In this document: piece by piece, positions 1-64,000 of the stretch
Layout of the letters: each line of letters opens with the position of its first letter
How positions within the stretch are numbered: the first letter of the stretch is position 1
DNA from: Alphaproteobacteria bacterium
GTDB taxonomy: Bacteria > Pseudomonadota > Alphaproteobacteria > CAAHEQ01 > UBA3637
Assembly: GCA_045611705.1 (NCBI GenBank)
Contig: JAZKXR010000006.1
Coordinates: 48,538 to 112,537, forward strand
DNA length: 64,000 nucleotides
Direction: 5' to 3'
The notes under the pieces: model-generated
The model's database searches: none
Told to the model about the DNA's origin: nothing
Seen by the model: the letters and a program-made list of their open reading frames with translations, nothing else
Made by a program: the position numbers and the translations under genes

Positions 1-17
1 TTTGGTTGTATTTTGTA

Positions 18-1385
18 ATGATTAGTAAAGAAGAAATTAAATCTCATATAACTCCTGTTATCAATTTCTCGGACGTTCCAGAGAATATGTGTTTTTATTT
101 GGATAAGGATAAAAACCTTTCCATAAGCCATAATCTAACTTCCGAAGAATTTGAAAAACTGGCGACCCCCTATACAAAAGTACCATTCAGAATAAAAGAT
201 TTTTACCCAAGATTAAAAAATATTTTACAATATGCATTACGTTTACAATCTTTGGGGCTATACTGTCGGTATCAGTTTCAACATCTAAATGATGAAGCTA
301 AAAGATTAATACAACAAGATTACCAAAATGAAATTTTTCAAGTAATCATGCCTGACGCCATGAGTTTGGACGATTTTTACAAAAGAGATTTTTTAATCAA
401 TATATGCAAAGATAAACAATCTTCTTATTTTAAAAATAACGAAGCCTTAACCTTAATAGAAAATATTCCAACCCGTGAGTTTTTAGCAACTTCTTTAAAA
501 CATCCTTATTTAATCAAAGCAAATTTTGCTGATGCACAACCAAATATGGACAGATTGAAAAAAAATCCTGATTTACTAAGGGATTTAATCGAAGTGGCAA
601 ATATGCTCCGCGATTTTTATCGTCAGGAAGCACCACCTTACACACAACAGCAATGGCAAAAATTTTGGATGAAACAAATGTATGAAAACATGGAAACGGA
701 AGCCGTTAAGGGGTGTGACGCACCGTTGATTATGTATTTGGCCGATAATACGCGTCGTTTTTTAACGGATGTTTTAATTCAAGAACATCACCAAGATATT
801 GCCCCAACAAAACAACAGGCGCAACAACGGTTAAAACAAAATAAAAATGCCATTTTTTTATTTGCTAAAAAGTTTAATTATATTTCCAATGCCTCCGGTT
901 ACATTCACTGTGAAAATCTCAGAAACGAATTGGCACACAACAGAGATACCGTTCGTTTTGGCGAAAAAGCAAATGTTTTTATCGCTGATTTATATATGGA
1001 TTTTGTTACGCATTTTATAGACAGAAAATTTTTATCCGAATATAGTAAAATTTTTCCTGATTTATTTAAACTGCAAGAAATAGCCGGATTATATAATTCT
1101 TATGAAATTATACGTAGAAGTGCCAAATTAGATGCCTCAATCAATGAATTGTTACCGAAAGATTTACAATCTAAATCAACAAAAGAAAAAATAAAATTTT
1201 TAATCCAACAAAGACTTCTTTCAAAAAAAGAAGTTGAAAATGCTGAAGAATTATTTTTAAAAAGAAATCCTATCGCCCACGGTCAATCGGATAAAATTAT
1301 ACAACAAGAACGAAAAACAATCCCATCTGTGGATAATCTTTGTCATAATTTGATTTTCAGACAGAAAAATCAACGAAACAACTAA
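18..1385 (+). CDS. Hypothetical protein with two HEPN-like RxxxxH motifs (putative RNase toxin/defence effector)
   Basis: Long AT-rich ORF. Motifs LRNELAH (RNELAH at nt 921-938) and KRNPIAHG (RNPIAH at nt 1263-1280) in helical context. ATG at 18; the frame is open to the window edge, so the start is uncertain. Confidence 0.6.
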   Translation: MISKEEIKSHITPVINFSDVPENMCFYLDKDKNLSISHNLTSEEFEKLATPYTKVPFRIKDFYPRLKNILQYALRLQSLGLYCRYQFQHLNDEAKRLIQQDYQNEIFQVIMPDAMSLDDFYKRDFLINICKDKQSSYFKNNEALTLIENIPTREFLATSLKHPYLIKANFADAQPNMDRLKKNPDLLRDLIEVANMLRDFYRQEAPPYTQQQWQKFWMKQMYENMETEAVKGCDAPLIMYLADNTRRFLTDVLIQEHHQDIAPTKQQAQQRLKQNKNAIFLFAKKFNYISNASGYIHCENLRNELAHNRDTVRFGEKANVFIADLYMDFVTHFIDRKFLSEYSKIFPDLFKLQEIAGLYNSYEIIRRSAKLDASINELLPKDLQSKSTKEKIKFLIQQRLLSKKEVENAEELFLKRNPIAHGQSDKIIQQERKTIPSVDNLCHNLIFRQKNQRNN

Positions 1386-1394
1386 AAAAATAGC

Positions 1395-1423
1395 TTGAAA
1401 TTATATATTGATTTTGTTAGACT
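1395..1423 (+). promoter_or_regulatory. Sigma70-like promoter for the ankyrin-OMP/Cys-rich protein pair
   Basis: TTGAAA-17bp-TAGACT, then RBS AAGGGG before ATG 1463. Confidence 0.5.
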
Positions 1424-1462
1424 CTTGAACAGAGCAATAAAAAAAACAAAAAGGGGAAGATT

Positions 1463-2491
1463 ATGCAAAAAATTCTTGTATTTTTAATGACTGTTTCTTT
1501 GGCACCTTTATGCTTTGCAGAAAACACCTCAACACCGCGTGAAGATCTTTACAATTTTGCCAACAAAGGCGACATTCAGGCTTTAAAAAAATTAAAGGCA
1601 GACGGTTATTCTTTTGAAATGTCTGATAAAAACGGAAACTCGGCACTGTGCGAATCCATATATAAGAACGATCATTCATCTTATGCCCTGTTAAAAAGTT
1701 TTGGGGCAAACGTTTTTCATCCATGTATGAACAAGATACCATCAAAAACCAAGAAAAAATTTGATAAAGAACACGAAAAATGGTTATTAAGTATAAATTC
1801 GGGAAAAATTGATTGGATCGGCTCAACGATACAAGATGAAATGGCAAAGGAATCTGCCAACATGATTTCGGTAAAAACAGCCCCGATTTCAAGCGTTGTT
1901 TTTAAAAATTCAAAACAGGGAATACACCCTTATATATCCGTAAAGGCTAGTTATTCTAAAACAAATATGAACTCGGAAATATCCGATACACTAGACAGTT
2001 ATGAAGGTGGCAAAACAGATTGGATATGGGGCGGTTCTGTCGCGTTGGGTATTCAAACAAAATTTTTGCGAACAGAATTAGAATATAATCAATCCGCCAA
2101 GGCAAATGATATACGCCATACAACCGATGGATTGTATGACATTGTTCAAACAAGCCAATCCCACCGTTCCTATATGTTAAACGGATATATTGACATTCCA
2201 ACCAACACAAGTCTTCGTCCATATATTGGTGCTGGTATTGGTTTGGCTCAGGTAAAAAATCAGATAGATTTTTTAAACACGAACACCTTTACAAAACGAA
2301 GTGAAAATAATTTTGCGTATCAATTAATGGCTGGCCTGGCCTGGGATTTTAATTATCATTGGGCTTTGGATATAGGTTATCGTTATGTGGACAATGGGGA
2401 TACCAGCTGGAATATTGCCGATGGAGCCGCCAAAATCAACTTTGATTCAACGGAGCATCAAATTACGGCGGGGATTAAATACACGTTCTAA
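1463..2491 (+). CDS. Outer-membrane beta-barrel protein (Opa/OmpW-like 8-stranded) with N-terminal ankyrin-like domain
   Basis: Signal peptide; ankyrin-like DKNGNSALCESI...FGAN; barrel strands RTELEY, YMLNGYIDI, PYIGAGIG, LDIGYRY; C-terminal YTF. Confidence 0.75.
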   Translation: MQKILVFLMTVSLAPLCFAENTSTPREDLYNFANKGDIQALKKLKADGYSFEMSDKNGNSALCESIYKNDHSSYALLKSFGANVFHPCMNKIPSKTKKKFDKEHEKWLLSINSGKIDWIGSTIQDEMAKESANMISVKTAPISSVVFKNSKQGIHPYISVKASYSKTNMNSEISDTLDSYEGGKTDWIWGGSVALGIQTKFLRTELEYNQSAKANDIRHTTDGLYDIVQTSQSHRSYMLNGYIDIPTNTSLRPYIGAGIGLAQVKNQIDFLNTNTFTKRSENNFAYQLMAGLAWDFNYHWALDIGYRYVDNGDTSWNIADGAAKINFDSTEHQITAGIKYTF

Positions 2492-2528
2492 CTTTTATAT
2501 TATCCTGTACAGCCAAAAGGGGTGACAA

Positions 2529-5500
2529 ATGAAAAAACAAACATTTATTTTATTGTGCGGTGTTATGGTTGCCGGTTCTGCCTTAGCAGGTGGCAGCATT
2601 TTTGGCGGTGGTAAAAAAACACGTAACGCAGATGGTGTTTCATCGGTTGGAATTCAAATTTGCGGCAGTCTAAGATGCCCTGATGTGATTATCAAAGAAG
2701 GTGATTGTGGCAATATTGAAAATGCCACGCAACAATACGGTGTTTGTGTTTGTAAGGAAGAATATCATGTTGTGGACGGCAAATGTTTGGGTCCATGTGA
2801 AGAAAATCCCATTGATCATTGTACGGCCTGTTCCCCTAAATCCGGAAACAGTATTTGCGAAAAATGTGAAGAAGGCTATTATTTACAAGAAAACGAATGC
2901 ATTCAATGCCCACCTCCTCCACCACCTTGTCTAAATGCGGGTTTGGCTTATAATATCATTTCAATTGAAGGATGTCCACTGCCTAAAATAACCTATTGTT
3001 CCGATGAAAAACCCATATGCAACGAAGTTTCGGGTCAATGTGAACCATGTCCATCGGATAAACCTGTTTGGACAGGTCTCAAATGTGAAGCATGTCCAGC
3101 GGACAACCCCGTTTGGGATTCAACACAAAAAATGTGTGTGGAATGCCTTGAAAACAGTGATTGCGAAGAAGGTTATGTTTGTTCAAACAAACAATGTTTG
3201 GCCCGTGAATGCGATCCCGAAAAATATCCCCGAACAACAAAACCCGTCAATTGCACAACTTATGAAGAATGTATTTCACCAACGGAACACCGTTATACAT
3301 TGTGTCAAAAATGCAATGAAGGGACTGTTTGGGACAGAACGAATCAATGGTGTACCACTTATGAAACAAAATGTCCACCGGGATATTATTGTTTGGAAGA
3401 CGGTTGCCCCAGTGGTTTGGGATATTGGTGCCCCGGTGGAGCGGATCCGATACCTTGTCCACCAGGAAATTATTGTGAAGAAGGTTCTTATGAACCAACG
3501 CCTTGTCCGGCCGGTTCTTATTGCACAGGCGGTTCAGGTGGTACCGGTGGCGGTTCATGGGGTGATATCGGTGGTGGTTTTGGCTTTGGTGGCGGTGGAT
3601 TTTGGGGTGTCAATCCTTGCCCAACCGGATATTATTGTAGTGGCGGAACGGCACCGGCTGAACCCTGTCCAAAAGGATATTATTGTCCGGAAGACAACCC
3701 TGTTGAACCTATTCCCTGTCCAGAAGACGCCTATTGTCCCACATATACATGTGTCCCCCTGAGATGTGGTGAGAGTACCAATTGGAAAATCGGTGATGAT
3801 GGTTTTTATTTAGAATGTGTTCATGGAAACTATATCGTCCCCGAAGGAAAAGATTGTGGTTCGTGTATTTGTTTGGAAGGTTGGACGGGTGAATTGTGTG
3901 ATATAGAAAAATGCGATACAACCGAATATCCGTTGTTGGAAAAAGATTTGGATACAGACGCCTATACCTATGAAATCTGTGAAGATACCGAAAAGCATTA
4001 CAAAAAAACAGGCTGTACAATCACGCACATGGATGAAGACGAATCGGACGCTGAATTGATTTGTATTCATAAATGTGACGCCAAAATCAACGAACATGAT
4101 GAAGTATGTGAAACATGTACGATTGATGAACAAAGCGGTGATGTGACAATTGCTTTGGCCAATACAACCTGTTCAAATCCTGATGGCATTGAAGGAAATA
4201 CAGACTTTATCTGTGCAAATAATTCCGATAACCGTGGGGAATGTCAACATCCTTGTACTTTGGGAAGTTATGCGGATTTTATGGCCACAACGTGTTTGCC
4301 TGCCCAACATGCGGAAAACGGAAAATGTGTGGCCGATTATGCCGATGCCGGAACATCATGCGAAAATCCGCTTTATCCCGGGGAAGGCTCCATCTGTGAC
4401 GGATTTGGAAATTGCGGATGCCCAGACGGCAAAATGTATTCACCGCTTTTGGCCCAATGCGTAACACCAACGGGTACAGGATGTAAATCAAATTCAGATT
4501 GTGATGTTGGCAGTTTTTGTGAAGTAACCAGTTACCGTGGTTCACAACCCGATAACACTCAATGCAAAACATTCGATTATTTCCCAAATGAAGAGTTTGA
4601 AATTCAAACGGTCAATGGCCGTAAACGTGTGATACATACAACCGATTCATCCCAGGCTACAAACTTTAAATATGATACGGGATTAAATTGGTGTATGGCA
4701 CAAGGTGGCCGTTTGGCATCTTTAACCGATTTTGGTATTACACATTGTACATCATCGGGCGGTTCTTTAAATAAATGCGGACGAACCGATTTGTATGTTC
4801 AAAAATCCGATGGAACATATACACCGTGGACCACTTATTATAAAACCTTGACAGCGGATGATAAATATAATTGGGATAAATTGACAACATACAATTGGAT
4901 GAGTGAGCCATTTGATAGCAGTCGTATATATGAATTTAATCCATCAAATGGTGCTATTTCTGCCCATACATATGATCACAGTTGTGGCACGTTGTATCAT
5001 ATTTTGTGTATTTTGGACGATGGCATTTCCTGTCCAACGAATAGTTCATACAGAACCAAGGCACCATCATCCACATCAAAATCACAAGAAACATCCACAC
5101 GCAATTGTTATTGTAATGCCGACACACCCTATTGGGATGGTTCAAAGTGTGTGGCCTGTCCAACAGGAACCAGTCCCAGTGGTCAAGGTGGTTCAGTGGC
5201 ACCAACACAATGTAAGTGCGATATAGCCAACACCGTATGGAATTCAAGCACTAATCAATGTGAATGTATTGACTCTTTTAGTTGGAATTCTGATCAAACC
5301 GCATGTATCAATAAATGCGAAAATTATATTCCAACCGCTTGTATGCCAACTTGCAACCCTTCAACAGGAAAAGGCATTCCTTTGGCATCAGGAACAAAAT
5401 GTATTGGGGATTTAGGGACATGTAATACTGCGGGATTATGTGAATCAGATGAAGCGATAATTTATCAGTTCCAAGACAATATCTTTTTTAGAAGTAAATA

Positions 5501-5822
5501 CAAGATGTGCGGGGGAAGCACGGCCGAATCATGGTGTACAAATCACGGTGGAACCATTGTTTCTTTGGCAGATACAGGAATAACCGGCGGATATGACGGA
5601 TGCCAGTGTATTAATGATTCTTGTATCGGTGCGGATTGGCCGAAATTACAAGGGGCATTCCCAGATCTTGTAGATTCAAAGCTTTCTTCCGCTGAACGTT
5701 GGTGGACTTCTGATCAATGTGCTGTGGGACAATCTCTTTATATTATATTAGAGGATCATAGTGTTCATTATCACAATCATAATGTATGCGATTATTACAG
5801 TATGTGCAAACTTGTAAATTGA
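2529..5822 (+). CDS. Secreted cysteine-rich repeat protein (EGF-, furin- and CPxGxYC-type repeats, two C-type-lectin-like modules)
   Basis: Signal peptide ending ALA; about 105 Cys in 1097 aa by manual count; CPPGYYC/CPAGSYC/CPKGYYC repeats; EGF-like CICLEGWTGELC; WCMAQGGRLASL and WCTNHGGTIVSL. Confidence 0.75.
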   Translation: MKKQTFILLCGVMVAGSALAGGSIFGGGKKTRNADGVSSVGIQICGSLRCPDVIIKEGDCGNIENATQQYGVCVCKEEYHVVDGKCLGPCEENPIDHCTACSPKSGNSICEKCEEGYYLQENECIQCPPPPPPCLNAGLAYNIISIEGCPLPKITYCSDEKPICNEVSGQCEPCPSDKPVWTGLKCEACPADNPVWDSTQKMCVECLENSDCEEGYVCSNKQCLARECDPEKYPRTTKPVNCTTYEECISPTEHRYTLCQKCNEGTVWDRTNQWCTTYETKCPPGYYCLEDGCPSGLGYWCPGGADPIPCPPGNYCEEGSYEPTPCPAGSYCTGGSGGTGGGSWGDIGGGFGFGGGGFWGVNPCPTGYYCSGGTAPAEPCPKGYYCPEDNPVEPIPCPEDAYCPTYTCVPLRCGESTNWKIGDDGFYLECVHGNYIVPEGKDCGSCICLEGWTGELCDIEKCDTTEYPLLEKDLDTDAYTYEICEDTEKHYKKTGCTITHMDEDESDAELICIHKCDAKINEHDEVCETCTIDEQSGDVTIALANTTCSNPDGIEGNTDFICANNSDNRGECQHPCTLGSYADFMATTCLPAQHAENGKCVADYADAGTSCENPLYPGEGSICDGFGNCGCPDGKMYSPLLAQCVTPTGTGCKSNSDCDVGSFCEVTSYRGSQPDNTQCKTFDYFPNEEFEIQTVNGRKRVIHTTDSSQATNFKYDTGLNWCMAQGGRLASLTDFGITHCTSSGGSLNKCGRTDLYVQKSDGTYTPWTTYYKTLTADDKYNWDKLTTYNWMSEPFDSSRIYEFNPSNGAISAHTYDHSCGTLYHILCILDDGISCPTNSSYRTKAPSSTSKSQETSTRNCYCNADTPYWDGSKCVACPTGTSPSGQGGSVAPTQCKCDIANTVWNSSTNQCECIDSFSWNSDQTACINKCENYIPTACMPTCNPSTGKGIPLASGTKCIGDLGTCNTAGLCESDEAIIYQFQDNIFFRSKYKMCGGSTAESWCTNHGGTIVSLADTGITGGYDGCQCINDSCIGADWPKLQGAFPDLVDSKLSSAERWWTSDQCAVGQSLYIILEDHSVHYHNHNVCDYYSMCKLVN

Positions 5823-5911
5823 CATTGGGCTGGTTCAAATATTGAGAAAAATATTATATTGATGACAAACGAAATCAATACAAATATTAAATAAAAAATA
5901 GGGTTAAAAAA

Positions 5912-7036
5912 ATGCAGATAGACAACCTTTTAAAACAAACTTTCTTGAAAATTATTTTAAGCAATAAAAAGGATAAATCTTTTGCCTATAACAAGGCTGT
6001 CATTATGCCTGTTTTGATTAAAAACAAATCCATGTGGCAAATGACCCTTTATACGGACAAACAAGCCTTTCAGGAAAACATCAAAACAATGCTTGATTTA
6101 AACAATCGCATCCGCGAATTATTCAATGTCAAATATAAGCAATTAAATTTTTTTGCCCCCCTTGAAGACGTTGAAATTAAAGTCAGCAAAAAAGGAAAAA
6201 TGATTGTTTCAACACATCATCATAACCAAAGAAAAGAAAAAATTCAAACGCATAACCGAATTAAAAATTATCTGTTACCCGAAAATGAAAAAATTCCGCC
6301 TTTAATTGATATCGGGGTCATGACAAAAGACGGTAAAATTATTGCCTCACAAATGGATAAATTCCGCCAAATAAACAAGTTTTTGGAAATGGTGGATGAC
6401 ACTTTAAAAAAATGGTCAAAAAGCGACATCACGGTTATTGATTTTGGTTGCGGAAAATCATATTTGACTTTTGTTTTATACTATTATTTAACCGAAATAA
6501 AAAAATTAAATGCCACGGTTATCGGACTGGATTTAAAATCAGAAGTTATTGAAAAGTGTAATATTGTGGCCGAAAAATACGGCTATCAAAATTTATCGTT
6601 TAAAATTGGCGATATCAACGGTTTTAAACCGACAAAACAAATAGACATGGTCGTATCTTTGCATGCCTGTGATACGGCAACGGATTACGCCTTGTTTAAC
6701 GCTGTTTGTTGGAATGTGCCGATTATTTTATCGGTACCATGTTGCCAACATGAAATCAATTCTCAAATCAAAAACGCATGGCCTGTCATGACAAAATATG
6801 GCCTGATTAAAGAACGATTTTCGGCCCTTTTAACTGATGCCATTCGGGCGAATTTGTTGGAATCACAAGGATACAATGTTCAGGTCATGGAATTCATTCC
6901 CATGGAGCATACAGCCAAAAATGTTTTGATTCGTGCCGTAAAAAAAGGGCAAAAAAAATCATCCGAAACCGTTCAGGATTTATGCAAACAATTTAACATA
7001 AAACCCACACTTTTAAAATTATTGGAAAAAATTTAA
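5912..7036 (+). CDS. Class I SAM-dependent methyltransferase (Methyltransf_32-like)
   Basis: VIDFGCGKSYLTF, SLHACDTATD and SVPCCQHE motifs. Confidence 0.85.
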   Translation: MQIDNLLKQTFLKIILSNKKDKSFAYNKAVIMPVLIKNKSMWQMTLYTDKQAFQENIKTMLDLNNRIRELFNVKYKQLNFFAPLEDVEIKVSKKGKMIVSTHHHNQRKEKIQTHNRIKNYLLPENEKIPPLIDIGVMTKDGKIIASQMDKFRQINKFLEMVDDTLKKWSKSDITVIDFGCGKSYLTFVLYYYLTEIKKLNATVIGLDLKSEVIEKCNIVAEKYGYQNLSFKIGDINGFKPTKQIDMVVSLHACDTATDYALFNAVCWNVPIILSVPCCQHEINSQIKNAWPVMTKYGLIKERFSALLTDAIRANLLESQGYNVQVMEFIPMEHTAKNVLIRAVKKGQKKSSETVQDLCKQFNIKPTLLKLLEKI

Positions 7037-7074
7037 AATTGACTTTTGGCGGGTTTCAGGCTATTCTATAAAGT

Positions 7075-8883
7075 ATGACGAAACAGGGCCATGAAATCAT
7101 CAAAGAAAAAATTAAAACTTTTTCACACAAAGCCGGTGTTTATCGGATGCTGGATGAAGATGGTAAAGTTTTATATGTCGGAAAAGCAAAAGATTTGATA
7201 CATCGTTTAACCAACTACACACGCCCTGAAAAATTGTCTTTTCGTATTCGGGAAATGGTGGCACATGTCAAAGATGTGGTGGTCATTGAAACAGCCGGCG
7301 AAACCGAGGCTTTTTTGTTGGAAAATGAACTTATTAAACAATATCATCCCTATTATAATATCCTGTTAAAAGATGATAAAAGTTATCCGTATATTGCTTT
7401 ATCAAAAGATGAATTTCCGCGTTTGTTTAAATATCGGGGAAAACGTCAAAAGGGTGTGGATTATTTTGGGCCGTTTGATTCGGGTGAAAGCGTGAATCAC
7501 ACCTTGGTAGAATTACAAAAACTGTTTGGTTTGCGTTCGTGCAAAGACAGTTATTTCAACAATCGCACACGCCCCTGTTTAATGTATCAAATTAAAAGAT
7601 GTTCGGCACCTTGTTGCCAAAAAATCACGCCTCAGGATTATCAAAAATCGGTGGAACAAACACGGGCTTTTTTAACACAAAAATCTTATACTATTCAGGA
7701 AAATTTACAGGCACAAATGATGCAACTGTCCGCCAATCAGGAATATGAAAAAGCAGCCGTTTTACGTGATAAAATTGCCGCCTTAAACAAAATTCAAGGC
7801 ACCAGTCAGGCTTTGCCCAATCACGATACAGACACAATTGCTTATGCTTTTTCAAACGGCACTTTGTCTTTACAGGTCTTTTTTCACCGCACCGATCGTT
7901 TAACAGGACATCAGGAATACCTGTTGCATCAAGTGGATGAAAATGATTTAAACGAAACTTTATCCAGCTTGATTTTACAACTTTATACTCAGGTCCCACC
8001 ACCGGATGTGGTTTGTCTTTCGTGGTCTGCAGATGATGTTTTGGAAAATGCTTTATCCGAAATGGCGCAACATCGCATTAAAATATCCGTTCCGCCTTTC
8101 CGCCAAATACGAAAAGATTGGATGGTTCAGGCTAAACAATCGGCAGAACGTGCCCTAAATACCCAAGAAAATAAACAAAAAACATGGCTGGCTTTTGCCG
8201 ATTTATTGGGGGTGAGTGATTTAAAAATTGTGGACATTTTTGATAACAGTCATTTGCAAGGATCCAATGCTGTGGGGGCCATTGTATCAGCCGGACCAAA
8301 CGGCTTTTTAAAAAACAGATATCGCCGTTATAATGTTCCCCAAGAATTGGCCGGTGATGATTTTGGCATGATGCGTTATGTTTTAAAAAGACGTTTACAA
8401 CGATTGCAAAATGACGGATGCCTGCCGGATGCATTATTATTGGATGGCGGTAAAGGGCAATTGTCCTCGGTGATGCAGGTGTTGGATGAATTGAACATTC
8501 AAATGAAGGTTTTGGCGATGGCCAAAGGGGCGGGACAACATGATAAAGGTTTGGAAATTTTTTATTTGAATTCCGATCCAAATACCCCGATACATTTGGA
8601 TTTGAAGGGTGATTTAATACATTTGTTGCAACGATTGCGTGACGAAGCCCACCGTTTTGTAATCGGATCACACAGGGCTAAACGTGAAAAAGGAATGTTC
8701 CATGAACGATTGGAAGACATTGAAGATATCGGTCCCAAAAGGCGTAAAATGTTAATGTTGCATTTTGGATCTGTGCGGGCCATCTCAGGAGCATCCATAG
8801 AACAAATTAAAAATATTCCCGGTTTTAATGAAAAAATTGCAAAAAAAGTCTATACTTTTTTCCATAATAGTGCTATAACATAG
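7075..8883 (+). CDS. uvrC: Excinuclease ABC subunit C
   Basis: GVYRM...LYVGKAK GIY-YIG domain, LKDDKSYPY, FDNSH, DGGKGQL, RDEAHRF, HhH IGPKRR. Confidence 0.97.
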   Translation: MTKQGHEIIKEKIKTFSHKAGVYRMLDEDGKVLYVGKAKDLIHRLTNYTRPEKLSFRIREMVAHVKDVVVIETAGETEAFLLENELIKQYHPYYNILLKDDKSYPYIALSKDEFPRLFKYRGKRQKGVDYFGPFDSGESVNHTLVELQKLFGLRSCKDSYFNNRTRPCLMYQIKRCSAPCCQKITPQDYQKSVEQTRAFLTQKSYTIQENLQAQMMQLSANQEYEKAAVLRDKIAALNKIQGTSQALPNHDTDTIAYAFSNGTLSLQVFFHRTDRLTGHQEYLLHQVDENDLNETLSSLILQLYTQVPPPDVVCLSWSADDVLENALSEMAQHRIKISVPPFRQIRKDWMVQAKQSAERALNTQENKQKTWLAFADLLGVSDLKIVDIFDNSHLQGSNAVGAIVSAGPNGFLKNRYRRYNVPQELAGDDFGMMRYVLKRRLQRLQNDGCLPDALLLDGGKGQLSSVMQVLDELNIQMKVLAMAKGAGQHDKGLEIFYLNSDPNTPIHLDLKGDLIHLLQRLRDEAHRFVIGSHRAKREKGMFHERLEDIEDIGPKRRKMLMLHFGSVRAISGASIEQIKNIPGFNEKIAKKVYTFFHNSAIT

Positions 8884-8903
8884 AAAAACGAAAGGGGTTT
8901 TTT

Positions 8904-9569
8904 ATGAAAAAAACAAAATCAAAAAAAAGCTTAAAAGCAAAAGTGGCACCTGTAATTCAAAATAAAGTGGCACCCGTTTTGAAAAAAGCCGAAAAGAAAA
9001 TCAATATCCCGAATTTATTGACGATGGTTCGTATGTGGGCTATTCCTTTAATCGTTTTAACATTCTTCTTTAAGAAAATGTCACCTGAAAGTTCTGTTAT
9101 GTGGGCTTGGGTTGGTGTCGTATTATTTATGATTGCCGGTATTACCGATTATTTGGATGGCTATTTGGCCCGCCATTGGAACCAGCTCAGCCGTTTCGGT
9201 CGTGTGCTGGATCCGATTGCCGATAAATTATTGGTGGGTTCCATTTTGGTGATGTTGGCATGGGAAGGTCGCCTGAAGGATATTATGGTGATTCCTGCTG
9301 TTATTATTTTAAGCCGTGAAATTTTGGTTTCGGGCTTGCGTGAATTTTTGGCCGAAATCAAAGTCGGTTGTCCTGTTACCCGTTTGGCAAAATGGAAAAC
9401 AGCCTGTCAAATGATGGCTTTACCAATGTTAATGATTTGTGATGAAGCAGGCGTAGCCAATGGCTTTTTCACATTCTTGGGAATCATATTCTTTTGGGGA
9501 GCGGCCATTTTAACCATTATGACAGGATACGATTATTGGAAATCCGGTCGCAAATATATGAACGATTAA
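8904..9569 (+). CDS. pgsA: CDP-diacylglycerol--glycerol-3-phosphate 3-phosphatidyltransferase
   Basis: NIPNLLT, DYLDGYLAR...LDPIADK, REILVSGLRE; follows uvrC. Confidence 0.95.
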   Translation: MKKTKSKKSLKAKVAPVIQNKVAPVLKKAEKKINIPNLLTMVRMWAIPLIVLTFFFKKMSPESSVMWAWVGVVLFMIAGITDYLDGYLARHWNQLSRFGRVLDPIADKLLVGSILVMLAWEGRLKDIMVIPAVIILSREILVSGLREFLAEIKVGCPVTRLAKWKTACQMMALPMLMICDEAGVANGFFTFLGIIFFWGAAILTIMTGYDYWKSGRKYMND

Positions 9570-9572
9570 ATC

Positions 9573-10028
9573 TTAATCCCTGTGATAAGGGTGATTGTTC
9601 CAAATGGTTGTGGCACGATAAAGTTGTTCGGCCAATACGACTCTGATTAAAAAATGGGGCAAAGTCATACGACCAAAAGATAATTTTAAGTTGGCCCGAT
9701 TTAAAACGCTTTTACCATGTCCGTTGGCACCACCTATCATTAAAACAATCGGATTGGCTTTGTCTTTGGCAATTTTTAATTGACCGGCAAATTCCCGTGA
9801 AGAAAGTGTTTGACCATGTTCATCCAATGCCACCACATAGGCGTTATTAGGTAAATCCGACAGCAATAATTTGGCTTCGGCCTCTTTTAAATCGGCATCC
9901 GGTAAATTCTTTTTTTCCACATATTCACGGATTTCTATTTTTTCACGTGTTTTTTTAAAATACCCTTCAATCAACTTTGATTCGGGATCAGAAAGTTTTA
10001 ATTTACCGATACAACGTATTTGAATCAT
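9573..10028 (-). CDS. rlmH: 23S rRNA (pseudouridine1915-N3)-methyltransferase
   Basis: ALDEHG, IGGANG, LSFGRMTLPH, EQLYRA, HPYHR. Confidence 0.95.
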   Translation of the reverse strand: MIQIRCIGKLKLSDPESKLIEGYFKKTREKIEIREYVEKKNLPDADLKEAEAKLLLSDLPNNAYVVALDEHGQTLSSREFAGQLKIAKDKANPIVLMIGGANGHGKSVLNRANLKLSFGRMTLPHFLIRVVLAEQLYRATTIWNNHPYHRD

Positions 10029-10435
10029 TTTGTTTTCTTTTCATACTTACAGGGTAACAAATCCGATATATCGCCAATCGTCCAACCACGTTTGTTTTTG
10101 GCGGGCAAAACAACTTTGGCCTTTGGGCCGTAATCGGAAATATATTCGCGACATTTACCACAGGGGGATATCACATAGCTGGGGATATCACGCACCGCCA
10201 CAATGGTATCAATTTGCATGTCTTTTTCGGCCGTATGGGCCATACCGATGGCGATAATTTCCGCACATGTTGCCACGGATGGTTGATTGGTACCGGTGTT
10301 TAATGCCTGATAAACATGGCCTGATTTTGTTAAAACAGCGGCAGCTACCACCGAATGATGGCCTTCTTTTTGATATCTGGCCTCAATTAAATCTTTGGCC
10401 ATATCCACCAAATTTTGGGTTGTGATTTTTGTCAT
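10025..10435 (-). CDS. Cytidine deaminase-family protein, blasticidin-S-deaminase-like
   Basis: Three-Cys zinc site CAE...SPCGKC; DTIVAVR and ISDYGP resemble Bsr. Confidence 0.8.
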   Translation of the reverse strand: MTKITTQNLVDMAKDLIEARYQKEGHHSVVAAAVLTKSGHVYQALNTGTNQPSVATCAEIIAIGMAHTAEKDMQIDTIVAVRDIPSYVISPCGKCREYISDYGPKAKVVLPAKNKRGWTIGDISDLLPCKYEKKTK

Positions 10436-11035
10436 TTATAACTCCTCAATATCCACAATATCTTCAATCATTTCATCCAAGGCTTCCCTATCCACATCCT
10501 TGTATTCTACAACAGGTTTGGGTAATTCAGGACGTTCGGGGCGTTGAATATCTTTTTGGATATCCCCGGGTAATAATTTTTCCGCCCAATCGGATGATTT
10601 TTGAATGTATTTAACCGAGAAATTGTTTTCTTCCATCTTTTCAATTTGTTTTGGGCTGAATGCAATTTGACGGGCAAACAACCAAACCAAGACAATCAAT
10701 AAAATCGCCCGAGCAACACCAAAGGCTAACCCTAAGATTCTGTCCAATCCGGATAAAGAACTTTTGCGTAAACTGTGTGTGATTTTGGCATTGACAATAG
10801 TCATAACAATCAATACAACCAAAGCCAATAATCCTGTGATGATTAAGGTCCACATTTTAACATTTTCCACCTGTCCCAGCAACAAACCGTTGACGGGTTG
10901 GTAAGAATATAATGCTGTGGCACCCGCAATAATCCAACTGGTAATTCCCAATAATTCACGTAACAAGCCACGATAAAGAGCAAACAATACCGAAACAACT
11001 ATTGTGATAATAACAACAAAATCAATCATACCCAT
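10436..11035 (-). CDS. cvpA: Colicin V production protein CvpA family
   Basis: RGLLRELLG and LSGLDRILGLAFGVAR; located downstream of radA. Confidence 0.9.
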   Translation of the reverse strand: MGMIDFVVIITIVVSVLFALYRGLLRELLGITSWIIAGATALYSYQPVNGLLLGQVENVKMWTLIITGLLALVVLIVMTIVNAKITHSLRKSSLSGLDRILGLAFGVARAILLIVLVWLFARQIAFSPKQIEKMEENNFSVKYIQKSSDWAEKLLPGDIQKDIQRPERPELPKPVVEYKDVDREALDEMIEDIVDIEEL

Positions 11036-11092
11036 GGCTATTCTCCTTTTTATGTTATAATAACAACATTTTTAACTTCTGTCCAACAATTT

Positions 11093-12472
11093 TTAACATT
11101 CCCCTTTATTAAAAAAAGTAAGCAGTGTTTTCAAATTACCGATATCCACAGTTTTAAATGTTGTTTTTTTGTTTTTATTGGGTGGCACCAGGGCTTTTTT
11201 AAAGCCCAATTTACCGGCTTCTTTTAACCGTAAATCCGATTGAGGCACATTACGGATTTCGCCCGACAAACCGATTTCACCGAAAAAGACCATATCGGCC
11301 GGTAACGGATGATTAAAGGCACAGGATAAAATAGCCATTACAACCGCCAAATCCACCGCCGGTTCGCTTAATCGCATACCACCGGCCACATTGACAAAGA
11401 TGTCTTTATTGGCCAAAGAAACACCACATCGGGCCTCCAACACCGCCAATAACATATTTAATCGGTTATTATCCCATCCAACCACTGATCGGCGTGGATT
11501 AGTCCCCGCCATCGGGGCCACCAAAGATTGAATTTCCACCAACATGGGGCGTGTGCCTTCTATACCGGCAAAAACACAACTACCCGATACATTTCCTTGA
11601 CGATCGGCCAAAAAGAGAGCCGAAGGATTTGGCACTTCCATTAAACCTTTATCCGTCATTTCAAACACACCGATTTCATCAGTGGCACCAAAGCGGTTTT
11701 TGACCGAGCGTAAAATACGAAAATGATGACCTCTATCGCCTTCAAAATACAAAACGGTATCCACCATGTGTTCCAAAACACGGGGACCTGCCAAGGTTCC
11801 TTCTTTGGTCACGTGCCCCACCAAGAATAAAACAAAGCCACGCTTTTTGGCCAAACGTATCAATTCATGACCGCAGGCACGCACCTGACCAACCGTCCCG
11901 GGGGCTGATTCAATCATATCGGAATACATGGTTTGAATGGAATCAATTACCACAATATCGGGGGCCTTGTCATCATCCAATGACGCCACAATATCACGCA
12001 TGCGTGTTTCGGATGCCAATTCCACAGGGTTATCAGCCAACCCCAAACGCATGGCACGCAAACGCACCTGATCCACCGACTCTTCGCCCGAAATATAAAC
12101 GCATCGGGTGGGATGACCAGCTTTGTTCACACCTTTTGTCAGAGCAGATACCACCTGTAATAATAAAGTGGATTTACCAATACCCGGATCACCGCCCACC
12201 AAAATCACGGACCCAGGCACCAAACCACCGCCAGCCACCCGATCCAATTCGCCAATGTTGGATTTTAAACGAAACAAAGTTTCGGGTGACCCCCTTAAAT
12301 CCAAAAATTCAATTTTGCGTCCGTTTTGACCACCCGTGGCTGTCGGGCTGTCAGGCTTTTGAATCTCTTCTTCCTGAATGGTGTTCCATTCGTGACAAGC
12401 GGAACATTGACCGGCCCATCGGCCATAAACCGCCCCACAATTTTGACAAACAAAGTGAGTTGTTTTTTTCAT
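11093..12472 (-). CDS. radA: DNA repair protein RadA/Sms
   Basis: Zn finger CQNCG...CSAC, Walker A GDPGIGKST, KNRFG. Start ATG 12472 overlaps the upstream stop (TAATG). Confidence 0.97.
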   Translation of the reverse strand: MKKTTHFVCQNCGAVYGRWAGQCSACHEWNTIQEEEIQKPDSPTATGGQNGRKIEFLDLRGSPETLFRLKSNIGELDRVAGGGLVPGSVILVGGDPGIGKSTLLLQVVSALTKGVNKAGHPTRCVYISGEESVDQVRLRAMRLGLADNPVELASETRMRDIVASLDDDKAPDIVVIDSIQTMYSDMIESAPGTVGQVRACGHELIRLAKKRGFVLFLVGHVTKEGTLAGPRVLEHMVDTVLYFEGDRGHHFRILRSVKNRFGATDEIGVFEMTDKGLMEVPNPSALFLADRQGNVSGSCVFAGIEGTRPMLVEIQSLVAPMAGTNPRRSVVGWDNNRLNMLLAVLEARCGVSLANKDIFVNVAGGMRLSEPAVDLAVVMAILSCAFNHPLPADMVFFGEIGLSGEIRNVPQSDLRLKEAGKLGFKKALVPPNKNKKTTFKTVDIGNLKTLLTFFNKGEC

Positions 12473-12801
12473 TAAAATTTCCCTCCAGAAAGCCATTGTC
12501 CTAAAAAGATAAATAATATACTTAATAATGTAAGAGCCAGTAATAATCTTACTATAAATCTAAATACTTTTATTCTGGTTACCTTTTCACGACACATCCA
12601 AAATAAAATAATTACAACAAGTGAAACCAAATATAAAAAGACATATTGAAATGGAATAAAAGGTGTAGAGAATGCCAATATCCACAGAGCTATAAAATAA
12701 AAATAAACGTATTTTTTATATTCGGGACAGATTTTTCGTGATTGTTTTATCTCAAAAATAATCCTTTTAATTGTAAGTAAAATTAGATTAAATTTAATCA
12801 T
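12472..12801 (-). CDS. Small AT-rich membrane protein
   Basis: About 3 hydrophobic segments; start and stop overlap mlaF and radA. Confidence 0.55.
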   Translation of the reverse strand: MIKFNLILLTIKRIIFEIKQSRKICPEYKKYVYFYFIALWILAFSTPFIPFQYVFLYLVSLVVIILFWMCREKVTRIKVFRFIVRLLLALTLLSILFIFLGQWLSGGKF

Positions 12802-13529
12802 CCCTCGGCCTTTACTTGCATTTGGATGGGGCCTTTGGAAGAACCGGCCACAAATTGACGCACATAAGGATTGGTTGTTTTTTCCAATTCTTTAACCGTA
12901 CCCATCCAAATTATTTTGCCTTCATACAACATGGCAATCCGATCGGCAATTTTTTTGGCACTTTGCATATCATGGGTGATGGTCAGTGCCGTTGCCCCCA
13001 ATTTTTTCACGGAATTCACGATTAAATCATTGATGACGTCTGACATAATGGGATCCAACCCTGTGGTCGGTTCATCAAAGAACAATGTATCGGGCTTGGT
13101 GGCAATGGCACGGGCCAATCCCACACGTTTTTTCATACCGCCTGATAAATCGGCCGGATAAACATCAGCGACCTCCGGTTTTAATCCGACTTCGGCCAAA
13201 TTTTGAATGGCAATCTGTTTGGCTTTTTCACGTGTCATACCTGGTTGTTGCAACACCGCAAAGGCCACATTTTCCCAAACGGTTAAACTGTCAAATAAAG
13301 CGGCACCTTGAAACAACATTCCGATTTGATTACCGTTAAATTTCACAGATCCTTTATCGGCCTTTAAAAGCCCCAAAATACATTTTAACGTAACGGATTT
13401 ACCTGTTCCCGATCCCCCGATAATCACAACCGATTCGCCTTTATGAACCGTTAAATCCACACCGTCCAAAACAACCTTTTTTCCAAAAGCTTTATGCACA
13501 TTTTTTAATTCAATTTGAATGGCTTTCAT
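12798..13529 (-). CDS. mlaF: MlaF/Mkl-type ABC transporter ATPase
   Basis: GGSGTGKS, LFQGAALFDS, LSGGMKKRVGLARA, DEPTTGLDP. Confidence 0.88.
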   Translation of the reverse strand: MKAIQIELKNVHKAFGKKVVLDGVDLTVHKGESVVIIGGSGTGKSVTLKCILGLLKADKGSVKFNGNQIGMLFQGAALFDSLTVWENVAFAVLQQPGMTREKAKQIAIQNLAEVGLKPEVADVYPADLSGGMKKRVGLARAIATKPDTLFFDEPTTGLDPIMSDVINDLIVNSVKKLGATALTITHDMQSAKKIADRIAMLYEGKIIWMGTVKELEKTTNPYVRQFVAGSSKGPIQMQVKAEG

Positions 13530-13536
13530 TTTTACC

Positions 13537-14322
13537 TCACATATTAAAGAACGCTTCGGTCAACAGATAGTTGAAAATTAAAATTAAAATACTGGCCGAT
13601 ACAACAGCATTGGTTGTGGCCTGACCCACACCTTGGGCGCCACCCTTGGAACGAAAACCGTTATAACATCCCATCAACGCAATAATAAACCCAAAGACAG
13701 ATGCTTTTATCATACCGGAAATAATGTCCATGGCCTGCAAATAATTCCATGTATTGACCAAATAAGTGGTGGCGTTAAAATCCAACTTATACACACCGAC
13801 CATATAACCACCACATACACCCAAAACATCCCCGATTAAAACCAATACGGGCATCATCAAAATACCGGCCAAAACCCGCGGTGCAATCAGATACTTAAAC
13901 GGATTTGTGTTTAAGGTGGTCAAGGCATCAATTTGTTCGGTCACCTGCATGGTGCCGATTTCGGCCGCCATTGCCGCCCCGATACGCCCCGCCACCATCA
14001 AGGCCGCCATCACAGGGGCCAGCTCACGTGTAACCGCAACTAATACCACCATGGAAACAGCCCCTTCGGCCGAAAATTTTGAAACAGCTTCATACGTTTG
14101 AATGGCAATCACCATACCCGAAAACAAAGTGGTCAATGCCACAACGGGCAAAGAATAAAAACCGATTTCAACCAACTGGCGTATCAATTCTTTAAAATAA
14201 AAAGGTTTTCGTACACAAGCCCCAATGACCTTACCTGTAAAAATAGCCAATTCACCTGTGGCATAAAAAAATCGGGTCATTACACCGCCCAATGTGTTTA
14301 AAAAAGTTAAAAACTGTTGCAT
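13537..14322 (-). CDS. mlaE: MlaE-family ABC permease
   Basis: RELAPV...AGRIGAAMAAEIGTMQVTEQIDAL, GVGQATT. Confidence 0.9.
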   Translation of the reverse strand: MQQFLTFLNTLGGVMTRFFYATGELAIFTGKVIGACVRKPFYFKELIRQLVEIGFYSLPVVALTTLFSGMVIAIQTYEAVSKFSAEGAVSMVVLVAVTRELAPVMAALMVAGRIGAAMAAEIGTMQVTEQIDALTTLNTNPFKYLIAPRVLAGILMMPVLVLIGDVLGVCGGYMVGVYKLDFNATTYLVNTWNYLQAMDIISGMIKASVFGFIIALMGCYNGFRSKGGAQGVGQATTNAVVSASILILIFNYLLTEAFFNM

Positions 14323-14449
14323 GTCAACTCCTTGATAATTATTTCCAGTTTAATCAAGAATGCATCAAAATGCAAGAAAAAACGTATTTTAAATCCGGCA
14401 GGGTTGACTTTTTGGCTTGAAAGTATTACAGTCAAATCAGGGTGATTAA

Positions 14450-15529
14450 ATGATACAAATAGAACAAAGGGAAAGTGGTATTGTTATACATTTAACGGGG
14501 GATTTAACAAAGTCCCAAAAGTTTGACTTTTCCAAAATTCAAAACAAAAAAATTCAAATTAAAAACGACGGTATTGAAAAATGGGATACGGATTTTATCG
14601 TTTCATTATATGCCCAATTAAAACAGATAGATCCCAAAAACATAACAACCTATCATTTACCCAAAAATATGGAACAATTGATACGCTTGGCTTTTCAAAC
14701 ACAAACAAAACCTCAAACAGAAAAGCAAAATAAAGAAACTTTTTTGGAATATCTGGGCGACAAAGGATTATATATTTACAGACGTTTTCATCTGGGGGTT
14801 CTGTTTGTATTAAAGTGGTTGGCAGGTTGTGGACGACAAATAACGGGAAAGGCCGTGTATCGGTCAAAAGATTTTTGGATGACGCTTGCCGATTGTGGAC
14901 CAAAGGCTGTTTTAATTGTATCTTTAATCAGCTTTATGGTCGGTTTAATTTTGGCCTTTGTCGGGGCGTTACAATTAAAAACTTTTGGGGCTCAAATCTA
15001 TGTGGCCAGCTTGGTAACCATCGGCATGACACGTATCATGGGGGCCATTATGACGGGTATTATTATGGCCGGTCGCACAGGTTCATCTTATGCGGCCAGC
15101 ATTGGGACCATGCAAGTTAATGAAGAATTAGATGCCCTAAAAACAATGGGGGTTTCACCTACAGACTTTTTGGTTTTGCCACGAACAAATGCTTTGTTAT
15201 TATCTATGCCGATTTTGGTTTTGATTTCGGACATTATGGGTATTTTGGGCGGATGTTTTGTTTGTGTGTTGTTTTGGCAAATTCCTTTATCTGAATACAT
15301 TAAATATACAATATCTTCATTTGATTTAACCAACTTTTTGGTGGGTATTTTTCATGGTTTGGTTTTTGCTGTTGTTATTGCATTATGTGGATGTTATTTT
15401 GGTTTAACCTGTGGGCGAAATGCCGACAGTGTCGGGCGAGCCACCACCAACGCCGTTGTTTTCGCCATTGTGTGGATGATAGCAATGACAGGCTTAATTA
15501 CTTTGGCTTGTGAAGGGTTAGGTGTTTGA
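14450..15529 (+). CDS. MlaE-family permease with N-terminal STAS-like domain
   Basis: AGRTGSSYAASIGTMQVNEELDAL, VGRATT; about 100-aa soluble N-terminal extension. Confidence 0.88.
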   Translation: MIQIEQRESGIVIHLTGDLTKSQKFDFSKIQNKKIQIKNDGIEKWDTDFIVSLYAQLKQIDPKNITTYHLPKNMEQLIRLAFQTQTKPQTEKQNKETFLEYLGDKGLYIYRRFHLGVLFVLKWLAGCGRQITGKAVYRSKDFWMTLADCGPKAVLIVSLISFMVGLILAFVGALQLKTFGAQIYVASLVTIGMTRIMGAIMTGIIMAGRTGSSYAASIGTMQVNEELDALKTMGVSPTDFLVLPRTNALLLSMPILVLISDIMGILGGCFVCVLFWQIPLSEYIKYTISSFDLTNFLVGIFHGLVFAVVIALCGCYFGLTCGRNADSVGRATTNAVVFAIVWMIAMTGLITLACEGLGV

Positions 15530-16299
15530 TGAAAAACACGCCCATTATTCAGGCCAAAAATTTAACTATCGGTTATGGTGATAAAACCATTATGAAGGAT
15601 TTAAATTTTGAAATTCAAAAAGGGGATATTTTTGTTATCATGGGCGGTTCCGGTTGTGGTAAAAGCACTTTGCTTCGCACTTTAACCGGTTTGATTCCCA
15701 TACAAAAAGGGGATGTTTTTATTCAGGATATCAACTTGAAAAAAGCAACCGAATTACAAAAAAAAGAAATTATGAAACATTCGGGGATTTTATATCAAAG
15801 CGGGGCTTTGTTCAGCTCAATGACTTTGGCGGAAAATATAGCTTTACCTTTACAACTATACACCCAATATGATAACCATAAAATAAATGATATTGTGGCC
15901 TTTAAATTGGCTTTGGTCGGTTTGGCCGGCTTTGAAAATTATTATCCCAGCCAAATCAGCGGTGGCATGCGAAAACGGGCCGGATTGGCACGGGCTTTGG
16001 CACTAAATCCCGAAATTGTTTACTTTGATGAACCGTCCGCGGGTTTGGATCCGGTCAGCTCAAAAAATCTGGATGATTTAATTTTGCAAATCAATGAAAC
16101 TTTGGGCACAACCATTATTGTTGTCTCGCATGAATTAGCATCCATTTTTTCAATTGCAAAAAACAGTATCTTTTTGGATAATACCATTCAAACGATTTCG
16201 GCCAAAGGAACCCCGAAAGAATTGTTAAAAAATCCGCCCAATGAACGTGTTTATGAATTTTTAACCAGAGGAGTTTTAAATGAAAAAAGAGCCAAATAA
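15529..16299 (+). CDS. MlaF-type ABC ATPase
   Basis: GGSGCGKST, ISGGMRKRAGLARA, DEPSAGLDP. Confidence 0.9.
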   Translation: MKNTPIIQAKNLTIGYGDKTIMKDLNFEIQKGDIFVIMGGSGCGKSTLLRTLTGLIPIQKGDVFIQDINLKKATELQKKEIMKHSGILYQSGALFSSMTLAENIALPLQLYTQYDNHKINDIVAFKLALVGLAGFENYYPSQISGGMRKRAGLARALALNPEIVYFDEPSAGLDPVSSKNLDDLILQINETLGTTIIVVSHELASIFSIAKNSIFLDNTIQTISAKGTPKELLKNPPNERVYEFLTRGVLNEKRAK

Positions 16300-17074
16300 A
16301 AAAGCAATCGGTCTGTTTTTATTACTGGGTTTTTTGGTATTGTTTGCCTTAATCGGTCAATCTGTTTGGCACAAAGTTATACGGGATAAGAAAAATGTCT
16401 TTGTGATGTATTTTGATGAATCATTAAAGGGTTTATCCGAAGGGGCACCGGTTGTTTTTCGTGGTGTTGAAATCGGAAAAGTCATTAATATAAAATTAGT
16501 GGCCGATGCAAAAAATTTAACCTTTCAAGTACCGGTTTATGTACGCATCAAACCAATGGGAATTATAAAAGAAAAAAACGGATGGGATAATTTGTGGAAC
16601 AATCAAAATGTTTTGGAAAATTTAATCCAACGCGGTTTGCGTGGACGTTTAATTACCCAAAGTTATTTGACCGGTCAGTTGATGATCGAGTTGGTGATAT
16701 TGCCCGAAAGTCAGGCAAAAACAGTGCCCGAAAAAGGATTTTCTCAATTTCCGCAAATCCCGACTGTCTTATCCAAAAGTGAAGCCCTTACCAAAGAAAT
16801 TGATAGTTTAAAAATCCAAAAAACGCTTGATCAGGTTGGCCATGTTGTTGCTGTGTTACAGGAACAACTGCCTGTGTTATTGCCGGCTTTGACACAAACG
16901 ACACAAAACCTGAATAAAACTTTGGAAAAAATTTCCGATAATACCGATGAAACTATTTTTAATGCCAACAAAGCATTGACGGATATTTCTGATGCTGCCC
17001 GATCTGTGCAAAATTTGGCCGATTATTTGGAACGCCATCCGGAATCTTTAATCAAAGGCAAAAAAGGAGAATAA
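16280..17074 (+). CDS. MCE/MlaD-domain protein
   Basis: N-terminal TM, GLSEGAPVVFRGVEIGKV, C-terminal LERHPESLIKGK. Confidence 0.9.
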   Translation: MKKEPNKKAIGLFLLLGFLVLFALIGQSVWHKVIRDKKNVFVMYFDESLKGLSEGAPVVFRGVEIGKVINIKLVADAKNLTFQVPVYVRIKPMGIIKEKNGWDNLWNNQNVLENLIQRGLRGRLITQSYLTGQLMIELVILPESQAKTVPEKGFSQFPQIPTVLSKSEALTKEIDSLKIQKTLDQVGHVVAVLQEQLPVLLPALTQTTQNLNKTLEKISDNTDETIFNANKALTDISDAARSVQNLADYLERHPESLIKGKKGE

Positions 17075-17075
17075 A

Positions 17076-17645
17076 ATGAAAAAAATCAAATATGCCTTTT
17101 TATGTTTGTTTTTGTCGGGATGTATTTTTGGCGTTTCTCAAACCTCAAAATTTTATTCTTTAACTGAAATTGAAACAACGCCTGTTTCACAATCGGCCGA
17201 CTTGTTTATCGGGGTGGATAAGGTTGATTTGCCCAAATATATGGACAAAGCCCAAATTGTAACACAAAACAAAAACAATACAGAAGTTTTGATTTCCGAA
17301 TATAATCGTTGGGTTGAATCCCCATCTGTTTTATGTACACGTATTTTAACCCAAAACTTAAACCATTTATTGCCAAAATCTGATGCAAAAATACGCACTT
17401 TGGGAAGCGAAAAATTTGACCGTCGTGTTTGGGTTCAGGTTGTTCAAATGGATGCTATTTTGGGACAACAAGCACAATTATCGGTATGGTATAGTATAAA
17501 AAACACGAATGGAAAAACGATTGTTCGCCAAAAATTTGCCGATAAAATTAAAATTGGAAAAACATATGATGACTTGGTTGTCGGTTATTCAAAGTTATGG
17601 TCAAAGCTTAGTCAGGATATCGCCAAACAATTGATACAAAAATAA
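17076..17645 (+). CDS. PqiC/ABC-transport auxiliary lipoprotein
   Basis: Lipobox LSGC, LPKYMD...RWVE; last gene of the MCE operon. Confidence 0.85.
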   Translation: MKKIKYAFLCLFLSGCIFGVSQTSKFYSLTEIETTPVSQSADLFIGVDKVDLPKYMDKAQIVTQNKNNTEVLISEYNRWVESPSVLCTRILTQNLNHLLPKSDAKIRTLGSEKFDRRVWVQVVQMDAILGQQAQLSVWYSIKNTNGKTIVRQKFADKIKIGKTYDDLVVGYSKLWSKLSQDIAKQLIQK

Positions 17646-17649
17646 TTTT

Positions 17650-18183
17650 TTATCCTTTCAGATAATCTGTTAAAATTTCATAAGCCTCTCTTAATCTTTG
17701 GAAAAGTGAAGCATCTGTTTTGCTGACATCCGGATGGTATTTTTTTGCCAAGACCTTATATTGCTTTTTTATATCTGATAACTGGATTGGCATTTTTAAA
17801 TCCATAAAGGCAATCGCCCGTTGCACTTTGGGCGGATATTTTAATGATGGCGTGGGGGGATTATAACCACCGTCCATCCCCAGCCTTTCTTCCGAAAAAA
17901 CATTCATTGAATCCTTAAAGCGGGGCATTCCACCAATGTTAGAACCCAATTTCCATCGGGGGCGTTGCCATGTTGTATCATTACGCAGTTGTTCTTCTAT
18001 TTCTTCGGGTGAAAGACCTTTTAAAAAATCCCATTTTTTGTTATATTCGGCCACATGCTTTTGACAAAACCAATAATGCGAACGCAACGTTCTGTCCTTT
18101 GGGGCCCGATATTCACCTGCCTCGGGACAACCGGGAAAATCACAATCATGCAAGCGTTTTTTGGGTTCTGTTTTACGTCTCAT
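17650..18183 (-). CDS. DnaJ-domain protein (alphaproteobacterial type, N-terminal Cys motif)
   Basis: CDFPGC...YRAPK...WFC; C-terminal J domain with HPD. Confidence 0.85.
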   Translation of the reverse strand: MRRKTEPKKRLHDCDFPGCPEAGEYRAPKDRTLRSHYWFCQKHVAEYNKKWDFLKGLSPEEIEEQLRNDTTWQRPRWKLGSNIGGMPRFKDSMNVFSEERLGMDGGYNPPTPSLKYPPKVQRAIAFMDLKMPIQLSDIKKQYKVLAKKYHPDVSKTDASLFQRLREAYEILTDYLKG

Positions 18184-18319
18184 TTTACCATCCAAATTAA
18201 AAATTAATTATACCTTATTTTTGTTTGTTTTACAAGACTGTTTATATTTTTTTGAATTATCGCATTTTTTACTGGTCAAAGCGTTTTATTTTGTGTATAA
18301 TTAGCAAAAAGGAAACAAA

Positions 18320-19468
18320 ATGCAAAACCCGAAAAGAACTTTATTGATCGGATTGGTTGTTGGACTGCTGTTCTTTGGATGGTGGTTTCGCGGTTTTTTG
18401 CAAATCAATTGGAACTTTAATCTTTTTTCCGGCAAATCTTGGGCGTTTTTATTTCAGGAAATAAACGCGGGATGGCGCGTATCAAGCACAGGCGACTGGA
18501 TTTTTTTGATTTCATTTATTTTGGTAATTCCTGCATACTTGGGAATTTGGTATTGGGCCAACAAAATAAAATGGCATGATTCGGTAAAAAAAGTAACTCA
18601 TCTGCCCAAAAAACACATCCAACATATCAAGAAAAAAATAACATCCGCAAACAAACGTTCCAATGGTAAAAATACATCACCCGTATCACATACATCTCAT
18701 AAATCAATCAAGGCTCCGCCAATTTCAGCTCAACGCCCCATGGCCATGCCAACAATGGGACCAACCATGCGTACGCAACCCATACAACAAACATTTACAC
18801 AAAACACACCTATACCACCTGAAATCTCGCCTTATGCAAATGAAGGCCTGCCAAACAACAATGATTTGTTGCCAACTCCTTCAATACCCAACAACGATTG
18901 GAATCCGCTTGATTCTGATCTAAAACAAATGGCGAATACCCCCTTGGACGAAATCCAATTGCCCACCCAACAAGCTGTTGTTGAAAACATTAATGATCTT
19001 TTGACAAATACCGGTTGGACCATTTTATCCGATATTGATTTGGATAATAAAAAACCAGATTTAGTTGCCGTTTCTGATGGCCAACTGTTATGGGGAATTT
19101 ACGATGATATAGAAGGCGATTGGTTGGCCGATGAAGAAGCCTTTAATGATGAAGATCCTTTATGGTTTTCCGAAACAGATCATCGTGTATCGCCTGTTTT
19201 TGAATTGATTCAACAAAGCAAAATTATCGGTCAAAAACTGATTTCTTCGGGATTGAATTTAAAGGTTCAACCTATTCTGATTGAACGAAAGGGTAATTTA
19301 ATAAATGCCGAAGACATGTTAAAAACGTGGAATGATTTAGGGGTTATCGTATGCCGAACAGATATCGGTGGTCCCGTTGAATTAAAAACAGTTGGCGAAA
19401 TTTTAAACAAACACTATGAACCGTTATCGCAAGATGCCGTTCAACAAATAAAACAAATTTTATCATAA
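18320..19468 (+). CDS. Membrane protein with Pro-rich linker and C-terminal NERD-like (degenerate PD-(D/E)xK) domain
   Basis: Two TM helices, P/Q/T-rich linker, then DLVAV...GDW...W...RVSPV, reminiscent of NERD. Confidence 0.55.
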   Translation: MQNPKRTLLIGLVVGLLFFGWWFRGFLQINWNFNLFSGKSWAFLFQEINAGWRVSSTGDWIFLISFILVIPAYLGIWYWANKIKWHDSVKKVTHLPKKHIQHIKKKITSANKRSNGKNTSPVSHTSHKSIKAPPISAQRPMAMPTMGPTMRTQPIQQTFTQNTPIPPEISPYANEGLPNNNDLLPTPSIPNNDWNPLDSDLKQMANTPLDEIQLPTQQAVVENINDLLTNTGWTILSDIDLDNKKPDLVAVSDGQLLWGIYDDIEGDWLADEEAFNDEDPLWFSETDHRVSPVFELIQQSKIIGQKLISSGLNLKVQPILIERKGNLINAEDMLKTWNDLGVIVCRTDIGGPVELKTVGEILNKHYEPLSQDAVQQIKQILS

Positions 19469-19481
19469 GAGGAGATGAAAA

Positions 19482-21779
19482 ATGGCAGACGATCAATATA
19501 AGGAAAAAGACAAATATATTATACATATAATACTTTCCATTCTTTTGGCGTTGTTTTGTTTTTGGATACTTTCTTTATTGGTTTTACCAATCACACATTG
19601 GTTGTTATCAAGTGATTTTTCGTTAATCAGAATTGCTTGGGGATTTTGGTCTGAAGCATTTTTGCACCCCAGTAAAATCATCATCACCTATGCAACATGG
19701 TTAAAAAAATTCAACTCTGTTTCGCCTGTACCGGTGGCCATGTATCTGCCCATTATTCCATTGATTTCAGTTCCAATTATTATATTAGTCGGCATATTTA
19801 CCAATCCATATTCTAATATATCCACCGTGTTTGGCAGCGGCCGTTTGGCATCCTATCGTGATATTAAAAAGATGGGTTTATTTGATGGTTTTTGTTGTGT
19901 TTTGGGTCGGTTTAAGGGGCGTTTATTAAAAATGCCCAACACCTTATCCGCCTTGGTGGTGGCACCTCCGGGAACCGGTAAAACCGCCGGTGTTGTTATT
20001 CCGACCATTTTTGAATCCGATTCTTTAAGTATTATCGTCAATGACGTAAAACCCGAACTATGCTATCAAACATCAGGCTACCGTAATAAAATCGGACCCG
20101 TTTTCATTATCAACTGGGGTGCTCAGGATGAACCGCAAAACGGCGTTTTTTACCCCAGTTGGAATCCTTTATCACCAACAGCATTACCCCCATTGGGACC
20201 GGCCAGAGATATGTATATTGACTCTATGGTGGCCGTTTTAGTTGAAGAACCCAAAGGCGGTGCAGATCCACACTGGTGTAAAACAGGTCGTAATGCCATG
20301 AGTGGTTTTTTACATTTTATTGCCAGCAAATGTGAACGGGCCCGTGCCAACGATTATTTTATCAATAAATTATCCGAAGGTTCTTTTGATCAAGAAGATG
20401 CCAATATTTTGGCCACATACTATGCCGATATGTCGGATAACAGTGCCATGATTGCATTGGATGCTTTAAAAAGGGGGCAATTAAGTTTAAACAATTACGC
20501 CCCTGTTGGTACATGGGAAGGTCTGCCCGAAAACTGGCATGGGCATGAACCATGCATTGCCATGATTTTGGAATGGCTGACCGATATGCAAATGAAAATT
20601 GCCGCTGATATCAAACGCCGTTCCGATGAAGGTGATCAAATGGCCATGATGGCAGACCCCATGAAGGACGTGTTAGATGCAGCCGTGAATGAAAGTAATC
20701 GCTTTGCCTATGCCCGCCGTGCCATTGCCGAATTAAATCAATTGTCCAGTACACCCGACAAAGAACGTGGTTCAATTTTGTCAACCGCCTTGTCCGGAAT
20801 CAGTATTTTTAAAAACGCAGCCGTGAAAGAACGAACAAAATTCAGCGATTTTACTTTCCGTGATTTGCGTGGTATGGTGGATCCGGCCGACGGCAAAATC
20901 AAACCGATTTCCGTTTATTTATCCATTAACCAGGTGGATGCCCGTGCATTGAATGTGATTACGGGTATCTTTGTGGAATTGGTCAGTTCATTTTTGATTG
21001 CCAATCCACCGGGGCATGTGGGTAATGACGGTCAAAAATGTGGTCCCTGCCCTGTTTTGTTTGTATTGGACGAATTCCCGCAAATGCCCAAATTGGATTG
21101 TGTGAAAAACGGTCCTGCGGTCGGTCGTGGACAAAAGGTGGCCTATTTGTTGATTGGCCAGGATTTGGGCCAAATTTCCGGTCAATATGGTAAAGACGAT
21201 TTGGAAACAATTATTTCCACCACAGCCGCCAAAGTTATTTTATCGCAAAACAACGAACAAACAGCCGAACGTTTTGTTAAAATGATTGGTTCAAAAACCA
21301 TTGAAGTTAAAAGTACATCCAAACAAGAAGGCGGCCCGCAAAAAATGTTTGATTTTTCACAAAACGTATCCCGACAATTACAAAAATCGGACGTGGTCAG
21401 TGCTTCGGATATTTTAAGTTTGGACATGTTAAAACAATATGTGTTATTCCAAGGGTTCTTATCGCACCCGATTTTGGCCGATGCCCCGCGTTATTATTTG
21501 GATAAAGGCTTTTTGAAAAAGACTCAGATTCCGGCAGCACCATACATCCCCCAATGGATTGTGGACAGACGCCCACCGGAAAACCAACAACAAATGCCCG
21601 AAGAAAATCAATCGGAACCTGATAACAATCAATTGTCCTCTCAAAATAATATTGCATCACAAAATACATCAACACCGATACAACCTTTGTTGCCACCTCA
21701 GGGACAGGGTGTCTTTACGGCTCCTACATCTGCCCCGACATTTCAACCCCCACCACCTAAGGATGATTTAAATGGCTGA
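19482..21779 (+). CDS. virD4: Type IV secretion coupling protein VirD4/TraG family
   Basis: N-terminal TMs, FGSGRLA, Walker A APPGTGKT + GVVIPT, NDVKPEL, WNPL, Walker B LFVLDEFPQM, GRG...QDLGQI..YG; Pro/Gln-rich tail. Confidence 0.9.
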   Translation: MADDQYKEKDKYIIHIILSILLALFCFWILSLLVLPITHWLLSSDFSLIRIAWGFWSEAFLHPSKIIITYATWLKKFNSVSPVPVAMYLPIIPLISVPIIILVGIFTNPYSNISTVFGSGRLASYRDIKKMGLFDGFCCVLGRFKGRLLKMPNTLSALVVAPPGTGKTAGVVIPTIFESDSLSIIVNDVKPELCYQTSGYRNKIGPVFIINWGAQDEPQNGVFYPSWNPLSPTALPPLGPARDMYIDSMVAVLVEEPKGGADPHWCKTGRNAMSGFLHFIASKCERARANDYFINKLSEGSFDQEDANILATYYADMSDNSAMIALDALKRGQLSLNNYAPVGTWEGLPENWHGHEPCIAMILEWLTDMQMKIAADIKRRSDEGDQMAMMADPMKDVLDAAVNESNRFAYARRAIAELNQLSSTPDKERGSILSTALSGISIFKNAAVKERTKFSDFTFRDLRGMVDPADGKIKPISVYLSINQVDARALNVITGIFVELVSSFLIANPPGHVGNDGQKCGPCPVLFVLDEFPQMPKLDCVKNGPAVGRGQKVAYLLIGQDLGQISGQYGKDDLETIISTTAAKVILSQNNEQTAERFVKMIGSKTIEVKSTSKQEGGPQKMFDFSQNVSRQLQKSDVVSASDILSLDMLKQYVLFQGFLSHPILADAPRYYLDKGFLKKTQIPAAPYIPQWIVDRRPPENQQQMPEENQSEPDNNQLSSQNNIASQNTSTPIQPLLPPQGQGVFTAPTSAPTFQPPPPKDDLNG

Positions 21780-22449
21780 TAACATGACCGAACTGGATGG
21801 ATCCGAATTATACGAAAACTGGGATCAGTTGATGAACAATTCATCCCCGTCTGATGATATGGATACCAACAGTTTGGACGGTTTAATGGAAGGGTTGGAT
21901 TCGGATGCCAAAGACCAAGATTATTGGGTGGATTTATTCCAAAACGAAAACTTTGCCAATATGGAATTGATGTCTGCCAATTATTATCCGCACACCATCA
22001 ATGAAAGCGAATTTCATCAAAAATTAGAAAGTTTAAAACTCGTTTTTTTAAAAGATTTAGTAAAACAATATTTGAATGATTTACGCAGTGCCGATATATC
22101 CGAAGAAAGTATCTTTTATATGTCCAAGGGTATTTTGCCCACCAATTGGACGGTACATTTAAAATATCCTTTGTTATATGGGGGCAAATTAGATATGGAT
22201 AATTTGGTTTTAATTCCAACGCATCCGTTTCACGAATTGATTCATAAATATATCAATCAACAAATTTTAACATCGGCCGGTGTGGGACATCCGCAAAAAC
22301 TATACGTGCCGGTCCCGATGGGAAAAGTTTATATTCCCAATGGGGAAATGACCGGTTCAGGCGGTAAGAAAAAATCAGACCGTTCTACTCAGGCCGGTTT
22401 GAACAGTGCTAATTTGCAACAAATTGCCATTAAAACAGGGGGGCGATAA
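21772..22449 (+). CDS. HNH-like protein (possibly degenerate nuclease toxin) with acidic N-terminus
   Basis: WTVHLKYPLLYGGKLDMDNLVLIPTHPFHELIH resembles the toxin HNH pattern vHHxxPlxxGGxNxxxNLvL...H; overlaps the virD4 stop. Confidence 0.6.
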   Translation: MADNMTELDGSELYENWDQLMNNSSPSDDMDTNSLDGLMEGLDSDAKDQDYWVDLFQNENFANMELMSANYYPHTINESEFHQKLESLKLVFLKDLVKQYLNDLRSADISEESIFYMSKGILPTNWTVHLKYPLLYGGKLDMDNLVLIPTHPFHELIHKYINQQILTSAGVGHPQKLYVPVPMGKVYIPNGEMTGSGGKKKSDRSTQAGLNSANLQQIAIKTGGR

Positions 22450-22895
22450 TGAGTATCAATACAATCTTAAACACCCTGTATCAAAATTATGCCCAATTTT
22501 TTTCGCCGGCACAAATGATGGATATTCAACGCACTTCCATTGCCATGGTCAAAAAAGGATGGATTCAAATACCATCGGATTATATTCAATTTTTGCATGT
22601 GACGGATGGTTTGTCATGGAACGGTTTGGAATTGTTTTCCATTCATGAACACGAAAGGCGGGACACTGTTTTTGGTCAACCGACTTTGTTGGCTTATCAA
22701 ACGGAATATTCGTTAAAACAATTATTCCCTAAATCCTTGATAGTCGGACGTGCAACAGAAGCATTGATTTTATACCGATTGGATTTAAAAGAATATCATA
22801 TTTTGGACAGATATACCTTTGATGTGATTATTAAATTACCACGTCTGACGGACGTATTACACTTTTATGCCAAATCCGTTTTAAGTTCATCATAA
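22449..22895 (+). CDS. SUKH/SMI1-KNR4 (YrhA-like) immunity-family protein
   Basis: IPSDYIQFLHVTDGLSWNGLELFS matches the lPxDYxxFLxxxdG pattern; TAATG coupling to the upstream HNH-like gene. Confidence 0.7.
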   Translation: MSINTILNTLYQNYAQFFSPAQMMDIQRTSIAMVKKGWIQIPSDYIQFLHVTDGLSWNGLELFSIHEHERRDTVFGQPTLLAYQTEYSLKQLFPKSLIVGRATEALILYRLDLKEYHILDRYTFDVIIKLPRLTDVLHFYAKSVLSSS

Positions 22896-23455
22896 ACACG
22901 GCGGATTTCCTGCATATCCTGCCACATCAACCATTTGGGCGAACCTTCTTTGTGGGATGGATTTCTGAGCAAATAAGACGGATGGAAAATCGGCATCATT
23001 TTGGCCCCGTTCGGTCCATCAAACCAATGACCTCGTATTTTTGAAATCCCCTGTTTTGTTTCAATAAATGATGACAATGCCACACGACCGCACAACAAAA
23101 TAATCTTGGGTTTTAAACATGCTAACTGTCTGTTTAAATATTCGCGACAGGCCGATTTTTCTTCGGGCAAAGGATCACGGTTATCAGGCGGGCGACATTT
23201 AATTGTGTTGCAAATATAAATATTTTCTTTTCGTGAAAAACCGACCGATTCCAAAATTTTATCCAACAACTGACCGGCACGCCCCACAAAAGGTTCGCCC
23301 GTCATGTCTTCATTATACCCCGGTGCTTCACCGATTAAAACAATATCCGAATTGGGGACACCGGCCGAAAAGACCACCTTTGTGCGTGTTTTTCCCAATG
23401 GGCAACGCATGCAATTTTGACATTCTGATTTGATTTTTTCTAATTCTTCAAACAT
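22865..23455 (-). CDS. Uracil-DNA glycosylase family 4
   Basis: CxxCxL, IGEAPG, PFVGRAG, KCRPPDNR, HPSYLLR. Confidence 0.92.
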   Translation of the reverse strand: MFEELEKIKSECQNCMRCPLGKTRTKVVFSAGVPNSDIVLIGEAPGYNEDMTGEPFVGRAGQLLDKILESVGFSRKENIYICNTIKCRPPDNRDPLPEEKSACREYLNRQLACLKPKIILLCGRVALSSFIETKQGISKIRGHWFDGPNGAKMMPIFHPSYLLRNPSHKEGSPKWLMWQDMQEIRRVYDELKTDLA

Positions 23456-23486
23456 GTTTTTGTTATACCTTTTTTTATTGTTTATT

Positions 23487-23966
23487 TCAATCAAAAAATT
23501 CATCTGATTTCGGTTGATTCAGGGCTTGTCGTGCGACATCATAGGAAAAGCCGGCACGGGCCAGTTTGGCTAAATCCTTTTGAAAATCACGCCCCAACTT
23601 TTTTTTGCGTACATATAATCGGGCCTGAGCCAAATCATCCGTATCCGAAAATAAAGTTTCAAACATAGCTTCGGAAATGCCTTCCATTTTCAACTTGTTT
23701 TTGATAAAGGTATTTGATTTTCCCGATTGTGATAAACGACGTACCATATTTTCGGCATATCGTGTATCATTGACATAGCCCAAGTTTTGCATTTGTTCAA
23801 TAACCTGTTCCACCCATTCAAAGGCTTCATCCGGCACAGGCATTTCCATTTGAGCTTTTTTAATTCGCCGTGTTAAAACAGCACGCAATTTAACCGTACC
23901 GGCATCATAGCGTTCCAAATAATAAAGGGCAATATTTTTTAATCGTTGCGGTGTTATCTTTTTCAT
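23487..23966 (-). CDS. recX: Regulatory protein RecX
   Basis: ALYYLERY, GYVNDTRYAE, LARAGFSYD. Confidence 0.88.
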   Translation of the reverse strand: MKKITPQRLKNIALYYLERYDAGTVKLRAVLTRRIKKAQMEMPVPDEAFEWVEQVIEQMQNLGYVNDTRYAENMVRRLSQSGKSNTFIKNKLKMEGISEAMFETLFSDTDDLAQARLYVRKKKLGRDFQKDLAKLARAGFSYDVARQALNQPKSDEFFD

Positions 23967-24003
23967 GATTGACAAAATCCTTGATTTGTTTCATAATATA
24001 TCA

Positions 24004-24567
24004 ATGAATATTAAAAAGCAATTACAAAAATGTTTTTTTCTGTTTCTTTTAAGCGGTTGTATGGTGGCACCCATCAATCATTTTGAATCATATTTTCAAG
24101 TTGATCAAAAATATCACTTGCCGGTTCAAAAAATAGCATTAGTATCTAATTTAAAAAAGTTTGATTCCACTCATCATATTGAAAATAGGTTGTCTTTATC
24201 GCCGTATCAGATTGTCCAAAATTGGATAAACAACACTTTTATTATGGGAAAATCAGATTCAGATTTACATTTGATATTAAATAAAGCCGAAATTGTGCGT
24301 GAAGAATTTCCCGCCCAACATTGGTGGCAACCCGATATGGTTCGGGATACCTTGAATTATGACGTTGAATTGGTGCAACGCAAAAACGGAACTTCTCCTT
24401 ATCGGTTAAAAGTTGGGGGTAAACATTATGCCAAAATGAATAAAAAAACATCTTTGGCTGAAAAAGAAAAACAATATGCCAAATTATATGATCAAATGTT
24501 AAATCATATTTTAAATGAAATGCAAAATAATATTCCCCATGTTGTCCCCATATCATCCCAAGATTAA
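24004..24567 (+). CDS. Hypothetical lipoprotein
   Basis: Lipobox LLSGC after MNIKK; promoter directly upstream. Confidence 0.65.
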   Translation: MNIKKQLQKCFFLFLLSGCMVAPINHFESYFQVDQKYHLPVQKIALVSNLKKFDSTHHIENRLSLSPYQIVQNWINNTFIMGKSDSDLHLILNKAEIVREEFPAQHWWQPDMVRDTLNYDVELVQRKNGTSPYRLKVGGKHYAKMNKKTSLAEKEKQYAKLYDQMLNHILNEMQNNIPHVVPISSQD

Positions 24568-26461
24568 ACAGTTAAAACAAGAACTTCAAACAATGTTTGA
24601 TGAAAAGCTCATTTGGGCTTTTGTGGCATTTATGACGGGTATCTTGTTATATTTTTATCATTTTAATCCATTGTGGGCAATGATTGGCTTGACACTTTCT
24701 GTCGGTTCAATGATTTTATTTCGGCAAAAGAATTTGATTTACTTTTTGATGTTTTTAACGACTTTTATAATGGCCGGTATATTGACCACACACTTGCGTT
24801 ATCAGATGGTGGATCATCCCGTTTTAAAACAAAAACTTTCCAATACAATTATTGATGCCACCATTTGGGATAATACCGTTTTGCCCGATAAACAAATTTT
24901 GATTTTACAAAACATCAACTATCCCATTGGCGTATTAAAGCAACCCGATAAAGTTCGTCTGCATTATGATCATTTGGAACCGTTATTACAGGTTGGACAA
25001 CGGGTTCGGTTAAAGGTCAATTTGGTACCACCCGTAACCATCAAAGCACCCTTTCATACATCTCAGGCCAAACGATTATATTTTGAAAAAATCGGTGCTA
25101 TCGGAAAAGTTGTTCAGGTTTTGGAAGTTCGGAATATAAACACAAAGCCAACCATTTTTCAACGCTTACGTCATCAAATTACCGAACGTGTCTTTCAAAT
25201 ACTACCCGAAAATCAGGCCCGCATCATCACGCCCTTGATTACCGGTGAACAAAGATTGGTCAGTCCTGAATTATATCAAATTTATCGCCGTTCAGGGATT
25301 GTCCATGTCTTATCCGTTTCCGGCTTTCATATGGCTTTGTTGGCAAGCTTTTTATTTTTATTGATTCGTGGTTTAGGTGTTTTGTGCGCTCGTTTAACAT
25401 TGTATATCAACACCAAAAAGATTGCCGCTGTTTTTGCTTTAATCGGCACAGGTTTTTATTTGGGGTTATCCAACTTTCAAATACCGGCAGTTCGTTCATA
25501 TTTGATGATTGCCTTAGTGTTTTTTGGGATATTGTTAAACCGTAAAACATTTTCCATTCGCACATTGATTTTGGCGGGTTTTGTCATGTTGATATTTAAT
25601 CCGGAAAATTTAATGTCCATCAGCTTTCAACTTTCGTTTTTATCGGTTTTGATTTTAATTTCCGTTCATGAAAAATTTAAAGAATTATTTGTAGATCGCA
25701 ATAAATACCTGCATCATTTTATGGAATTTTGTGCTTTGAATGTGACGATAACAGTGGGATTAACACCTCTGATTATTTGGCACTTTAATCAATTGACCCC
25801 GTTTAGTATTTTAGGCAATATGGCATTCAGCTTTTTGTTTTCCCTGGTTATCATGCCGTTATTGTTTATCGGATGTTTATTGATGCCATTTGGGGTGGAT
25901 TCTATATTTTTCAAATGGGCAGGATCGGTTATCGGTTGGATTGAGCAAATGGCCGATTGGATTTCAAAATTACCCTTTGCTGAAATCAAATTAGCGTCCT
26001 TTGATGTGGTTGGACTGTGTTTTATTGTCTTGGGTATTGTTTTTATTTGTCTGTGGCAATTTTGGGGTCGTTTGATGGGGGTGTTGCTTATCCTTATCGG
26101 CATAATAATGGGCCTTGCCACAAACTATCCCGTTATGATGGTGGCGGATAAAGGCCAAAGTATTGCCTATATCCAAAATGGTCGTTTTTATACCAATGAA
26201 AATGGTCAAGATTGGATACAAACCTTATGGCAAACCAAATTGGGCTTTAAAGAAAAAGAAAATATAAAAATGGATAAAATAATTGAATTAAAGGGAAAAA
26301 GGATTTCTTTATCACCGGATTATTGCACAAATGCCGATTTTGCCATTATAAAAAATCAAAACATTCAGTGTCGTATTCCATCACTGATTTTAAAAGAAGG
26401 TAAGATTTATTTTATCTATATCCATAAAAATCGTATAGATATTGAAACTTTATCCGAATAA
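24515..26461 (+). CDS. comEC: ComEC/Rec2 competence DNA channel
   Basis: SGIVHVLSVSGFHM, PAVRSYLM, SISFQLSF; many TMs. Confidence 0.9.
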   Translation: MKCKIIFPMLSPYHPKIKQLKQELQTMFDEKLIWAFVAFMTGILLYFYHFNPLWAMIGLTLSVGSMILFRQKNLIYFLMFLTTFIMAGILTTHLRYQMVDHPVLKQKLSNTIIDATIWDNTVLPDKQILILQNINYPIGVLKQPDKVRLHYDHLEPLLQVGQRVRLKVNLVPPVTIKAPFHTSQAKRLYFEKIGAIGKVVQVLEVRNINTKPTIFQRLRHQITERVFQILPENQARIITPLITGEQRLVSPELYQIYRRSGIVHVLSVSGFHMALLASFLFLLIRGLGVLCARLTLYINTKKIAAVFALIGTGFYLGLSNFQIPAVRSYLMIALVFFGILLNRKTFSIRTLILAGFVMLIFNPENLMSISFQLSFLSVLILISVHEKFKELFVDRNKYLHHFMEFCALNVTITVGLTPLIIWHFNQLTPFSILGNMAFSFLFSLVIMPLLFIGCLLMPFGVDSIFFKWAGSVIGWIEQMADWISKLPFAEIKLASFDVVGLCFIVLGIVFICLWQFWGRLMGVLLILIGIIMGLATNYPVMMVADKGQSIAYIQNGRFYTNENGQDWIQTLWQTKLGFKEKENIKMDKIIELKGKRISLSPDYCTNADFAIIKNQNIQCRIPSLILKEGKIYFIYIHKNRIDIETLSE

Positions 26462-26502
26462 ACACTTGACCAAGCAATTAAAATAGCGTATAATATAGCT
26501 GT

Positions 26503-26579
<77 letters not shown>

Positions 26580-26902
26580 ACTGTCAGTCATTGTAAATCA
26601 ATGACTTTTTATTTTTTTGGCAATTTTGTTTTTACCAAGTCCTGCCACTTGCAATTTATGAATTAAATCAATTTTATTGCCTTTTATATTTGTTTTGAAC
26701 GGTTTGTTGCTTTTTGTATTTTTTATACTTGAAAATATTTGTCAAATACGATAAAATTCATTTTAAAATTTAACAAACCTTAAGATTAAAAGGATAAGTT
26801 ATAACGCAAGGTGTTAAAAAAGGATTTTATTAATTTTTATGTTCAAAGAGAAAAACAATAGTTCGAATTTTTTAAAATCCCTGTTTATCGGAGGAAAATA
26901 AA

Positions 26903-28021
26903 ATGAAACACATTAAAAATATTATTGTTGGGGCTGGTTTTTCCGGTGCAACGCTGGCTAACAAGATTGCAACGGAATTAAACGAAGAAGTCGTTGTTAT
27001 AGATGCCAAAAACCATATTGGTGGCAATTGCTACGATTATTATGACGATAATGGTATTTGTATCCATCAATACGGCACTCATATTTTTCATACTAATTTA
27101 AAAAATGTGTGGGATTTTGTAAGTAATTTTACCAAATGGAATCCCTATATGCACGAGGTTAAAGGCTTAATTGACGGACAATTGGTTCCTATTCCGTTTA
27201 ACCTAAACTCCATTCATCAAGTATTTCCTAAATCGATTGTCGATAAATTGGAAACAAAGTTAATTGAAAAATTTGGTTTTAATGTCAAAGTTCCTATTTT
27301 AAAATTGCGTGGTACAGGTGACAAAGACCTAGAATTTTTGGCTGATTACATTTACGAAAAAATCTTTTTGCATTACACATTAAAACAATGGGGAATGAAA
27401 CCGGAAGATTTGGATCCTGCCGTTACCGGACGTGTTCCTGTGTATATCAGTCGGGATAATCGTTATTTTCAAGATAAATATCAAGGCATTCCTTTGCACG
27501 GCTATACCAAAGTTATTGAAAAAATGTTGGATCATCCCAAAATAAAAGTATCATTGAATACACCCTTTAATAAAGTTAAAAATGATATTACCTATGACCG
27601 TTTATTCTATACCGGTCCGATTGATGAATTTTTTGATTACGAATTAGGTGAATTACCATATCGCAGTTTAAAATTTGATTTTGTAGAATTCAATAAGCCT
27701 TATTTTCAATCCGGTGCTTGTATCAATTATCCAAACAATTATGATTTTACAAGAATTGGGGAATATAAATATTTCTTAGACGACAAATCCGACAAGACTG
27801 TTGTATCATTCGAATATCCACAAAATTTTGAAAACGGGAAAAACGAACGATATTACCCGATTGTAAAGGATGAAAATCTGGCTCTTTACAATCGGTATTT
27901 GGAAAAAGCCAAGGAACATCCAAATGTTTATTTTTTGGGACGTTTGGGGGATTATAAATATTATGATATGGATAAAGCAATCGCACGTGCTTTGGAATTA
28001 TTTGAAAGTTTGAAAGGATAA
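26903..28021 (+). CDS. glf: UDP-galactopyranose mutase
   Basis: IVGAGFSG, HIGGNCYD, HQYGTHIFHT, YFQDKYQGIP, LGRLGDYKYYDMD. Confidence 0.96.
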   Translation: MKHIKNIIVGAGFSGATLANKIATELNEEVVVIDAKNHIGGNCYDYYDDNGICIHQYGTHIFHTNLKNVWDFVSNFTKWNPYMHEVKGLIDGQLVPIPFNLNSIHQVFPKSIVDKLETKLIEKFGFNVKVPILKLRGTGDKDLEFLADYIYEKIFLHYTLKQWGMKPEDLDPAVTGRVPVYISRDNRYFQDKYQGIPLHGYTKVIEKMLDHPKIKVSLNTPFNKVKNDITYDRLFYTGPIDEFFDYELGELPYRSLKFDFVEFNKPYFQSGACINYPNNYDFTRIGEYKYFLDDKSDKTVVSFEYPQNFENGKNERYYPIVKDENLALYNRYLEKAKEHPNVYFLGRLGDYKYYDMDKAIARALELFESLKG

Positions 28022-28027
28022 TCAATA

Positions 28028-29179
28028 ATGGATACGAAAAAAATTGCTGTTGTGATATTGGCGTATGCTGATTATGAATCGTTGGAAGTTTCATTAGCGG
28101 CCCACATGAAATTTGCCCAGCCCGGAGTTAAATATTATATTTTACAAAATGGACGAGGCACATATGATACTGAAAAAACTTACCGAGTAGCCCAAAGATA
28201 TCATTATCTTTTTCCCAACCAAGTTGAAGTGGTGGATTGGATAAAACCACAACCCCCTTACCATTCAATAAAAGAATTGCTCAACAGTCCAACCATGGCT
28301 CAATATGATTACATTTGTAAGACAGATGATGACGTTTTTCCTGTAACAGAAAATTGGTTGGAAAATTTATTTCAGTGTTATGAGGAATCACACCAAAAAT
28401 ATGGTGAAGAATTAGCCTATGTCTCTGCTTTGGTTAATAATCATTATTCCGGATTTGAAAAAATATTGGACTTTATGGGATTGAAACAAAAATACTTAGA
28501 CGAAGTTGCTCGTGAACATTTAATCGGGTTTGACAGTGATGGCTTTTTAAAAGAACAAATTTATCCAAAAGAGAAAATATATTCTGGTGGAGCCGGAACA
28601 ATTATGCGTTATCCCTATATCGCAAGATGGTTACATACACACACAACGTTAAATGTTCCTGAATATGTTAATAAATGTACCCATCAAGCCGATTTTGAAT
28701 TTGATTCAGAACAACGAATGTCTATCAATTGTATTTTATTCAAAAGAGATTTTTGGAATATCGTGGAAAATGCTTCTATTCACGAAGATGAACATAGAAT
28801 GCACATGTGGTGTAAAAAAAATCACCCACATATTATTGTCTGTCCAAAAGCATTAATGGTGCATTTATTATATAATTCACATCGTGAAGAAAATAAAGAT
28901 ATGATGCCGCAAATTAAAGCTTATTATCAAAAATTTTTAAATTTGAATTATCCTATTTCTATTTGCTCTGATATTCGTTATGAAAATGAAGCACGATTAC
29001 GTTGGATTGAAAATAAGTTAAATACTCTAACCACGAAAACTGAATCAAAATTTAAAGAAAAATTTTACCTGTTCGGATGTATTCCTTTTGTTTGTAAAAA
29101 ACAGACAGATGGAAAAGTTTTATATTTATTATTCAATTTCATTCCATTATTAAAAATCAAAAGGAGAAAAAAATGCTGA
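28028..29179 (+). CDS. GT-A fold glycosyltransferase with C-terminal LFGxIP-type repeats
   Basis: AVVILAY, YICKTDDDVF (DxD), SINCI; located in the glf operon. Confidence 0.7.
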   Translation: MDTKKIAVVILAYADYESLEVSLAAHMKFAQPGVKYYILQNGRGTYDTEKTYRVAQRYHYLFPNQVEVVDWIKPQPPYHSIKELLNSPTMAQYDYICKTDDDVFPVTENWLENLFQCYEESHQKYGEELAYVSALVNNHYSGFEKILDFMGLKQKYLDEVAREHLIGFDSDGFLKEQIYPKEKIYSGGAGTIMRYPYIARWLHTHTTLNVPEYVNKCTHQADFEFDSEQRMSINCILFKRDFWNIVENASIHEDEHRMHMWCKKNHPHIIVCPKALMVHLLYNSHREENKDMMPQIKAYYQKFLNLNYPISICSDIRYENEARLRWIENKLNTLTTKTESKFKEKFYLFGCIPFVCKKQTDGKVLYLLFNFIPLLKIKRRKKC

Positions 29180-30120
29180 ATATAAATGAAAATACAAAAT
29201 TTTATGTAGCGTGTCCTGCTTCTTTTCAAACAGGTGGGACTGAAGCTTTACATGTTTTAGCATTTGAATTACGCAAATTAGGTGTAAATGCCATCATGTT
29301 TTACCGTGATGTCATTCCTGATCAAGATGTTGTAGGAGAACGTTTTAAATGTTTTAATATTCCCTATGTGCTGGATATAGAAGATAAATCCGATAACATT
29401 TTGATTGTTCCCGAAATTTGGTTGACCCTATTAAAACAATATAGCCATTTACAAAAAGTATTTTGGTGGTTATCTGTGGATAATTATTTATCCAGAGCAC
29501 AAGGCAGCCTCTTTTCAAAGGAAAAAATGAATTTCAAAGATAACAGCATTTTACACTTGGCACAATCTTATTATGCTTGGCAATTTTTGGAAAAGAAAAA
29601 AGTTAAAAGAAAGGCCTTTTTGGCTGATTATCTGAGAAATGACTTTTTCTCAAAAGAACCAGACTTAACAGATAAAAACAGAGAAAATATCATTTTATAT
29701 AATCCAGCAAAAGGATTTGATATAACACAACAAATCATCAATGCCGCACCAGAATTAAATTTTCTGCCTTTGGAAAAAATGACACCATCTCAGGTACGAG
29801 ATTTATGTTTAAAAAGCAAGATTTATATTGATTTTGGAAATCATCCGGGAAAAGACAGATTTCCACGAGAAGCTGCCGTATTGGGAAATATTGTCATTAC
29901 TGGTAACCGTGGATCTGCGGCATTTAATGAAGACGTTCCTATTTTATCTTGTTATAAAATAAACCAAAATCAGATTGATATCAATCAAGTTGTTCTTTTA
30001 TTAAAGGATTGTTTAAAAGATTATAACGAACGTATTCGTGATTTTTCCTACTATCGCCAATTCATCCGATCAGATAAAGAAAAATTTATTTATGATTTAA
30101 GACAACTGATTAAAAGATAA
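29173..30120 (+). CDS. Putative GT-B glycosyltransferase
   Basis: TGGTEALHVL, WWLSVDN, YNPAKG, YIDFGNHPGKDRFPREAA. Confidence 0.7.
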   Translation: MLNINENTKFYVACPASFQTGGTEALHVLAFELRKLGVNAIMFYRDVIPDQDVVGERFKCFNIPYVLDIEDKSDNILIVPEIWLTLLKQYSHLQKVFWWLSVDNYLSRAQGSLFSKEKMNFKDNSILHLAQSYYAWQFLEKKKVKRKAFLADYLRNDFFSKEPDLTDKNRENIILYNPAKGFDITQQIINAAPELNFLPLEKMTPSQVRDLCLKSKIYIDFGNHPGKDRFPREAAVLGNIVITGNRGSAAFNEDVPILSCYKINQNQIDINQVVLLLKDCLKDYNERIRDFSYYRQFIRSDKEKFIYDLRQLIKR

Positions 30121-30126
30121 AAAACG

Positions 30127-30154
30127 CCCCCGAATAAATCGGGGGATTTTTTTT
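30127..30154. terminator. Bidirectional intrinsic terminator between the glycan operon and the tail-fibre genes
   Basis: CCCCCGA-ATAAA-TCGGGGG flanked by A and T tracts. Confidence 0.7.
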
Positions 30155-30155
30155 C

Positions 30156-30461
30156 TTATTCTTTCGGATACTTGGCTTTGATTTCAGTAATTAATTCTTG
30201 CCATAAATTTGTACCGTTCACTTTATCCCAATATATCATATCCAATTGTTCCGAAATAGGTGGATATGCGGCTTGTCTTTTTTCTGTGTATGTTTTTTCA
30301 GGTTCAGATGGTGCATACCCTAAGACATACCAATCGCCATTATAGGCTTGTTCAACATCCATTAATTCCATGCCAACGGATTGATAGAACATTTTATTGG
30401 TCCCTGTACCAACAGACACTTGTCGGGTTTGTTTATTTATAATTTTTGCAAACTTTTTCAT
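30156..30461 (-). CDS. Phage tail-fibre assembly/chaperone-like protein
   Basis: C-terminal RQAAYPPISEQLDMIYWD...W...IKAKYPK motif typical of phage tail-associated proteins; coupled to the tail-fibre gene. Confidence 0.65.
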   Translation of the reverse strand: MKKFAKIINKQTRQVSVGTGTNKMFYQSVGMELMDVEQAYNGDWYVLGYAPSEPEKTYTEKRQAAYPPISEQLDMIYWDKVNGTNLWQELITEIKAKYPKE

Positions 30462-31438
30462 TAGTTTCCTCCTTTATATGGGATATATTGACACCTATGA
30501 AGCTTGCCATCCAAGGTGTTTTCTGCGGTAATGACATCTCCCGAAGAACACTCAACAAAAATGGTATCGCTAGAATAAGTATTACTAAAATTGGTCATAC
30601 AAACAGGGATTCCATTGATGAAAATGGAGGCTATTTTGTTTGCCCCTGATTTATCCACATACAGTATATAATATCCATCATAAGAACACTCATAAGGTAA
30701 TGTGATTGTGCCCAATGTTATTGCCGAATTATAATCGGGTATGCCACACATTATAATTTTACTTCTTCCCTCATCCGTTAAATTGTTCATATCTATATTG
30801 GCTTTGCTGGCAAGGGTAGAAACAGCTTCTTGTGCTTTTTGCGTGGCGATGTCTGCTTTATTTGAGGAAATGGATGCTTTTTGGCTGGCAATGGTGGCAG
30901 ATGTTTCAGCGGATTCTTTATAGCCTTTTAAAACACTTTCCAATTCATTTACTTTAATGGCCGAGTTTTCCAAATTTGTGCCATCCGAATTCCACACAAT
31001 CGCTTTTCCTGCACTCGGGGTCGGCAAAGTCAAATCAACATCTGTATCCACAGCATATGGCGGTAATACCATAGACCTGTTTAAGCTATCCGCTATTTGT
31101 TGTTGGCAAGCCATTTGATAATCCAATTCATTATTTAAAACTTTGGCCCGTAAAGCACCACCTTCTTGAAAAGTAGTTGTGCGTTTAATGGCTAGATTTC
31201 GAACAATGGTAATAATTGTTCCCGAAGTGGGTGCTGTTTCAAAAGATACTTCCCCGCCTTCTGCATTTTTGCCGATTACAACCGTATAGGTGTCAGAATC
31301 CTGCACTTTATCATTAAAATAAACATTGATATCCGATGGATTAAAAATGACAAACGGAAATTCATAAGCGATTAGTTTTCCGTCCGCCACATATTGTATT
31401 CGTGGACTGGTGCCCTGTATTTTAATATGGTTAGACAT
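30461..31438 (-). CDS. Phage tail fibre protein (T7-like N-terminal attachment domain)
   Basis: YVADG...FPFVIF..SDINV, GGEVSFETAP, LRAKVLNNELD, LPTPSAGKAIVWNSDG, Ala-rich coil, KANIDMNNL, PDY tip. Confidence 0.75.
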   Translation of the reverse strand: MSNHIKIQGTSPRIQYVADGKLIAYEFPFVIFNPSDINVYFNDKVQDSDTYTVVIGKNAEGGEVSFETAPTSGTIITIVRNLAIKRTTTFQEGGALRAKVLNNELDYQMACQQQIADSLNRSMVLPPYAVDTDVDLTLPTPSAGKAIVWNSDGTNLENSAIKVNELESVLKGYKESAETSATIASQKASISSNKADIATQKAQEAVSTLASKANIDMNNLTDEGRSKIIMCGIPDYNSAITLGTITLPYECSYDGYYILYVDKSGANKIASIFINGIPVCMTNFSNTYSSDTIFVECSSGDVITAENTLDGKLHRCQYIPYKGGN

Positions 31439-31469
31439 TTCTTTTTCTCCATTTTATTATAATAAAAAA

Positions 31470-31620
31470 CGCCCGAAAAACAAAGACTCCGCCATAGGGC
31501 AGAGCCTTTGAAATATCAGGAGTTACAAATTGTCATCATATAAAGATTAACAAAAAAACACCGGATACACCGGTGCCTGCTAATCAACCAAATAATAACA
31601 CAAATCACATCAAAAGTCAA
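31470..31620 (-). promoter_or_regulatory. Promoter plus leader with two terminator-like hairpins upstream of the tail-fibre gene
   Basis: Minus strand TTGACT-17-TATTAT with extended TG (31620-31592); then CACCGG-TGTAT-CCGGTG-T7; then CAAAGGCTCTGCC-CTAT-GGCGGAGTCTTTG-T5. Confidence 0.6.
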
Positions 31621-31773
31621 GGAAAATTTTCCTATTTTTAAATGATATATTAAAAATATGTTTATTCATGATAATTGTTTTGCTTGTTTTTTTTGATAAT
31701 CCATTAAATTAAAGCAAAAAATAACATAATAAAACGGCCCCGAAAAATCGGGGCTTTATTTCATTGATAGGTT

Positions 31774-32328
31774 TTATTTTGCAGGGCTGACAACCAAACT
31801 CATATTACGGCCTTCCAACTTGGGCTGACCTTCTGTTTTGGCAATATCGGCTACATCTTGGGCGGCACGATTTAATACTTCTGCCCCCAAATCCTGATAG
31901 GACATTTCACGCCCACGGAAACGAATGGTGAATTTAACCTTATTTCCTTCGGCCAAAAACTTTTTCGCGTTACGCATTTTAAAGCCATAATCATTTTCGC
32001 CAATGTTCGGGGTAAATTTAATTTCTTTTGTTTCCTGAACTTTTTGTTTTTTCTTGGCTTCACTTTTACGTTTTTGCAACTCATACTTATATTTGCCGGC
32101 ATCAATAATTTTACAAACAGGCACATTGCCGTTGGCGGCAATTTCAACCAAATCTAAACCGGCACTTTCGGCACGACGCATAGCCTCGCGAATAACGACA
32201 ACCCCTATATTCTGGCCATTTTCATCAATTAAACGGACCTGAGTGGCTGTGATTTTGTGATTGATACGTGGTTCATCGGATTTTCCCGTATTGACCGAAC
32301 GGGGAGCGGGATTAAACGTATTAGCGAT
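31774..32328 (-). CDS. infC: Translation initiation factor IF-3 (non-canonical ATC start)
   Basis: Extending the frame upstream gives IANTFNPAPR...PRINHKITATQVRLIDENG, joined to GLDLVEI...KEIKF...RFRGRE. GGAGG lies 9 nt before ATC at 32328. Confidence 0.93.
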   Translation of the reverse strand: MANTFNPAPRSVNTGKSDEPRINHKITATQVRLIDENGQNIGVVVIREAMRRAESAGLDLVEIAANGNVPVCKIIDAGKYKYELQKRKSEAKKKQKVQETKEIKFTPNIGENDYGFKMRNAKKFLAEGNKVKFTIRFRGREMSYQDLGAEVLNRAAQDVADIAKTEGQPKLEGRNMSLVVSPAK

Positions 32329-32418
32329 AGCTTGGTTCCTCCAAAAAAAATTAATAACAGGTCTATTTTAATCTTTTTTTTAAAGACTTTCAAGTTTTTT
32401 TTTGCTATAATGCATTTT

Positions 32419-34056
32419 ATGAAGCTGTTGAGGAAGATTTTTTTAATTTTTTGTGTCATTTTTTGGGGGATAACCGCTTTTGCACAAACATTTCCCGAAA
32501 AAGGTATCGGCCAATGGGAAAAATTGCCCTTTGCCGACGTTCGTTTAATGTCATGCACAACAGGTTTCAAAAACAGAAGCATTATCGTTGGTGGTCTGCA
32601 AATTAAAATGAATGAAGGTTGGGTTTTGGCTCGTCCAACTTTGGATACACTTTCCGATAAAGGCGTTATCAATTATCCCATTCGCCCCAACAGTGTTCAA
32701 ACACAAAATTATACAGGAACTTTTTTAATCCCCATTGTTTACCCATATACGCCAAATCAAAAAGATTTTTCTTTTGGTGTTGTTGGAAATTTAAAAGCCT
32801 GTCAAAAAGAAAATTGTTCGGATAGTCCGATTTTTATGAAATTACCATTAGATGAAAACGAAAGTAAATATACGTCTTATTGTGCCTATATCATGGATGA
32901 ATTGAAAAACACACCCATTCCTGCGTTTGATATGGGCAAAGGACAATGGCTGGATAACAATCACGCATGGATAAGCTTTAAAGCTCCCCGTGTTAACCAG
33001 GCATTTTTGCAAAATGAATCAGGTTTGGATTTTCGAATTTTAAAAACAATTTTTTTAAAAAACGAAGTCCGATTTAAAGTTACATATCCGCAACAATGGG
33101 ATGAAAAAACAATGAAAGACTGGATCTTGATTACAAATCAGGGAATCTTTCGTGTGCCAATTGTTTTAACACAAAATCCTTTACCAAAACCGGGAAAGGA
33201 TAAACCTTGGGGAATGTTTATTTTTGGTGGTATTTTATTGTTTATCTGTTCACCTTTTTTTATTTTATTCGGAACATCCTTTTTGAAAAACAAAAAACAA
33301 TTGCGTCAACAATGTGTACACGCCATTATTGCCACAACCGCTTTAATCACACTCTTTTGTTTAATATATCGATATTTTTCAAATATTTATGAAACGGATA
33401 TTTTATTACATTTGGCGTGGCTTATAATGGGAATTACATTGATTTTCACCCCCCGTTTTGTATGGTGGACAGCATTATTGTTTATTGTTTGGCCTAAACC
33501 GATTTTAAAACAAATGAGCGAAACCTTTTCGTTGTACTATCTGATCCCATGGTTAATCATGTGGAATATTTTACCATTCGGTTTGCTTTATAAATATGCT
33601 GATTTTTGGGGTAAAAAAGGTCGTTTTAGTTTAAAGAATGACTTCTTTTTACACAACTTTTTCTTTTTATTGCCGACAATTTTTTTAATGATTGGCAGTA
33701 TTTATAATTACGTTATTGAAATACCTTATGAAAACTTATCAGTTATTGACAAAACGCGAATCAATGTTGTTTGTGAAAAAAAAGATTGCCAAGAATGGAA
33801 AGCCTATCAACCAAGCATATGTTTTATTGACCCAAAGGCTGATTTTGGAAAAACTTTAAAAGATAAATATATCCACAAAAAAAATATCGTTATCTTTAAT
33901 GATAACCAAAATGAAATCGTTTTAACGGATATAACACCTAAAAAATTGGAAAAATATCTTACCGGTTTGCAAAATTATCACGCTCAGTACAGGCCAGTTG
34001 ATCCACCAATTCATTCTGGGGATGACCGGCATGACCTTTCACCCAATGCCAAGTAA
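32419..34056 (+). CDS. DsbD/ScsB-like membrane protein (divergent)
   Basis: Signal peptide, [10 protein letters not shown] and ACQKENC like the DsbD N-terminal domain, then a TM block and a C-terminal soluble domain. Confidence 0.5.
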
Positions 34057-34411
34057 TAGTGTGCTTTTGTAAAAGCGGTAAAAGTTTTTGCCAATACTCC
34101 ACATTTAAAACAGGCTTTTTATCGGCTTTTTTCCACCCCTTTTGAATCCAACCATCCAACCAACGAGTGGCACCTTCCAACACATATTTGCTGTCGGTAT
34201 ATAAATCCACCAGACACGATTCTTTTAATAAAGAAAGACCTTCAATAACGGCGGTCAATTCCATTTGATTATTAGTGGTTTGTTCGGCTCCGCCGGATAA
34301 TGTTTTTTGTTTGTCTTTATAAATCAACAAACATCCCCAACCGCCGGGGCCCGGGTTTCCCGAACAGGCCCCATCGGTATAAAGGGTGATATGTTTTTTG
34401 GGATTATTCAT
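33959..34411 (-). CDS. rnhA: Ribonuclease HI
   Basis: [39 protein letters not shown]. Confidence 0.96.
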
Positions 34412-34859
34412 CCTTATCGTTATCCAAAATAATACGATATAAATCTTTGGGTAAATCGGCCTGACGCAATTTTTCGGTGGCCTTTTCACTGCGTAACAAG
34501 CGGGATAAAGAAGCCAAAGCTTTTAAATGATCGGCACCGGCGTTTTCAGGAACCAACAACAAAAACAACAAATCAACGGGCTTTTTATCCACAGATTCAA
34601 AGTCGGTCGGTTTGGTTTTCATAAAGGCACAAAAGATTTTCTTTAATCCTTCCAAACGTGTATGCGGTAAGGCCACGCCACGACCGATACCTGTTGTTCC
34701 CAAACGTTCCCTTTCCACCAAGGCATTCAGGATAACCATCCCATCCAAGCCGGTTTTTTCGCTGGCCAAATGGGACAGTTTTTCCAATAATTGTTTTTTG
34801 GTCAAAGATGATTTTTCAATCAACAGACAATCTGAACTTAAAATGTCTTTTATTTTCAT
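34404..34859 (-). CDS. ptsN: PTS IIA-like nitrogen regulatory protein
   Basis: [32 protein letters not shown]. Confidence 0.93.
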
Positions 34860-34867
34860 GAAAAACC

Positions 34868-35422
34868 TTATTTATTGTATTTCGGATCAACCCAGCCGAT
34901 ATTACCGTCATTACGGCGATAAACCATACTCAATTCACCGTGGGCTGCATTGCGGAACAAAAAGGCCGGCAATCCCGCCAAATCCATATGCATCACAGCA
35001 TCACTGACCGTACATGTGGGCATTTCGGCCTGCATTTCGGCAATAATCACAGGGGCATCACCCATGGGTTCTTCGGCATCCACTGGGGCATCAATAACTG
35101 AAACAGCCACTTGTTGCACAGGATCAGCCTGACGGTTGACCATTTTGTTTTTGTATTTTTTCAATTGAACGGCCATTTTGCGAATGGCTTCATCCAAAGC
35201 ACCATAGGCATCATTGGCTGAGGCTGTGGCCGAAACAGTTAAACCTGCCACGGGGCGTGTTGTAATTTCCGTTAAAAATGTTTTACCTTCATGGGACACA
35301 TGAACGGTGGCGTCTGTGGCGTTGGCAAAGTATTTTTGCACCACTTCCGAAATGGCCTTATCGGCATATTCACGCCAGCTGGCCCCTAAATCAATTTGAT
35401 GACCTGTTAAAGTAATTTGCAT
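34868..35422 (-). CDS. hpf: Ribosome hibernation promoting factor (long HPF)
   Basis: MQITLTGHQIDLG, QLKKYK, C-terminal VYRRNDGNIGW. Confidence 0.9.
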   Translation of the reverse strand: MQITLTGHQIDLGASWREYADKAISEVVQKYFANATDATVHVSHEGKTFLTEITTRPVAGLTVSATASANDAYGALDEAIRKMAVQLKKYKNKMVNRQADPVQQVAVSVIDAPVDAEEPMGDAPVIIAEMQAEMPTCTVSDAVMHMDLAGLPAFLFRNAAHGELSMVYRRNDGNIGWVDPKYNK

Positions 35423-35493
35423 TTTTTCCTCTCTTTCGTTATAATAGGTTTCAAGATAAGTAAACCATAGCTTTTTTTTTCGGAATTGTCAAG

Positions 35494-36546
35494 ATGTCTT
35501 GTTATTCTCTTTATATTCATTGGCCATATTGTTTGTCAAAATGCCCCTATTGTGATTTTGCCAGCACAAAAATTCACGGTGATGTCAATCGTTTGAAGGC
35601 GGGATATCAACGTGATATCAATCAAGCACCCGCCGGAAAATTAAAAACAATTTATTTTGGCGGTGGCACCCCCAGTTTGATGCCATTGGATTTTTTGGAA
35701 TTCTTATTCAATGAAATTCACAAAAAATGGACTTTAACAAATGATTGTGAAATTACATTAGAGGTCAATCCGGATGCCGTTGATTCAAAAAAAATGAACG
35801 CCTTTTATCAAATGGGCGTCAATCGGTTATCTGTCGGGGTTCAATCTTTAAATAATCAACATTTAAAATTTTTGGGTCGCACGCATGATGTGCAAACGGC
35901 ATTAAATTGTATTCGTCAGGCACGAGATATTTTCCCCCGAATCAATATGGATTTGATGTATGGATTACCCCAACAAAGCAAAAAAGATTGGGAAAACGAA
36001 TTAAATCAGGCTTTATCTTTAAATCTGACACATTATTCTTTATATCAACTAACTATTGAAGAAGGAACTGTTTTTTACAAAAAACAACAACAAACCTGTT
36101 CAGAACTGCATGCACGACAATTGTATAAACTGACCGATGAAATAATGAATAATGCCGATATTCCCGCCTATGAAGTTTCTAACTATGCCAAAAAAGGTTT
36201 TGAAAGTCGCCATAATACGACCTATTGGACAGGCGGTGATTATATCGGTATCGGGCCGGCGGCGGCAGGTCGTATCAAGGGATACGCCACGCAAAACGAC
36301 CGTTCGGTTGGTGGATGGCTAAATGGCAAAAACATATCAGAAAAGCTGACAGATGAACAAATCCAAATGGAACGATTGTTGATGGGGTTACGTTTGCGTC
36401 AGCAATTTTATCCCACCCAAAATCTGAATCCTGAAAGCGTTAGAACAGCCCTTCAAAAAGGCTGGATTATTCAAACACCTCAGGGGATACAGGCGACATT
36501 AAAGGGGATTCTGATGTTAAATCGGCTGATTGCATTGTTGGTGTAA
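35494..36546 (+). CDS. hemW: Radical SAM heme chaperone HemW
   Basis: LYIHWPYCLSKCPYCDF, YFGGGTPS, YEVSNYA, HNTTYW. Confidence 0.9.
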   Translation: MSCYSLYIHWPYCLSKCPYCDFASTKIHGDVNRLKAGYQRDINQAPAGKLKTIYFGGGTPSLMPLDFLEFLFNEIHKKWTLTNDCEITLEVNPDAVDSKKMNAFYQMGVNRLSVGVQSLNNQHLKFLGRTHDVQTALNCIRQARDIFPRINMDLMYGLPQQSKKDWENELNQALSLNLTHYSLYQLTIEEGTVFYKKQQQTCSELHARQLYKLTDEIMNNADIPAYEVSNYAKKGFESRHNTTYWTGGDYIGIGPAAAGRIKGYATQNDRSVGGWLNGKNISEKLTDEQIQMERLLMGLRLRQQFYPTQNLNPESVRTALQKGWIIQTPQGIQATLKGILMLNRLIALLV

Positions 36547-37753
36547 TCCAAAAATCCAAAGATTGTGTTAAATCTTCAAATTCGGTTGGTGCCGGCTTTA
36601 TTTCAATAGCTGTTCTGTTTTTCTTTTGCACCAAACGCATAGCACGATTGTTGGTGCCGTCTTGATTCAAACGAAGCAAACCATCCGAACCGTAAAAGGA
36701 ATCCGACAGTTGTAAATCGGTCAAATGCACCACACCCACATTGGCCTTTTGGGCAATCCAATCCACCGAATCATAAGATAAACTAGCCAATTGTGGCGGA
36801 CGAGAACCGAAAATTTGTTGATATCTGCGATCAAAACCATTGGCTGTTTGTGCGGGTAAATCCATAAAATAAACACCGTTTAACATTTTATCCTTTAATG
36901 TTTTTACGCTGGCCAAAGTGTACATCGGAATAATATCCGGTGTAACATCATAAAATGCCAAAATGGCCATCAATTGACTTAAACGAATGCCTTCTTCAAA
37001 AACAAACAGGTTATCAAATTCAACACGTTCTTGTATTGGGGTGTCCAAAATTTCCTGTTCTTCGGGCGTTAAATCTTTCTTTTTGGGATCAATAATCGGC
37101 GGTAAAATTTTCAAAACGGCCGGTGTCATATTTTCATCTTTTTCACCATAAAGGGCAAATTTTTGCAAGCTCATTCCCGGGCATTTTTGAACGGCTTTAT
37201 CCAAAGTATTCATCACAATTTCGCCCACCTTACTTTCGGGACCGATTGCCCCCAATCGCAACTGACCGTTTTCACAGGCATAACGCACCATTTGTTCCAC
37301 CTGATCCGAAATCAAAACAGCCATAGAGGCTTTTTTTTCGCCCAATACCGTACTGTCGGATGTATAGCTTAAAATACCGTTTTCAGAATCGGACAAAGCG
37401 GAAACTTCCGATGAAAAGATGGGGCCCAGAACAATATCCGTATTTTGTGCCTTTGCCCAACGATGGGCTTCCTTTGCCCCTTCGGGTGTTCCCTGTGTGT
37501 CAAAGAATAATAATTTTACAGGGCTTTTTTCATTTTCACGCAAGGCCATCAAAGCGGCGTTTTGCATACTCAAACCCATTTGTTGATGCTTTCCGCTGAG
37601 CGGCAACAACATAGAAACGGTTGTCATAGCCGGTGCCGTTTGGGTTAAACTTTTAATACCAAAAGAATCATCATTGTGAAAAAAAGAGCCGAATTTTGGG
37701 GCATTTGCACAGGCCGAACACATCATTGCCAATAAAACCCATAATTTTTTCAT
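36467..37753 (-). CDS. Penicillin-binding protein activator LpoA/LppC-like lipoprotein
   Basis: Lipobox CSAC, LLPLSG, LGPIFS; divergent from rsmI. ATG 37753 has an RBS. Confidence 0.8.
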   Translation of the reverse strand: MKKLWVLLAMMCSACANAPKFGSFFHNDDSFGIKSLTQTAPAMTTVSMLLPLSGKHQQMGLSMQNAALMALRENEKSPVKLLFFDTQGTPEGAKEAHRWAKAQNTDIVLGPIFSSEVSALSDSENGILSYTSDSTVLGEKKASMAVLISDQVEQMVRYACENGQLRLGAIGPESKVGEIVMNTLDKAVQKCPGMSLQKFALYGEKDENMTPAVLKILPPIIDPKKKDLTPEEQEILDTPIQERVEFDNLFVFEEGIRLSQLMAILAFYDVTPDIIPMYTLASVKTLKDKMLNGVYFMDLPAQTANGFDRRYQQIFGSRPPQLASLSYDSVDWIAQKANVGVVHLTDLQLSDSFYGSDGLLRLNQDGTNNRAMRLVQKKNRTAIEIKPAPTEFEDLTQSLDFWITPTMQSADLTSESPLMSPVSPEVFE

Positions 37754-37833
37754 GAAAACTCCTTTTGTTTTGTTTGTAATTATGCTATACCAAATATGAT
37801 TTTTTTTCAAGTTCTTTTTAAAAAGGAGAAAAT

Positions 37834-38652
37834 ATGTTATATCTTGTGGCCACACCGATCGGAAATTTAGGCGATTTTTCCCCACGGGCACGTCAGGTAT
37901 TGGAAGGGGCGGACATTGTTGCCTGTGAAGATACACGTACCAGCCGTCAGCTGTTTTCATTATTGGGGATTCAGGTTAAAAAGACCATTGCTTATCATGA
38001 TTTTAATGAAGAAAAAGCTGTTCCAAAAATCATTGAGCAATTAAAAGCGGGTGTTGAAATGGCTTTGGTATCCGATGCGGGTATGCCGTTGATTTCGGAT
38101 CCGGGGTATAAATTGATTCGTGCCTGTCGTGAACAAGGTATTGAGGTGACCAGCGTCCCCGGTGCCAACGCTGTTTTGACGGCTTTACAATTATCGGGCT
38201 TACCGACAGACAGTTTTTATTTTGGCGGTTTTTTATCCCCCAAAACCAGCCAACGTGAAAAATCTTTATTGGCTGTGGCTGATTTACCCTGTACTTTGAT
38301 TTTTTATGAAACAGCCAAACGTTTGACGGAAAGCTTAAAGGCAATTGAAAAAACTTTAGGTAATCGTCAGGTGGCCGTTGTTCGGGAATTGACCAAAAAG
38401 TTTGAGCAGGTTCAAACGGATGATGTTTCAAATCTGATTGATTATTATAATGAAAACGGCACCCCAAAAGGTGAAATTGTCTTGGTTATTCAAGGGGGAA
38501 AAGAATCGGAACAACCCACACAAAACAGCGTTTCAATCCAACAATTGCGTTCATTTTTATCGGCAAAAGATACGGCCCATGTTTTATCCTTAATCCAAAA
38601 TATCAGCAAAAAGGAAGCTTATGCCCAAGTTTTGGCACACGACAAACTATAA
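37834..38652 (+). CDS. rsmI: 16S rRNA (cytidine1402-2'-O)-methyltransferase
   Basis: LYLVATPIGNLGD, ACEDTR, VSDAGMPLISDPG, RELTKKFE. Confidence 0.96.
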   Translation: MLYLVATPIGNLGDFSPRARQVLEGADIVACEDTRTSRQLFSLLGIQVKKTIAYHDFNEEKAVPKIIEQLKAGVEMALVSDAGMPLISDPGYKLIRACREQGIEVTSVPGANAVLTALQLSGLPTDSFYFGGFLSPKTSQREKSLLAVADLPCTLIFYETAKRLTESLKAIEKTLGNRQVAVVRELTKKFEQVQTDDVSNLIDYYNENGTPKGEIVLVIQGGKESEQPTQNSVSIQQLRSFLSAKDTAHVLSLIQNISKKEAYAQVLAHDKL

Positions 38653-39556
38653 AGCCGGCCATCGGGCCGAAAAAATCGCCTTGTTTTGGCTGATGCTGAA
38701 AGGCTATCGTTTGGTGGCTAAAAACTTTGTGGTGGGACGTGGCACCGGTGCGGGCGAAGTGGATTTAATTGTTAAAAAAGGCAAAACATTGGTATTTGTT
38801 GAGGTTAAAAAACGCCCCGATGAACAAACAGCATTAAATGCCATCCGTCCCAAAAACAGACAGCGCATCCAAAAAACATCCATGGTCTTTTTATCCCGAA
38901 ATCCGAAATATCAAAATTATGAAATTCGCTATGATGTGATGATGATGACGGGTGGTTTGCCCAAACATTTGCCCAATGCATGGCAACCATTTAGTTTAAT
39001 TTTTTTATTGTTTTTACTGAGTGGTTGTCAAATGTGGGGGACTTTAATCAGTGGGGCCCACAGCCTGTGGGGAGTTGTGGCCGATGACAGGCCGTTAAAT
39101 GAAGACGTATCGGATATGGGGCTTTACACCCAAATACGGCAAAATTTAGCCGCCAGAGATATTAAATCACTTTTGGATGTTCAAATTACCGTTTTTCAAG
39201 GGGCTGTTTTATTGACCGGTGCCTTACCCAATTGGGATGAAATTGCCCAAACGGTTGAAATTGTATGGCAAACACCGGGGGTAAATTACGTTTATAATTA
39301 CATCCGTGTGGGTAAAACTTTAAGCACGGTTCAAACGTCCGAAGAGGCCGCCTTATCCGCCTCAATTCGCACCAAGTTAAGTCTGACACAAGGTATCAAA
39401 TCATCCAATTATAAATTGGTGATGGAAAACGGGACAGTTTATTTAATGGGCATACAGCAAGATTCAGACGAATGGCAACGGGCCCGTGCCGTAATTGCCG
39501 ATACCTATGGTGTTCAAAAAATCATCTGTTTGATGCGTGAAAAAATGGACAAATGA
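38621..39556 (+). CDS. YraN (UPF0102) nuclease-like domain fused to a dual-BON (DolP/YraP-like) lipoprotein
   Basis: GEVDLIV...LVFVEVK...IRYDV...HLPNAW runs in frame into LFLLSGC and BON repeats (VLLTG, GVNYVYN, VYLMG). Confidence 0.8.
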   Translation: MPKFWHTTNYKAGHRAEKIALFWLMLKGYRLVAKNFVVGRGTGAGEVDLIVKKGKTLVFVEVKKRPDEQTALNAIRPKNRQRIQKTSMVFLSRNPKYQNYEIRYDVMMMTGGLPKHLPNAWQPFSLIFLLFLLSGCQMWGTLISGAHSLWGVVADDRPLNEDVSDMGLYTQIRQNLAARDIKSLLDVQITVFQGAVLLTGALPNWDEIAQTVEIVWQTPGVNYVYNYIRVGKTLSTVQTSEEAALSASIRTKLSLTQGIKSSNYKLVMENGTVYLMGIQQDSDEWQRARAVIADTYGVQKIICLMREKMDK

Positions 39557-39620
39557 TGTATTTTTATTAGAATTTAGATTTTATCATCCCATAACTTCAA
39601 TATTTTAAAATAAAACAAAG

Positions 39621-39657
39621 AAAGTCGTCTTTTCAGACGACTTGTTCAAAATGGCGA
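39621..39657 (+). repeat. 37-bp direct repeat, copy 1 (distal att-like site)
   Basis: AAAGTCGTCTTTTCAGACGACTTGTTCAAAATGGCGA, identical to 40599-40635. Confidence 0.9.
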
Positions 39658-39691
39658 GGGATACCTTGCACAACGTGAGCTATTTAATAAC

Positions 39692-40372
39692 TTATTCAAA
39701 TTCCTTTGGTCTAGGTATTTTCGCATAGTAAAGAGCATCTACTTGACTTTCAGTCAATGGTCCATTTTTGAAATTCTCAGTTAACGCTTTCTTAAAATAA
39801 AGTAAGTCTTCTCGATTGCCTTTTTTAAATGATTCAAATAACATACACGAGTTGGAAGATAACATTTTTTCTATCCTTGCATCCGATAGAAACGAAGAAA
39901 AGATTTTCTCCATTATGTCTGCAAAGATTTTATCTTCTGAAAATGTACTTTGAGCTCCTTCTAACAAAGCAGGACGCACGCGACAAAGCTTTTCAAAAGA
40001 AACGGCAAAATCATCTATCCACGCCATCAGACGATCCTCATATGAAGAAGTATCCTCGCGTGAATTTCCAAGATGAAGCCAAGGAAAACGGTCATACAAA
40101 AAATGTTTCACTCCCATTTGATATGGGAAATAGTTATAACTTCCACGATTAACAGGATCATTAACAAGCTTACCTGTAACGGAATCATAAACAGCTTCTT
40201 TTTTACCATCCTTGTGCACGTATAGATTATAACGTCCTGGAGGAACTCCAATGCTGTGTTGATAATTTTCTTGCATATTATTTAATACAATTTGCAAAAA
40301 ATGACGAGCATGTTCTCCCGCCATACACGGAAATGCAAAAAACATTAAGACAAATATAAGCAGTTTTTTCAT
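39692..40372 (-). CDS. Secreted protein with Rhs-toxin-tip-like domain (islet cargo)
   Basis: Signal peptide MKKLLIF...CMA; EAVYD..GKLVNDPVNRGSYNY...H...D..PW...GN...D; codon usage looks unlike the neighbours. Confidence 0.6.
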   Translation of the reverse strand: MKKLLIFVLMFFAFPCMAGEHARHFLQIVLNNMQENYQHSIGVPPGRYNLYVHKDGKKEAVYDSVTGKLVNDPVNRGSYNYFPYQMGVKHFLYDRFPWLHLGNSREDTSSYEDRLMAWIDDFAVSFEKLCRVRPALLEGAQSTFSEDKIFADIMEKIFSSFLSDARIEKMLSSNSCMLFESFKKGNREDLLYFKKALTENFKNGPLTESQVDALYYAKIPRPKEFE

Positions 40373-40598
40373 AAAATACTCCCTACAAAATTTGAAACTG
40401 ATTTTAGTATAAAATAACCATATAAAAATAGCAATAAAATTTTTAAAATTGAATGTCACACAGCCCATCTAAACAGCGTTAAAAATATGAAATGCAATAA
40501 AATCAAGCATTTTAAAGCATATGAGTTAAATTGCTCATGAAAATATGCACCTTTTGTCTGCACTCCAATCAAACTTGCTTAAATGCTTGTAAATAAAA

Positions 40599-40635
40599 AA
40601 AGTCGTCTTTTCAGACGACTTGTTCAAAATGGCGA
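40599..40635 (+). repeat. 37-bp direct repeat, copy 2 (overlaps the tRNA-Glu 3' end and its terminator)
   Basis: Identical to 39621-39657; the last 6 nt are the tRNA 3' end (TCGCCA on the minus strand). Confidence 0.9.
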
Positions 40636-40705
40636 CCCCAGGGGGATTCGAACCCCCGTTACCGCCGTGAAAGGGCGATGTCCTAGGCCTCTAGACGATG
40701 GGGTC
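40630..40705 (-). tRNA. tRNA-Glu(TTC)
   Basis: Reverse complement GACCCCATCGTCTAGAGGCCTAGGACATCGCCC-TTTCAC-GGCGGTAACGGGGGTTCGAATCCCCCTGGGGTCGCCA. Confidence 0.96.
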
Positions 40706-40829
40706 TGTTTAAAGGCTTGGATGTTATTATAACTGATTTTTTTTCATTTTGCAAGAACTATTTTATGGTGTATGCATTTTTTTTAAAATATACTTGACTC
40801 TTATGTTGTTTTTTTGTTATGATTTTCAC

Positions 40830-42047
40830 ATGAAAAGTCTGATAAAAGGAATTTTGTGGACTGTTTGTTTTTGTATTGTTTTTCCTGTTACGGTACAGGT
40901 GCGTGTTTCGTCATCTTTAATTGCCGATGCACAAAGCGGTTATATGTTTTATAAAGACAATATGCAGGCACAAATTCCACCCGCATCTTTAACCAAATTG
41001 ATGACGCTTTATTTAACCTTTGGAGCCATTGAAAAAGGCATTTTAAAATGGTCGGACGAACTGCCTGTTTCGGATTATGCCGCCACCCGCCCAAAAACCA
41101 ATTTAAACCTTTATGCCGGACAAACCCTGACCGTACGTCAGGCTGTGAATGCTTTAATTGTACATTCGGCCAATGATGCAGCCGTTGTGTTGGCCGAAGC
41201 TTTGGCAAACAACGAACAAAAATTTGCCGAAATGATGACCCAAATGGCCAAACAATTAAATATGCACAAAACCGAATTTAAAAACGCATCTGGATTACAC
41301 ACAGACGGACAACAAACAACCGCCAAGGATATGGCTGTTTTATCTTTGGCCTTAATTCAACATTACCCCCAATATTATCATTTATTTTCACAAAAAACAT
41401 TTGAATTAAACGGCCGTACCTACACAACACACAATCGAATCCTAAACGAATATCCGGGGGCGGAAGGTATGAAAACAGGATATGTGGCTGCCGGTGGTTA
41501 TAATCTGATTACAACAGCCCAACAAAACGGCAGACGATTGGTGGGAATCGTCATGGGACAAGAAGACACATATGCCCGTGATAATTTAATGAAAAACTTA
41601 TTGGATAAAGGATTTAAACAGGTTAAACTTCAAAAACAAGCCGTTGCCTCGGGCGAATTATCACCCGCCTTAGACCCGCTTCATCGCCAATTTATGTTGC
41701 CCAAAACTGATATTTCTACCTTTTCACGCCATATGGAACAAAATGTACGTCTGGCCTTAAAAAACGCCCGTCAAAAACGACCGCCTCATTTCAATACAAT
41801 TGTTCAAAATAATAATTCGGTCTGGGGCATTCAGGTGGGGGCTTTTCGTTCCAAACAAAATGCACAACAAATGGCCAATCGGGCATTTGATTTATTAAAA
41901 ACACCATCTTTAAAAATTGCAACAAAGATGAAAAAATCTTTATTCAAAGCTCAACTGACCGGGTTTTCAGACAAAGGCGGTGCCGTTCAGGCTTGTCATT
42001 ATTTAAATCAACAAAATTGTCCGTGTATTTTGATATCCAATATATAA
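40830..42047 (+). CDS. D-alanyl-D-alanine carboxypeptidase (S11) with C-terminal SPOR domain
   Basis: PASLTKLMT, SANDA, KTGY; WGIQVGAF SPOR motif. Confidence 0.92.
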   Translation: MKSLIKGILWTVCFCIVFPVTVQVRVSSSLIADAQSGYMFYKDNMQAQIPPASLTKLMTLYLTFGAIEKGILKWSDELPVSDYAATRPKTNLNLYAGQTLTVRQAVNALIVHSANDAAVVLAEALANNEQKFAEMMTQMAKQLNMHKTEFKNASGLHTDGQQTTAKDMAVLSLALIQHYPQYYHLFSQKTFELNGRTYTTHNRILNEYPGAEGMKTGYVAAGGYNLITTAQQNGRRLVGIVMGQEDTYARDNLMKNLLDKGFKQVKLQKQAVASGELSPALDPLHRQFMLPKTDISTFSRHMEQNVRLALKNARQKRPPHFNTIVQNNNSVWGIQVGAFRSKQNAQQMANRAFDLLKTPSLKIATKMKKSLFKAQLTGFSDKGGAVQACHYLNQQNCPCILISNI

Positions 42048-42056
42048 AGGAGGCAG

Positions 42057-43127
42057 ATGAAATATCTTATTTTTTTACTGATGCTGCTTCCGATAAATCT
42101 TTGGGCCGGATTGGATGAGGTGACTTTATATTCAAAAAATAAAAAGTGTGCCATCCGTTATTTAAGCGACATTCCATTGAAAGGTTGGACCATAAATACA
42201 ACCGCTGAATGCCCAGAGGGTTGGGTTCATGGTTATCATCAGGTTGAAATTATTGCCCCACAAAAACAACAAAACAAAACATTAAACGGTTTTTTTATGG
42301 ATGGTTATTGGTTGGGACTTTTACCGGCCAAAGGACATATTTTAAATCGCCAGACACCCGAAGAAAACATTCAATCTTTAACTTTTATAATGGATAAAGA
42401 TGAAGAAGTGAACAACACCTATATCGTTCAATTAAGAAGCACAAAATCCAACGATGGTTCCTATTCGGAATTTCAAGGTTGTCCGATTTTTAGGCTGATG
42501 ATCATAAATCCCGACCGAAGCTTATTTAATAATGAAGCCTTTCAAGAACAAATCACCCAAAAGGCTTTTAAATTAGCCCAAAGATTGTGTGCTAAATTGG
42601 AAACAATCGCCATTTTTGGTGCAACAAAACCAGACGCTTTGGCATCTGATATCATTTTTCAAATGCAAATAGATGCCAAATCAAAAGAAAAAACAATAAT
42701 CCCCATTCAAACAAACTTCAACGAATCGGACATCTCAAAACCAATAGAATTACGCCATCAATCATCCGAACTTTTAATGGCGGTAACCCCAGATAAAGAC
42801 GGGTTAAAAATTGATTATTCAAAGCCTTTGACGTCCCCGCAAAAAACAATTACCAAAACAAAAACTTTACCGATTACCAGCCTGACACATTTGGATGTTC
42901 AATCACGCATTACGGAAAAACCCATTCAAGGGCGTGTCGTGGTTCACATCAATAAAATTAATTTGGACGGAACGGCAAAAACAGATTTACCACAAAACGT
43001 TTTATTGAAACACCATCCAAAATTAAAAATCGGATGGTCTGTAATTCAGGGAATTTTTTATCAAAATCAAATGCGGGTAATGGATATAACCCCTTGTCAA
43101 AAGGAATGGTGTTCGGATGTTTCATAA
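42057..43127 (+). CDS. Hypothetical secreted protein
   Basis: RBS AGGAGG, signal peptide, 356-aa ORF. Confidence 0.65.
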   Translation: MKYLIFLLMLLPINLWAGLDEVTLYSKNKKCAIRYLSDIPLKGWTINTTAECPEGWVHGYHQVEIIAPQKQQNKTLNGFFMDGYWLGLLPAKGHILNRQTPEENIQSLTFIMDKDEEVNNTYIVQLRSTKSNDGSYSEFQGCPIFRLMIINPDRSLFNNEAFQEQITQKAFKLAQRLCAKLETIAIFGATKPDALASDIIFQMQIDAKSKEKTIIPIQTNFNESDISKPIELRHQSSELLMAVTPDKDGLKIDYSKPLTSPQKTITKTKTLPITSLTHLDVQSRITEKPIQGRVVVHINKINLDGTAKTDLPQNVLLKHHPKLKIGWSVIQGIFYQNQMRVMDITPCQKEWCSDVS

Positions 43128-43854
43128 GTTTTTGTTTTCGGGATTTATCTTGTTTTTGGTTGGATTGGGTTTTGTTTTTGCTTCATCATCCAAAACAGGA
43201 CAATTAGAAGAAAAATACAAATCCTACGGCTTTATAAAATCAGACCTTCATTATGAAAAAATGGAAAAATCATGGGGCGAACAAGGTTTGATTTTTTATC
43301 AATTAAAATTTCCCGCACTAAACGTACCACACCATGTTGAAAAAATGATTTTAAACATGAATGACAAGGGATTAAACGCCCGTTTAACAAATGTACATTT
43401 AAATGTTAAACAAAGCATGAAAAATTTATATCTCTCTGATACAATGCAGGCTTTAAATAAATATGTTCCTTATCAAGATTTTTTTAATCGCATTTTGACA
43501 TCCTTATCATTATTGGGTATTGATGAATTTGTTGGCGACATCTTAATCAACACGGCTTACAGCGATTTAAAAACAATGCGTTTTTCAATCCAAATAAATC
43601 AAAACAAACAAGAAACCCTAGTCGTTGATGGCATTATCCACGTCCCTGTTGTGGGATTACCCCAACTATCTGATTTATGGCAAGGCGATTTAAAATCAAC
43701 CAATGTGCATATAAAAGACAAACACAACCTGAAACGTTATATTGATTATGCCAAAAGTCGCCGATTTGAAATTCCGCAAACATTAAAAAATGGGATAATT
43801 TCCTTAAAAAAATTACCCCAAAAACTCCCCAAGTTGTCAGACATTATGCACTGA
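43117..43854 (+). CDS. Hypothetical exported protein
   Basis: N-terminal hydrophobic segment; overlaps the upstream stop. Confidence 0.6.
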   Translation: MFHKFLFSGFILFLVGLGFVFASSSKTGQLEEKYKSYGFIKSDLHYEKMEKSWGEQGLIFYQLKFPALNVPHHVEKMILNMNDKGLNARLTNVHLNVKQSMKNLYLSDTMQALNKYVPYQDFFNRILTSLSLLGIDEFVGDILINTAYSDLKTMRFSIQINQNKQETLVVDGIIHVPVVGLPQLSDLWQGDLKSTNVHIKDKHNLKRYIDYAKSRRFEIPQTLKNGIISLKKLPQKLPKLSDIMH

Positions 43855-43857
43855 TCG

Positions 43858-44178
43858 TTAAAAATAAGTTTCCCATAAAAAAATTGCACTCAATGTGGAT
43901 AAAACAACCGCATTAATTACAATAATATCCTGAATTGTTCTGATAAAAACATGTTTCACCTCAAACATCGTTCCCTTTTCCAAAGTCAACCACCAAAACA
44001 AACGAAAACCGATGGCTAAAACAGACGAAACGACATACAAGGTCGGATCAAATAAAAAAGTTGAAACTGGCCTTGCCTCCGTTGATATGGTATTCACAAA
44101 CAATCCGATTAAAATTCCACAAATAACCGTCAAATTAAACGAAAAAAAAGCAGCAAATAAAGATTTTTTTTGTTCCAT
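43858..44178 (-). CDS. Small membrane protein
   Basis: Three hydrophobic segments; directly follows the Sel1 gene. Confidence 0.6.
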   Translation of the reverse strand: MEQKKSLFAAFFSFNLTVICGILIGLFVNTISTEARPVSTFLFDPTLYVVSSVLAIGFRLFWWLTLEKGTMFEVKHVFIRTIQDIIVINAVVLSTLSAIFLWETYF

Positions 44179-44181
44179 GTT

Positions 44182-45165
44182 TTACCTTCTTCTAAGAATA
44201 ACCCGTTCTGGTTTTGATGTGTTTGCAATCATTTGATCGTGTTGGCGTTTTTCCGCCGCCAAGGGCGATTCAATCTGTTTTACAACATCACGTTGAATGC
44301 GGTTAAATTCAACACGGGCTTTTTCCGATTGTCCCAACGTCATAGAGCGAGAAATATCTTCCAAAGACTCTTTAGCCGGTTCATATTGTTGATTTGCGGC
44401 CATTTCCAACCACGCATGGCCCGTGATTAAATTACGCTCCACACCTGTTCCGGCAAGATACATTGAAGCCAACAAATATTGTGCCGGTGCATAACCATTT
44501 GCTGCGGCATATGTATAATAGGCAACGGCCCGTTTAAGATCACCTTGTTGTTCATAAATTTGCCCCAACAAATAAAAGGCCGGTATATCATTGACATGAG
44601 CACTTTGGGTTAGATAATCTTTGGCTTTTTCCATCTTATCATCATTTTCTGTATTCATGTAAAATTCACCCAAATAACGCCCCACATAAGGTCTTGTTTC
44701 ATCGGTTGGAACTCTTGATAACAAATCAATCGCTTTTTGGATGTTCATAGGAACACCGTCCCCGTTATAATAGGCCAAGCTTAAATTAACCATGGCAGTG
44801 GCATCTTGTTGTTCAACGGCTTTTTGATAAAATTCAATCGCCTTTTTCTTGTTTAATGCAACACCTTCTCCACGATCATACATATACCCCAATAAAGATT
44901 GAGCATTGGCATTATTTCTATCGGCTGAGGCGGTTAAATATTCCAACGCCTTTTTAAAATTTTGCGAAACACCAAATCCATAGTAGTAAAGATATCCGAC
45001 ATAATATTGGGATCTGGCATCACCAGCATCAGCGGAAGGCAAAAAAGCACTGTATGCCGATGTATAATTTCCATCCCTAAAAAATTGCTCTCCCGTTACA
45101 AAATCTGCATGGAGTGTAAAAGGAAAAACAAAAACAGCGGTTGCTAATAATATTTTTTTGAACAT
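44182..45165 (-). CDS. Sel1/TPR-repeat protein
   Basis: Signal peptide; repeated AQxxLGxMYxxGxGV motifs. Confidence 0.9.
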   Translation of the reverse strand: MFKKILLATAVFVFPFTLHADFVTGEQFFRDGNYTSAYSAFLPSADAGDARSQYYVGYLYYYGFGVSQNFKKALEYLTASADRNNANAQSLLGYMYDRGEGVALNKKKAIEFYQKAVEQQDATAMVNLSLAYYNGDGVPMNIQKAIDLLSRVPTDETRPYVGRYLGEFYMNTENDDKMEKAKDYLTQSAHVNDIPAFYLLGQIYEQQGDLKRAVAYYTYAAANGYAPAQYLLASMYLAGTGVERNLITGHAWLEMAANQQYEPAKESLEDISRSMTLGQSEKARVEFNRIQRDVVKQIESPLAAEKRQHDQMIANTSKPERVILRRR

Positions 45166-45281
45166 GCATTTCTCCCCTTGATTTTTCTTAATTATACTTT
45201 CAAAAAAAACAAAATACAAGCCCTAATTATAAAAAAATCGGATAAAGTCAAACGACTTTATCCGAAATAAAAGAAAATATT

Positions 45282-45710
45282 TTATTGTAAAACAATATCC
45301 ACACGGCGATTTTGGGCACGTCCGGCCTTTGTTTCGTTTGTTGCCACAAAGTCAGTAGCACCATAACCGTTAACCGTCAATTTTTTTGCACAAACACCTT
45401 CTTTTTCCAAATATGTTGCCACGGCCTTGGCACGTCTTTCGGACAATTTTTTGTTATAAGCTGCACTGCCTGTGCTGTCTGTATATCCGTTGACCTTAGC
45501 CTTTTTACCATCTTCTTTTAAAATTTCAGCAGCCTTATTTAAATTTGTTTTTGCCTTATCGGACAATTCGGCCGAATCAAAGGCAAACAAAGAAGAATCC
45601 AATGTGTAACCTTTTTTTGCTGGACACATTTCAAGATCATCCGAACATAAATAAGAACAACCGGTCAACAAAACACTGCCAACCAATAATGTTAAAAATT
45701 GCTTTTTCAT
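45282..45710 (-). CDS. OmpA-domain (peptidoglycan-binding) lipoprotein
   Basis: LTGC lipobox, FAFDSAEL, GYTDSTG...NKKLSERRA, NRRV. Confidence 0.92.
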   Translation of the reverse strand: MKKQFLTLLVGSVLLTGCSYLCSDDLEMCPAKKGYTLDSSLFAFDSAELSDKAKTNLNKAAEILKEDGKKAKVNGYTDSTGSAAYNKKLSERRAKAVATYLEKEGVCAKKLTVNGYGATDFVATNETKAGRAQNRRVDIVLQ

Positions 45711-45887
45711 ATAAAACTCCTTGCGTTAAAATAAAATCACTCTTTCAATATAAAGTTATTTTATTAAAAATCAAGTCTTTTTTTTAACAAACATATTTTC
45801 ATGCGGAATCAGACGAAAAACATTGATTCAACTTTTTAACAAAAACGGACACCTGAAAGGCATCCGTTTTTCTTTGCCATCAAACTA

Positions 45888-46472
45888 TTAAAAATAATAG
45901 CGAGCAGACAGCAAAATATCATGAGAACGAATCTTATCTTTTACATGTTCTCCGCTTTCTTTCAATTTGGAACGGCCTTCGCCCAAATCAACATAGCGAT
46001 AGCCTAAATCCATGCTCCAACATTCATTCAAGCGATAATCAAAACCGGCACCTAATGTCCAGGCAAACTCCATTTTATCATCACCTTTTGTATGAACATT
46101 ACTGTCCGTTTTGTTATAGCTCATACCCAAACCACCCATGGCATACAAACCCATTTTTTGCCACGGCAATCTGGCATACACATTGGCCAAAGCGGGGATA
46201 GACCATGTATCGGCTTCGTGTCCGTCATGTTTAATTTTACCCCATCCACGCATACCAACGGTTACATCGCCTCGCAAATAATCGTTCATATGATAACCAC
46301 CACCCACGGCAAACACGCCTGATTCTTTATAATCTTTTTGACCAAAACCGAAACCGGCCTGCATAACCGCATAACCGTTGTGCATACTCATTTGATGTTC
46401 TTCGGCCTTTACATCCAAAGATGTTCCCAGTAAACCAATAACGGCCAAACCGGATAATAATAATTTCTTCAT
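45888..46472 (-). CDS. Outer-membrane beta-barrel protein (Opa/porin-like)
   Basis: Signal peptide, FAWTLGAG, MDLGYRYVDLG, C-terminal YYF. Confidence 0.85.
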   Translation of the reverse strand: MKKLLLSGLAVIGLLGTSLDVKAEEHQMSMHNGYAVMQAGFGFGQKDYKESGVFAVGGGYHMNDYLRGDVTVGMRGWGKIKHDGHEADTWSIPALANVYARLPWQKMGLYAMGGLGMSYNKTDSNVHTKGDDKMEFAWTLGAGFDYRLNECWSMDLGYRYVDLGEGRSKLKESGEHVKDKIRSHDILLSARYYF

Positions 46473-46672
46473 TTGATTTCTCCTTTCGTTTTTTATCAGT
46501 TGAAGCACGATTACAGTAGGGTGTAATTTTCCCAAACGCCATAGTTTTAATGCATTTTTTTTAAAATAAATATACGGATATGTTAAATACATAAAATGAT
46601 ATTGAATTTTAAAAAAATAATACTTGATTTTTTGAACAGATACATTTAAACTGACAAAAAAAAGGATTCAAA

Positions 46673-48177
<1,505 letters not shown>

Positions 48178-48206
48178 TTAATTTAAATTTCTTTATTCTA
48201 AAACAG

Positions 48207-49334
48207 ATGGAAAAAATTATTTGTAAAAACTGCGGAGCAACCGAATTTAAAAAAAACGGATTTGTTTTTGGGGTGCAACGTTATCAATGCAAAAAATGTG
48301 GCCTGCAATTCACCAAAACAACGCCTCACGGAAAAGATGCCCGTGATAAAGCAACCGCTTTGGCATTGTATCAATTGGGTGTTTCACAAAATCAGGTGGC
48401 TCAAATTTTATCCTTAACCCCTACCACTATTGCACGATGGATAAAGGATTTTCCCAAAAACATCCCCTATTCTTTTAACAATAGTTCCAAAACAAAAGAA
48501 ACGGATGAAACCACTTTGCGTGCCTATATCCGGCAACTGTATATTGAAAACAGGGATAGTTTCTGGGTATCACAAAACAATTTTTCCAACGGCTATGAAG
48601 TGGACATTTTAATCAAAAACCGCCGTCAGGATCCCCAAAGAAAAAAACAAAGCTTGCTGATATGCGGTTTTGGTGATTCCATTTTACAAGGTATTATTCA
48701 TGACGCCCAAACAAATCAATATAAGATATTAAAAGACAGCTTTGTGAATATATCCAAGGAAAAGCTGAATATCGTTTGGCGGAATTTTGCCCGACACGGC
48801 TCAACTGTTATAGAAGGCGAAAAAGCCTTTTTATCCCATTTAATGCATGTTAAAGAATGTGATTATGTTGTTTTTTCGTTTGGTTCAAATGAATGCAATC
48901 ACGATTGGGACAAGGTTTCACAAAACCCCAATTTACCCCATCGGCCACGTCTGTCTTTGGATGAATTTCATGAAAAATATATCCACCTGATTCATTTGGC
49001 GCAAAAAAAAGGGAAAGTGCCTTTGTTGTTATCCTTGCCCCCAGTTGATCCGGAACGCTTTTTTAACGGCATTGTGCAAGGACGCAACAAAGAAAACCTG
49101 TTAAAAGCCATGAACGGTCAAATCAATAAAATCTATACCTGGCACAGCATGTATAATTTGGAAGTTTTCAAAATCGCATCCGAAGCCAACGTTCCCATTA
49201 TTGATATCACCACTTACTTTTTAAAACAGACCGATTATCGGGACTTTTTGTGTGATGACGGCACCCATCCCAACCACCAAGGACATATGCTGATTGCGGG
49301 GGCTTTGAGTGATTTTTACAAAAAGTATGTATAA
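48207..49334 (+). CDS. Fusion of an IS1 InsA-like Zn-ribbon/HTH with an SGNH/GDSL hydrolase
   Basis: CKNCG...KKNG....QRYQCKKCG.QFT plus HTH (VSQNQVAQIL...TIARWI); then FGDSI, GST, FGSNEC, DGTHPN..GH. Confidence 0.8.
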   Translation: MEKIICKNCGATEFKKNGFVFGVQRYQCKKCGLQFTKTTPHGKDARDKATALALYQLGVSQNQVAQILSLTPTTIARWIKDFPKNIPYSFNNSSKTKETDETTLRAYIRQLYIENRDSFWVSQNNFSNGYEVDILIKNRRQDPQRKKQSLLICGFGDSILQGIIHDAQTNQYKILKDSFVNISKEKLNIVWRNFARHGSTVIEGEKAFLSHLMHVKECDYVVFSFGSNECNHDWDKVSQNPNLPHRPRLSLDEFHEKYIHLIHLAQKKGKVPLLLSLPPVDPERFFNGIVQGRNKENLLKAMNGQINKIYTWHSMYNLEVFKIASEANVPIIDITTYFLKQTDYRDFLCDDGTHPNHQGHMLIAGALSDFYKKYV

Positions 49335-49463
49335 TGCTTTTATAAAACGATATACGAAACACCCATATAAACCAAAGAAAAAATCAGCATTAAAAAAGTT
49401 AAATGTGATATGCATACAATTGCATTATCCTGAATATGTTTTTTAATAACCAAGGAGAAAAAC

Positions 49464-50675
49464 ATGAAAAAACTTTTTGCTGTTTCAGCACTTTTATTAA
49501 CATCAACTTTGGCCCAAGCCGGTGGTCACCAATTACAAGAATATTCCACCACCAATATGGGTCGTGCCTTTGCCGGTGCCGGTATTGTCGGTGACGATTA
49601 TTCGGCCATCGCCTTTAACCCCGCTGGTATGGAATTGAAAAACAGTGGTTTGCAAATGGGTGTCAATTTGATTAAAATTCACTCGGTTTTGACTGGCTCA
49701 TTAAGCAATGGCAAAAGTGGCCAAGGTGAAATCCGCACACATAAAGCATTACCGCACTTTTTTGGTCAAAAACGCATCAACGACCGTTGGACAGTCGGTG
49801 CCGGTTTTTATACCCCATTCGGAATGGGTACTTACTATACAAACAAAAATTGGTTTGGTTCAACACATGCCGTCAATTCCGAAATCACAACAATGGATTT
49901 GGCATTGGCCACATCATATAAATTGACCGATACTTTAACCGTTGGTGGCAGCGTTTTTGCCGAATATATGGAAGCTCGTTTGACGGGAAACAGCCCATAC
50001 GGTTATAACGATATGAATGCCAAAGACAACACTGCCCCCGGTTATACATTAGGTTTAATGTATCGTCCGACACAAGATACACGTTTCGGTGTCACTTATC
50101 GCAGTAAGACAACACACAAAATCCGTGGCCCGCATTATTGGGGCAACCTGTATGGTATGGTCAACACAAAATTGGTTTTACCCGAACATGTGTTATTGGC
50201 CGCCCATCACAAAGTGGGTAAATTCGGTTTATCCGCCAGTGCCCGTTGGACACGTTGGAGCCGTTTTGATAAGTTGAACTTGGAATCTTCTGCATACTAT
50301 AAATTGACAAGTGCATCAGGCAAGCCCACCACCAATATCCCGCCAGTCAATGAAGATTGGAAAAATGCATGGATGATTGGTGCCGGTGTGGATTATTATC
50401 ATAATGAAAACTGGACATTCCGTGCGGGTGTGGCCCATGATGAAGGTGCCGTTAAACGCCCTGTCACCAGAACGGCTCGTATTCCCGATTCCAATCGTTG
50501 GTTGACCACCATCGGTGCCAGCTATAAATCAGGCAATTGGCAATTGGATTTATCCTATGGACACATGTTCTGGAAAAAAGGACGCATAAGCAACGAAGCC
50601 AGCGGAACCACATTGAACGGTGAGTTCAAAACAGGTTTGGATTTGGCCGGTGTATCCTTACAGTATAATTTCTAA
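49464..50675 (+). CDS. fadL: Long-chain fatty acid transporter FadL/OmpP1 family
   Basis: GRAFAG...NPAGM, PFGMGT, WTRWS, RIPDSNR, C-terminal YNF. Confidence 0.88.
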   Translation: MKKLFAVSALLLTSTLAQAGGHQLQEYSTTNMGRAFAGAGIVGDDYSAIAFNPAGMELKNSGLQMGVNLIKIHSVLTGSLSNGKSGQGEIRTHKALPHFFGQKRINDRWTVGAGFYTPFGMGTYYTNKNWFGSTHAVNSEITTMDLALATSYKLTDTLTVGGSVFAEYMEARLTGNSPYGYNDMNAKDNTAPGYTLGLMYRPTQDTRFGVTYRSKTTHKIRGPHYWGNLYGMVNTKLVLPEHVLLAAHHKVGKFGLSASARWTRWSRFDKLNLESSAYYKLTSASGKPTTNIPPVNEDWKNAWMIGAGVDYYHNENWTFRAGVAHDEGAVKRPVTRTARIPDSNRWLTTIGASYKSGNWQLDLSYGHMFWKKGRISNEASGTTLNGEFKTGLDLAGVSLQYNF

Positions 50676-50785
50676 TTCATACTGTCAACACGAAAAGAGG
50701 TCTTTAAAAAAGGCCTCTTTTTTTATAAAATATCCTTGCACTGAAAAATAAAATTTGCTATAACCAAAGAAAAAAGGAGGCAAAA

Positions 50786-51577
50786 ATGACCGAAAAATAT
50801 AACGTAATTTGCATTAAATGGGGCACCGGTTATCCATCCGAAGATGCCAATAAATTATGCTCTATGATTAAACGCAATACATCATTTGATATTGATTTTT
50901 ATTGTTTTACGGACAACCCCGAAGGTTTAAGTCCGGATATTATCGTAAAACCACTGCCCGTTATGCATGTTGCCCCCGAAGACAACAAATACGCCTATCG
51001 CAAAGAGGCGGGCTTGTGTGATGATAACTTGGGCGGACTGACCGGTCAACGTGTCTTTTTCTTTGACTTGGATTCATTAATTGTTGGCAATTTGGATGAA
51101 TTTTTCCGCTATCCCGAAGGCGATAAATTTTATATCATCAATGATTGGAATACCAAAGGCAATCATGTGGGACAGGCCAGTTGCTATTCCTTTGTGGTCG
51201 GCACTTTGGGATACGTCAAGGAATATTTTGAAGCCCACCCCAAAGAAGTGGTGGATAAATTTTATACCGCTTCGCAAGAATATTTATCATCCAAAGTAAT
51301 TGAAAAATACGGTCCTTTGAATTTTTGGCCGGATAATTGGTTCTGTTCTTTCAGATTCCATTGCCTGCCAAAATGGCCTTTACGCTTTTTCATGGAACCT
51401 AAAATCCCAAAAACACCAGGCCTGAAAATGATTGCTTTCCATGGATTGCCCGGTTTATATGAAGCATCAAAAGGCATTTGGTGTATAAATAAAAACGACC
51501 GAAAATATCCCAGAGGAATCAAAAAGCTGTATAAATACGTTCGGCCCACAACTTGGGTAAACGAATACTGGAAATAA
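50786..51577 (+). CDS. Glycosyltransferase (CxKWG family, GT-A)
   Basis: ICIKWGTGY, CFTD, FFDLD (DxD), EQEY-like SQEYLS, FHG.P. Confidence 0.75.
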   Translation: MTEKYNVICIKWGTGYPSEDANKLCSMIKRNTSFDIDFYCFTDNPEGLSPDIIVKPLPVMHVAPEDNKYAYRKEAGLCDDNLGGLTGQRVFFFDLDSLIVGNLDEFFRYPEGDKFYIINDWNTKGNHVGQASCYSFVVGTLGYVKEYFEAHPKEVVDKFYTASQEYLSSKVIEKYGPLNFWPDNWFCSFRFHCLPKWPLRFFMEPKIPKTPGLKMIAFHGLPGLYEASKGIWCINKNDRKYPRGIKKLYKYVRPTTWVNEYWK

Positions 51578-51732
51578 AACAAATTCCTTTAAACGCCCCC
51601 AAAAAGCAACATTAAAAACCTTGTGCCAAGGGGCGTTTTTTTATATTTTTTAATCAAACTCAAAAAAAGGCTTGCTTTTTAATAAAAAAAGGTGTATAAT
51701 TCGCCCAAACAAATTAACAATTGGAGTCAACT

Positions 51733-51960
51733 ATGAAAAAAAATATACACCCTGATTATCACGAAATCACCGTTACAATGACAGACGGCACACAATTTAA
51801 AACACGTTCCACATTGGGAAAAGAAGGTGATACAGTGCGTTTGGATATTGATCCGTTATCACACCCTGCTTGGACCGGTGTGTATCGTTTGATTGATACA
51901 GGTGGTCAGTTGGCCAAATTTAATAAGCGTTTTGCTACTTTCAAAAAAAAGAACGCCTAA
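51733..51960 (+). CDS. rpmE: 50S ribosomal protein L31
   Basis: [10 protein letters not shown]...HPAWTG...KFNKRF. Confidence 0.96.
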
Positions 51961-52004
51961 TTAAACAAAACGAATCAAAAAAAAGCGGTTTTAAAACCGC
52001 TTTT

Positions 52005-52205
52005 TTATTTTATTAAATCCTCCAAAGAAACCGACAAAACCGTTGCAATATTTTGCAATAACATTATTGTCGGATTACGTTTTCCATTTTCTATTTCTGA
52101 TAAATACGAACGCGTAATCCCAACAGCGACAGCCAAATCTATTTGACTAAGATTCGACTGTTTTCTGAGTCTAGATATATTATGTCCTATTCTTTTTAAC
52201 AGCAT
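52005..52205 (-). CDS. XRE-family HTH transcriptional regulator
   Basis: LSQIDLA...YLSEIENGKRNPTI. Confidence 0.85.
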   Translation of the reverse strand: MLLKRIGHNISRLRKQSNLSQIDLAVAVGITRSYLSEIENGKRNPTIMLLQNIATVLSVSLEDLIK

Positions 52206-52310
52206 AAAAATATCGTATAACTTTTTTCTAAAAAAAATGTTGACTATAATAGACATTTTGTGTATAATTTAGTCGTGTCAACAAAAAAACACATTACTGA
52301 AAGGATAAAA

Positions 52311-52508
52311 ATGAAAAAATACATCATCTTAACTTTGGCTTTGTTTTTAACATTTTCTTTAAATGCTTTTGCGCAAAATCCATACGCAAACCCAAACAGA
52401 GTAAATGTTAGAGGTTATCACAGACAAGATGGAACATATGTTCGTTCTCATCAAAGAACCGCCCCAAATAGCACAACAAGAGACAACTTAAGCTATTCTG
52501 GTTATTAG
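52311..52508 (+). CDS. Small secreted protein (VxGYxRxDGTYV family)
   Basis: Signal peptide ending AFA; VRGYHRQDGTYVRSHQRTAPN..TRDN. Confidence 0.75.
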   Translation: MKKYIILTLALFLTFSLNAFAQNPYANPNRVNVRGYHRQDGTYVRSHQRTAPNSTTRDNLSYSGY

Positions 52509-52516
52509 TATAATAA

Positions 52517-52545
52517 TTTTACCGCTCATTAAATGAGCGGTAAAA
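52517..52545. terminator. Bidirectional terminator
   Basis: Inverted repeat TTTTACCGCTCATT-A-AATGAGCGGTAAAA between convergent genes. Confidence 0.75.
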
Positions 52546-52554
52546 ATTTTTTAA

Positions 52555-53898
52555 TTAAAACCGGCCGATGGCACGGTAAAGTTTGGCTTTAGCGGTTAAA
52601 ACACCATAAAATGAAACGGCCAGCCCCTGACGGGCATCTGCCAACTGAGCCTGAGCTGTCAGCAAGTTCAAGATACTTTCTTTGCCCGCCTGATAGGATA
52701 CAAAAGTCACTCGTTCACTTTCTTTGGCCGATTTCAAAACCTCCTGATTGACTTTGTATGAAGAAACGGCCGTTGTATAATCCTGATAAGCATTAAAGAC
52801 TTCTTTTTGAATATTTTCTTTAATATCCTGCACGCTGGCTTCGGCTTTTTTGTATTGGAAGCGTGCCTTTTGTACACCATAGGTTGTTTTAAAGCCGTCA
52901 AAAATAGGAACAGAAACAGACAAACCGGCATTGGCCGACATTTGATAAGGACGACTATCCATCCATGAATCGTTATAACCGGCTGAACCTTTGGCCGAAA
53001 TCGTGGGATAATGGCCGGTTTTGGCAATGTCTATACCCAATCGGGCGGCATCCTGTGAACTGAGGACGCTTTTCATTTCAGGACGCAACTGAACCGCTGT
53101 TTCCATCATCTGTTGCACGGTCATATCCGTTTGCAACTTGGTAATATCATTATCTTTATCCCTTTTGGGTAAAACCAAATTAAACTTGGTATCGGCCGGC
53201 AAATTCAACAATGTGGCCAAAGCCGCCGCCGATTTTTCAATGGCGTTTTGTGCCTGTAAAACAGCCAATTCCGATTTTTGATAAGTTGTTTGAGCCAACA
53301 ATTTATCACTTAAAGAAACCATCCCCAACTGATAACGCTTTGACGTTTCTTCATATGATTTTTTATAGGATTTGACGGATTCTTGGGCAGATTTTAAAAC
53401 TTCCTGATTGGACAGCAAATCAAAATAAGCCTGATTGACATTCAAAACCAATTCCTGTAATGCCGAGTTGTAATTAAAAGATTCCGATTCCAAATAAGCA
53501 CGCATTTGATCGGTGGTGGCACCACGGCGACCAAAATCATAAATCAACCAACCGATACCGATATTGGCCGAATAAGGGCTAGACTTTGCGGTTTTATCAT
53601 CATCTTGATTTTTGCTGAAACTTTTTTCGGCACCGGCCGAAGCACTGACAGTGGGCAGATATTCCGATTTTGTGGCACCTAAATCGGCCTCGCGTGATTT
53701 AACCGACATATAATCACGATTCAATGCCGGATTATTACAAATGGCAATTTGAATTAAATTGGCCAAATCCACTTCTTTATGTGTATCCAAACCGGATACA
53801 CATCCTTCGGGGGTGTTTTGCGAATACACGAAAAACGGATCCAACGCAAAGGCCGAAGAGGACAACATTAAAGATAAAAATAAAATTTTAAACCGCAT
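52555..53898 (-). CDS. tolC: TolC-family outer membrane efflux protein
   Basis: Two OEP repeats, LIYDFG, VPIFDG, YQAG...LNLLTAQ. Confidence 0.85.
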   Translation of the reverse strand: MRFKILFLSLMLSSSAFALDPFFVYSQNTPEGCVSGLDTHKEVDLANLIQIAICNNPALNRDYMSVKSREADLGATKSEYLPTVSASAGAEKSFSKNQDDDKTAKSSPYSANIGIGWLIYDFGRRGATTDQMRAYLESESFNYNSALQELVLNVNQAYFDLLSNQEVLKSAQESVKSYKKSYEETSKRYQLGMVSLSDKLLAQTTYQKSELAVLQAQNAIEKSAAALATLLNLPADTKFNLVLPKRDKDNDITKLQTDMTVQQMMETAVQLRPEMKSVLSSQDAARLGIDIAKTGHYPTISAKGSAGYNDSWMDSRPYQMSANAGLSVSVPIFDGFKTTYGVQKARFQYKKAEASVQDIKENIQKEVFNAYQDYTTAVSSYKVNQEVLKSAKESERVTFVSYQAGKESILNLLTAQAQLADARQGLAVSFYGVLTAKAKLYRAIGRF

Positions 53899-54038
53899 TT
53901 TTCCCTCTTTTTTTTACCAGTTTAGATAAAAATAATTTTTTTTGCAACAATAAAATACCATACTTTTCGACAATTGAAAAAACAACATTCAACCCCACTT
54001 TTAAAAATGTAACCTAACAAAAAGGGGAGAAAAATTCC

Positions 54039-54215
54039 ATGACACAAAAAAACAAAGAACAACTGATTCGTGAAACAGCCTATTATATGTGGCTGGATGC
54101 CGGCAGGCCTATGGGGCAACCGGATGCTTTTTGGTACCAGGCTGTCGTCAAAGTAGACGGAAAACCCAAAAAGAATATGAAAGCATTAAAACAGGGGCGT
54201 TCACGTTCTCGGTAA
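54039..54215 (+). CDS. Small DUF2934-like protein (58 aa; not in the ORF track)
   Basis: MTQKNKEQLIRETAYYMWLDAGRPMGQPDAFWYQA...; RBS GGGGAG; terminator follows. Confidence 0.75.
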   Translation: MTQKNKEQLIRETAYYMWLDAGRPMGQPDAFWYQAVVKVDGKPKKNMKALKQGRSRSR

Positions 54216-54259
54216 TTTTAATCAATTTAAAAGCCCCGAATTATCGGGGCTTTTTTTGG

Positions 54260-56191
54260 TTATCCCATCAAACGATTCCACCATCCGCCTTTTTTGGGGG
54301 CTTCGGGTTGAACTTCACTTTTTTGTTCTTGTTTTTTTTCATCTGGCTTTTCCTGTTTAACAGGTTTATTTTTATGTGGTTTTTCTTCGCTTAAATTACC
54401 ACTTTCAACCACTTTAAATTTTTCTTCGCCTTTATTATTTTGGTTATTACCACGATGGCGATGACGTTTATGATGATTTTGATTGTTCTGTTCTTCTTTG
54501 GGTTGTTCGGGCAAAACAATCGGATCAAGCTTAAATTTCGGCACAGGTGTCGGCTGAACAATTACCTTCACACCATCTTCACGCAAAGATTCCATCTTAC
54601 ATTCATCCAAACGAATCATTGTGCTATCGGCCAAAACATGGGCTTCTATGCCATATTGAGCTTCCACAGACATCAAATATGAACGTTTTTGATTTAAAAT
54701 ATAGGAAGCCACTTCGGGATTGACCGTTAAAAATAATGTCGCCTTTCCCAAACGAGCCCCTGTTTCTTCAATAAAACGAATACAATGTGTCGCACATGAT
54801 TCCACCGAACGCACAACACCTTTTCCGCGACAACACGGACATGAATGATAGCTGGATTCCAAAAAGCTGGAATGCAACCGTTGACGGGACATTTCAATTA
54901 AACCAAAACCCGACATACGACCCACTTGAATACGGGCCCGGTCTTTACGCAAAACCTCCTTTAACCGGCGTTCAACAGCCGCATTATTTTTGGATTCATC
55001 CATATCAATAAAGTCAATCACAATCAAACCGGCCATATCACGCAACCGCAATTGACGGGCCAATTCATCACAGGTTTCCAAATTGGTACGCAAAGCCGTT
55101 TCTTCAATATTATGTTCACGGGTAGCACGGCCTGAGTTCACATCCACCGCCACCAAAGCTTCGGTTTGATCAATCACCAAATAACCACCCGAGGGCAATT
55201 GAACAATATTATTGTGGATGGCTTCCAACTGTGATTCCACCTGATATTCTTGGAATAAAGTTTTTTTGCCTTTATATTGTTTTACTTTTTTTACATGGGT
55301 CGGCATCAACAATTTAACAAAATCACGGGCAGATTTGAAAACATTATTGCCGTCAATTAAAATTTCATCAATATCCGGTGTAAAAACATCCCGCAAAGAA
55401 CGTTTAATAATATCGCCTTCTTGATGAATCAATTTCGGGGCAATGGATTTTAATGTCAATTCACGAATGTTGTTCCATGTTTTCATTAAATAATCCACGT
55501 CGCGTTTAATTTCTGTTTTTGTTTTACCCAAACCGGCGGTGCGAATAATCACGCTCATACCATCAGGAATATTTAATTTATCCAAAATGGCACGCAAAGC
55601 CTTGCGTTCTTTTTGATTGGAAATCTTGCGTGAAATACCCGAGCCATGATGATTGTTAGGCATTAAAACGGAACAACGCCCCGCCAAAGAAATATAAGTC
55701 GTCATGGCGGCACCTTTATTACCGCGTTCTTCTTTGACAACCTGCAACAGCATCACTTGGCCCGCATGAATAACTTCCTGAATTTTATATTTTTTCAACA
55801 AATGGGGACGATGGCGGATATTTTCTTCTGCTTCATGCACAACTTCCACATCCGAGGCATTTTCTTTTTGAGGCTGAACAATTTCATTTTCATCTGATTT
55901 ATTGGCCTCTAACATTTGTTTTTTCAACTCTTCTCTATCGGCCACGGGAATTTGATAATAATCCGGATTGATTTCACCAAAGGCCAAAAAGCCATGGCGA
56001 TTACCACCGTATTCCACAAAGCAAGCCTGCAACGACGGTTCAACCCGCACAACCTTTGCCAGATAAATATTTCCTTTAATTTGTTTTTTGTTTTGAGTAT
56101 CAACGTCCAGTTCTTCTACACGTCCATTCTCCAACACGACGACGCGTGTTTCTTCGGGATGCACCGCATCAATAAGCATTTTTTTTGACAT
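54260..56191 (-). CDS. rne: Ribonuclease E/G
   Basis: MLIDAVHPEETRV, GNIYLAKV, KEERGNKGA, DVNSG, IDFIDM, CxxCxG. Confidence 0.95.
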   Translation of the reverse strand: MSKKMLIDAVHPEETRVVVLENGRVEELDVDTQNKKQIKGNIYLAKVVRVEPSLQACFVEYGGNRHGFLAFGEINPDYYQIPVADREELKKQMLEANKSDENEIVQPQKENASDVEVVHEAEENIRHRPHLLKKYKIQEVIHAGQVMLLQVVKEERGNKGAAMTTYISLAGRCSVLMPNNHHGSGISRKISNQKERKALRAILDKLNIPDGMSVIIRTAGLGKTKTEIKRDVDYLMKTWNNIRELTLKSIAPKLIHQEGDIIKRSLRDVFTPDIDEILIDGNNVFKSARDFVKLLMPTHVKKVKQYKGKKTLFQEYQVESQLEAIHNNIVQLPSGGYLVIDQTEALVAVDVNSGRATREHNIEETALRTNLETCDELARQLRLRDMAGLIVIDFIDMDESKNNAAVERRLKEVLRKDRARIQVGRMSGFGLIEMSRQRLHSSFLESSYHSCPCCRGKGVVRSVESCATHCIRFIEETGARLGKATLFLTVNPEVASYILNQKRSYLMSVEAQYGIEAHVLADSTMIRLDECKMESLREDGVKVIVQPTPVPKFKLDPIVLPEQPKEEQNNQNHHKRHRHRGNNQNNKGEEKFKVVESGNLSEEKPHKNKPVKQEKPDEKKQEQKSEVQPEAPKKGGWWNRLMG

Positions 56192-56421
56192 AAATAATTC
56201 TCCAATTTATAAGGTTTGAACACCTTTCTTTGTTTAACCATTAACGAACACAGGCCAACCATTGTCAGCCCCATAAGAATATAAAAATAATTACAATTTA
56301 AATTCATTTTTCACATTCCTGTTCATTTAAAAAAATTTTTTGGGCAATTTTTTAATTGCACTTTTTATTATAACAGGTTATAAATAAATAAGCAAGAAAA
56401 TTTTATAGGGGAATTTTTTAA

Positions 56422-57549
56422 ATGCGATATTTGAAATATCTGTTATTCATATGTTTTTTTATGATTAGCAACCTTTGTTTTGCCCAAACAATTCAAGATG
56501 TCCGTTTGGCAACAACCCCCAATAACGGCGTTCGTTTTGTGGCCGAATTGGATAAACAGGCCGATGTATCCGTTTCAAAATTATCCAACCCATCCCGATT
56601 GGTTTTGGATTTTAAAAAAGCACAATTTGATGCTCAGGTTTTACAAAAAAAATGGCCCTCTGTCGGTTTTGTCAATGCCTGTCGCACAGGAACACCATCC
56701 AACCAATTATCCAGAATTGTTTTAGATTTTCAAGACAATTGCCAATGGGAAGAAAAGCATTTTTCATTGGAACCCCAAAGTGCCAAAAACTGGCGTTTTG
56801 TTGTGGATTTAAAACAAACGAACACTTTAAACACACAAACAAAAACAACCTCCCCCGCACAACCTGTTAAAAAGAAAAAAATAATTGTACTGGATCCTGG
56901 TCACGGCGGACGGGACCCCGGGGCTATTTCAAAATCAGGAAAGTATGAAAAAGATCTGGTTTTAAAAATGGCAAAAGAAACGAAAGAATTTTTGGAAAAA
57001 GCCGGTTATAAAGTTGTTTTAACACGCAGCAAAGATATTTTTATTTCTTTACGCGGACGCATCAAAAAAGCCCATGAAGCCAACGGAGATCTGTTTATAT
57101 CCATACATGCAGACAGTGCCAAAAATTCATCAGCCAAAGGCTTATCCGTTTACACCATTTCCGAAAAAGCATCCGATAAAGAGGCCGAAGCTTTGGCCGA
57201 ACGTGAAAACAAAGCAGATATTTTATACGGCATGGATTTGGGCGATTACCAACAAGAAGTCAGCGATATTTTAATTGATTTGGCCAAAACGGATACCATG
57301 AATAAATCTTCCCAATATGCCGACAACGTGGTCAAAGAGATGAAAAAGAAAATCCAATTGTTGCCAAATGCCCACCGTTTTGCCGGTTTTGTTGTTTTAA
57401 AATCACCGAACATCCCGTCTGTATTATTGGAAATGGGATATTTATCCAATCGGGCCGAAGAAAAACAGATGTGGCAAAAATCATATCGCAATAAATTATC
57501 CAAAGCCTTGGTGGATGCCGTCAATCAGTATTTTAAAGAAAATCCGTAA
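56422..57549 (+). CDS. amiC: N-acetylmuramoyl-L-alanine amidase (AMIN + Amidase_3)
   Basis: NPSRLVLD AMIN domain, LDPGHGGRDPGA, FISIHAD, SVLLEMGYLSN. Confidence 0.9.
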   Translation: MRYLKYLLFICFFMISNLCFAQTIQDVRLATTPNNGVRFVAELDKQADVSVSKLSNPSRLVLDFKKAQFDAQVLQKKWPSVGFVNACRTGTPSNQLSRIVLDFQDNCQWEEKHFSLEPQSAKNWRFVVDLKQTNTLNTQTKTTSPAQPVKKKKIIVLDPGHGGRDPGAISKSGKYEKDLVLKMAKETKEFLEKAGYKVVLTRSKDIFISLRGRIKKAHEANGDLFISIHADSAKNSSAKGLSVYTISEKASDKEAEALAERENKADILYGMDLGDYQQEVSDILIDLAKTDTMNKSSQYADNVVKEMKKKIQLLPNAHRFAGFVVLKSPNIPSVLLEMGYLSNRAEEKQMWQKSYRNKLSKALVDAVNQYFKENP

Positions 57550-57555
57550 AAATTA

Positions 57556-57819
57556 TTAACGCCCCATTCCATGGGTTAAAATATCCAAGGCCAATTTTTC
57601 ATTGATATCGCTTTCACCTTGGTGATTTTCATCTTCTGTTAAGACTTTAACACCCTCACCGGCTGCAGATTTTGCCATTCTTTTAACAATACCCGAGCTT
57701 ACAGCCTGACCGGCCACCGGCATAAAGGCATTTAATGCAATCCCCACCATCGCCCCTTGAATAGAGGCCATTGCCAACCGGTCCGTCATCGTTTCTTTGG
57801 GTTGTTTTTTGGGTTCCAT
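57556..57819 (-). CDS. Hypothetical 87-aa protein
   Basis: RBS GAGGAGG; central hydrophobic Gly/Ala-rich helix; ends in GMGR. Confidence 0.6.
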   Translation of the reverse strand: MEPKKQPKETMTDRLAMASIQGAMVGIALNAFMPVAGQAVSSGIVKRMAKSAAGEGVKVLTEDENHQGESDINEKLALDILTHGMGR

Positions 57820-57909
57820 ATTTGCCTCCTCACTTAATATTATACCACAATTTTGGATTTTGTCCTGAAAAAACTTTCTTTTTAATAAAAAATGTGATAA
57901 AATAAAACT

Positions 57910-58218
57910 GTTATCTGATGATAACTATGATACTAAACGGCAAGTGGAATAGATGTTGTGGACTCGGGGGCAGTACCCGACGCCTCCACCAAAAAACTTT
58001 ACGGGGGCGAAACAGCTTCGACACGCATAGTAAAGATTTGACCTTGTATTCGGTATGGTAGCACCGTTATCGCGCTAATAAAAATAGATGCAAACGATAA
58101 TTTTGCACCTGTTGCAATGGCCGCCTAATTTAGGCGTCTGATGTGACGAATGATTCTGAAACTATTTGTACGTTTCAGTGGGGTTTGGACCGAACCTAGC
58201 AACAGAATCGGTCCACTT
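57910..58218 (+). ncRNA. ssrA: Permuted two-piece tmRNA
   Basis: Acceptor piece ...GACTCGGGGGCAGTACCCGACGCCTCCACCA (ends 57991) precedes the coding piece starting GGGGGCGAAA (58003). Tag ANDNFAPVAMAA* at 58090-58128; 3' hairpin. Outer ends are approximate. Confidence 0.93.
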
Positions 58219-58379
58219 TTATGTTAAAAATCAAACACTTGTAAAAAAAATAAAAAAAACTTGCACGTTGCGTTGTTTTATGCTAAACTACATATCGTTC
58301 GTTCCCAAAACGGGAACCTGTTAAATTAAACAAACCGCCTTGGATTAAAAAATTTAAGGTGATGAGGAAAGGAAGAAAA

Positions 58380-58619
58380 ATGACAGACAACAATGTAGCT
58401 GAACGTGTAAAAAAGATTATCGTTGAACATTTGGGTGTTGAAGCCGATAAAGTGCAAGATGGTGCCAGTTTCATCGATGATTTGGGTGCTGACAGCTTGG
58501 ATACAGTGGAACTCGTGATGGCTTTTGAAGAAGAGTTCGGTTGCTCTATCCCCGATGATGCAGCAGAAAAAATTCGCACGGTAAAAGATGCAGTTGACTT
58601 TATTGAAAAACAAGTTTAA
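58380..58619 (+). CDS. acpP: Acyl carrier protein
   Basis: [20 protein letters not shown]. Confidence 0.97.
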
Positions 58620-58706
58620 TTGACAACTTTTTCATTTCATAATGGCGTTTGGGGCTCTTTTTAAATTCAAGAACCTTAAACGCTTTTTTTATCAGGAGTT
58701 TTAAAT

Positions 58707-59951
58707 ATGCGACGCGTTGTTATTACAGGTTTGGGTTGTGTTTCCCCCTTGGGCTCAGGCATTGAAAGAAATTTATTTGCTTTAAAAAACGGTATTTCCG
58801 GCATTCAAAAAATCAATCGCTTTGACACATCGGATTTATCTGTTCAAATTGCCGGACAGGTGCCAATGGGCAAACAAGATGGTGAATTGGATTTAGATAC
58901 AGTGGCCTCAGCCAAAGAACAGCGTCATTATGATAGAGTCGCCTTATATGCATTTGCGGCAGCAAAGCAAGCCATGGACGATTGTGGATTCCTTCCCCAA
59001 ACAGAGGACGAAAAAAACGCCTTTGGTGTTTATTTCGGTTCGGGTCAAGGTGGCGTTCAAAGTTTTTGTGAGGGCATCATAACGGTAAAAGATCGCGGTC
59101 CAACACGCATCTCGCCCTTTTTTATTCCATCCATTATGATTAATCAGGCAGCCGGATTATTGTCCATCAAATATGGTTTACAGGGGCCGAACATTGCCGT
59201 TTCAACGGCTTGTGCCACAGGAACGCACGCAGTTGGTGAAGCATTCCGTTTGATTAAGGATGGTCATGCAGATATGATGTTGGCGGGCAGCAGTGAAGCC
59301 CCCATTTTAAAACCGGCCTTAGCGGGTTTTGCACAATTACGCGCTTTATCCACCCGCAATGATGAACCACAAAAAGCATCCCGTCCTTGGGATAAAAACC
59401 GTGATGGTTTTGTTATGTCCGAAGGGGCCGGTGCTTTGGTTTTGGAAGAATATGAACATGCCAAGGCCCGTGGTGCCAAAATTTATGCCGAAGTGGTCGG
59501 TTATGGTATTACCGGTGATGCGCATCATATTACTGCCCCTGGTGGAACCGGTGCTTTACGTGCCATGAAAATGGCATTGAAAAACGCCAATATGAACCCA
59601 TCTGACATTGATTATATCAATGCCCACGGAACATCCACCCCCACTGGTGACGTAATGGAATTAAATGCCATTAAGGAATTATTTAAAAACACAGAAGTGG
59701 CTGTTTCATCCACCAAATCCATGACGGGTCATATGTTAGGTGCTTCCGGTTCCGTTGAAGCGATATTCAGCGTGTTGGCCATTCAAAATGATTTTGTACC
59801 GCCCACCACCAACTTGGAAAATCCGGAAGATGAAGCCGAAGGCATGAACTTGGTGCCAAATGTGGCCCAAGATAAAAAAGTCAATGCCGTATTGAGCAAC
59901 TCATTCGGTTTTGGTGGAACAAATGCCTGTTTGATTTTCAAAAAGGTTTAA
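58707..59951 (+). CDS. fabF: 3-oxoacyl-ACP synthase II
   Basis: TACATG, NAHGTST, KSMTGH, SNSFGFGG. Confidence 0.96.
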   Translation: MRRVVITGLGCVSPLGSGIERNLFALKNGISGIQKINRFDTSDLSVQIAGQVPMGKQDGELDLDTVASAKEQRHYDRVALYAFAAAKQAMDDCGFLPQTEDEKNAFGVYFGSGQGGVQSFCEGIITVKDRGPTRISPFFIPSIMINQAAGLLSIKYGLQGPNIAVSTACATGTHAVGEAFRLIKDGHADMMLAGSSEAPILKPALAGFAQLRALSTRNDEPQKASRPWDKNRDGFVMSEGAGALVLEEYEHAKARGAKIYAEVVGYGITGDAHHITAPGGTGALRAMKMALKNANMNPSDIDYINAHGTSTPTGDVMELNAIKELFKNTEVAVSSTKSMTGHMLGASGSVEAIFSVLAIQNDFVPPTTNLENPEDEAEGMNLVPNVAQDKKVNAVLSNSFGFGGTNACLIFKKV

Positions 59952-59952
59952 A

Positions 59953-60951
59953 ATGCGTCATCGTGTTTTTGTATACTTTTTATTGATTTTTGTGGCTGTT
60001 TCTTTGGTGGGGGGCAGCGTTTTATCCACCTATAACCAATTTATTTCAGAAGGACCGCTGACCGAACAGCGTGAAATTTTAATTCAATCTGGTGAATCTT
60101 TACGCAAAATCGCCCATCGCCTGCACCAAGAAGGCATTATTTCCAGCCCCACAGTTTTTGAATTGGGCGTGCGTGCCATGGGACACGGAACAGATATTCA
60201 AGTGGGTGAATATGCCATTCCCCGCCATGCCAGTATGAAATTAGTGGCCACTTTATTGACCAGCGGACAAACTTATGTACGCCGTTTGGTGATTCCCGAG
60301 GGTTTAACGTCTGATCAAGTTATTAAATCCATGGAAAATATGAAAGGCTTAATGGGGCAGGTGGTTCAAGTCCCAAAGAATGGAACATTATTGCCGGATA
60401 CTTATCATTATTCCTATGGCGACACAAAAGAAGGCATGTTGCAACGCATGAAAAATGCTATGACAACCACTTTGGATGAATTGTGGGCCAACCGTGATAC
60501 TTCCATTTCATTAAAGGATAAAAAACAAGTTTTGGTGATGGCTTCTATCATTGAAAAAGAAACCTCCAAGGACAACGAACGGGCACATATTGCATCCGTT
60601 TTTTATAATCGGATGAAAAAAGGAATCCGCCTACAATCCGATCCGACTGTGATTTATGCAATAACCAATGGTCAGGTGGAAAACAAAAAACGTGTCCTTT
60701 ATGAAGATTTAAAATTCCAAAGCCCCTATAATACCTATGTGATTTATGGTTTACCCCCTTCACCGATTGCCAATCCGGGGCGAGCATCCATTTATGCCGT
60801 TTTACATCCCATGAAAACAGATGATTTATATTTTGTGGCCGATGGAACGGGCGGACATGTATTCGCCAAAACATACAAAGAACACCAAAAAAACGTTCAA
60901 AAATGGCGCCAGGTTATGAAAAAAATCAAAACAAACCCCATCAATCCGTAA
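59953..60951 (+). CDS. mltG: Endolytic transglycosylase MltG
   Basis: IPEG, ASIIEKET, LQSDPT, SPYNTY...GLPP, YFVADG. Confidence 0.95.
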   Translation: MRHRVFVYFLLIFVAVSLVGGSVLSTYNQFISEGPLTEQREILIQSGESLRKIAHRLHQEGIISSPTVFELGVRAMGHGTDIQVGEYAIPRHASMKLVATLLTSGQTYVRRLVIPEGLTSDQVIKSMENMKGLMGQVVQVPKNGTLLPDTYHYSYGDTKEGMLQRMKNAMTTTLDELWANRDTSISLKDKKQVLVMASIIEKETSKDNERAHIASVFYNRMKKGIRLQSDPTVIYAITNGQVENKKRVLYEDLKFQSPYNTYVIYGLPPSPIANPGRASIYAVLHPMKTDDLYFVADGTGGHVFAKTYKEHQKNVQKWRQVMKKIKTNPINP

Positions 60952-61120
60952 CCATTTAAACAACACAATAAAGCAAACAATGTTTGGGTTATAATTTACA
61001 TTTTGGGAAAAGCATTCCCAAAAGAGTTCAAAGTTTTCCTTGACTTTTTGGACATAAAAGCTTATAATTCACACCATCACTTTTGCTATCATTTTTAACA
61101 TAAAAAAGAAAGGAAACAAT

Positions 61121-63196
61121 ATGTCTTTAAATACATTCTTTGCACCAAAATCCGTGGCGGTTGTTGGTGTTTCAGCCGATGAATCCAAATTGGGTGCGGT
61201 CGTTTTTAATAACCTGATTGATGCCGGTTTTGAAGGCAATTTATACGGTGTGAATCCCAAATTGGCCGGTCAGGAATTAAAGGGTAAAAAATGCTTTGCC
61301 TCCGTTCGTGATATTCCCGAGGCCGTTGATTTGGTCGTGTTGTTGGTGCCGGCCCGTTTTTGTGAAGCGGCTGTGGATGATGCCATTGCAAACGGTGCCA
61401 AAAACATCAGTATTATTACCGCCGGTTTTGGTGAAGTCGGTAACAAAGAATTAGAATTGACAATTGCCAAAAAATGTTTGGATGCCGGCATCAATGTGTT
61501 GGGTCCAAACTGTTTGGGACATATTTCCACTTTTGATAAATTAAATGCTTCTTTTGCGCCTTGCTTCCCATTAAAGGGTAATGTGGCCTTTATTTCTCAA
61601 TCCGGTGCTTATTGCAGTGCTATTTTGGATTGGGCCGAAGAAAAAGGCATTGGCTTTTCTCACTTTATTTCCGTGGGTAACAAGGCTGATTTGAACGAAG
61701 CCAGCTTGTTGGACTTCATTCAACATGACGAAAACACCAAGGCTTTTGTGTTCTATTTGGAAGGTCTCAAAAAAGGTCAGGAATTTTTACGTGTATTGAA
61801 AGAAGTTTCCAAAACAAAACCGTGCGTGATTATGGAACCTGGTAAATCCAGCAAAGCCCAAGCCGCCAGCTTGTCCCATACTGGTTCTTTGGCCCCCAAC
61901 TATCGTGTGTTGGAAATTGCCTTGCAACGCAGTGGTGCCATTCAAGTTTACACAACCCGTGAATTGTTCGGTGCTTTGGAATTATTGCAAAACGTCAATC
62001 ACACAGACTTTGGCGGTGCTGTCGGTATTTTGACAAACGCCGGTGGTGTGGGCGTGTTGGCATCGGATTTATGCGAAGAAGCCAAGTTGGATTTGGCAAG
62101 ACCGTCCGAAAAAACAATTGAAGCTTTACGTGCTGTTTTAACACCGGAAGCTTCTGTCGGTAACCCCATTGACGTGGTGGGTGATGCCAAAGCCGATCGT
62201 TATGAAAATGCTTTGCGCGTTTTGTGTGAATCCGGTGAATACAAAAACATCATTGTGTTGTTGACACCACAAATGTCCACAGAACCCGTTGAAACAGCCC
62301 AAGCTGTTATCAAAATGGCCGAACAATATAAAAACGTCAACATCTATTGTTCATTCATTGGTGGTTCCCGTGTGCGTGAAGCTGTTCAGTTGTTGAAAAA
62401 CGCCAAAATTTTGGCCTATGATTATCCGACAGACTGTATCCGTTTGCTCGGCTTGATGAAAGCTCAAATGGCATTCAAAGGATTGCCTGATGTCAAAGTT
62501 GAAACATCTGATGTGCCAGCCGATATTAAAGCCGCTGTTGCTTCTGCCGTTTCCGAAGGTTTGGCCTCTTTGCCGCAATCCACAATGAACATGATTATGG
62601 ATCATTATGGTATTGATTATCCCAAATGCGGTAACTTTACCGACAAAGCCGAAGCTTTGGCCTTTGCCAAAAACATCTTCCCTGTCGTGTTGAAATTGTC
62701 GGCCCCTGATGCCTTACATAAAACAGAAATGAAGGGTATCTATTTGAACATTGATTCCGAAGAAAAATTCAACGAAGCCTTTGATGCTTTAACCGCCACA
62801 ATCGCCAAGTTTGAATTAAAAGGTGCCAGCGTCTTGATTCAAGAAATGATTACCAAAGCCACCGAAACAATTATCGGTGTCAATTCCGATAAGAACTTCG
62901 GACGTGTGTTGGTGTTCGGTACAGGTGGTATTTATACCGAAGTCATGCGTGATACAACCATGCGTATCTTGCCTGCCAATGACTTTGATGCCATGATTAA
63001 AGAAACAAAAGTCGGCACAATCTTGAACGGTGTGCGTGGCGAAGATCCGAAAGCCGTTGGTCCTTTGGCCGATACTTTGGCAAAAGTGCAAAAATTGGTT
63101 TTGGAAATTCCTGAAATCACATCCATTGACGGCAACCCTGTATTGGTCACAAAAGACCGTGCCGTTGTGGTGGACTTCAAAATGTTGTTGAAATAA
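61121..63196 (+). CDS. ADP-forming acetate/acyl--CoA ligase (fused alpha-beta)
   Basis: PKSVAVVG CoA-binding domain, LGPNCLG, SQSGA, SHTGSLA (phospho-His), TNAGG, NPIDV, ATP-grasp with HKTE; no GNAT domain. Confidence 0.9.
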   Translation: MSLNTFFAPKSVAVVGVSADESKLGAVVFNNLIDAGFEGNLYGVNPKLAGQELKGKKCFASVRDIPEAVDLVVLLVPARFCEAAVDDAIANGAKNISIITAGFGEVGNKELELTIAKKCLDAGINVLGPNCLGHISTFDKLNASFAPCFPLKGNVAFISQSGAYCSAILDWAEEKGIGFSHFISVGNKADLNEASLLDFIQHDENTKAFVFYLEGLKKGQEFLRVLKEVSKTKPCVIMEPGKSSKAQAASLSHTGSLAPNYRVLEIALQRSGAIQVYTTRELFGALELLQNVNHTDFGGAVGILTNAGGVGVLASDLCEEAKLDLARPSEKTIEALRAVLTPEASVGNPIDVVGDAKADRYENALRVLCESGEYKNIIVLLTPQMSTEPVETAQAVIKMAEQYKNVNIYCSFIGGSRVREAVQLLKNAKILAYDYPTDCIRLLGLMKAQMAFKGLPDVKVETSDVPADIKAAVASAVSEGLASLPQSTMNMIMDHYGIDYPKCGNFTDKAEALAFAKNIFPVVLKLSAPDALHKTEMKGIYLNIDSEEKFNEAFDALTATIAKFELKGASVLIQEMITKATETIIGVNSDKNFGRVLVFGTGGIYTEVMRDTTMRILPANDFDAMIKETKVGTILNGVRGEDPKAVGPLADTLAKVQKLVLEIPEITSIDGNPVLVTKDRAVVVDFKMLLK

Positions 63197-63198
63197 CC

Positions 63199-63268
63199 AA
63201 GGGGGAACCGATGGAACGTAATTTTTAATATAAACTATCCCCAGCCAAATCGGTTGGGGATTTTTTTA
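63199..63268 (+). repeat. MERNF minigene unit, copy 1 (RBS, 5-codon ORF, terminator)
   Basis: AAGGGGG, ATG GAA CGT AAT TTT TAA (63211-63228), hairpin ATCCCCAGCC/GGTTGGGGAT plus T tract. Confidence 0.7.
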
Positions 63269-63375
63269 TTGACACAAAACAAAAAATGTTGTACTTTCTT
63301 CATCTAAGGAGGAAAATATGGAACGTAATTTCTAAAAAAAACTATCCCCGGCCAAAACGGTCGGGGATTTTTTTT
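63269..63375 (+). repeat. MERNF minigene unit, copy 2 with its own promoter
   Basis: TTGACA-17-TACTTT (63269-63297), AAGGAGG, ATG GAA CGT AAT TTC TAA (63318-63335), hairpin ATCCCCGGCC/GGTCGGGGAT plus T tract. Confidence 0.7.
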
Positions 63376-63511
63376 ATCTGTCCGTTTCAAGCGCTTTTTG
63401 CAATTTTTGCTTTAATTCTGAACGATTTTGATGTTTTGATTTATTAAAAGTTGACAAAATTAAAAAGCGTGATATAATAACCTTGTATTCGAATTAAAAG
63501 GAGAAAAAATC

Positions 63512-64000
63512 ATGTTTAAAAGTTATTCTGTCAACAATCACCAAATGAACATTCCTGAAGACGATATCTTTTTAAAGGGAAAGAAAATTATCCATTTCCC
63601 GATTGAAAACACCCCAGAAGCAGAACATTTTGATGAACGTATTCACAAAGGAACAAAACAACCTACCGAAATTGATCAGTTGATTATCCACTGCTCTTTT
63701 GAACCGGATATTGAACGCGTTTTAAAAGAAAAAAACTATACTGGAGCCCATTATGTTATTCACAGAGACGGGACTATTTTACAATGTATTGATGAAAGTA
63801 AGCGTGCTTATCATGCTGGCGTTTCCTCTTGGGCAGAAGTACGCGGTGGTGATGACAATGTGAACGCTCATGCTATTGGTATTGAAGTAGAAAATCCCAC
63901 TTTTGGCAGTACAACTGAATATTCACCAGAACAATTAGACAGCTTAATTCGCCTTTCAAAAAGTATTATCGCCCGTCACCATATCAAACCTCACAATGTT
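63512..64000 (+). CDS. N-acetylmuramoyl-L-alanine amidase (Amidase_2/AmpD-like), truncated by the window end
   Basis: Manual translation: LIIHCS...AHYVIHRDG...RAYHAGVSSW...VNAHAIGIEVEN. Promoter TTGACA-16-TATAAT at 63451-63478 and RBS AAGGAG. Confidence 0.85.
   Translation, partial: MFKSYSVNNHQMNIPEDDIFLKGKKIIHFPIENTPEAEHFDERIHKGTKQPTEIDQLIIHCSFEPDIERVLKEKNYTGAHYVIHRDGTILQCIDESKRAYHAGVSSWAEVRGGDDNVNAHAIGIEVENPTFGSTTEYSPEQLDSLIRLSKSIIARHHIKPHNV

Follow-up and report, generated by a model that had tools for sequence, protein, structure and literature searches.

Organization of the two minigene units

The stretch of DNA analyzed here (the window, 64,000 nt) contains an ADP-forming acyl-CoA synthetase gene on the forward strand (61121–63196), which was taken from the ORF list, encodes 691 amino acid residues and carries the Pfam domains CoA_binding, Succ_CoA_lig, Ligase_CoA_2 and ATP-grasp_5. 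The last 200 residues of the synthetase were found at 77–100% identity in 43 of the 61 genomes of the taxonomic family. Downstream of this gene and on the same strand lie two units, unit 1 (63199–63267) and unit 2 (63306–63375), each composed of a strong Shine-Dalgarno (SD) sequence, the open reading frame ATG GAA CGT AAT TTY TAA and an intrinsic terminator. This arrangement had been described in a first-pass annotation, and it was confirmed by the sequence, by pattern scans compared with shuffles and by a terminator scan.

In unit 1, the SD sequence AAGGGGG (63199–63205) is separated by a 5-nt spacer from minigene 1 (63211–63228; ATG GAA CGT AAT TTT TAA, encoding MERNF), which is located in the 3' trailer of the synthetase gene, with its ATG 14 nt downstream of the synthetase stop codon. 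After a further 8 nt follows the hairpin (63237–63261) of the terminator T1 (63237–63267), which has a 10-bp stem, a 5-nt loop and six T, and for which folding gave −24.4 kcal/mol (z = −3.0). A candidate promoter of copy 2 was read in the sequence behind T1 (63269–63297), namely TTGACA (63269–63274) and TACTTT (63292–63297) spaced by 17 nt. The SD sequence AAGGAGG (63306–63312), again with a 5-nt spacer, precedes minigene 2 (63318–63335; ATG GAA CGT AAT TTC TAA, also encoding MERNF), a stand-alone copy between the two terminators, and another 8-nt spacer leads to the hairpin (63344–63368) of the terminator T2 (63344–63375; 10-bp stem, 5-nt loop, seven T). Both hairpins were called by the terminator scan with 10 pairs each, including six (T1) and seven (T2) G-C pairs. 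As had been claimed, the two ORFs differ solely by TTT and TTC, and the hairpins by a single compensatory pair (A-U in T1, G-C in T2), while a G-U pair is kept in both.

Outside the minigene units, the promoter scan identified an amidase promoter (63451–63478, forward strand) with 12/12 matches, consisting of TTGACA and TATAAT spaced by 16 nt, with TG. It is followed by the 5' part of an Amidase_2 (N-acetylmuramoyl-L-alanine amidase) gene (63512–64000, forward strand; ORF list, Pfam PF01510), the full gene encoding 314 amino acid residues. A 53-residue ORF (63286–63447) was rejected because it has no SD sequence, its start lies within the candidate promoter and its end is not the same in the relative G003. 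The idea of an integron attC-like site, for which the sequence was compared with the consensus by eye, was set aside. A hydrogenase-like gene is located near the locus on the other strand.

When the window was scanned with the 18-nt ORF pattern, allowing up to two mismatches, two matches were found, both exact, whereas shuffled sequences gave a mean of 0.04 and none of 100 reached two; the hairpin-plus-T pattern also gave two matches, compared with none in shuffles. In the whole 0.99-Mb genome to which the window belongs (G000, 91% complete), the one genome of the genus that was scanned in full, the ORF is present at these two sites only. This genome has 49 strong-SD ORFs in which the ATG is followed by no more than 12 sense codons (13 amino acid residues or fewer), and a terminator within 25 nt was found after only these two; a genome-wide habit of placing mini-ORFs before terminators was rejected on this count (2/49).

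Conservation of the unit in related species

The unit was also found downstream of the synthetase gene in three further species, in which the encoded peptide is MERNF (G003), MERGF (G019) or MERAF (G001). Six homologous MER.F units were compared, namely copies 1 and 2 of G000, copies 1 and 2 of G003, and the units of G019 and G001. All six keep the SD core AAGG(A/G)GG, a spacer of 5–6 nt, the ATG, four further sense codons and the TAA stop, and in all six, including G001 with its hairpin of different sequence, the hairpin lies 7–9 nt after the stop codon. The variable parts are the sequence of the spacer between SD and ATG, codon 4 (AAT, GGT or GCT) and the bases after the stop codon, and codon 5 varies synonymously (TTT/TTC). 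The proposal that the unit is under selection was upheld in relatives in that the gene context is the same in G003, G019 and G001 and that SD, start, length and stop are kept, but position 4 of the peptide is N, G or A, and the peptide is therefore not strictly conserved.

The ORF is identical to that of G001 at 16 of 18 positions in G000 and at 17 of 18 in G019, whereas the four-fold sites of the adjacent synthetase gene are about 52–53% divergent from G001. The ORF has changed far less than neutral sites have; against the four-fold divergence, binomial P values of 5e-4 and 5e-5 were obtained, which are statistically thin, given three or four independent lineages per locus and tests devised after the data had been seen. 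In the last 300 nt of the synthetase gene the four-fold divergence was 0.39–0.48 (18/46 for G019, 22/46 for G000), no lower than elsewhere in this gene, and for this reason we rejected the idea that its 3' end had recently been transferred between the G000 clade and G001. Since the hairpin of G001 and all sequence downstream of it are unrelated, the conservation stops at the end of the ORF. The possibility that read-through or a frameshift extends the synthetase at its C terminus was also rejected, as the ATG lies 14, 15 and 13 nt after the synthetase stop codon in G000, G019 and G001, respectively, so that the frame is not kept.

The nucleotides of codons 1–3 do not vary among the six units, and codons 2–3 thus show no synonymous change. 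In the neighboring gene, GAA was unchanged at 26 of 27 Glu-retaining codons and CGT at 8 of 12 Arg-retaining codons; because these codons rarely change there, coding constraint together with codon bias is consistent with their lack of change in the ORF, and a constraint at the RNA level on codons 2–3 is possible.

The unit in the synthetase trailer was found in four of 31 synthetase loci, and a scan of the species genomes with the ORF pattern gave no carriers beyond G003, G019 and G001. Since G001 nests among unit-lacking lineages on the gene tree, the unit has been lost several times and is dispensable; in G013 it appears to be cleanly deleted (about 17 nt). Synteny breaks off 3' of the synthetase gene, where each species has a different neighbor, and a convergent gene follows three of the six units (G003 copy 2, G019 and G001).

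Copy 2 and recombination around repeated terminators

The proposed promoter of copy 2, with its perfect −35 hexamer, was present in the sequence as claimed, but its −10 hexamer matches at only 3/6 positions, it was not called by the promoter scan, and as a candidate it is weak by consensus. Copy 2 plus its upstream promoter arrangement is shared with G003 only, the closest species; because the four-fold divergence from G003 is 0.17–0.19, the 91% identity of copy 2 and the promoter region demonstrates no constraint, and the conservation of the promoter is no better than neutral.

A hairpin identical to T2, named T3, is located after the amidase gene, outside the window (G000:C6:113018–113042), and the amidase gene reads as an inserted cassette flanked by the identical hairpins T2 and T3. 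With up to three mismatches allowed, the hairpin family was confined to G000 (three copies around the amidase cassette), G003 (three around a Bor-lipoprotein cassette and one 4 kb away) and G019 (one copy). A comparison of G000 with G003 shows that copies 1 and 2 have traded their 3' halves; the copies thus recombine, which is in itself enough to keep them alike. Local recombination around the repeated terminators on either side of inserted genes may have given rise to copy 2 as a by-product, and for copy 2 alone such a neutral origin is quite possible, if not the origin that we favor. The suggestion that the units are empty cassette sites retains some weight for copy 2, since the same hairpin flanks inserted genes in G000 and G003. 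The local anatomy indicates that repeated terminators can flank small self-contained genes (amidase, Bor lipoprotein) as these come and go.

Other pentapeptide ORFs in the genus

Further SD-led pentapeptide ORFs were found at other loci of the genus. In G000, G019 and G003 the ybaB leader encodes MEDRF, which shows TTC/TTT variation and has a replaced 3' flank in G003; the other 18 genus genomes read do not have it in this leader. The tRNA-Trp leader encodes MEYSF in G016 and G009, with the codon variants TAT and TAC. MDKRW or MDKHW is encoded in the tRNA-Trp leader of G001 and in the tRNA-Gly leader of G012, G013 and G015, the same peptide type thus standing within unrelated flanks at different loci. 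MDKKW, MDKKI and MDKPW are encoded upstream of a lipoprotein gene in sister species, and position 5 is therefore not always aromatic (MDKKI). The members in tRNA leaders have no terminator.

A degenerate pattern (AGGAG, 4–9 nt, ATG GAN NNN NNN TKB TAA) gave 11 matches, all in eight of the 21 genomes of the genus, and none in 59 genomes of 15 other genera, while the reversed control gave none in all 80; the order-level genome set comprised the same 80 genomes as the taxonomic-family set. When codon lengths were compared in five genomes, the four-codon pattern (4 matches, control 6) and the six-codon pattern (5 matches, control 6) remained at background, and the five-codon pattern gave 11 matches (control 8), eight of which were M(D/E)xx(F/W/I). 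Strong SD-plus-ATG sites usually mark real starts, since 359 of 465 such sites in G000 open ORFs of at least 50 amino acid residues. With no SD required, ATGGAA-N6-TTYTAA gave 45 matches in the genus, compared with 11 in the control; most of the matches in the 29 loci whose contexts were read had no SD, and the SD-bearing loci accepted were the synthetase trailer, ybaB and tRNA-Trp.

Several candidates were set aside: four more ATGGAA-N6-TTYTAA matches, flagged by a loose 4-mer SD rule, look like chance; MDKLW in G018 has no SD; MESRF, the sole extra match of a degenerate peptide-level pattern in the 80 genomes, is intragenic; and MERFF, a single match on an unrelated high-GC contig in a metagenome scan with the SD-plus-ORF pattern, was taken as chance. 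By these patterns, the minigenes belong to a family of SD-led pentapeptide ORFs with the consensus M-(E/D)-x-x-(F/W), which is confined to this genus among the genomes searched. To our knowledge, annotation pipelines and most small-protein studies cannot see five-codon ORFs. The comparative evidence points to five-codon ORFs kept by selection in uncultured, small-genome gut Alphaproteobacteria, at unrelated loci including tRNA leaders.

Proposed function and alternative explanations

The contexts of the minigenes have no neighboring gene in common, from which we infer that selection acts on the pentapeptide itself or on the cycle of its translation. The stand-alone units (copy 2 of G000 and of G003) and the units in tRNA leaders have no protein gene to regulate. 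We propose that both units are five-codon minigenes that undergo translation, and that they are kept for the peptide or for its translation and not for the control of one neighboring gene, a reading in which our confidence and our doubt are evenly balanced. The sequence comparisons suggest that the conserved short peptides, or else their synthesis as such, are important to the cell. The first-pass observation was thereby confirmed, and its interpretation as an unannotated micro-peptide or ribosome-acting small RNA under selection was partly supported.

Translation of the minigenes, transcription of copy 2 and every functional step described here are predicted from the observed anatomy, conservation and family. 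Ribosomes finishing the synthetase would stop on top of the SD sequence of minigene 1, in the 3' trailer of the mRNA, and could re-initiate there. Minigene 2 would be a duplicate enclosed by two terminators; it may have a weak promoter of its own, from which an RNA of about 70 nt would result. Family members would be placed inside strongly transcribed RNAs (the synthetase trailer, the ybaB leader and the tRNA leaders of sister species), and selection would preserve the SD sequence, the start codon and the TAA stop, together with the exact length and the residues at positions 2, 3 and 5. In its likeliest form, the action would be that of a short nascent chain on its own ribosome, as in the laboratory-selected resistance pentapeptides; a free formyl-peptide is less likely.

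If translated and functional, the minigenes would lower the size limit of conserved bacterial genes below the seven codons of mccA, and would offer a natural system for the ribosome effects of very short nascent peptides, or free formyl-pentapeptides in the gut. A bolder version, which we put forward as a speculation with the chances against it, is that these are the smallest conserved free-standing bacterial genes yet seen, a natural five-codon family whose nascent M-(E/D)-x-x-(F/W) chain would act on its own ribosome, for example by clearing or sensing a ligand bound in the exit tunnel. Its spread over the most heavily transcribed RNAs (tRNA leaders, the trailer of a central fermentation enzyme and an own promoter-to-terminator unit) would mean that every ribosome often translates one.

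Alternatively, the ORFs could be cis-acting ribosome-loading elements, for which the occupancy by a ribosome matters and the identity of the peptide does not; we consider this unlikely. In the trailer, a ribosome stopping 8 nt 5' of the hairpin could weaken termination or shield the 3' end; a ribosome on one of the leaders would protect the 5' end or assist the gene that follows. The 7–9 nt between stop codon and hairpin in all six units, even with the different hairpin of G001, is consistent with such a role. In E. coli, a terminator 8–17 nt after a stop codon was strongly repressed and full efficiency was reached beyond about 30 nt, according to an excerpt of PMC4824070; parts of two other reports describe a two-codon minigene that acts in cis and may stabilize the txe mRNA (PMC8708949) and an mccA RNA that is stabilized, and its terminator controlled, by ribosome binding (PMC4231749). 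However, specific residues and the exact length of five codons are kept and peptide types recur at unrelated loci, none of which would be needed for ribosome parking alone. Moreover, the three units followed by a convergent gene and the tRNA-leader units, which have no mRNA to protect, argue against it, and no alternative antiterminator pairing was found in the folds. The 8-nt distance is itself ordinary in G000, where 22 of 87 long ORFs followed by a terminator have a distance of 9 nt or less (median 19), and it was rejected as an unusual feature.

The units could also be neutral by-products, copy 1 being the head-to-tail remnant of a deleted gene and copy 2 an empty promoter-SD-stop-terminator shell left by recombination between terminator repeats. 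The restriction of the hairpin family to G000, G003 and G019, around the amidase and Bor-lipoprotein cassettes, and the exchange of 3' halves between the copies of G000 and G003 agree with this origin, as do the absence of the unit from most relatives, the apparent clean deletion in G013 and the synteny break behind the synthetase gene. For both units together it appears improbable nonetheless, because a relic would not keep 16–17 of 18 positions and an intact SD sequence across a four-fold divergence of 0.53 with unalignable flanks. The first-pass annotation had named a full gene starting with MERNF in relatives as the sign of a deletion scar; the 21 genus genomes gave two intragenic chance matches only for genes starting with MER.F, the 30 synthetase loci examined had no such downstream gene, and a scar of this kind was rejected. 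A neutral origin would also leave unexplained the look-alikes in the ybaB and tRNA leaders, the restriction to five codons and the restriction to a single genus.

We give little credence to the possibility that an RNA element is conserved and the ORF is incidental to it, for example a small RNA or a protein-binding site on two GGA motifs (AGGAGG, about 5 nt, AUGGAA). These motifs are present as previously described, codons 1–3 are the nucleotide-invariant part of the six MER.F units, and copy 2 would yield an RNA of about 70 nt with a terminator U-tail, the usual shape of a bacterial small RNA. In contrast, variation falls in the SD-ATG spacer, in codon 4 and at a third codon position, and the conserved blocks coincide exactly with the translation signals, while MDKRW and MDKHW stand in unrelated flanks at different loci. 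All 25 matches listed from Rfam 15 were below the gathering threshold (best, PyrR, 25.8 bits versus 54), and at gathering thresholds there were no matches at three loci examined either. Consensus and single-sequence folds gave the terminator and weak A-U/G-U pairs only, with a covariation term of +0.34, so that no conserved structure beyond the terminator was found. The alternative of a CsrA sponge was weakened by the search for CsrA (PF02599), which had no match in the 91% complete G000 and positive controls in 3 of 14 genomes.

Finally, a ribosome-mediated attenuator, in which stalling on MERNF (e.g., under an antibiotic) would switch on the downstream amidase gene, would suit the order of tiny ORF, terminator and co-directional Amidase_2 gene and has a precedent in the hexapeptide MsrDL, whose stalled ribosome obstructs a Rho-independent terminator (bioRxiv 10.1101/2021.11.29.470318, in part), but it is very improbable, given that the amidase gene has its own perfect consensus promoter (12/12) 75 nt after T2 and does not occur at this place in G003, G019 and G001, whose units have convergent genes or another cassette next to them, and that an antiterminator alternative fold was not found.

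Comparison with known minigenes

A full-text literature search for MERNF gave nothing relevant as judged by title or abstract. Functional pentapeptide minigenes are known mainly from laboratory selections. For the E-peptides, translation and not a stable protein matters, since the peptide acts on the ribosome making it; their minigenes were laboratory-selected or over-expressed, apart from a cryptic one in the 23S rRNA. Like these, all six MER.F units have an SD-led ORF of five codons including the ATG, with the SD core 5–6 nt upstream. Such pentapeptides are reported to act on the ribosome and to confer erythromycin resistance, with drug recognition depending critically on a Leu or Ile at position 3, in an excerpt of bioRxiv 10.1101/2021.11.29.470318. 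Here, position 3 is Arg (MER.F), Asp (MEDRF), Tyr (MEYSF) or Lys (MDK.W), and the earlier remark that MERNF falls outside the Leu/Ile-3 consensus was correct. Unlike the laboratory-derived minigenes, the ORFs described here are natural, conserved and located in tRNA leaders and mRNA trailers.

With mccA the minigenes share, as far as can be read from sequence alone, a very short strong-SD ORF followed by an intrinsic terminator. A C-terminal Asn is required in mccA, whereas the C-terminal residue of the minigenes is Phe or Trp. They have five codons where mccA has seven, they occur as several dispersed copies in leaders and trailers where mccA is one operon-leading gene, and no MccB-type gene is adjacent to them, the neighbors being the ADP-forming acyl-CoA synthetase and Amidase_2 genes. 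In mccA, which encodes the microcin C precursor, a strong SD sequence and a terminator give a ribosome-bound, very stable short RNA, and repeated re-initiation by the ribosome is speculated on by the authors (PMC4231749, in the part available).

Leader-peptide attenuators such as MsrDL resemble the six units in having a tiny ORF directly 5' of a Rho-independent terminator (here 7–9 nt). In the MsrDL hexapeptide, encoded before msrD, most residues matter (bioRxiv 10.1101/2021.11.29.470318, from an excerpt). Unlike attenuators, half of the six units have no co-directional downstream gene, the one amidase gene has its own 12/12 promoter, no antiterminator fold was found, and the tRNA-leader members of the family have no terminator.

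The phage lambda bar minigene has two codons. Another natural SD-led mini-ORF of this length, mg2 of axe-txe, acts in cis through its translation (PMC8708949, in part), and minigenes load peptidyl-tRNA hydrolase, the shorter ones more so (partial text of PMC2490762). The minigenes described here differ from bar and mg2 in having five sense codons and a conserved peptide sequence, and in that some copies are stand-alone or lie in tRNA leaders. Their stop-to-hairpin distance of 7–9 nt is within the strongly repressed range of the tR2 construct described in an excerpt of PMC4824070; the effect reported there is a general position effect in E. coli constructs and not a gene family, and short distances are common in G000 genes.

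Tandem pentapeptide units behind the synthetase gene

The gene for the ADP-forming acyl-CoA synthetase (691 aa; Pfam domains CoA_binding, Succ_CoA_lig, Ligase_CoA_2 and ATP-grasp_5) occupies positions 61121-63196 and ends in TAA. It is followed by unit 1, which consists of the Shine-Dalgarno (SD) site AAGGGGG (63199-63205), 5 bases, minigene 1 (ATG GAA CGT AAT TTT TAA, 63211-63228), 8 bases and a 10-bp hairpin, T1 (63237-63261), with six T behind it. A candidate promoter lies directly after unit 1 (TTGACA, 63269-63274; 17 bases; TACTTT, 63292-63297), and unit 2 then comprises the SD site AAGGAGG (63306-63312), 5 bases, minigene 2 (ATG GAA CGT AAT TTC TAA, 63318-63335), 8 bases and the hairpin T2 (63344-63368) with seven T behind it. 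All of these features are on the forward strand, and both hairpins were called terminator-like by the scan. The two SD-MERNF-terminator units described in the first-pass annotation were thus confirmed in the window. For the promoter that it had assigned to copy 2, the TTGACA-17-TACTTT sequence is present, but the promoter scan made no call there; we infer that copy 2 may be transcribed independently.

For each of the two search patterns, ORF and hairpin, the window contained exactly two matches, compared with 0.04 and 0.00, respectively, in shuffled sequences. Among the 49 short ORFs with a strong SD in G000, the genome of the window (ATG plus no more than 12 sense codons, that is, up to 13 aa), only the two MERNF ORFs had a terminator within 25 nt downstream, and no further copy of the MERNF ORF was found elsewhere in this 0.99-Mb genome (91% complete). 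A 53-aa ORF (63286-63447, forward strand) spans unit 2 and T2; given that it lacks an SD, has its start within the candidate promoter and has a different end in the related genome G003, it is most likely spurious and was rejected as a gene.

Conservation of the trailer unit in relatives

The DNA downstream of the synthetase gene was read at 30 loci from 61 family genomes (43 with the gene), plus G003, and a unit was found behind the gene at 4 of the 31 loci. G000 and G003 each carry two copies encoding MERNF (codon 4 AAT), G019 encodes MERGF (GGT), and G001 encodes MERAF (GCT) and has a different terminator hairpin. The unit therefore recurs behind the same gene in G003, G019 and G001, but its peptide is not constant, position 4 being N, G or A. 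Across the six aligned units, the SD core, ATG GAA CGT, TT and TAA were invariant, and differences were seen in the spacer between SD and ATG, in codon 4, at the third position of codon 5 and in the sequence following the stop; in every unit, 7-9 nt separate the stop codon from the hairpin. The synthetase stop precedes the ATG by 14 nt (G000), 15 nt (G019) or 13 nt (G001), and these offsets rule out a C-terminal extension of the synthetase by read-through or frameshift.

Four-fold degenerate sites of the synthetase gene were used as a yardstick, which is a proxy for neutrality only. Divergence at these sites was 0.17-0.19 between G000 and G003, 0.26 between G000 and G019, and 0.53 between either G000 or G019 and G001; in the last 300 nt of the gene, 18-22 of 46 such sites differed between G000 or G019 and G001. 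The G001 ORF is identical to that of G000 at 16 of 18 positions and to that of G019 at 17 of 18 (binomial P of 5e-4 and 5e-5 at p = 0.49, in a post hoc test), and the sequence past it bears no relation to the downstream DNA of the other units.

When 14 of the 31 synthetase sequences (all from the genus and a few outgroups) were placed in a maximum-likelihood tree, G019, G000 and G003 formed one clade, and G001 fell in the sister clade (supports 81-98) together with G053, G013, G012, G011, G016 and G060, the latter all having plain terminators in place of the unit. G013 shares the hairpin of G001 and has an SD-like remnant, with ~17 nt missing at the position of the ORF. Loss of the trailer unit is common. 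Taken together, the conservation and the distribution on the tree show an old and dispensable unit that is strongly conserved where retained. Two genomes labelled as another genus (g3), G053 and G060, have synthetase sequences that nest within the clade of this genus, reflecting either gene transfer or a gene tree at odds with the genus labels.

Other pentapeptide ORFs in the genus

A census of strong SD sites followed by ATG in G000, the one genome scanned whole, gave 465 sites, with 359 opening ORFs of at least 50 aa and 49 opening ORFs of at most 13 aa. Twelve of the 49 lie outside long ORFs, including the two MERNF ORFs and one MEDRF ORF (ATG GAA GAT CGT TTC TAA, G000:C9:14879, SD CAAGGAGGG) located 47 nt upstream of ybaB-recR. 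The MEDRF ORF is conserved in G019 (TTC) and G003 (TTT; 3' flank unrelated); it is missing from the ybaB leaders of G001 and 17 other genus genomes, relative to which it appears as a ~60-nt insertion. A tRNA-Leu(CAA) gene with a 12/12 consensus promoter lies divergently upstream of this leader (761-847 and 862-890, minus strand, of L083, the ybaB region). Two SD-led ten-codon ORFs of G000, MGDGCPTEKT and MGDGCPTGWA (C7, minus-strand index 354009 and 354273), are located outside long ORFs in near-identical repeats 264 nt apart.

In tRNA-Trp leaders, MEYSF (G016, TAT; G009, TAC) and MDKRW (G001) were found, and in tRNA-Gly(CCC) leaders, MDKHW (G012, G013) and MDKRW (G015); MDKKW and MDKKI lie upstream of a lipoprotein gene in G013 and G016. 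The MEYSF ORF has a called promoter-like site on one side and the tRNA on the other, and the ORF in the tRNA-Gly leader of G012 is placed likewise. An SD-led tandem pair, MMMDKAC and MMMDKPW, precedes the same, pal-like lipoprotein gene in G012 (L179, a stretch of G012:C47, about 1400-1520) and is the second case in which the genus has a minigene unit duplicated in tandem. Members of the family occur in the trailer or the leader of an mRNA, in tRNA leaders and as a stand-alone unit. Within loci, each with few independent lineages, the changes were synonymous (TTT/TTC at two loci, TAT/TAC, AAG/AAA) or non-synonymous at position 4 (N/G/A, H/R, K/P), the lone exception being Trp to Ile at position 5.

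Pattern searches, devised once the first members were known, were run on species-representative genomes. Across the genus, a pattern of AAGGAG, 4-9 nt, ATG, four codons and TAA matched 19 times versus 11 in the control, and 11 of the 19 were ME..F or MDK... The pattern AGGAG, 4-9 nt, ATG GAN NNN NNN TKB TAA gave 11 matches in 8 of the 21 genus genomes; the 59 genomes from 15 other genera had none, and its reversed control was without matches in all 80. In five genomes, the five-codon pattern matched 11 times versus 8 in the control (8 of the 11 being family members), and the four-codon (4 versus 6) and six-codon (5 versus 6) patterns remained at the control level. At least one pattern-found member was present in at least 9 of the 21 genus genomes, which is a lower bound because only members with TAA and an AGGAG-type SD could match.

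Candidate roles of the minigenes

The conserved blocks coincide exactly with the translation signals, the five-codon length is fixed, the same peptide types occur in unrelated flanks, and the contexts have no neighbour gene in common. On these grounds the units are read as putative translated minigenes, in which the pentapeptide or its translation cycle would be the selected product; we give this reading about an even chance. Within it, the mechanism judged most likely is that the short nascent chain would act on its own ribosome, although this is in itself an unlikely outcome overall. MccA has a C-terminal Asn. A ribosome-bound, very stable short RNA is reported for mccA, whose ORF of seven codons has a strong SD and a terminator (PMC4231749), and the units here resemble it in combining a short ORF with these two elements. 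Erythromycin-resistance pentapeptides are reported to have Leu or Ile at position 3 (bioRxiv 10.1101/2021.11.29.470318), whereas the genus pentapeptides have neither; this places them outside that family, in agreement with the earlier remark that the E-peptide consensus is lacking. No earlier description of these minigenes was found in the open-access full-text literature.

Sequence-independent ribosome loading, serving to tune the terminator or to stabilise the RNA, is comparably unlikely. The constant stop-to-hairpin spacing is consistent with it, and two papers offer precedents, namely the repression of tR2 in E. coli at a stop-hairpin gap of 8-17 nt (PMC4824070) and the RNA stabilisation proposed for a two-codon minigene (PMC8708949). 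However, short spacings are ordinary in G000 (22 of 87 at ≤9 nt), and loading would leave the sequence and length specificity unexplained and the convergent neighbours and tRNA leaders unaccounted for. That all units are neutral relics or empty cassette shells would fit the repeated hairpins and the unit losses but is at odds with the ORF conservation and the wider family, and we regard it as less probable again; for copy 2 alone, the same explanation is doubtful but clearly more credible. An RNA-level element as the conserved feature received no backing from Rfam, from folding or from a CsrA search, and its probability is slight. A classical attenuator of the downstream amidase gene is highly improbable, as this gene has a consensus promoter of its own and the arrangement in other species contradicts it.

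Copy 2 and the repeated terminators

The second copy was limited to G000 and G003. In G000, copy 1 carries TTT TAA TATAAACT and copy 2 carries TTC TAA followed by an A-run and CT, and in G003 the assignment is reversed; this exchange of 3' halves indicates that the copies recombine. The stretch from the promoter to unit 2 is 91% identical between the two genomes, which is uninformative on constraint because their neutral divergence is just 0.17-0.19.

The gene downstream of unit 2 encodes a 314-aa Amidase_2 protein, has its own promoter (63451-63478, forward strand; 12/12 matches in the promoter scan) and extends past the window to a third hairpin, whose stem and loop are those of T2. This amidase transcription unit (63376-64000 of the window and beyond; 360-1545 of L004, a stretch of G000) lies between identical hairpins, and the gene with its promoter resembles a self-contained inserted transcription unit. 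With ≤3 mismatches, G000 has three copies of the hairpin, G003 has three and a further one 4 kb off, G019 has one, and the remaining genomes of the 21 have none. The order in G003 is the synthetase gene, unit 1, a conserved leader with a Bor-family lipoprotein gene (PF06291), a hairpin copy, the TTGACA-17-TACTTT stretch, unit 2 with a poor T-tract, and a convergent gene. With hairpin copies on either side, both inserted genes (amidase in G000, Bor in G003) are bracketed by direct terminator repeats. A ~30-nt stretch (GGTGATTCC..GTGAGGATTAAACACCTC), with no Rfam match at gathering and no copy in G000 (≤3 mismatches), is common to the Bor leader of G003 (L006, about 2130-2085, minus strand) and the region about 110-150 nt past the synthetase stop in G011 (L029), where it sits behind the synthetase terminator; it could be a cis-regulatory RNA.
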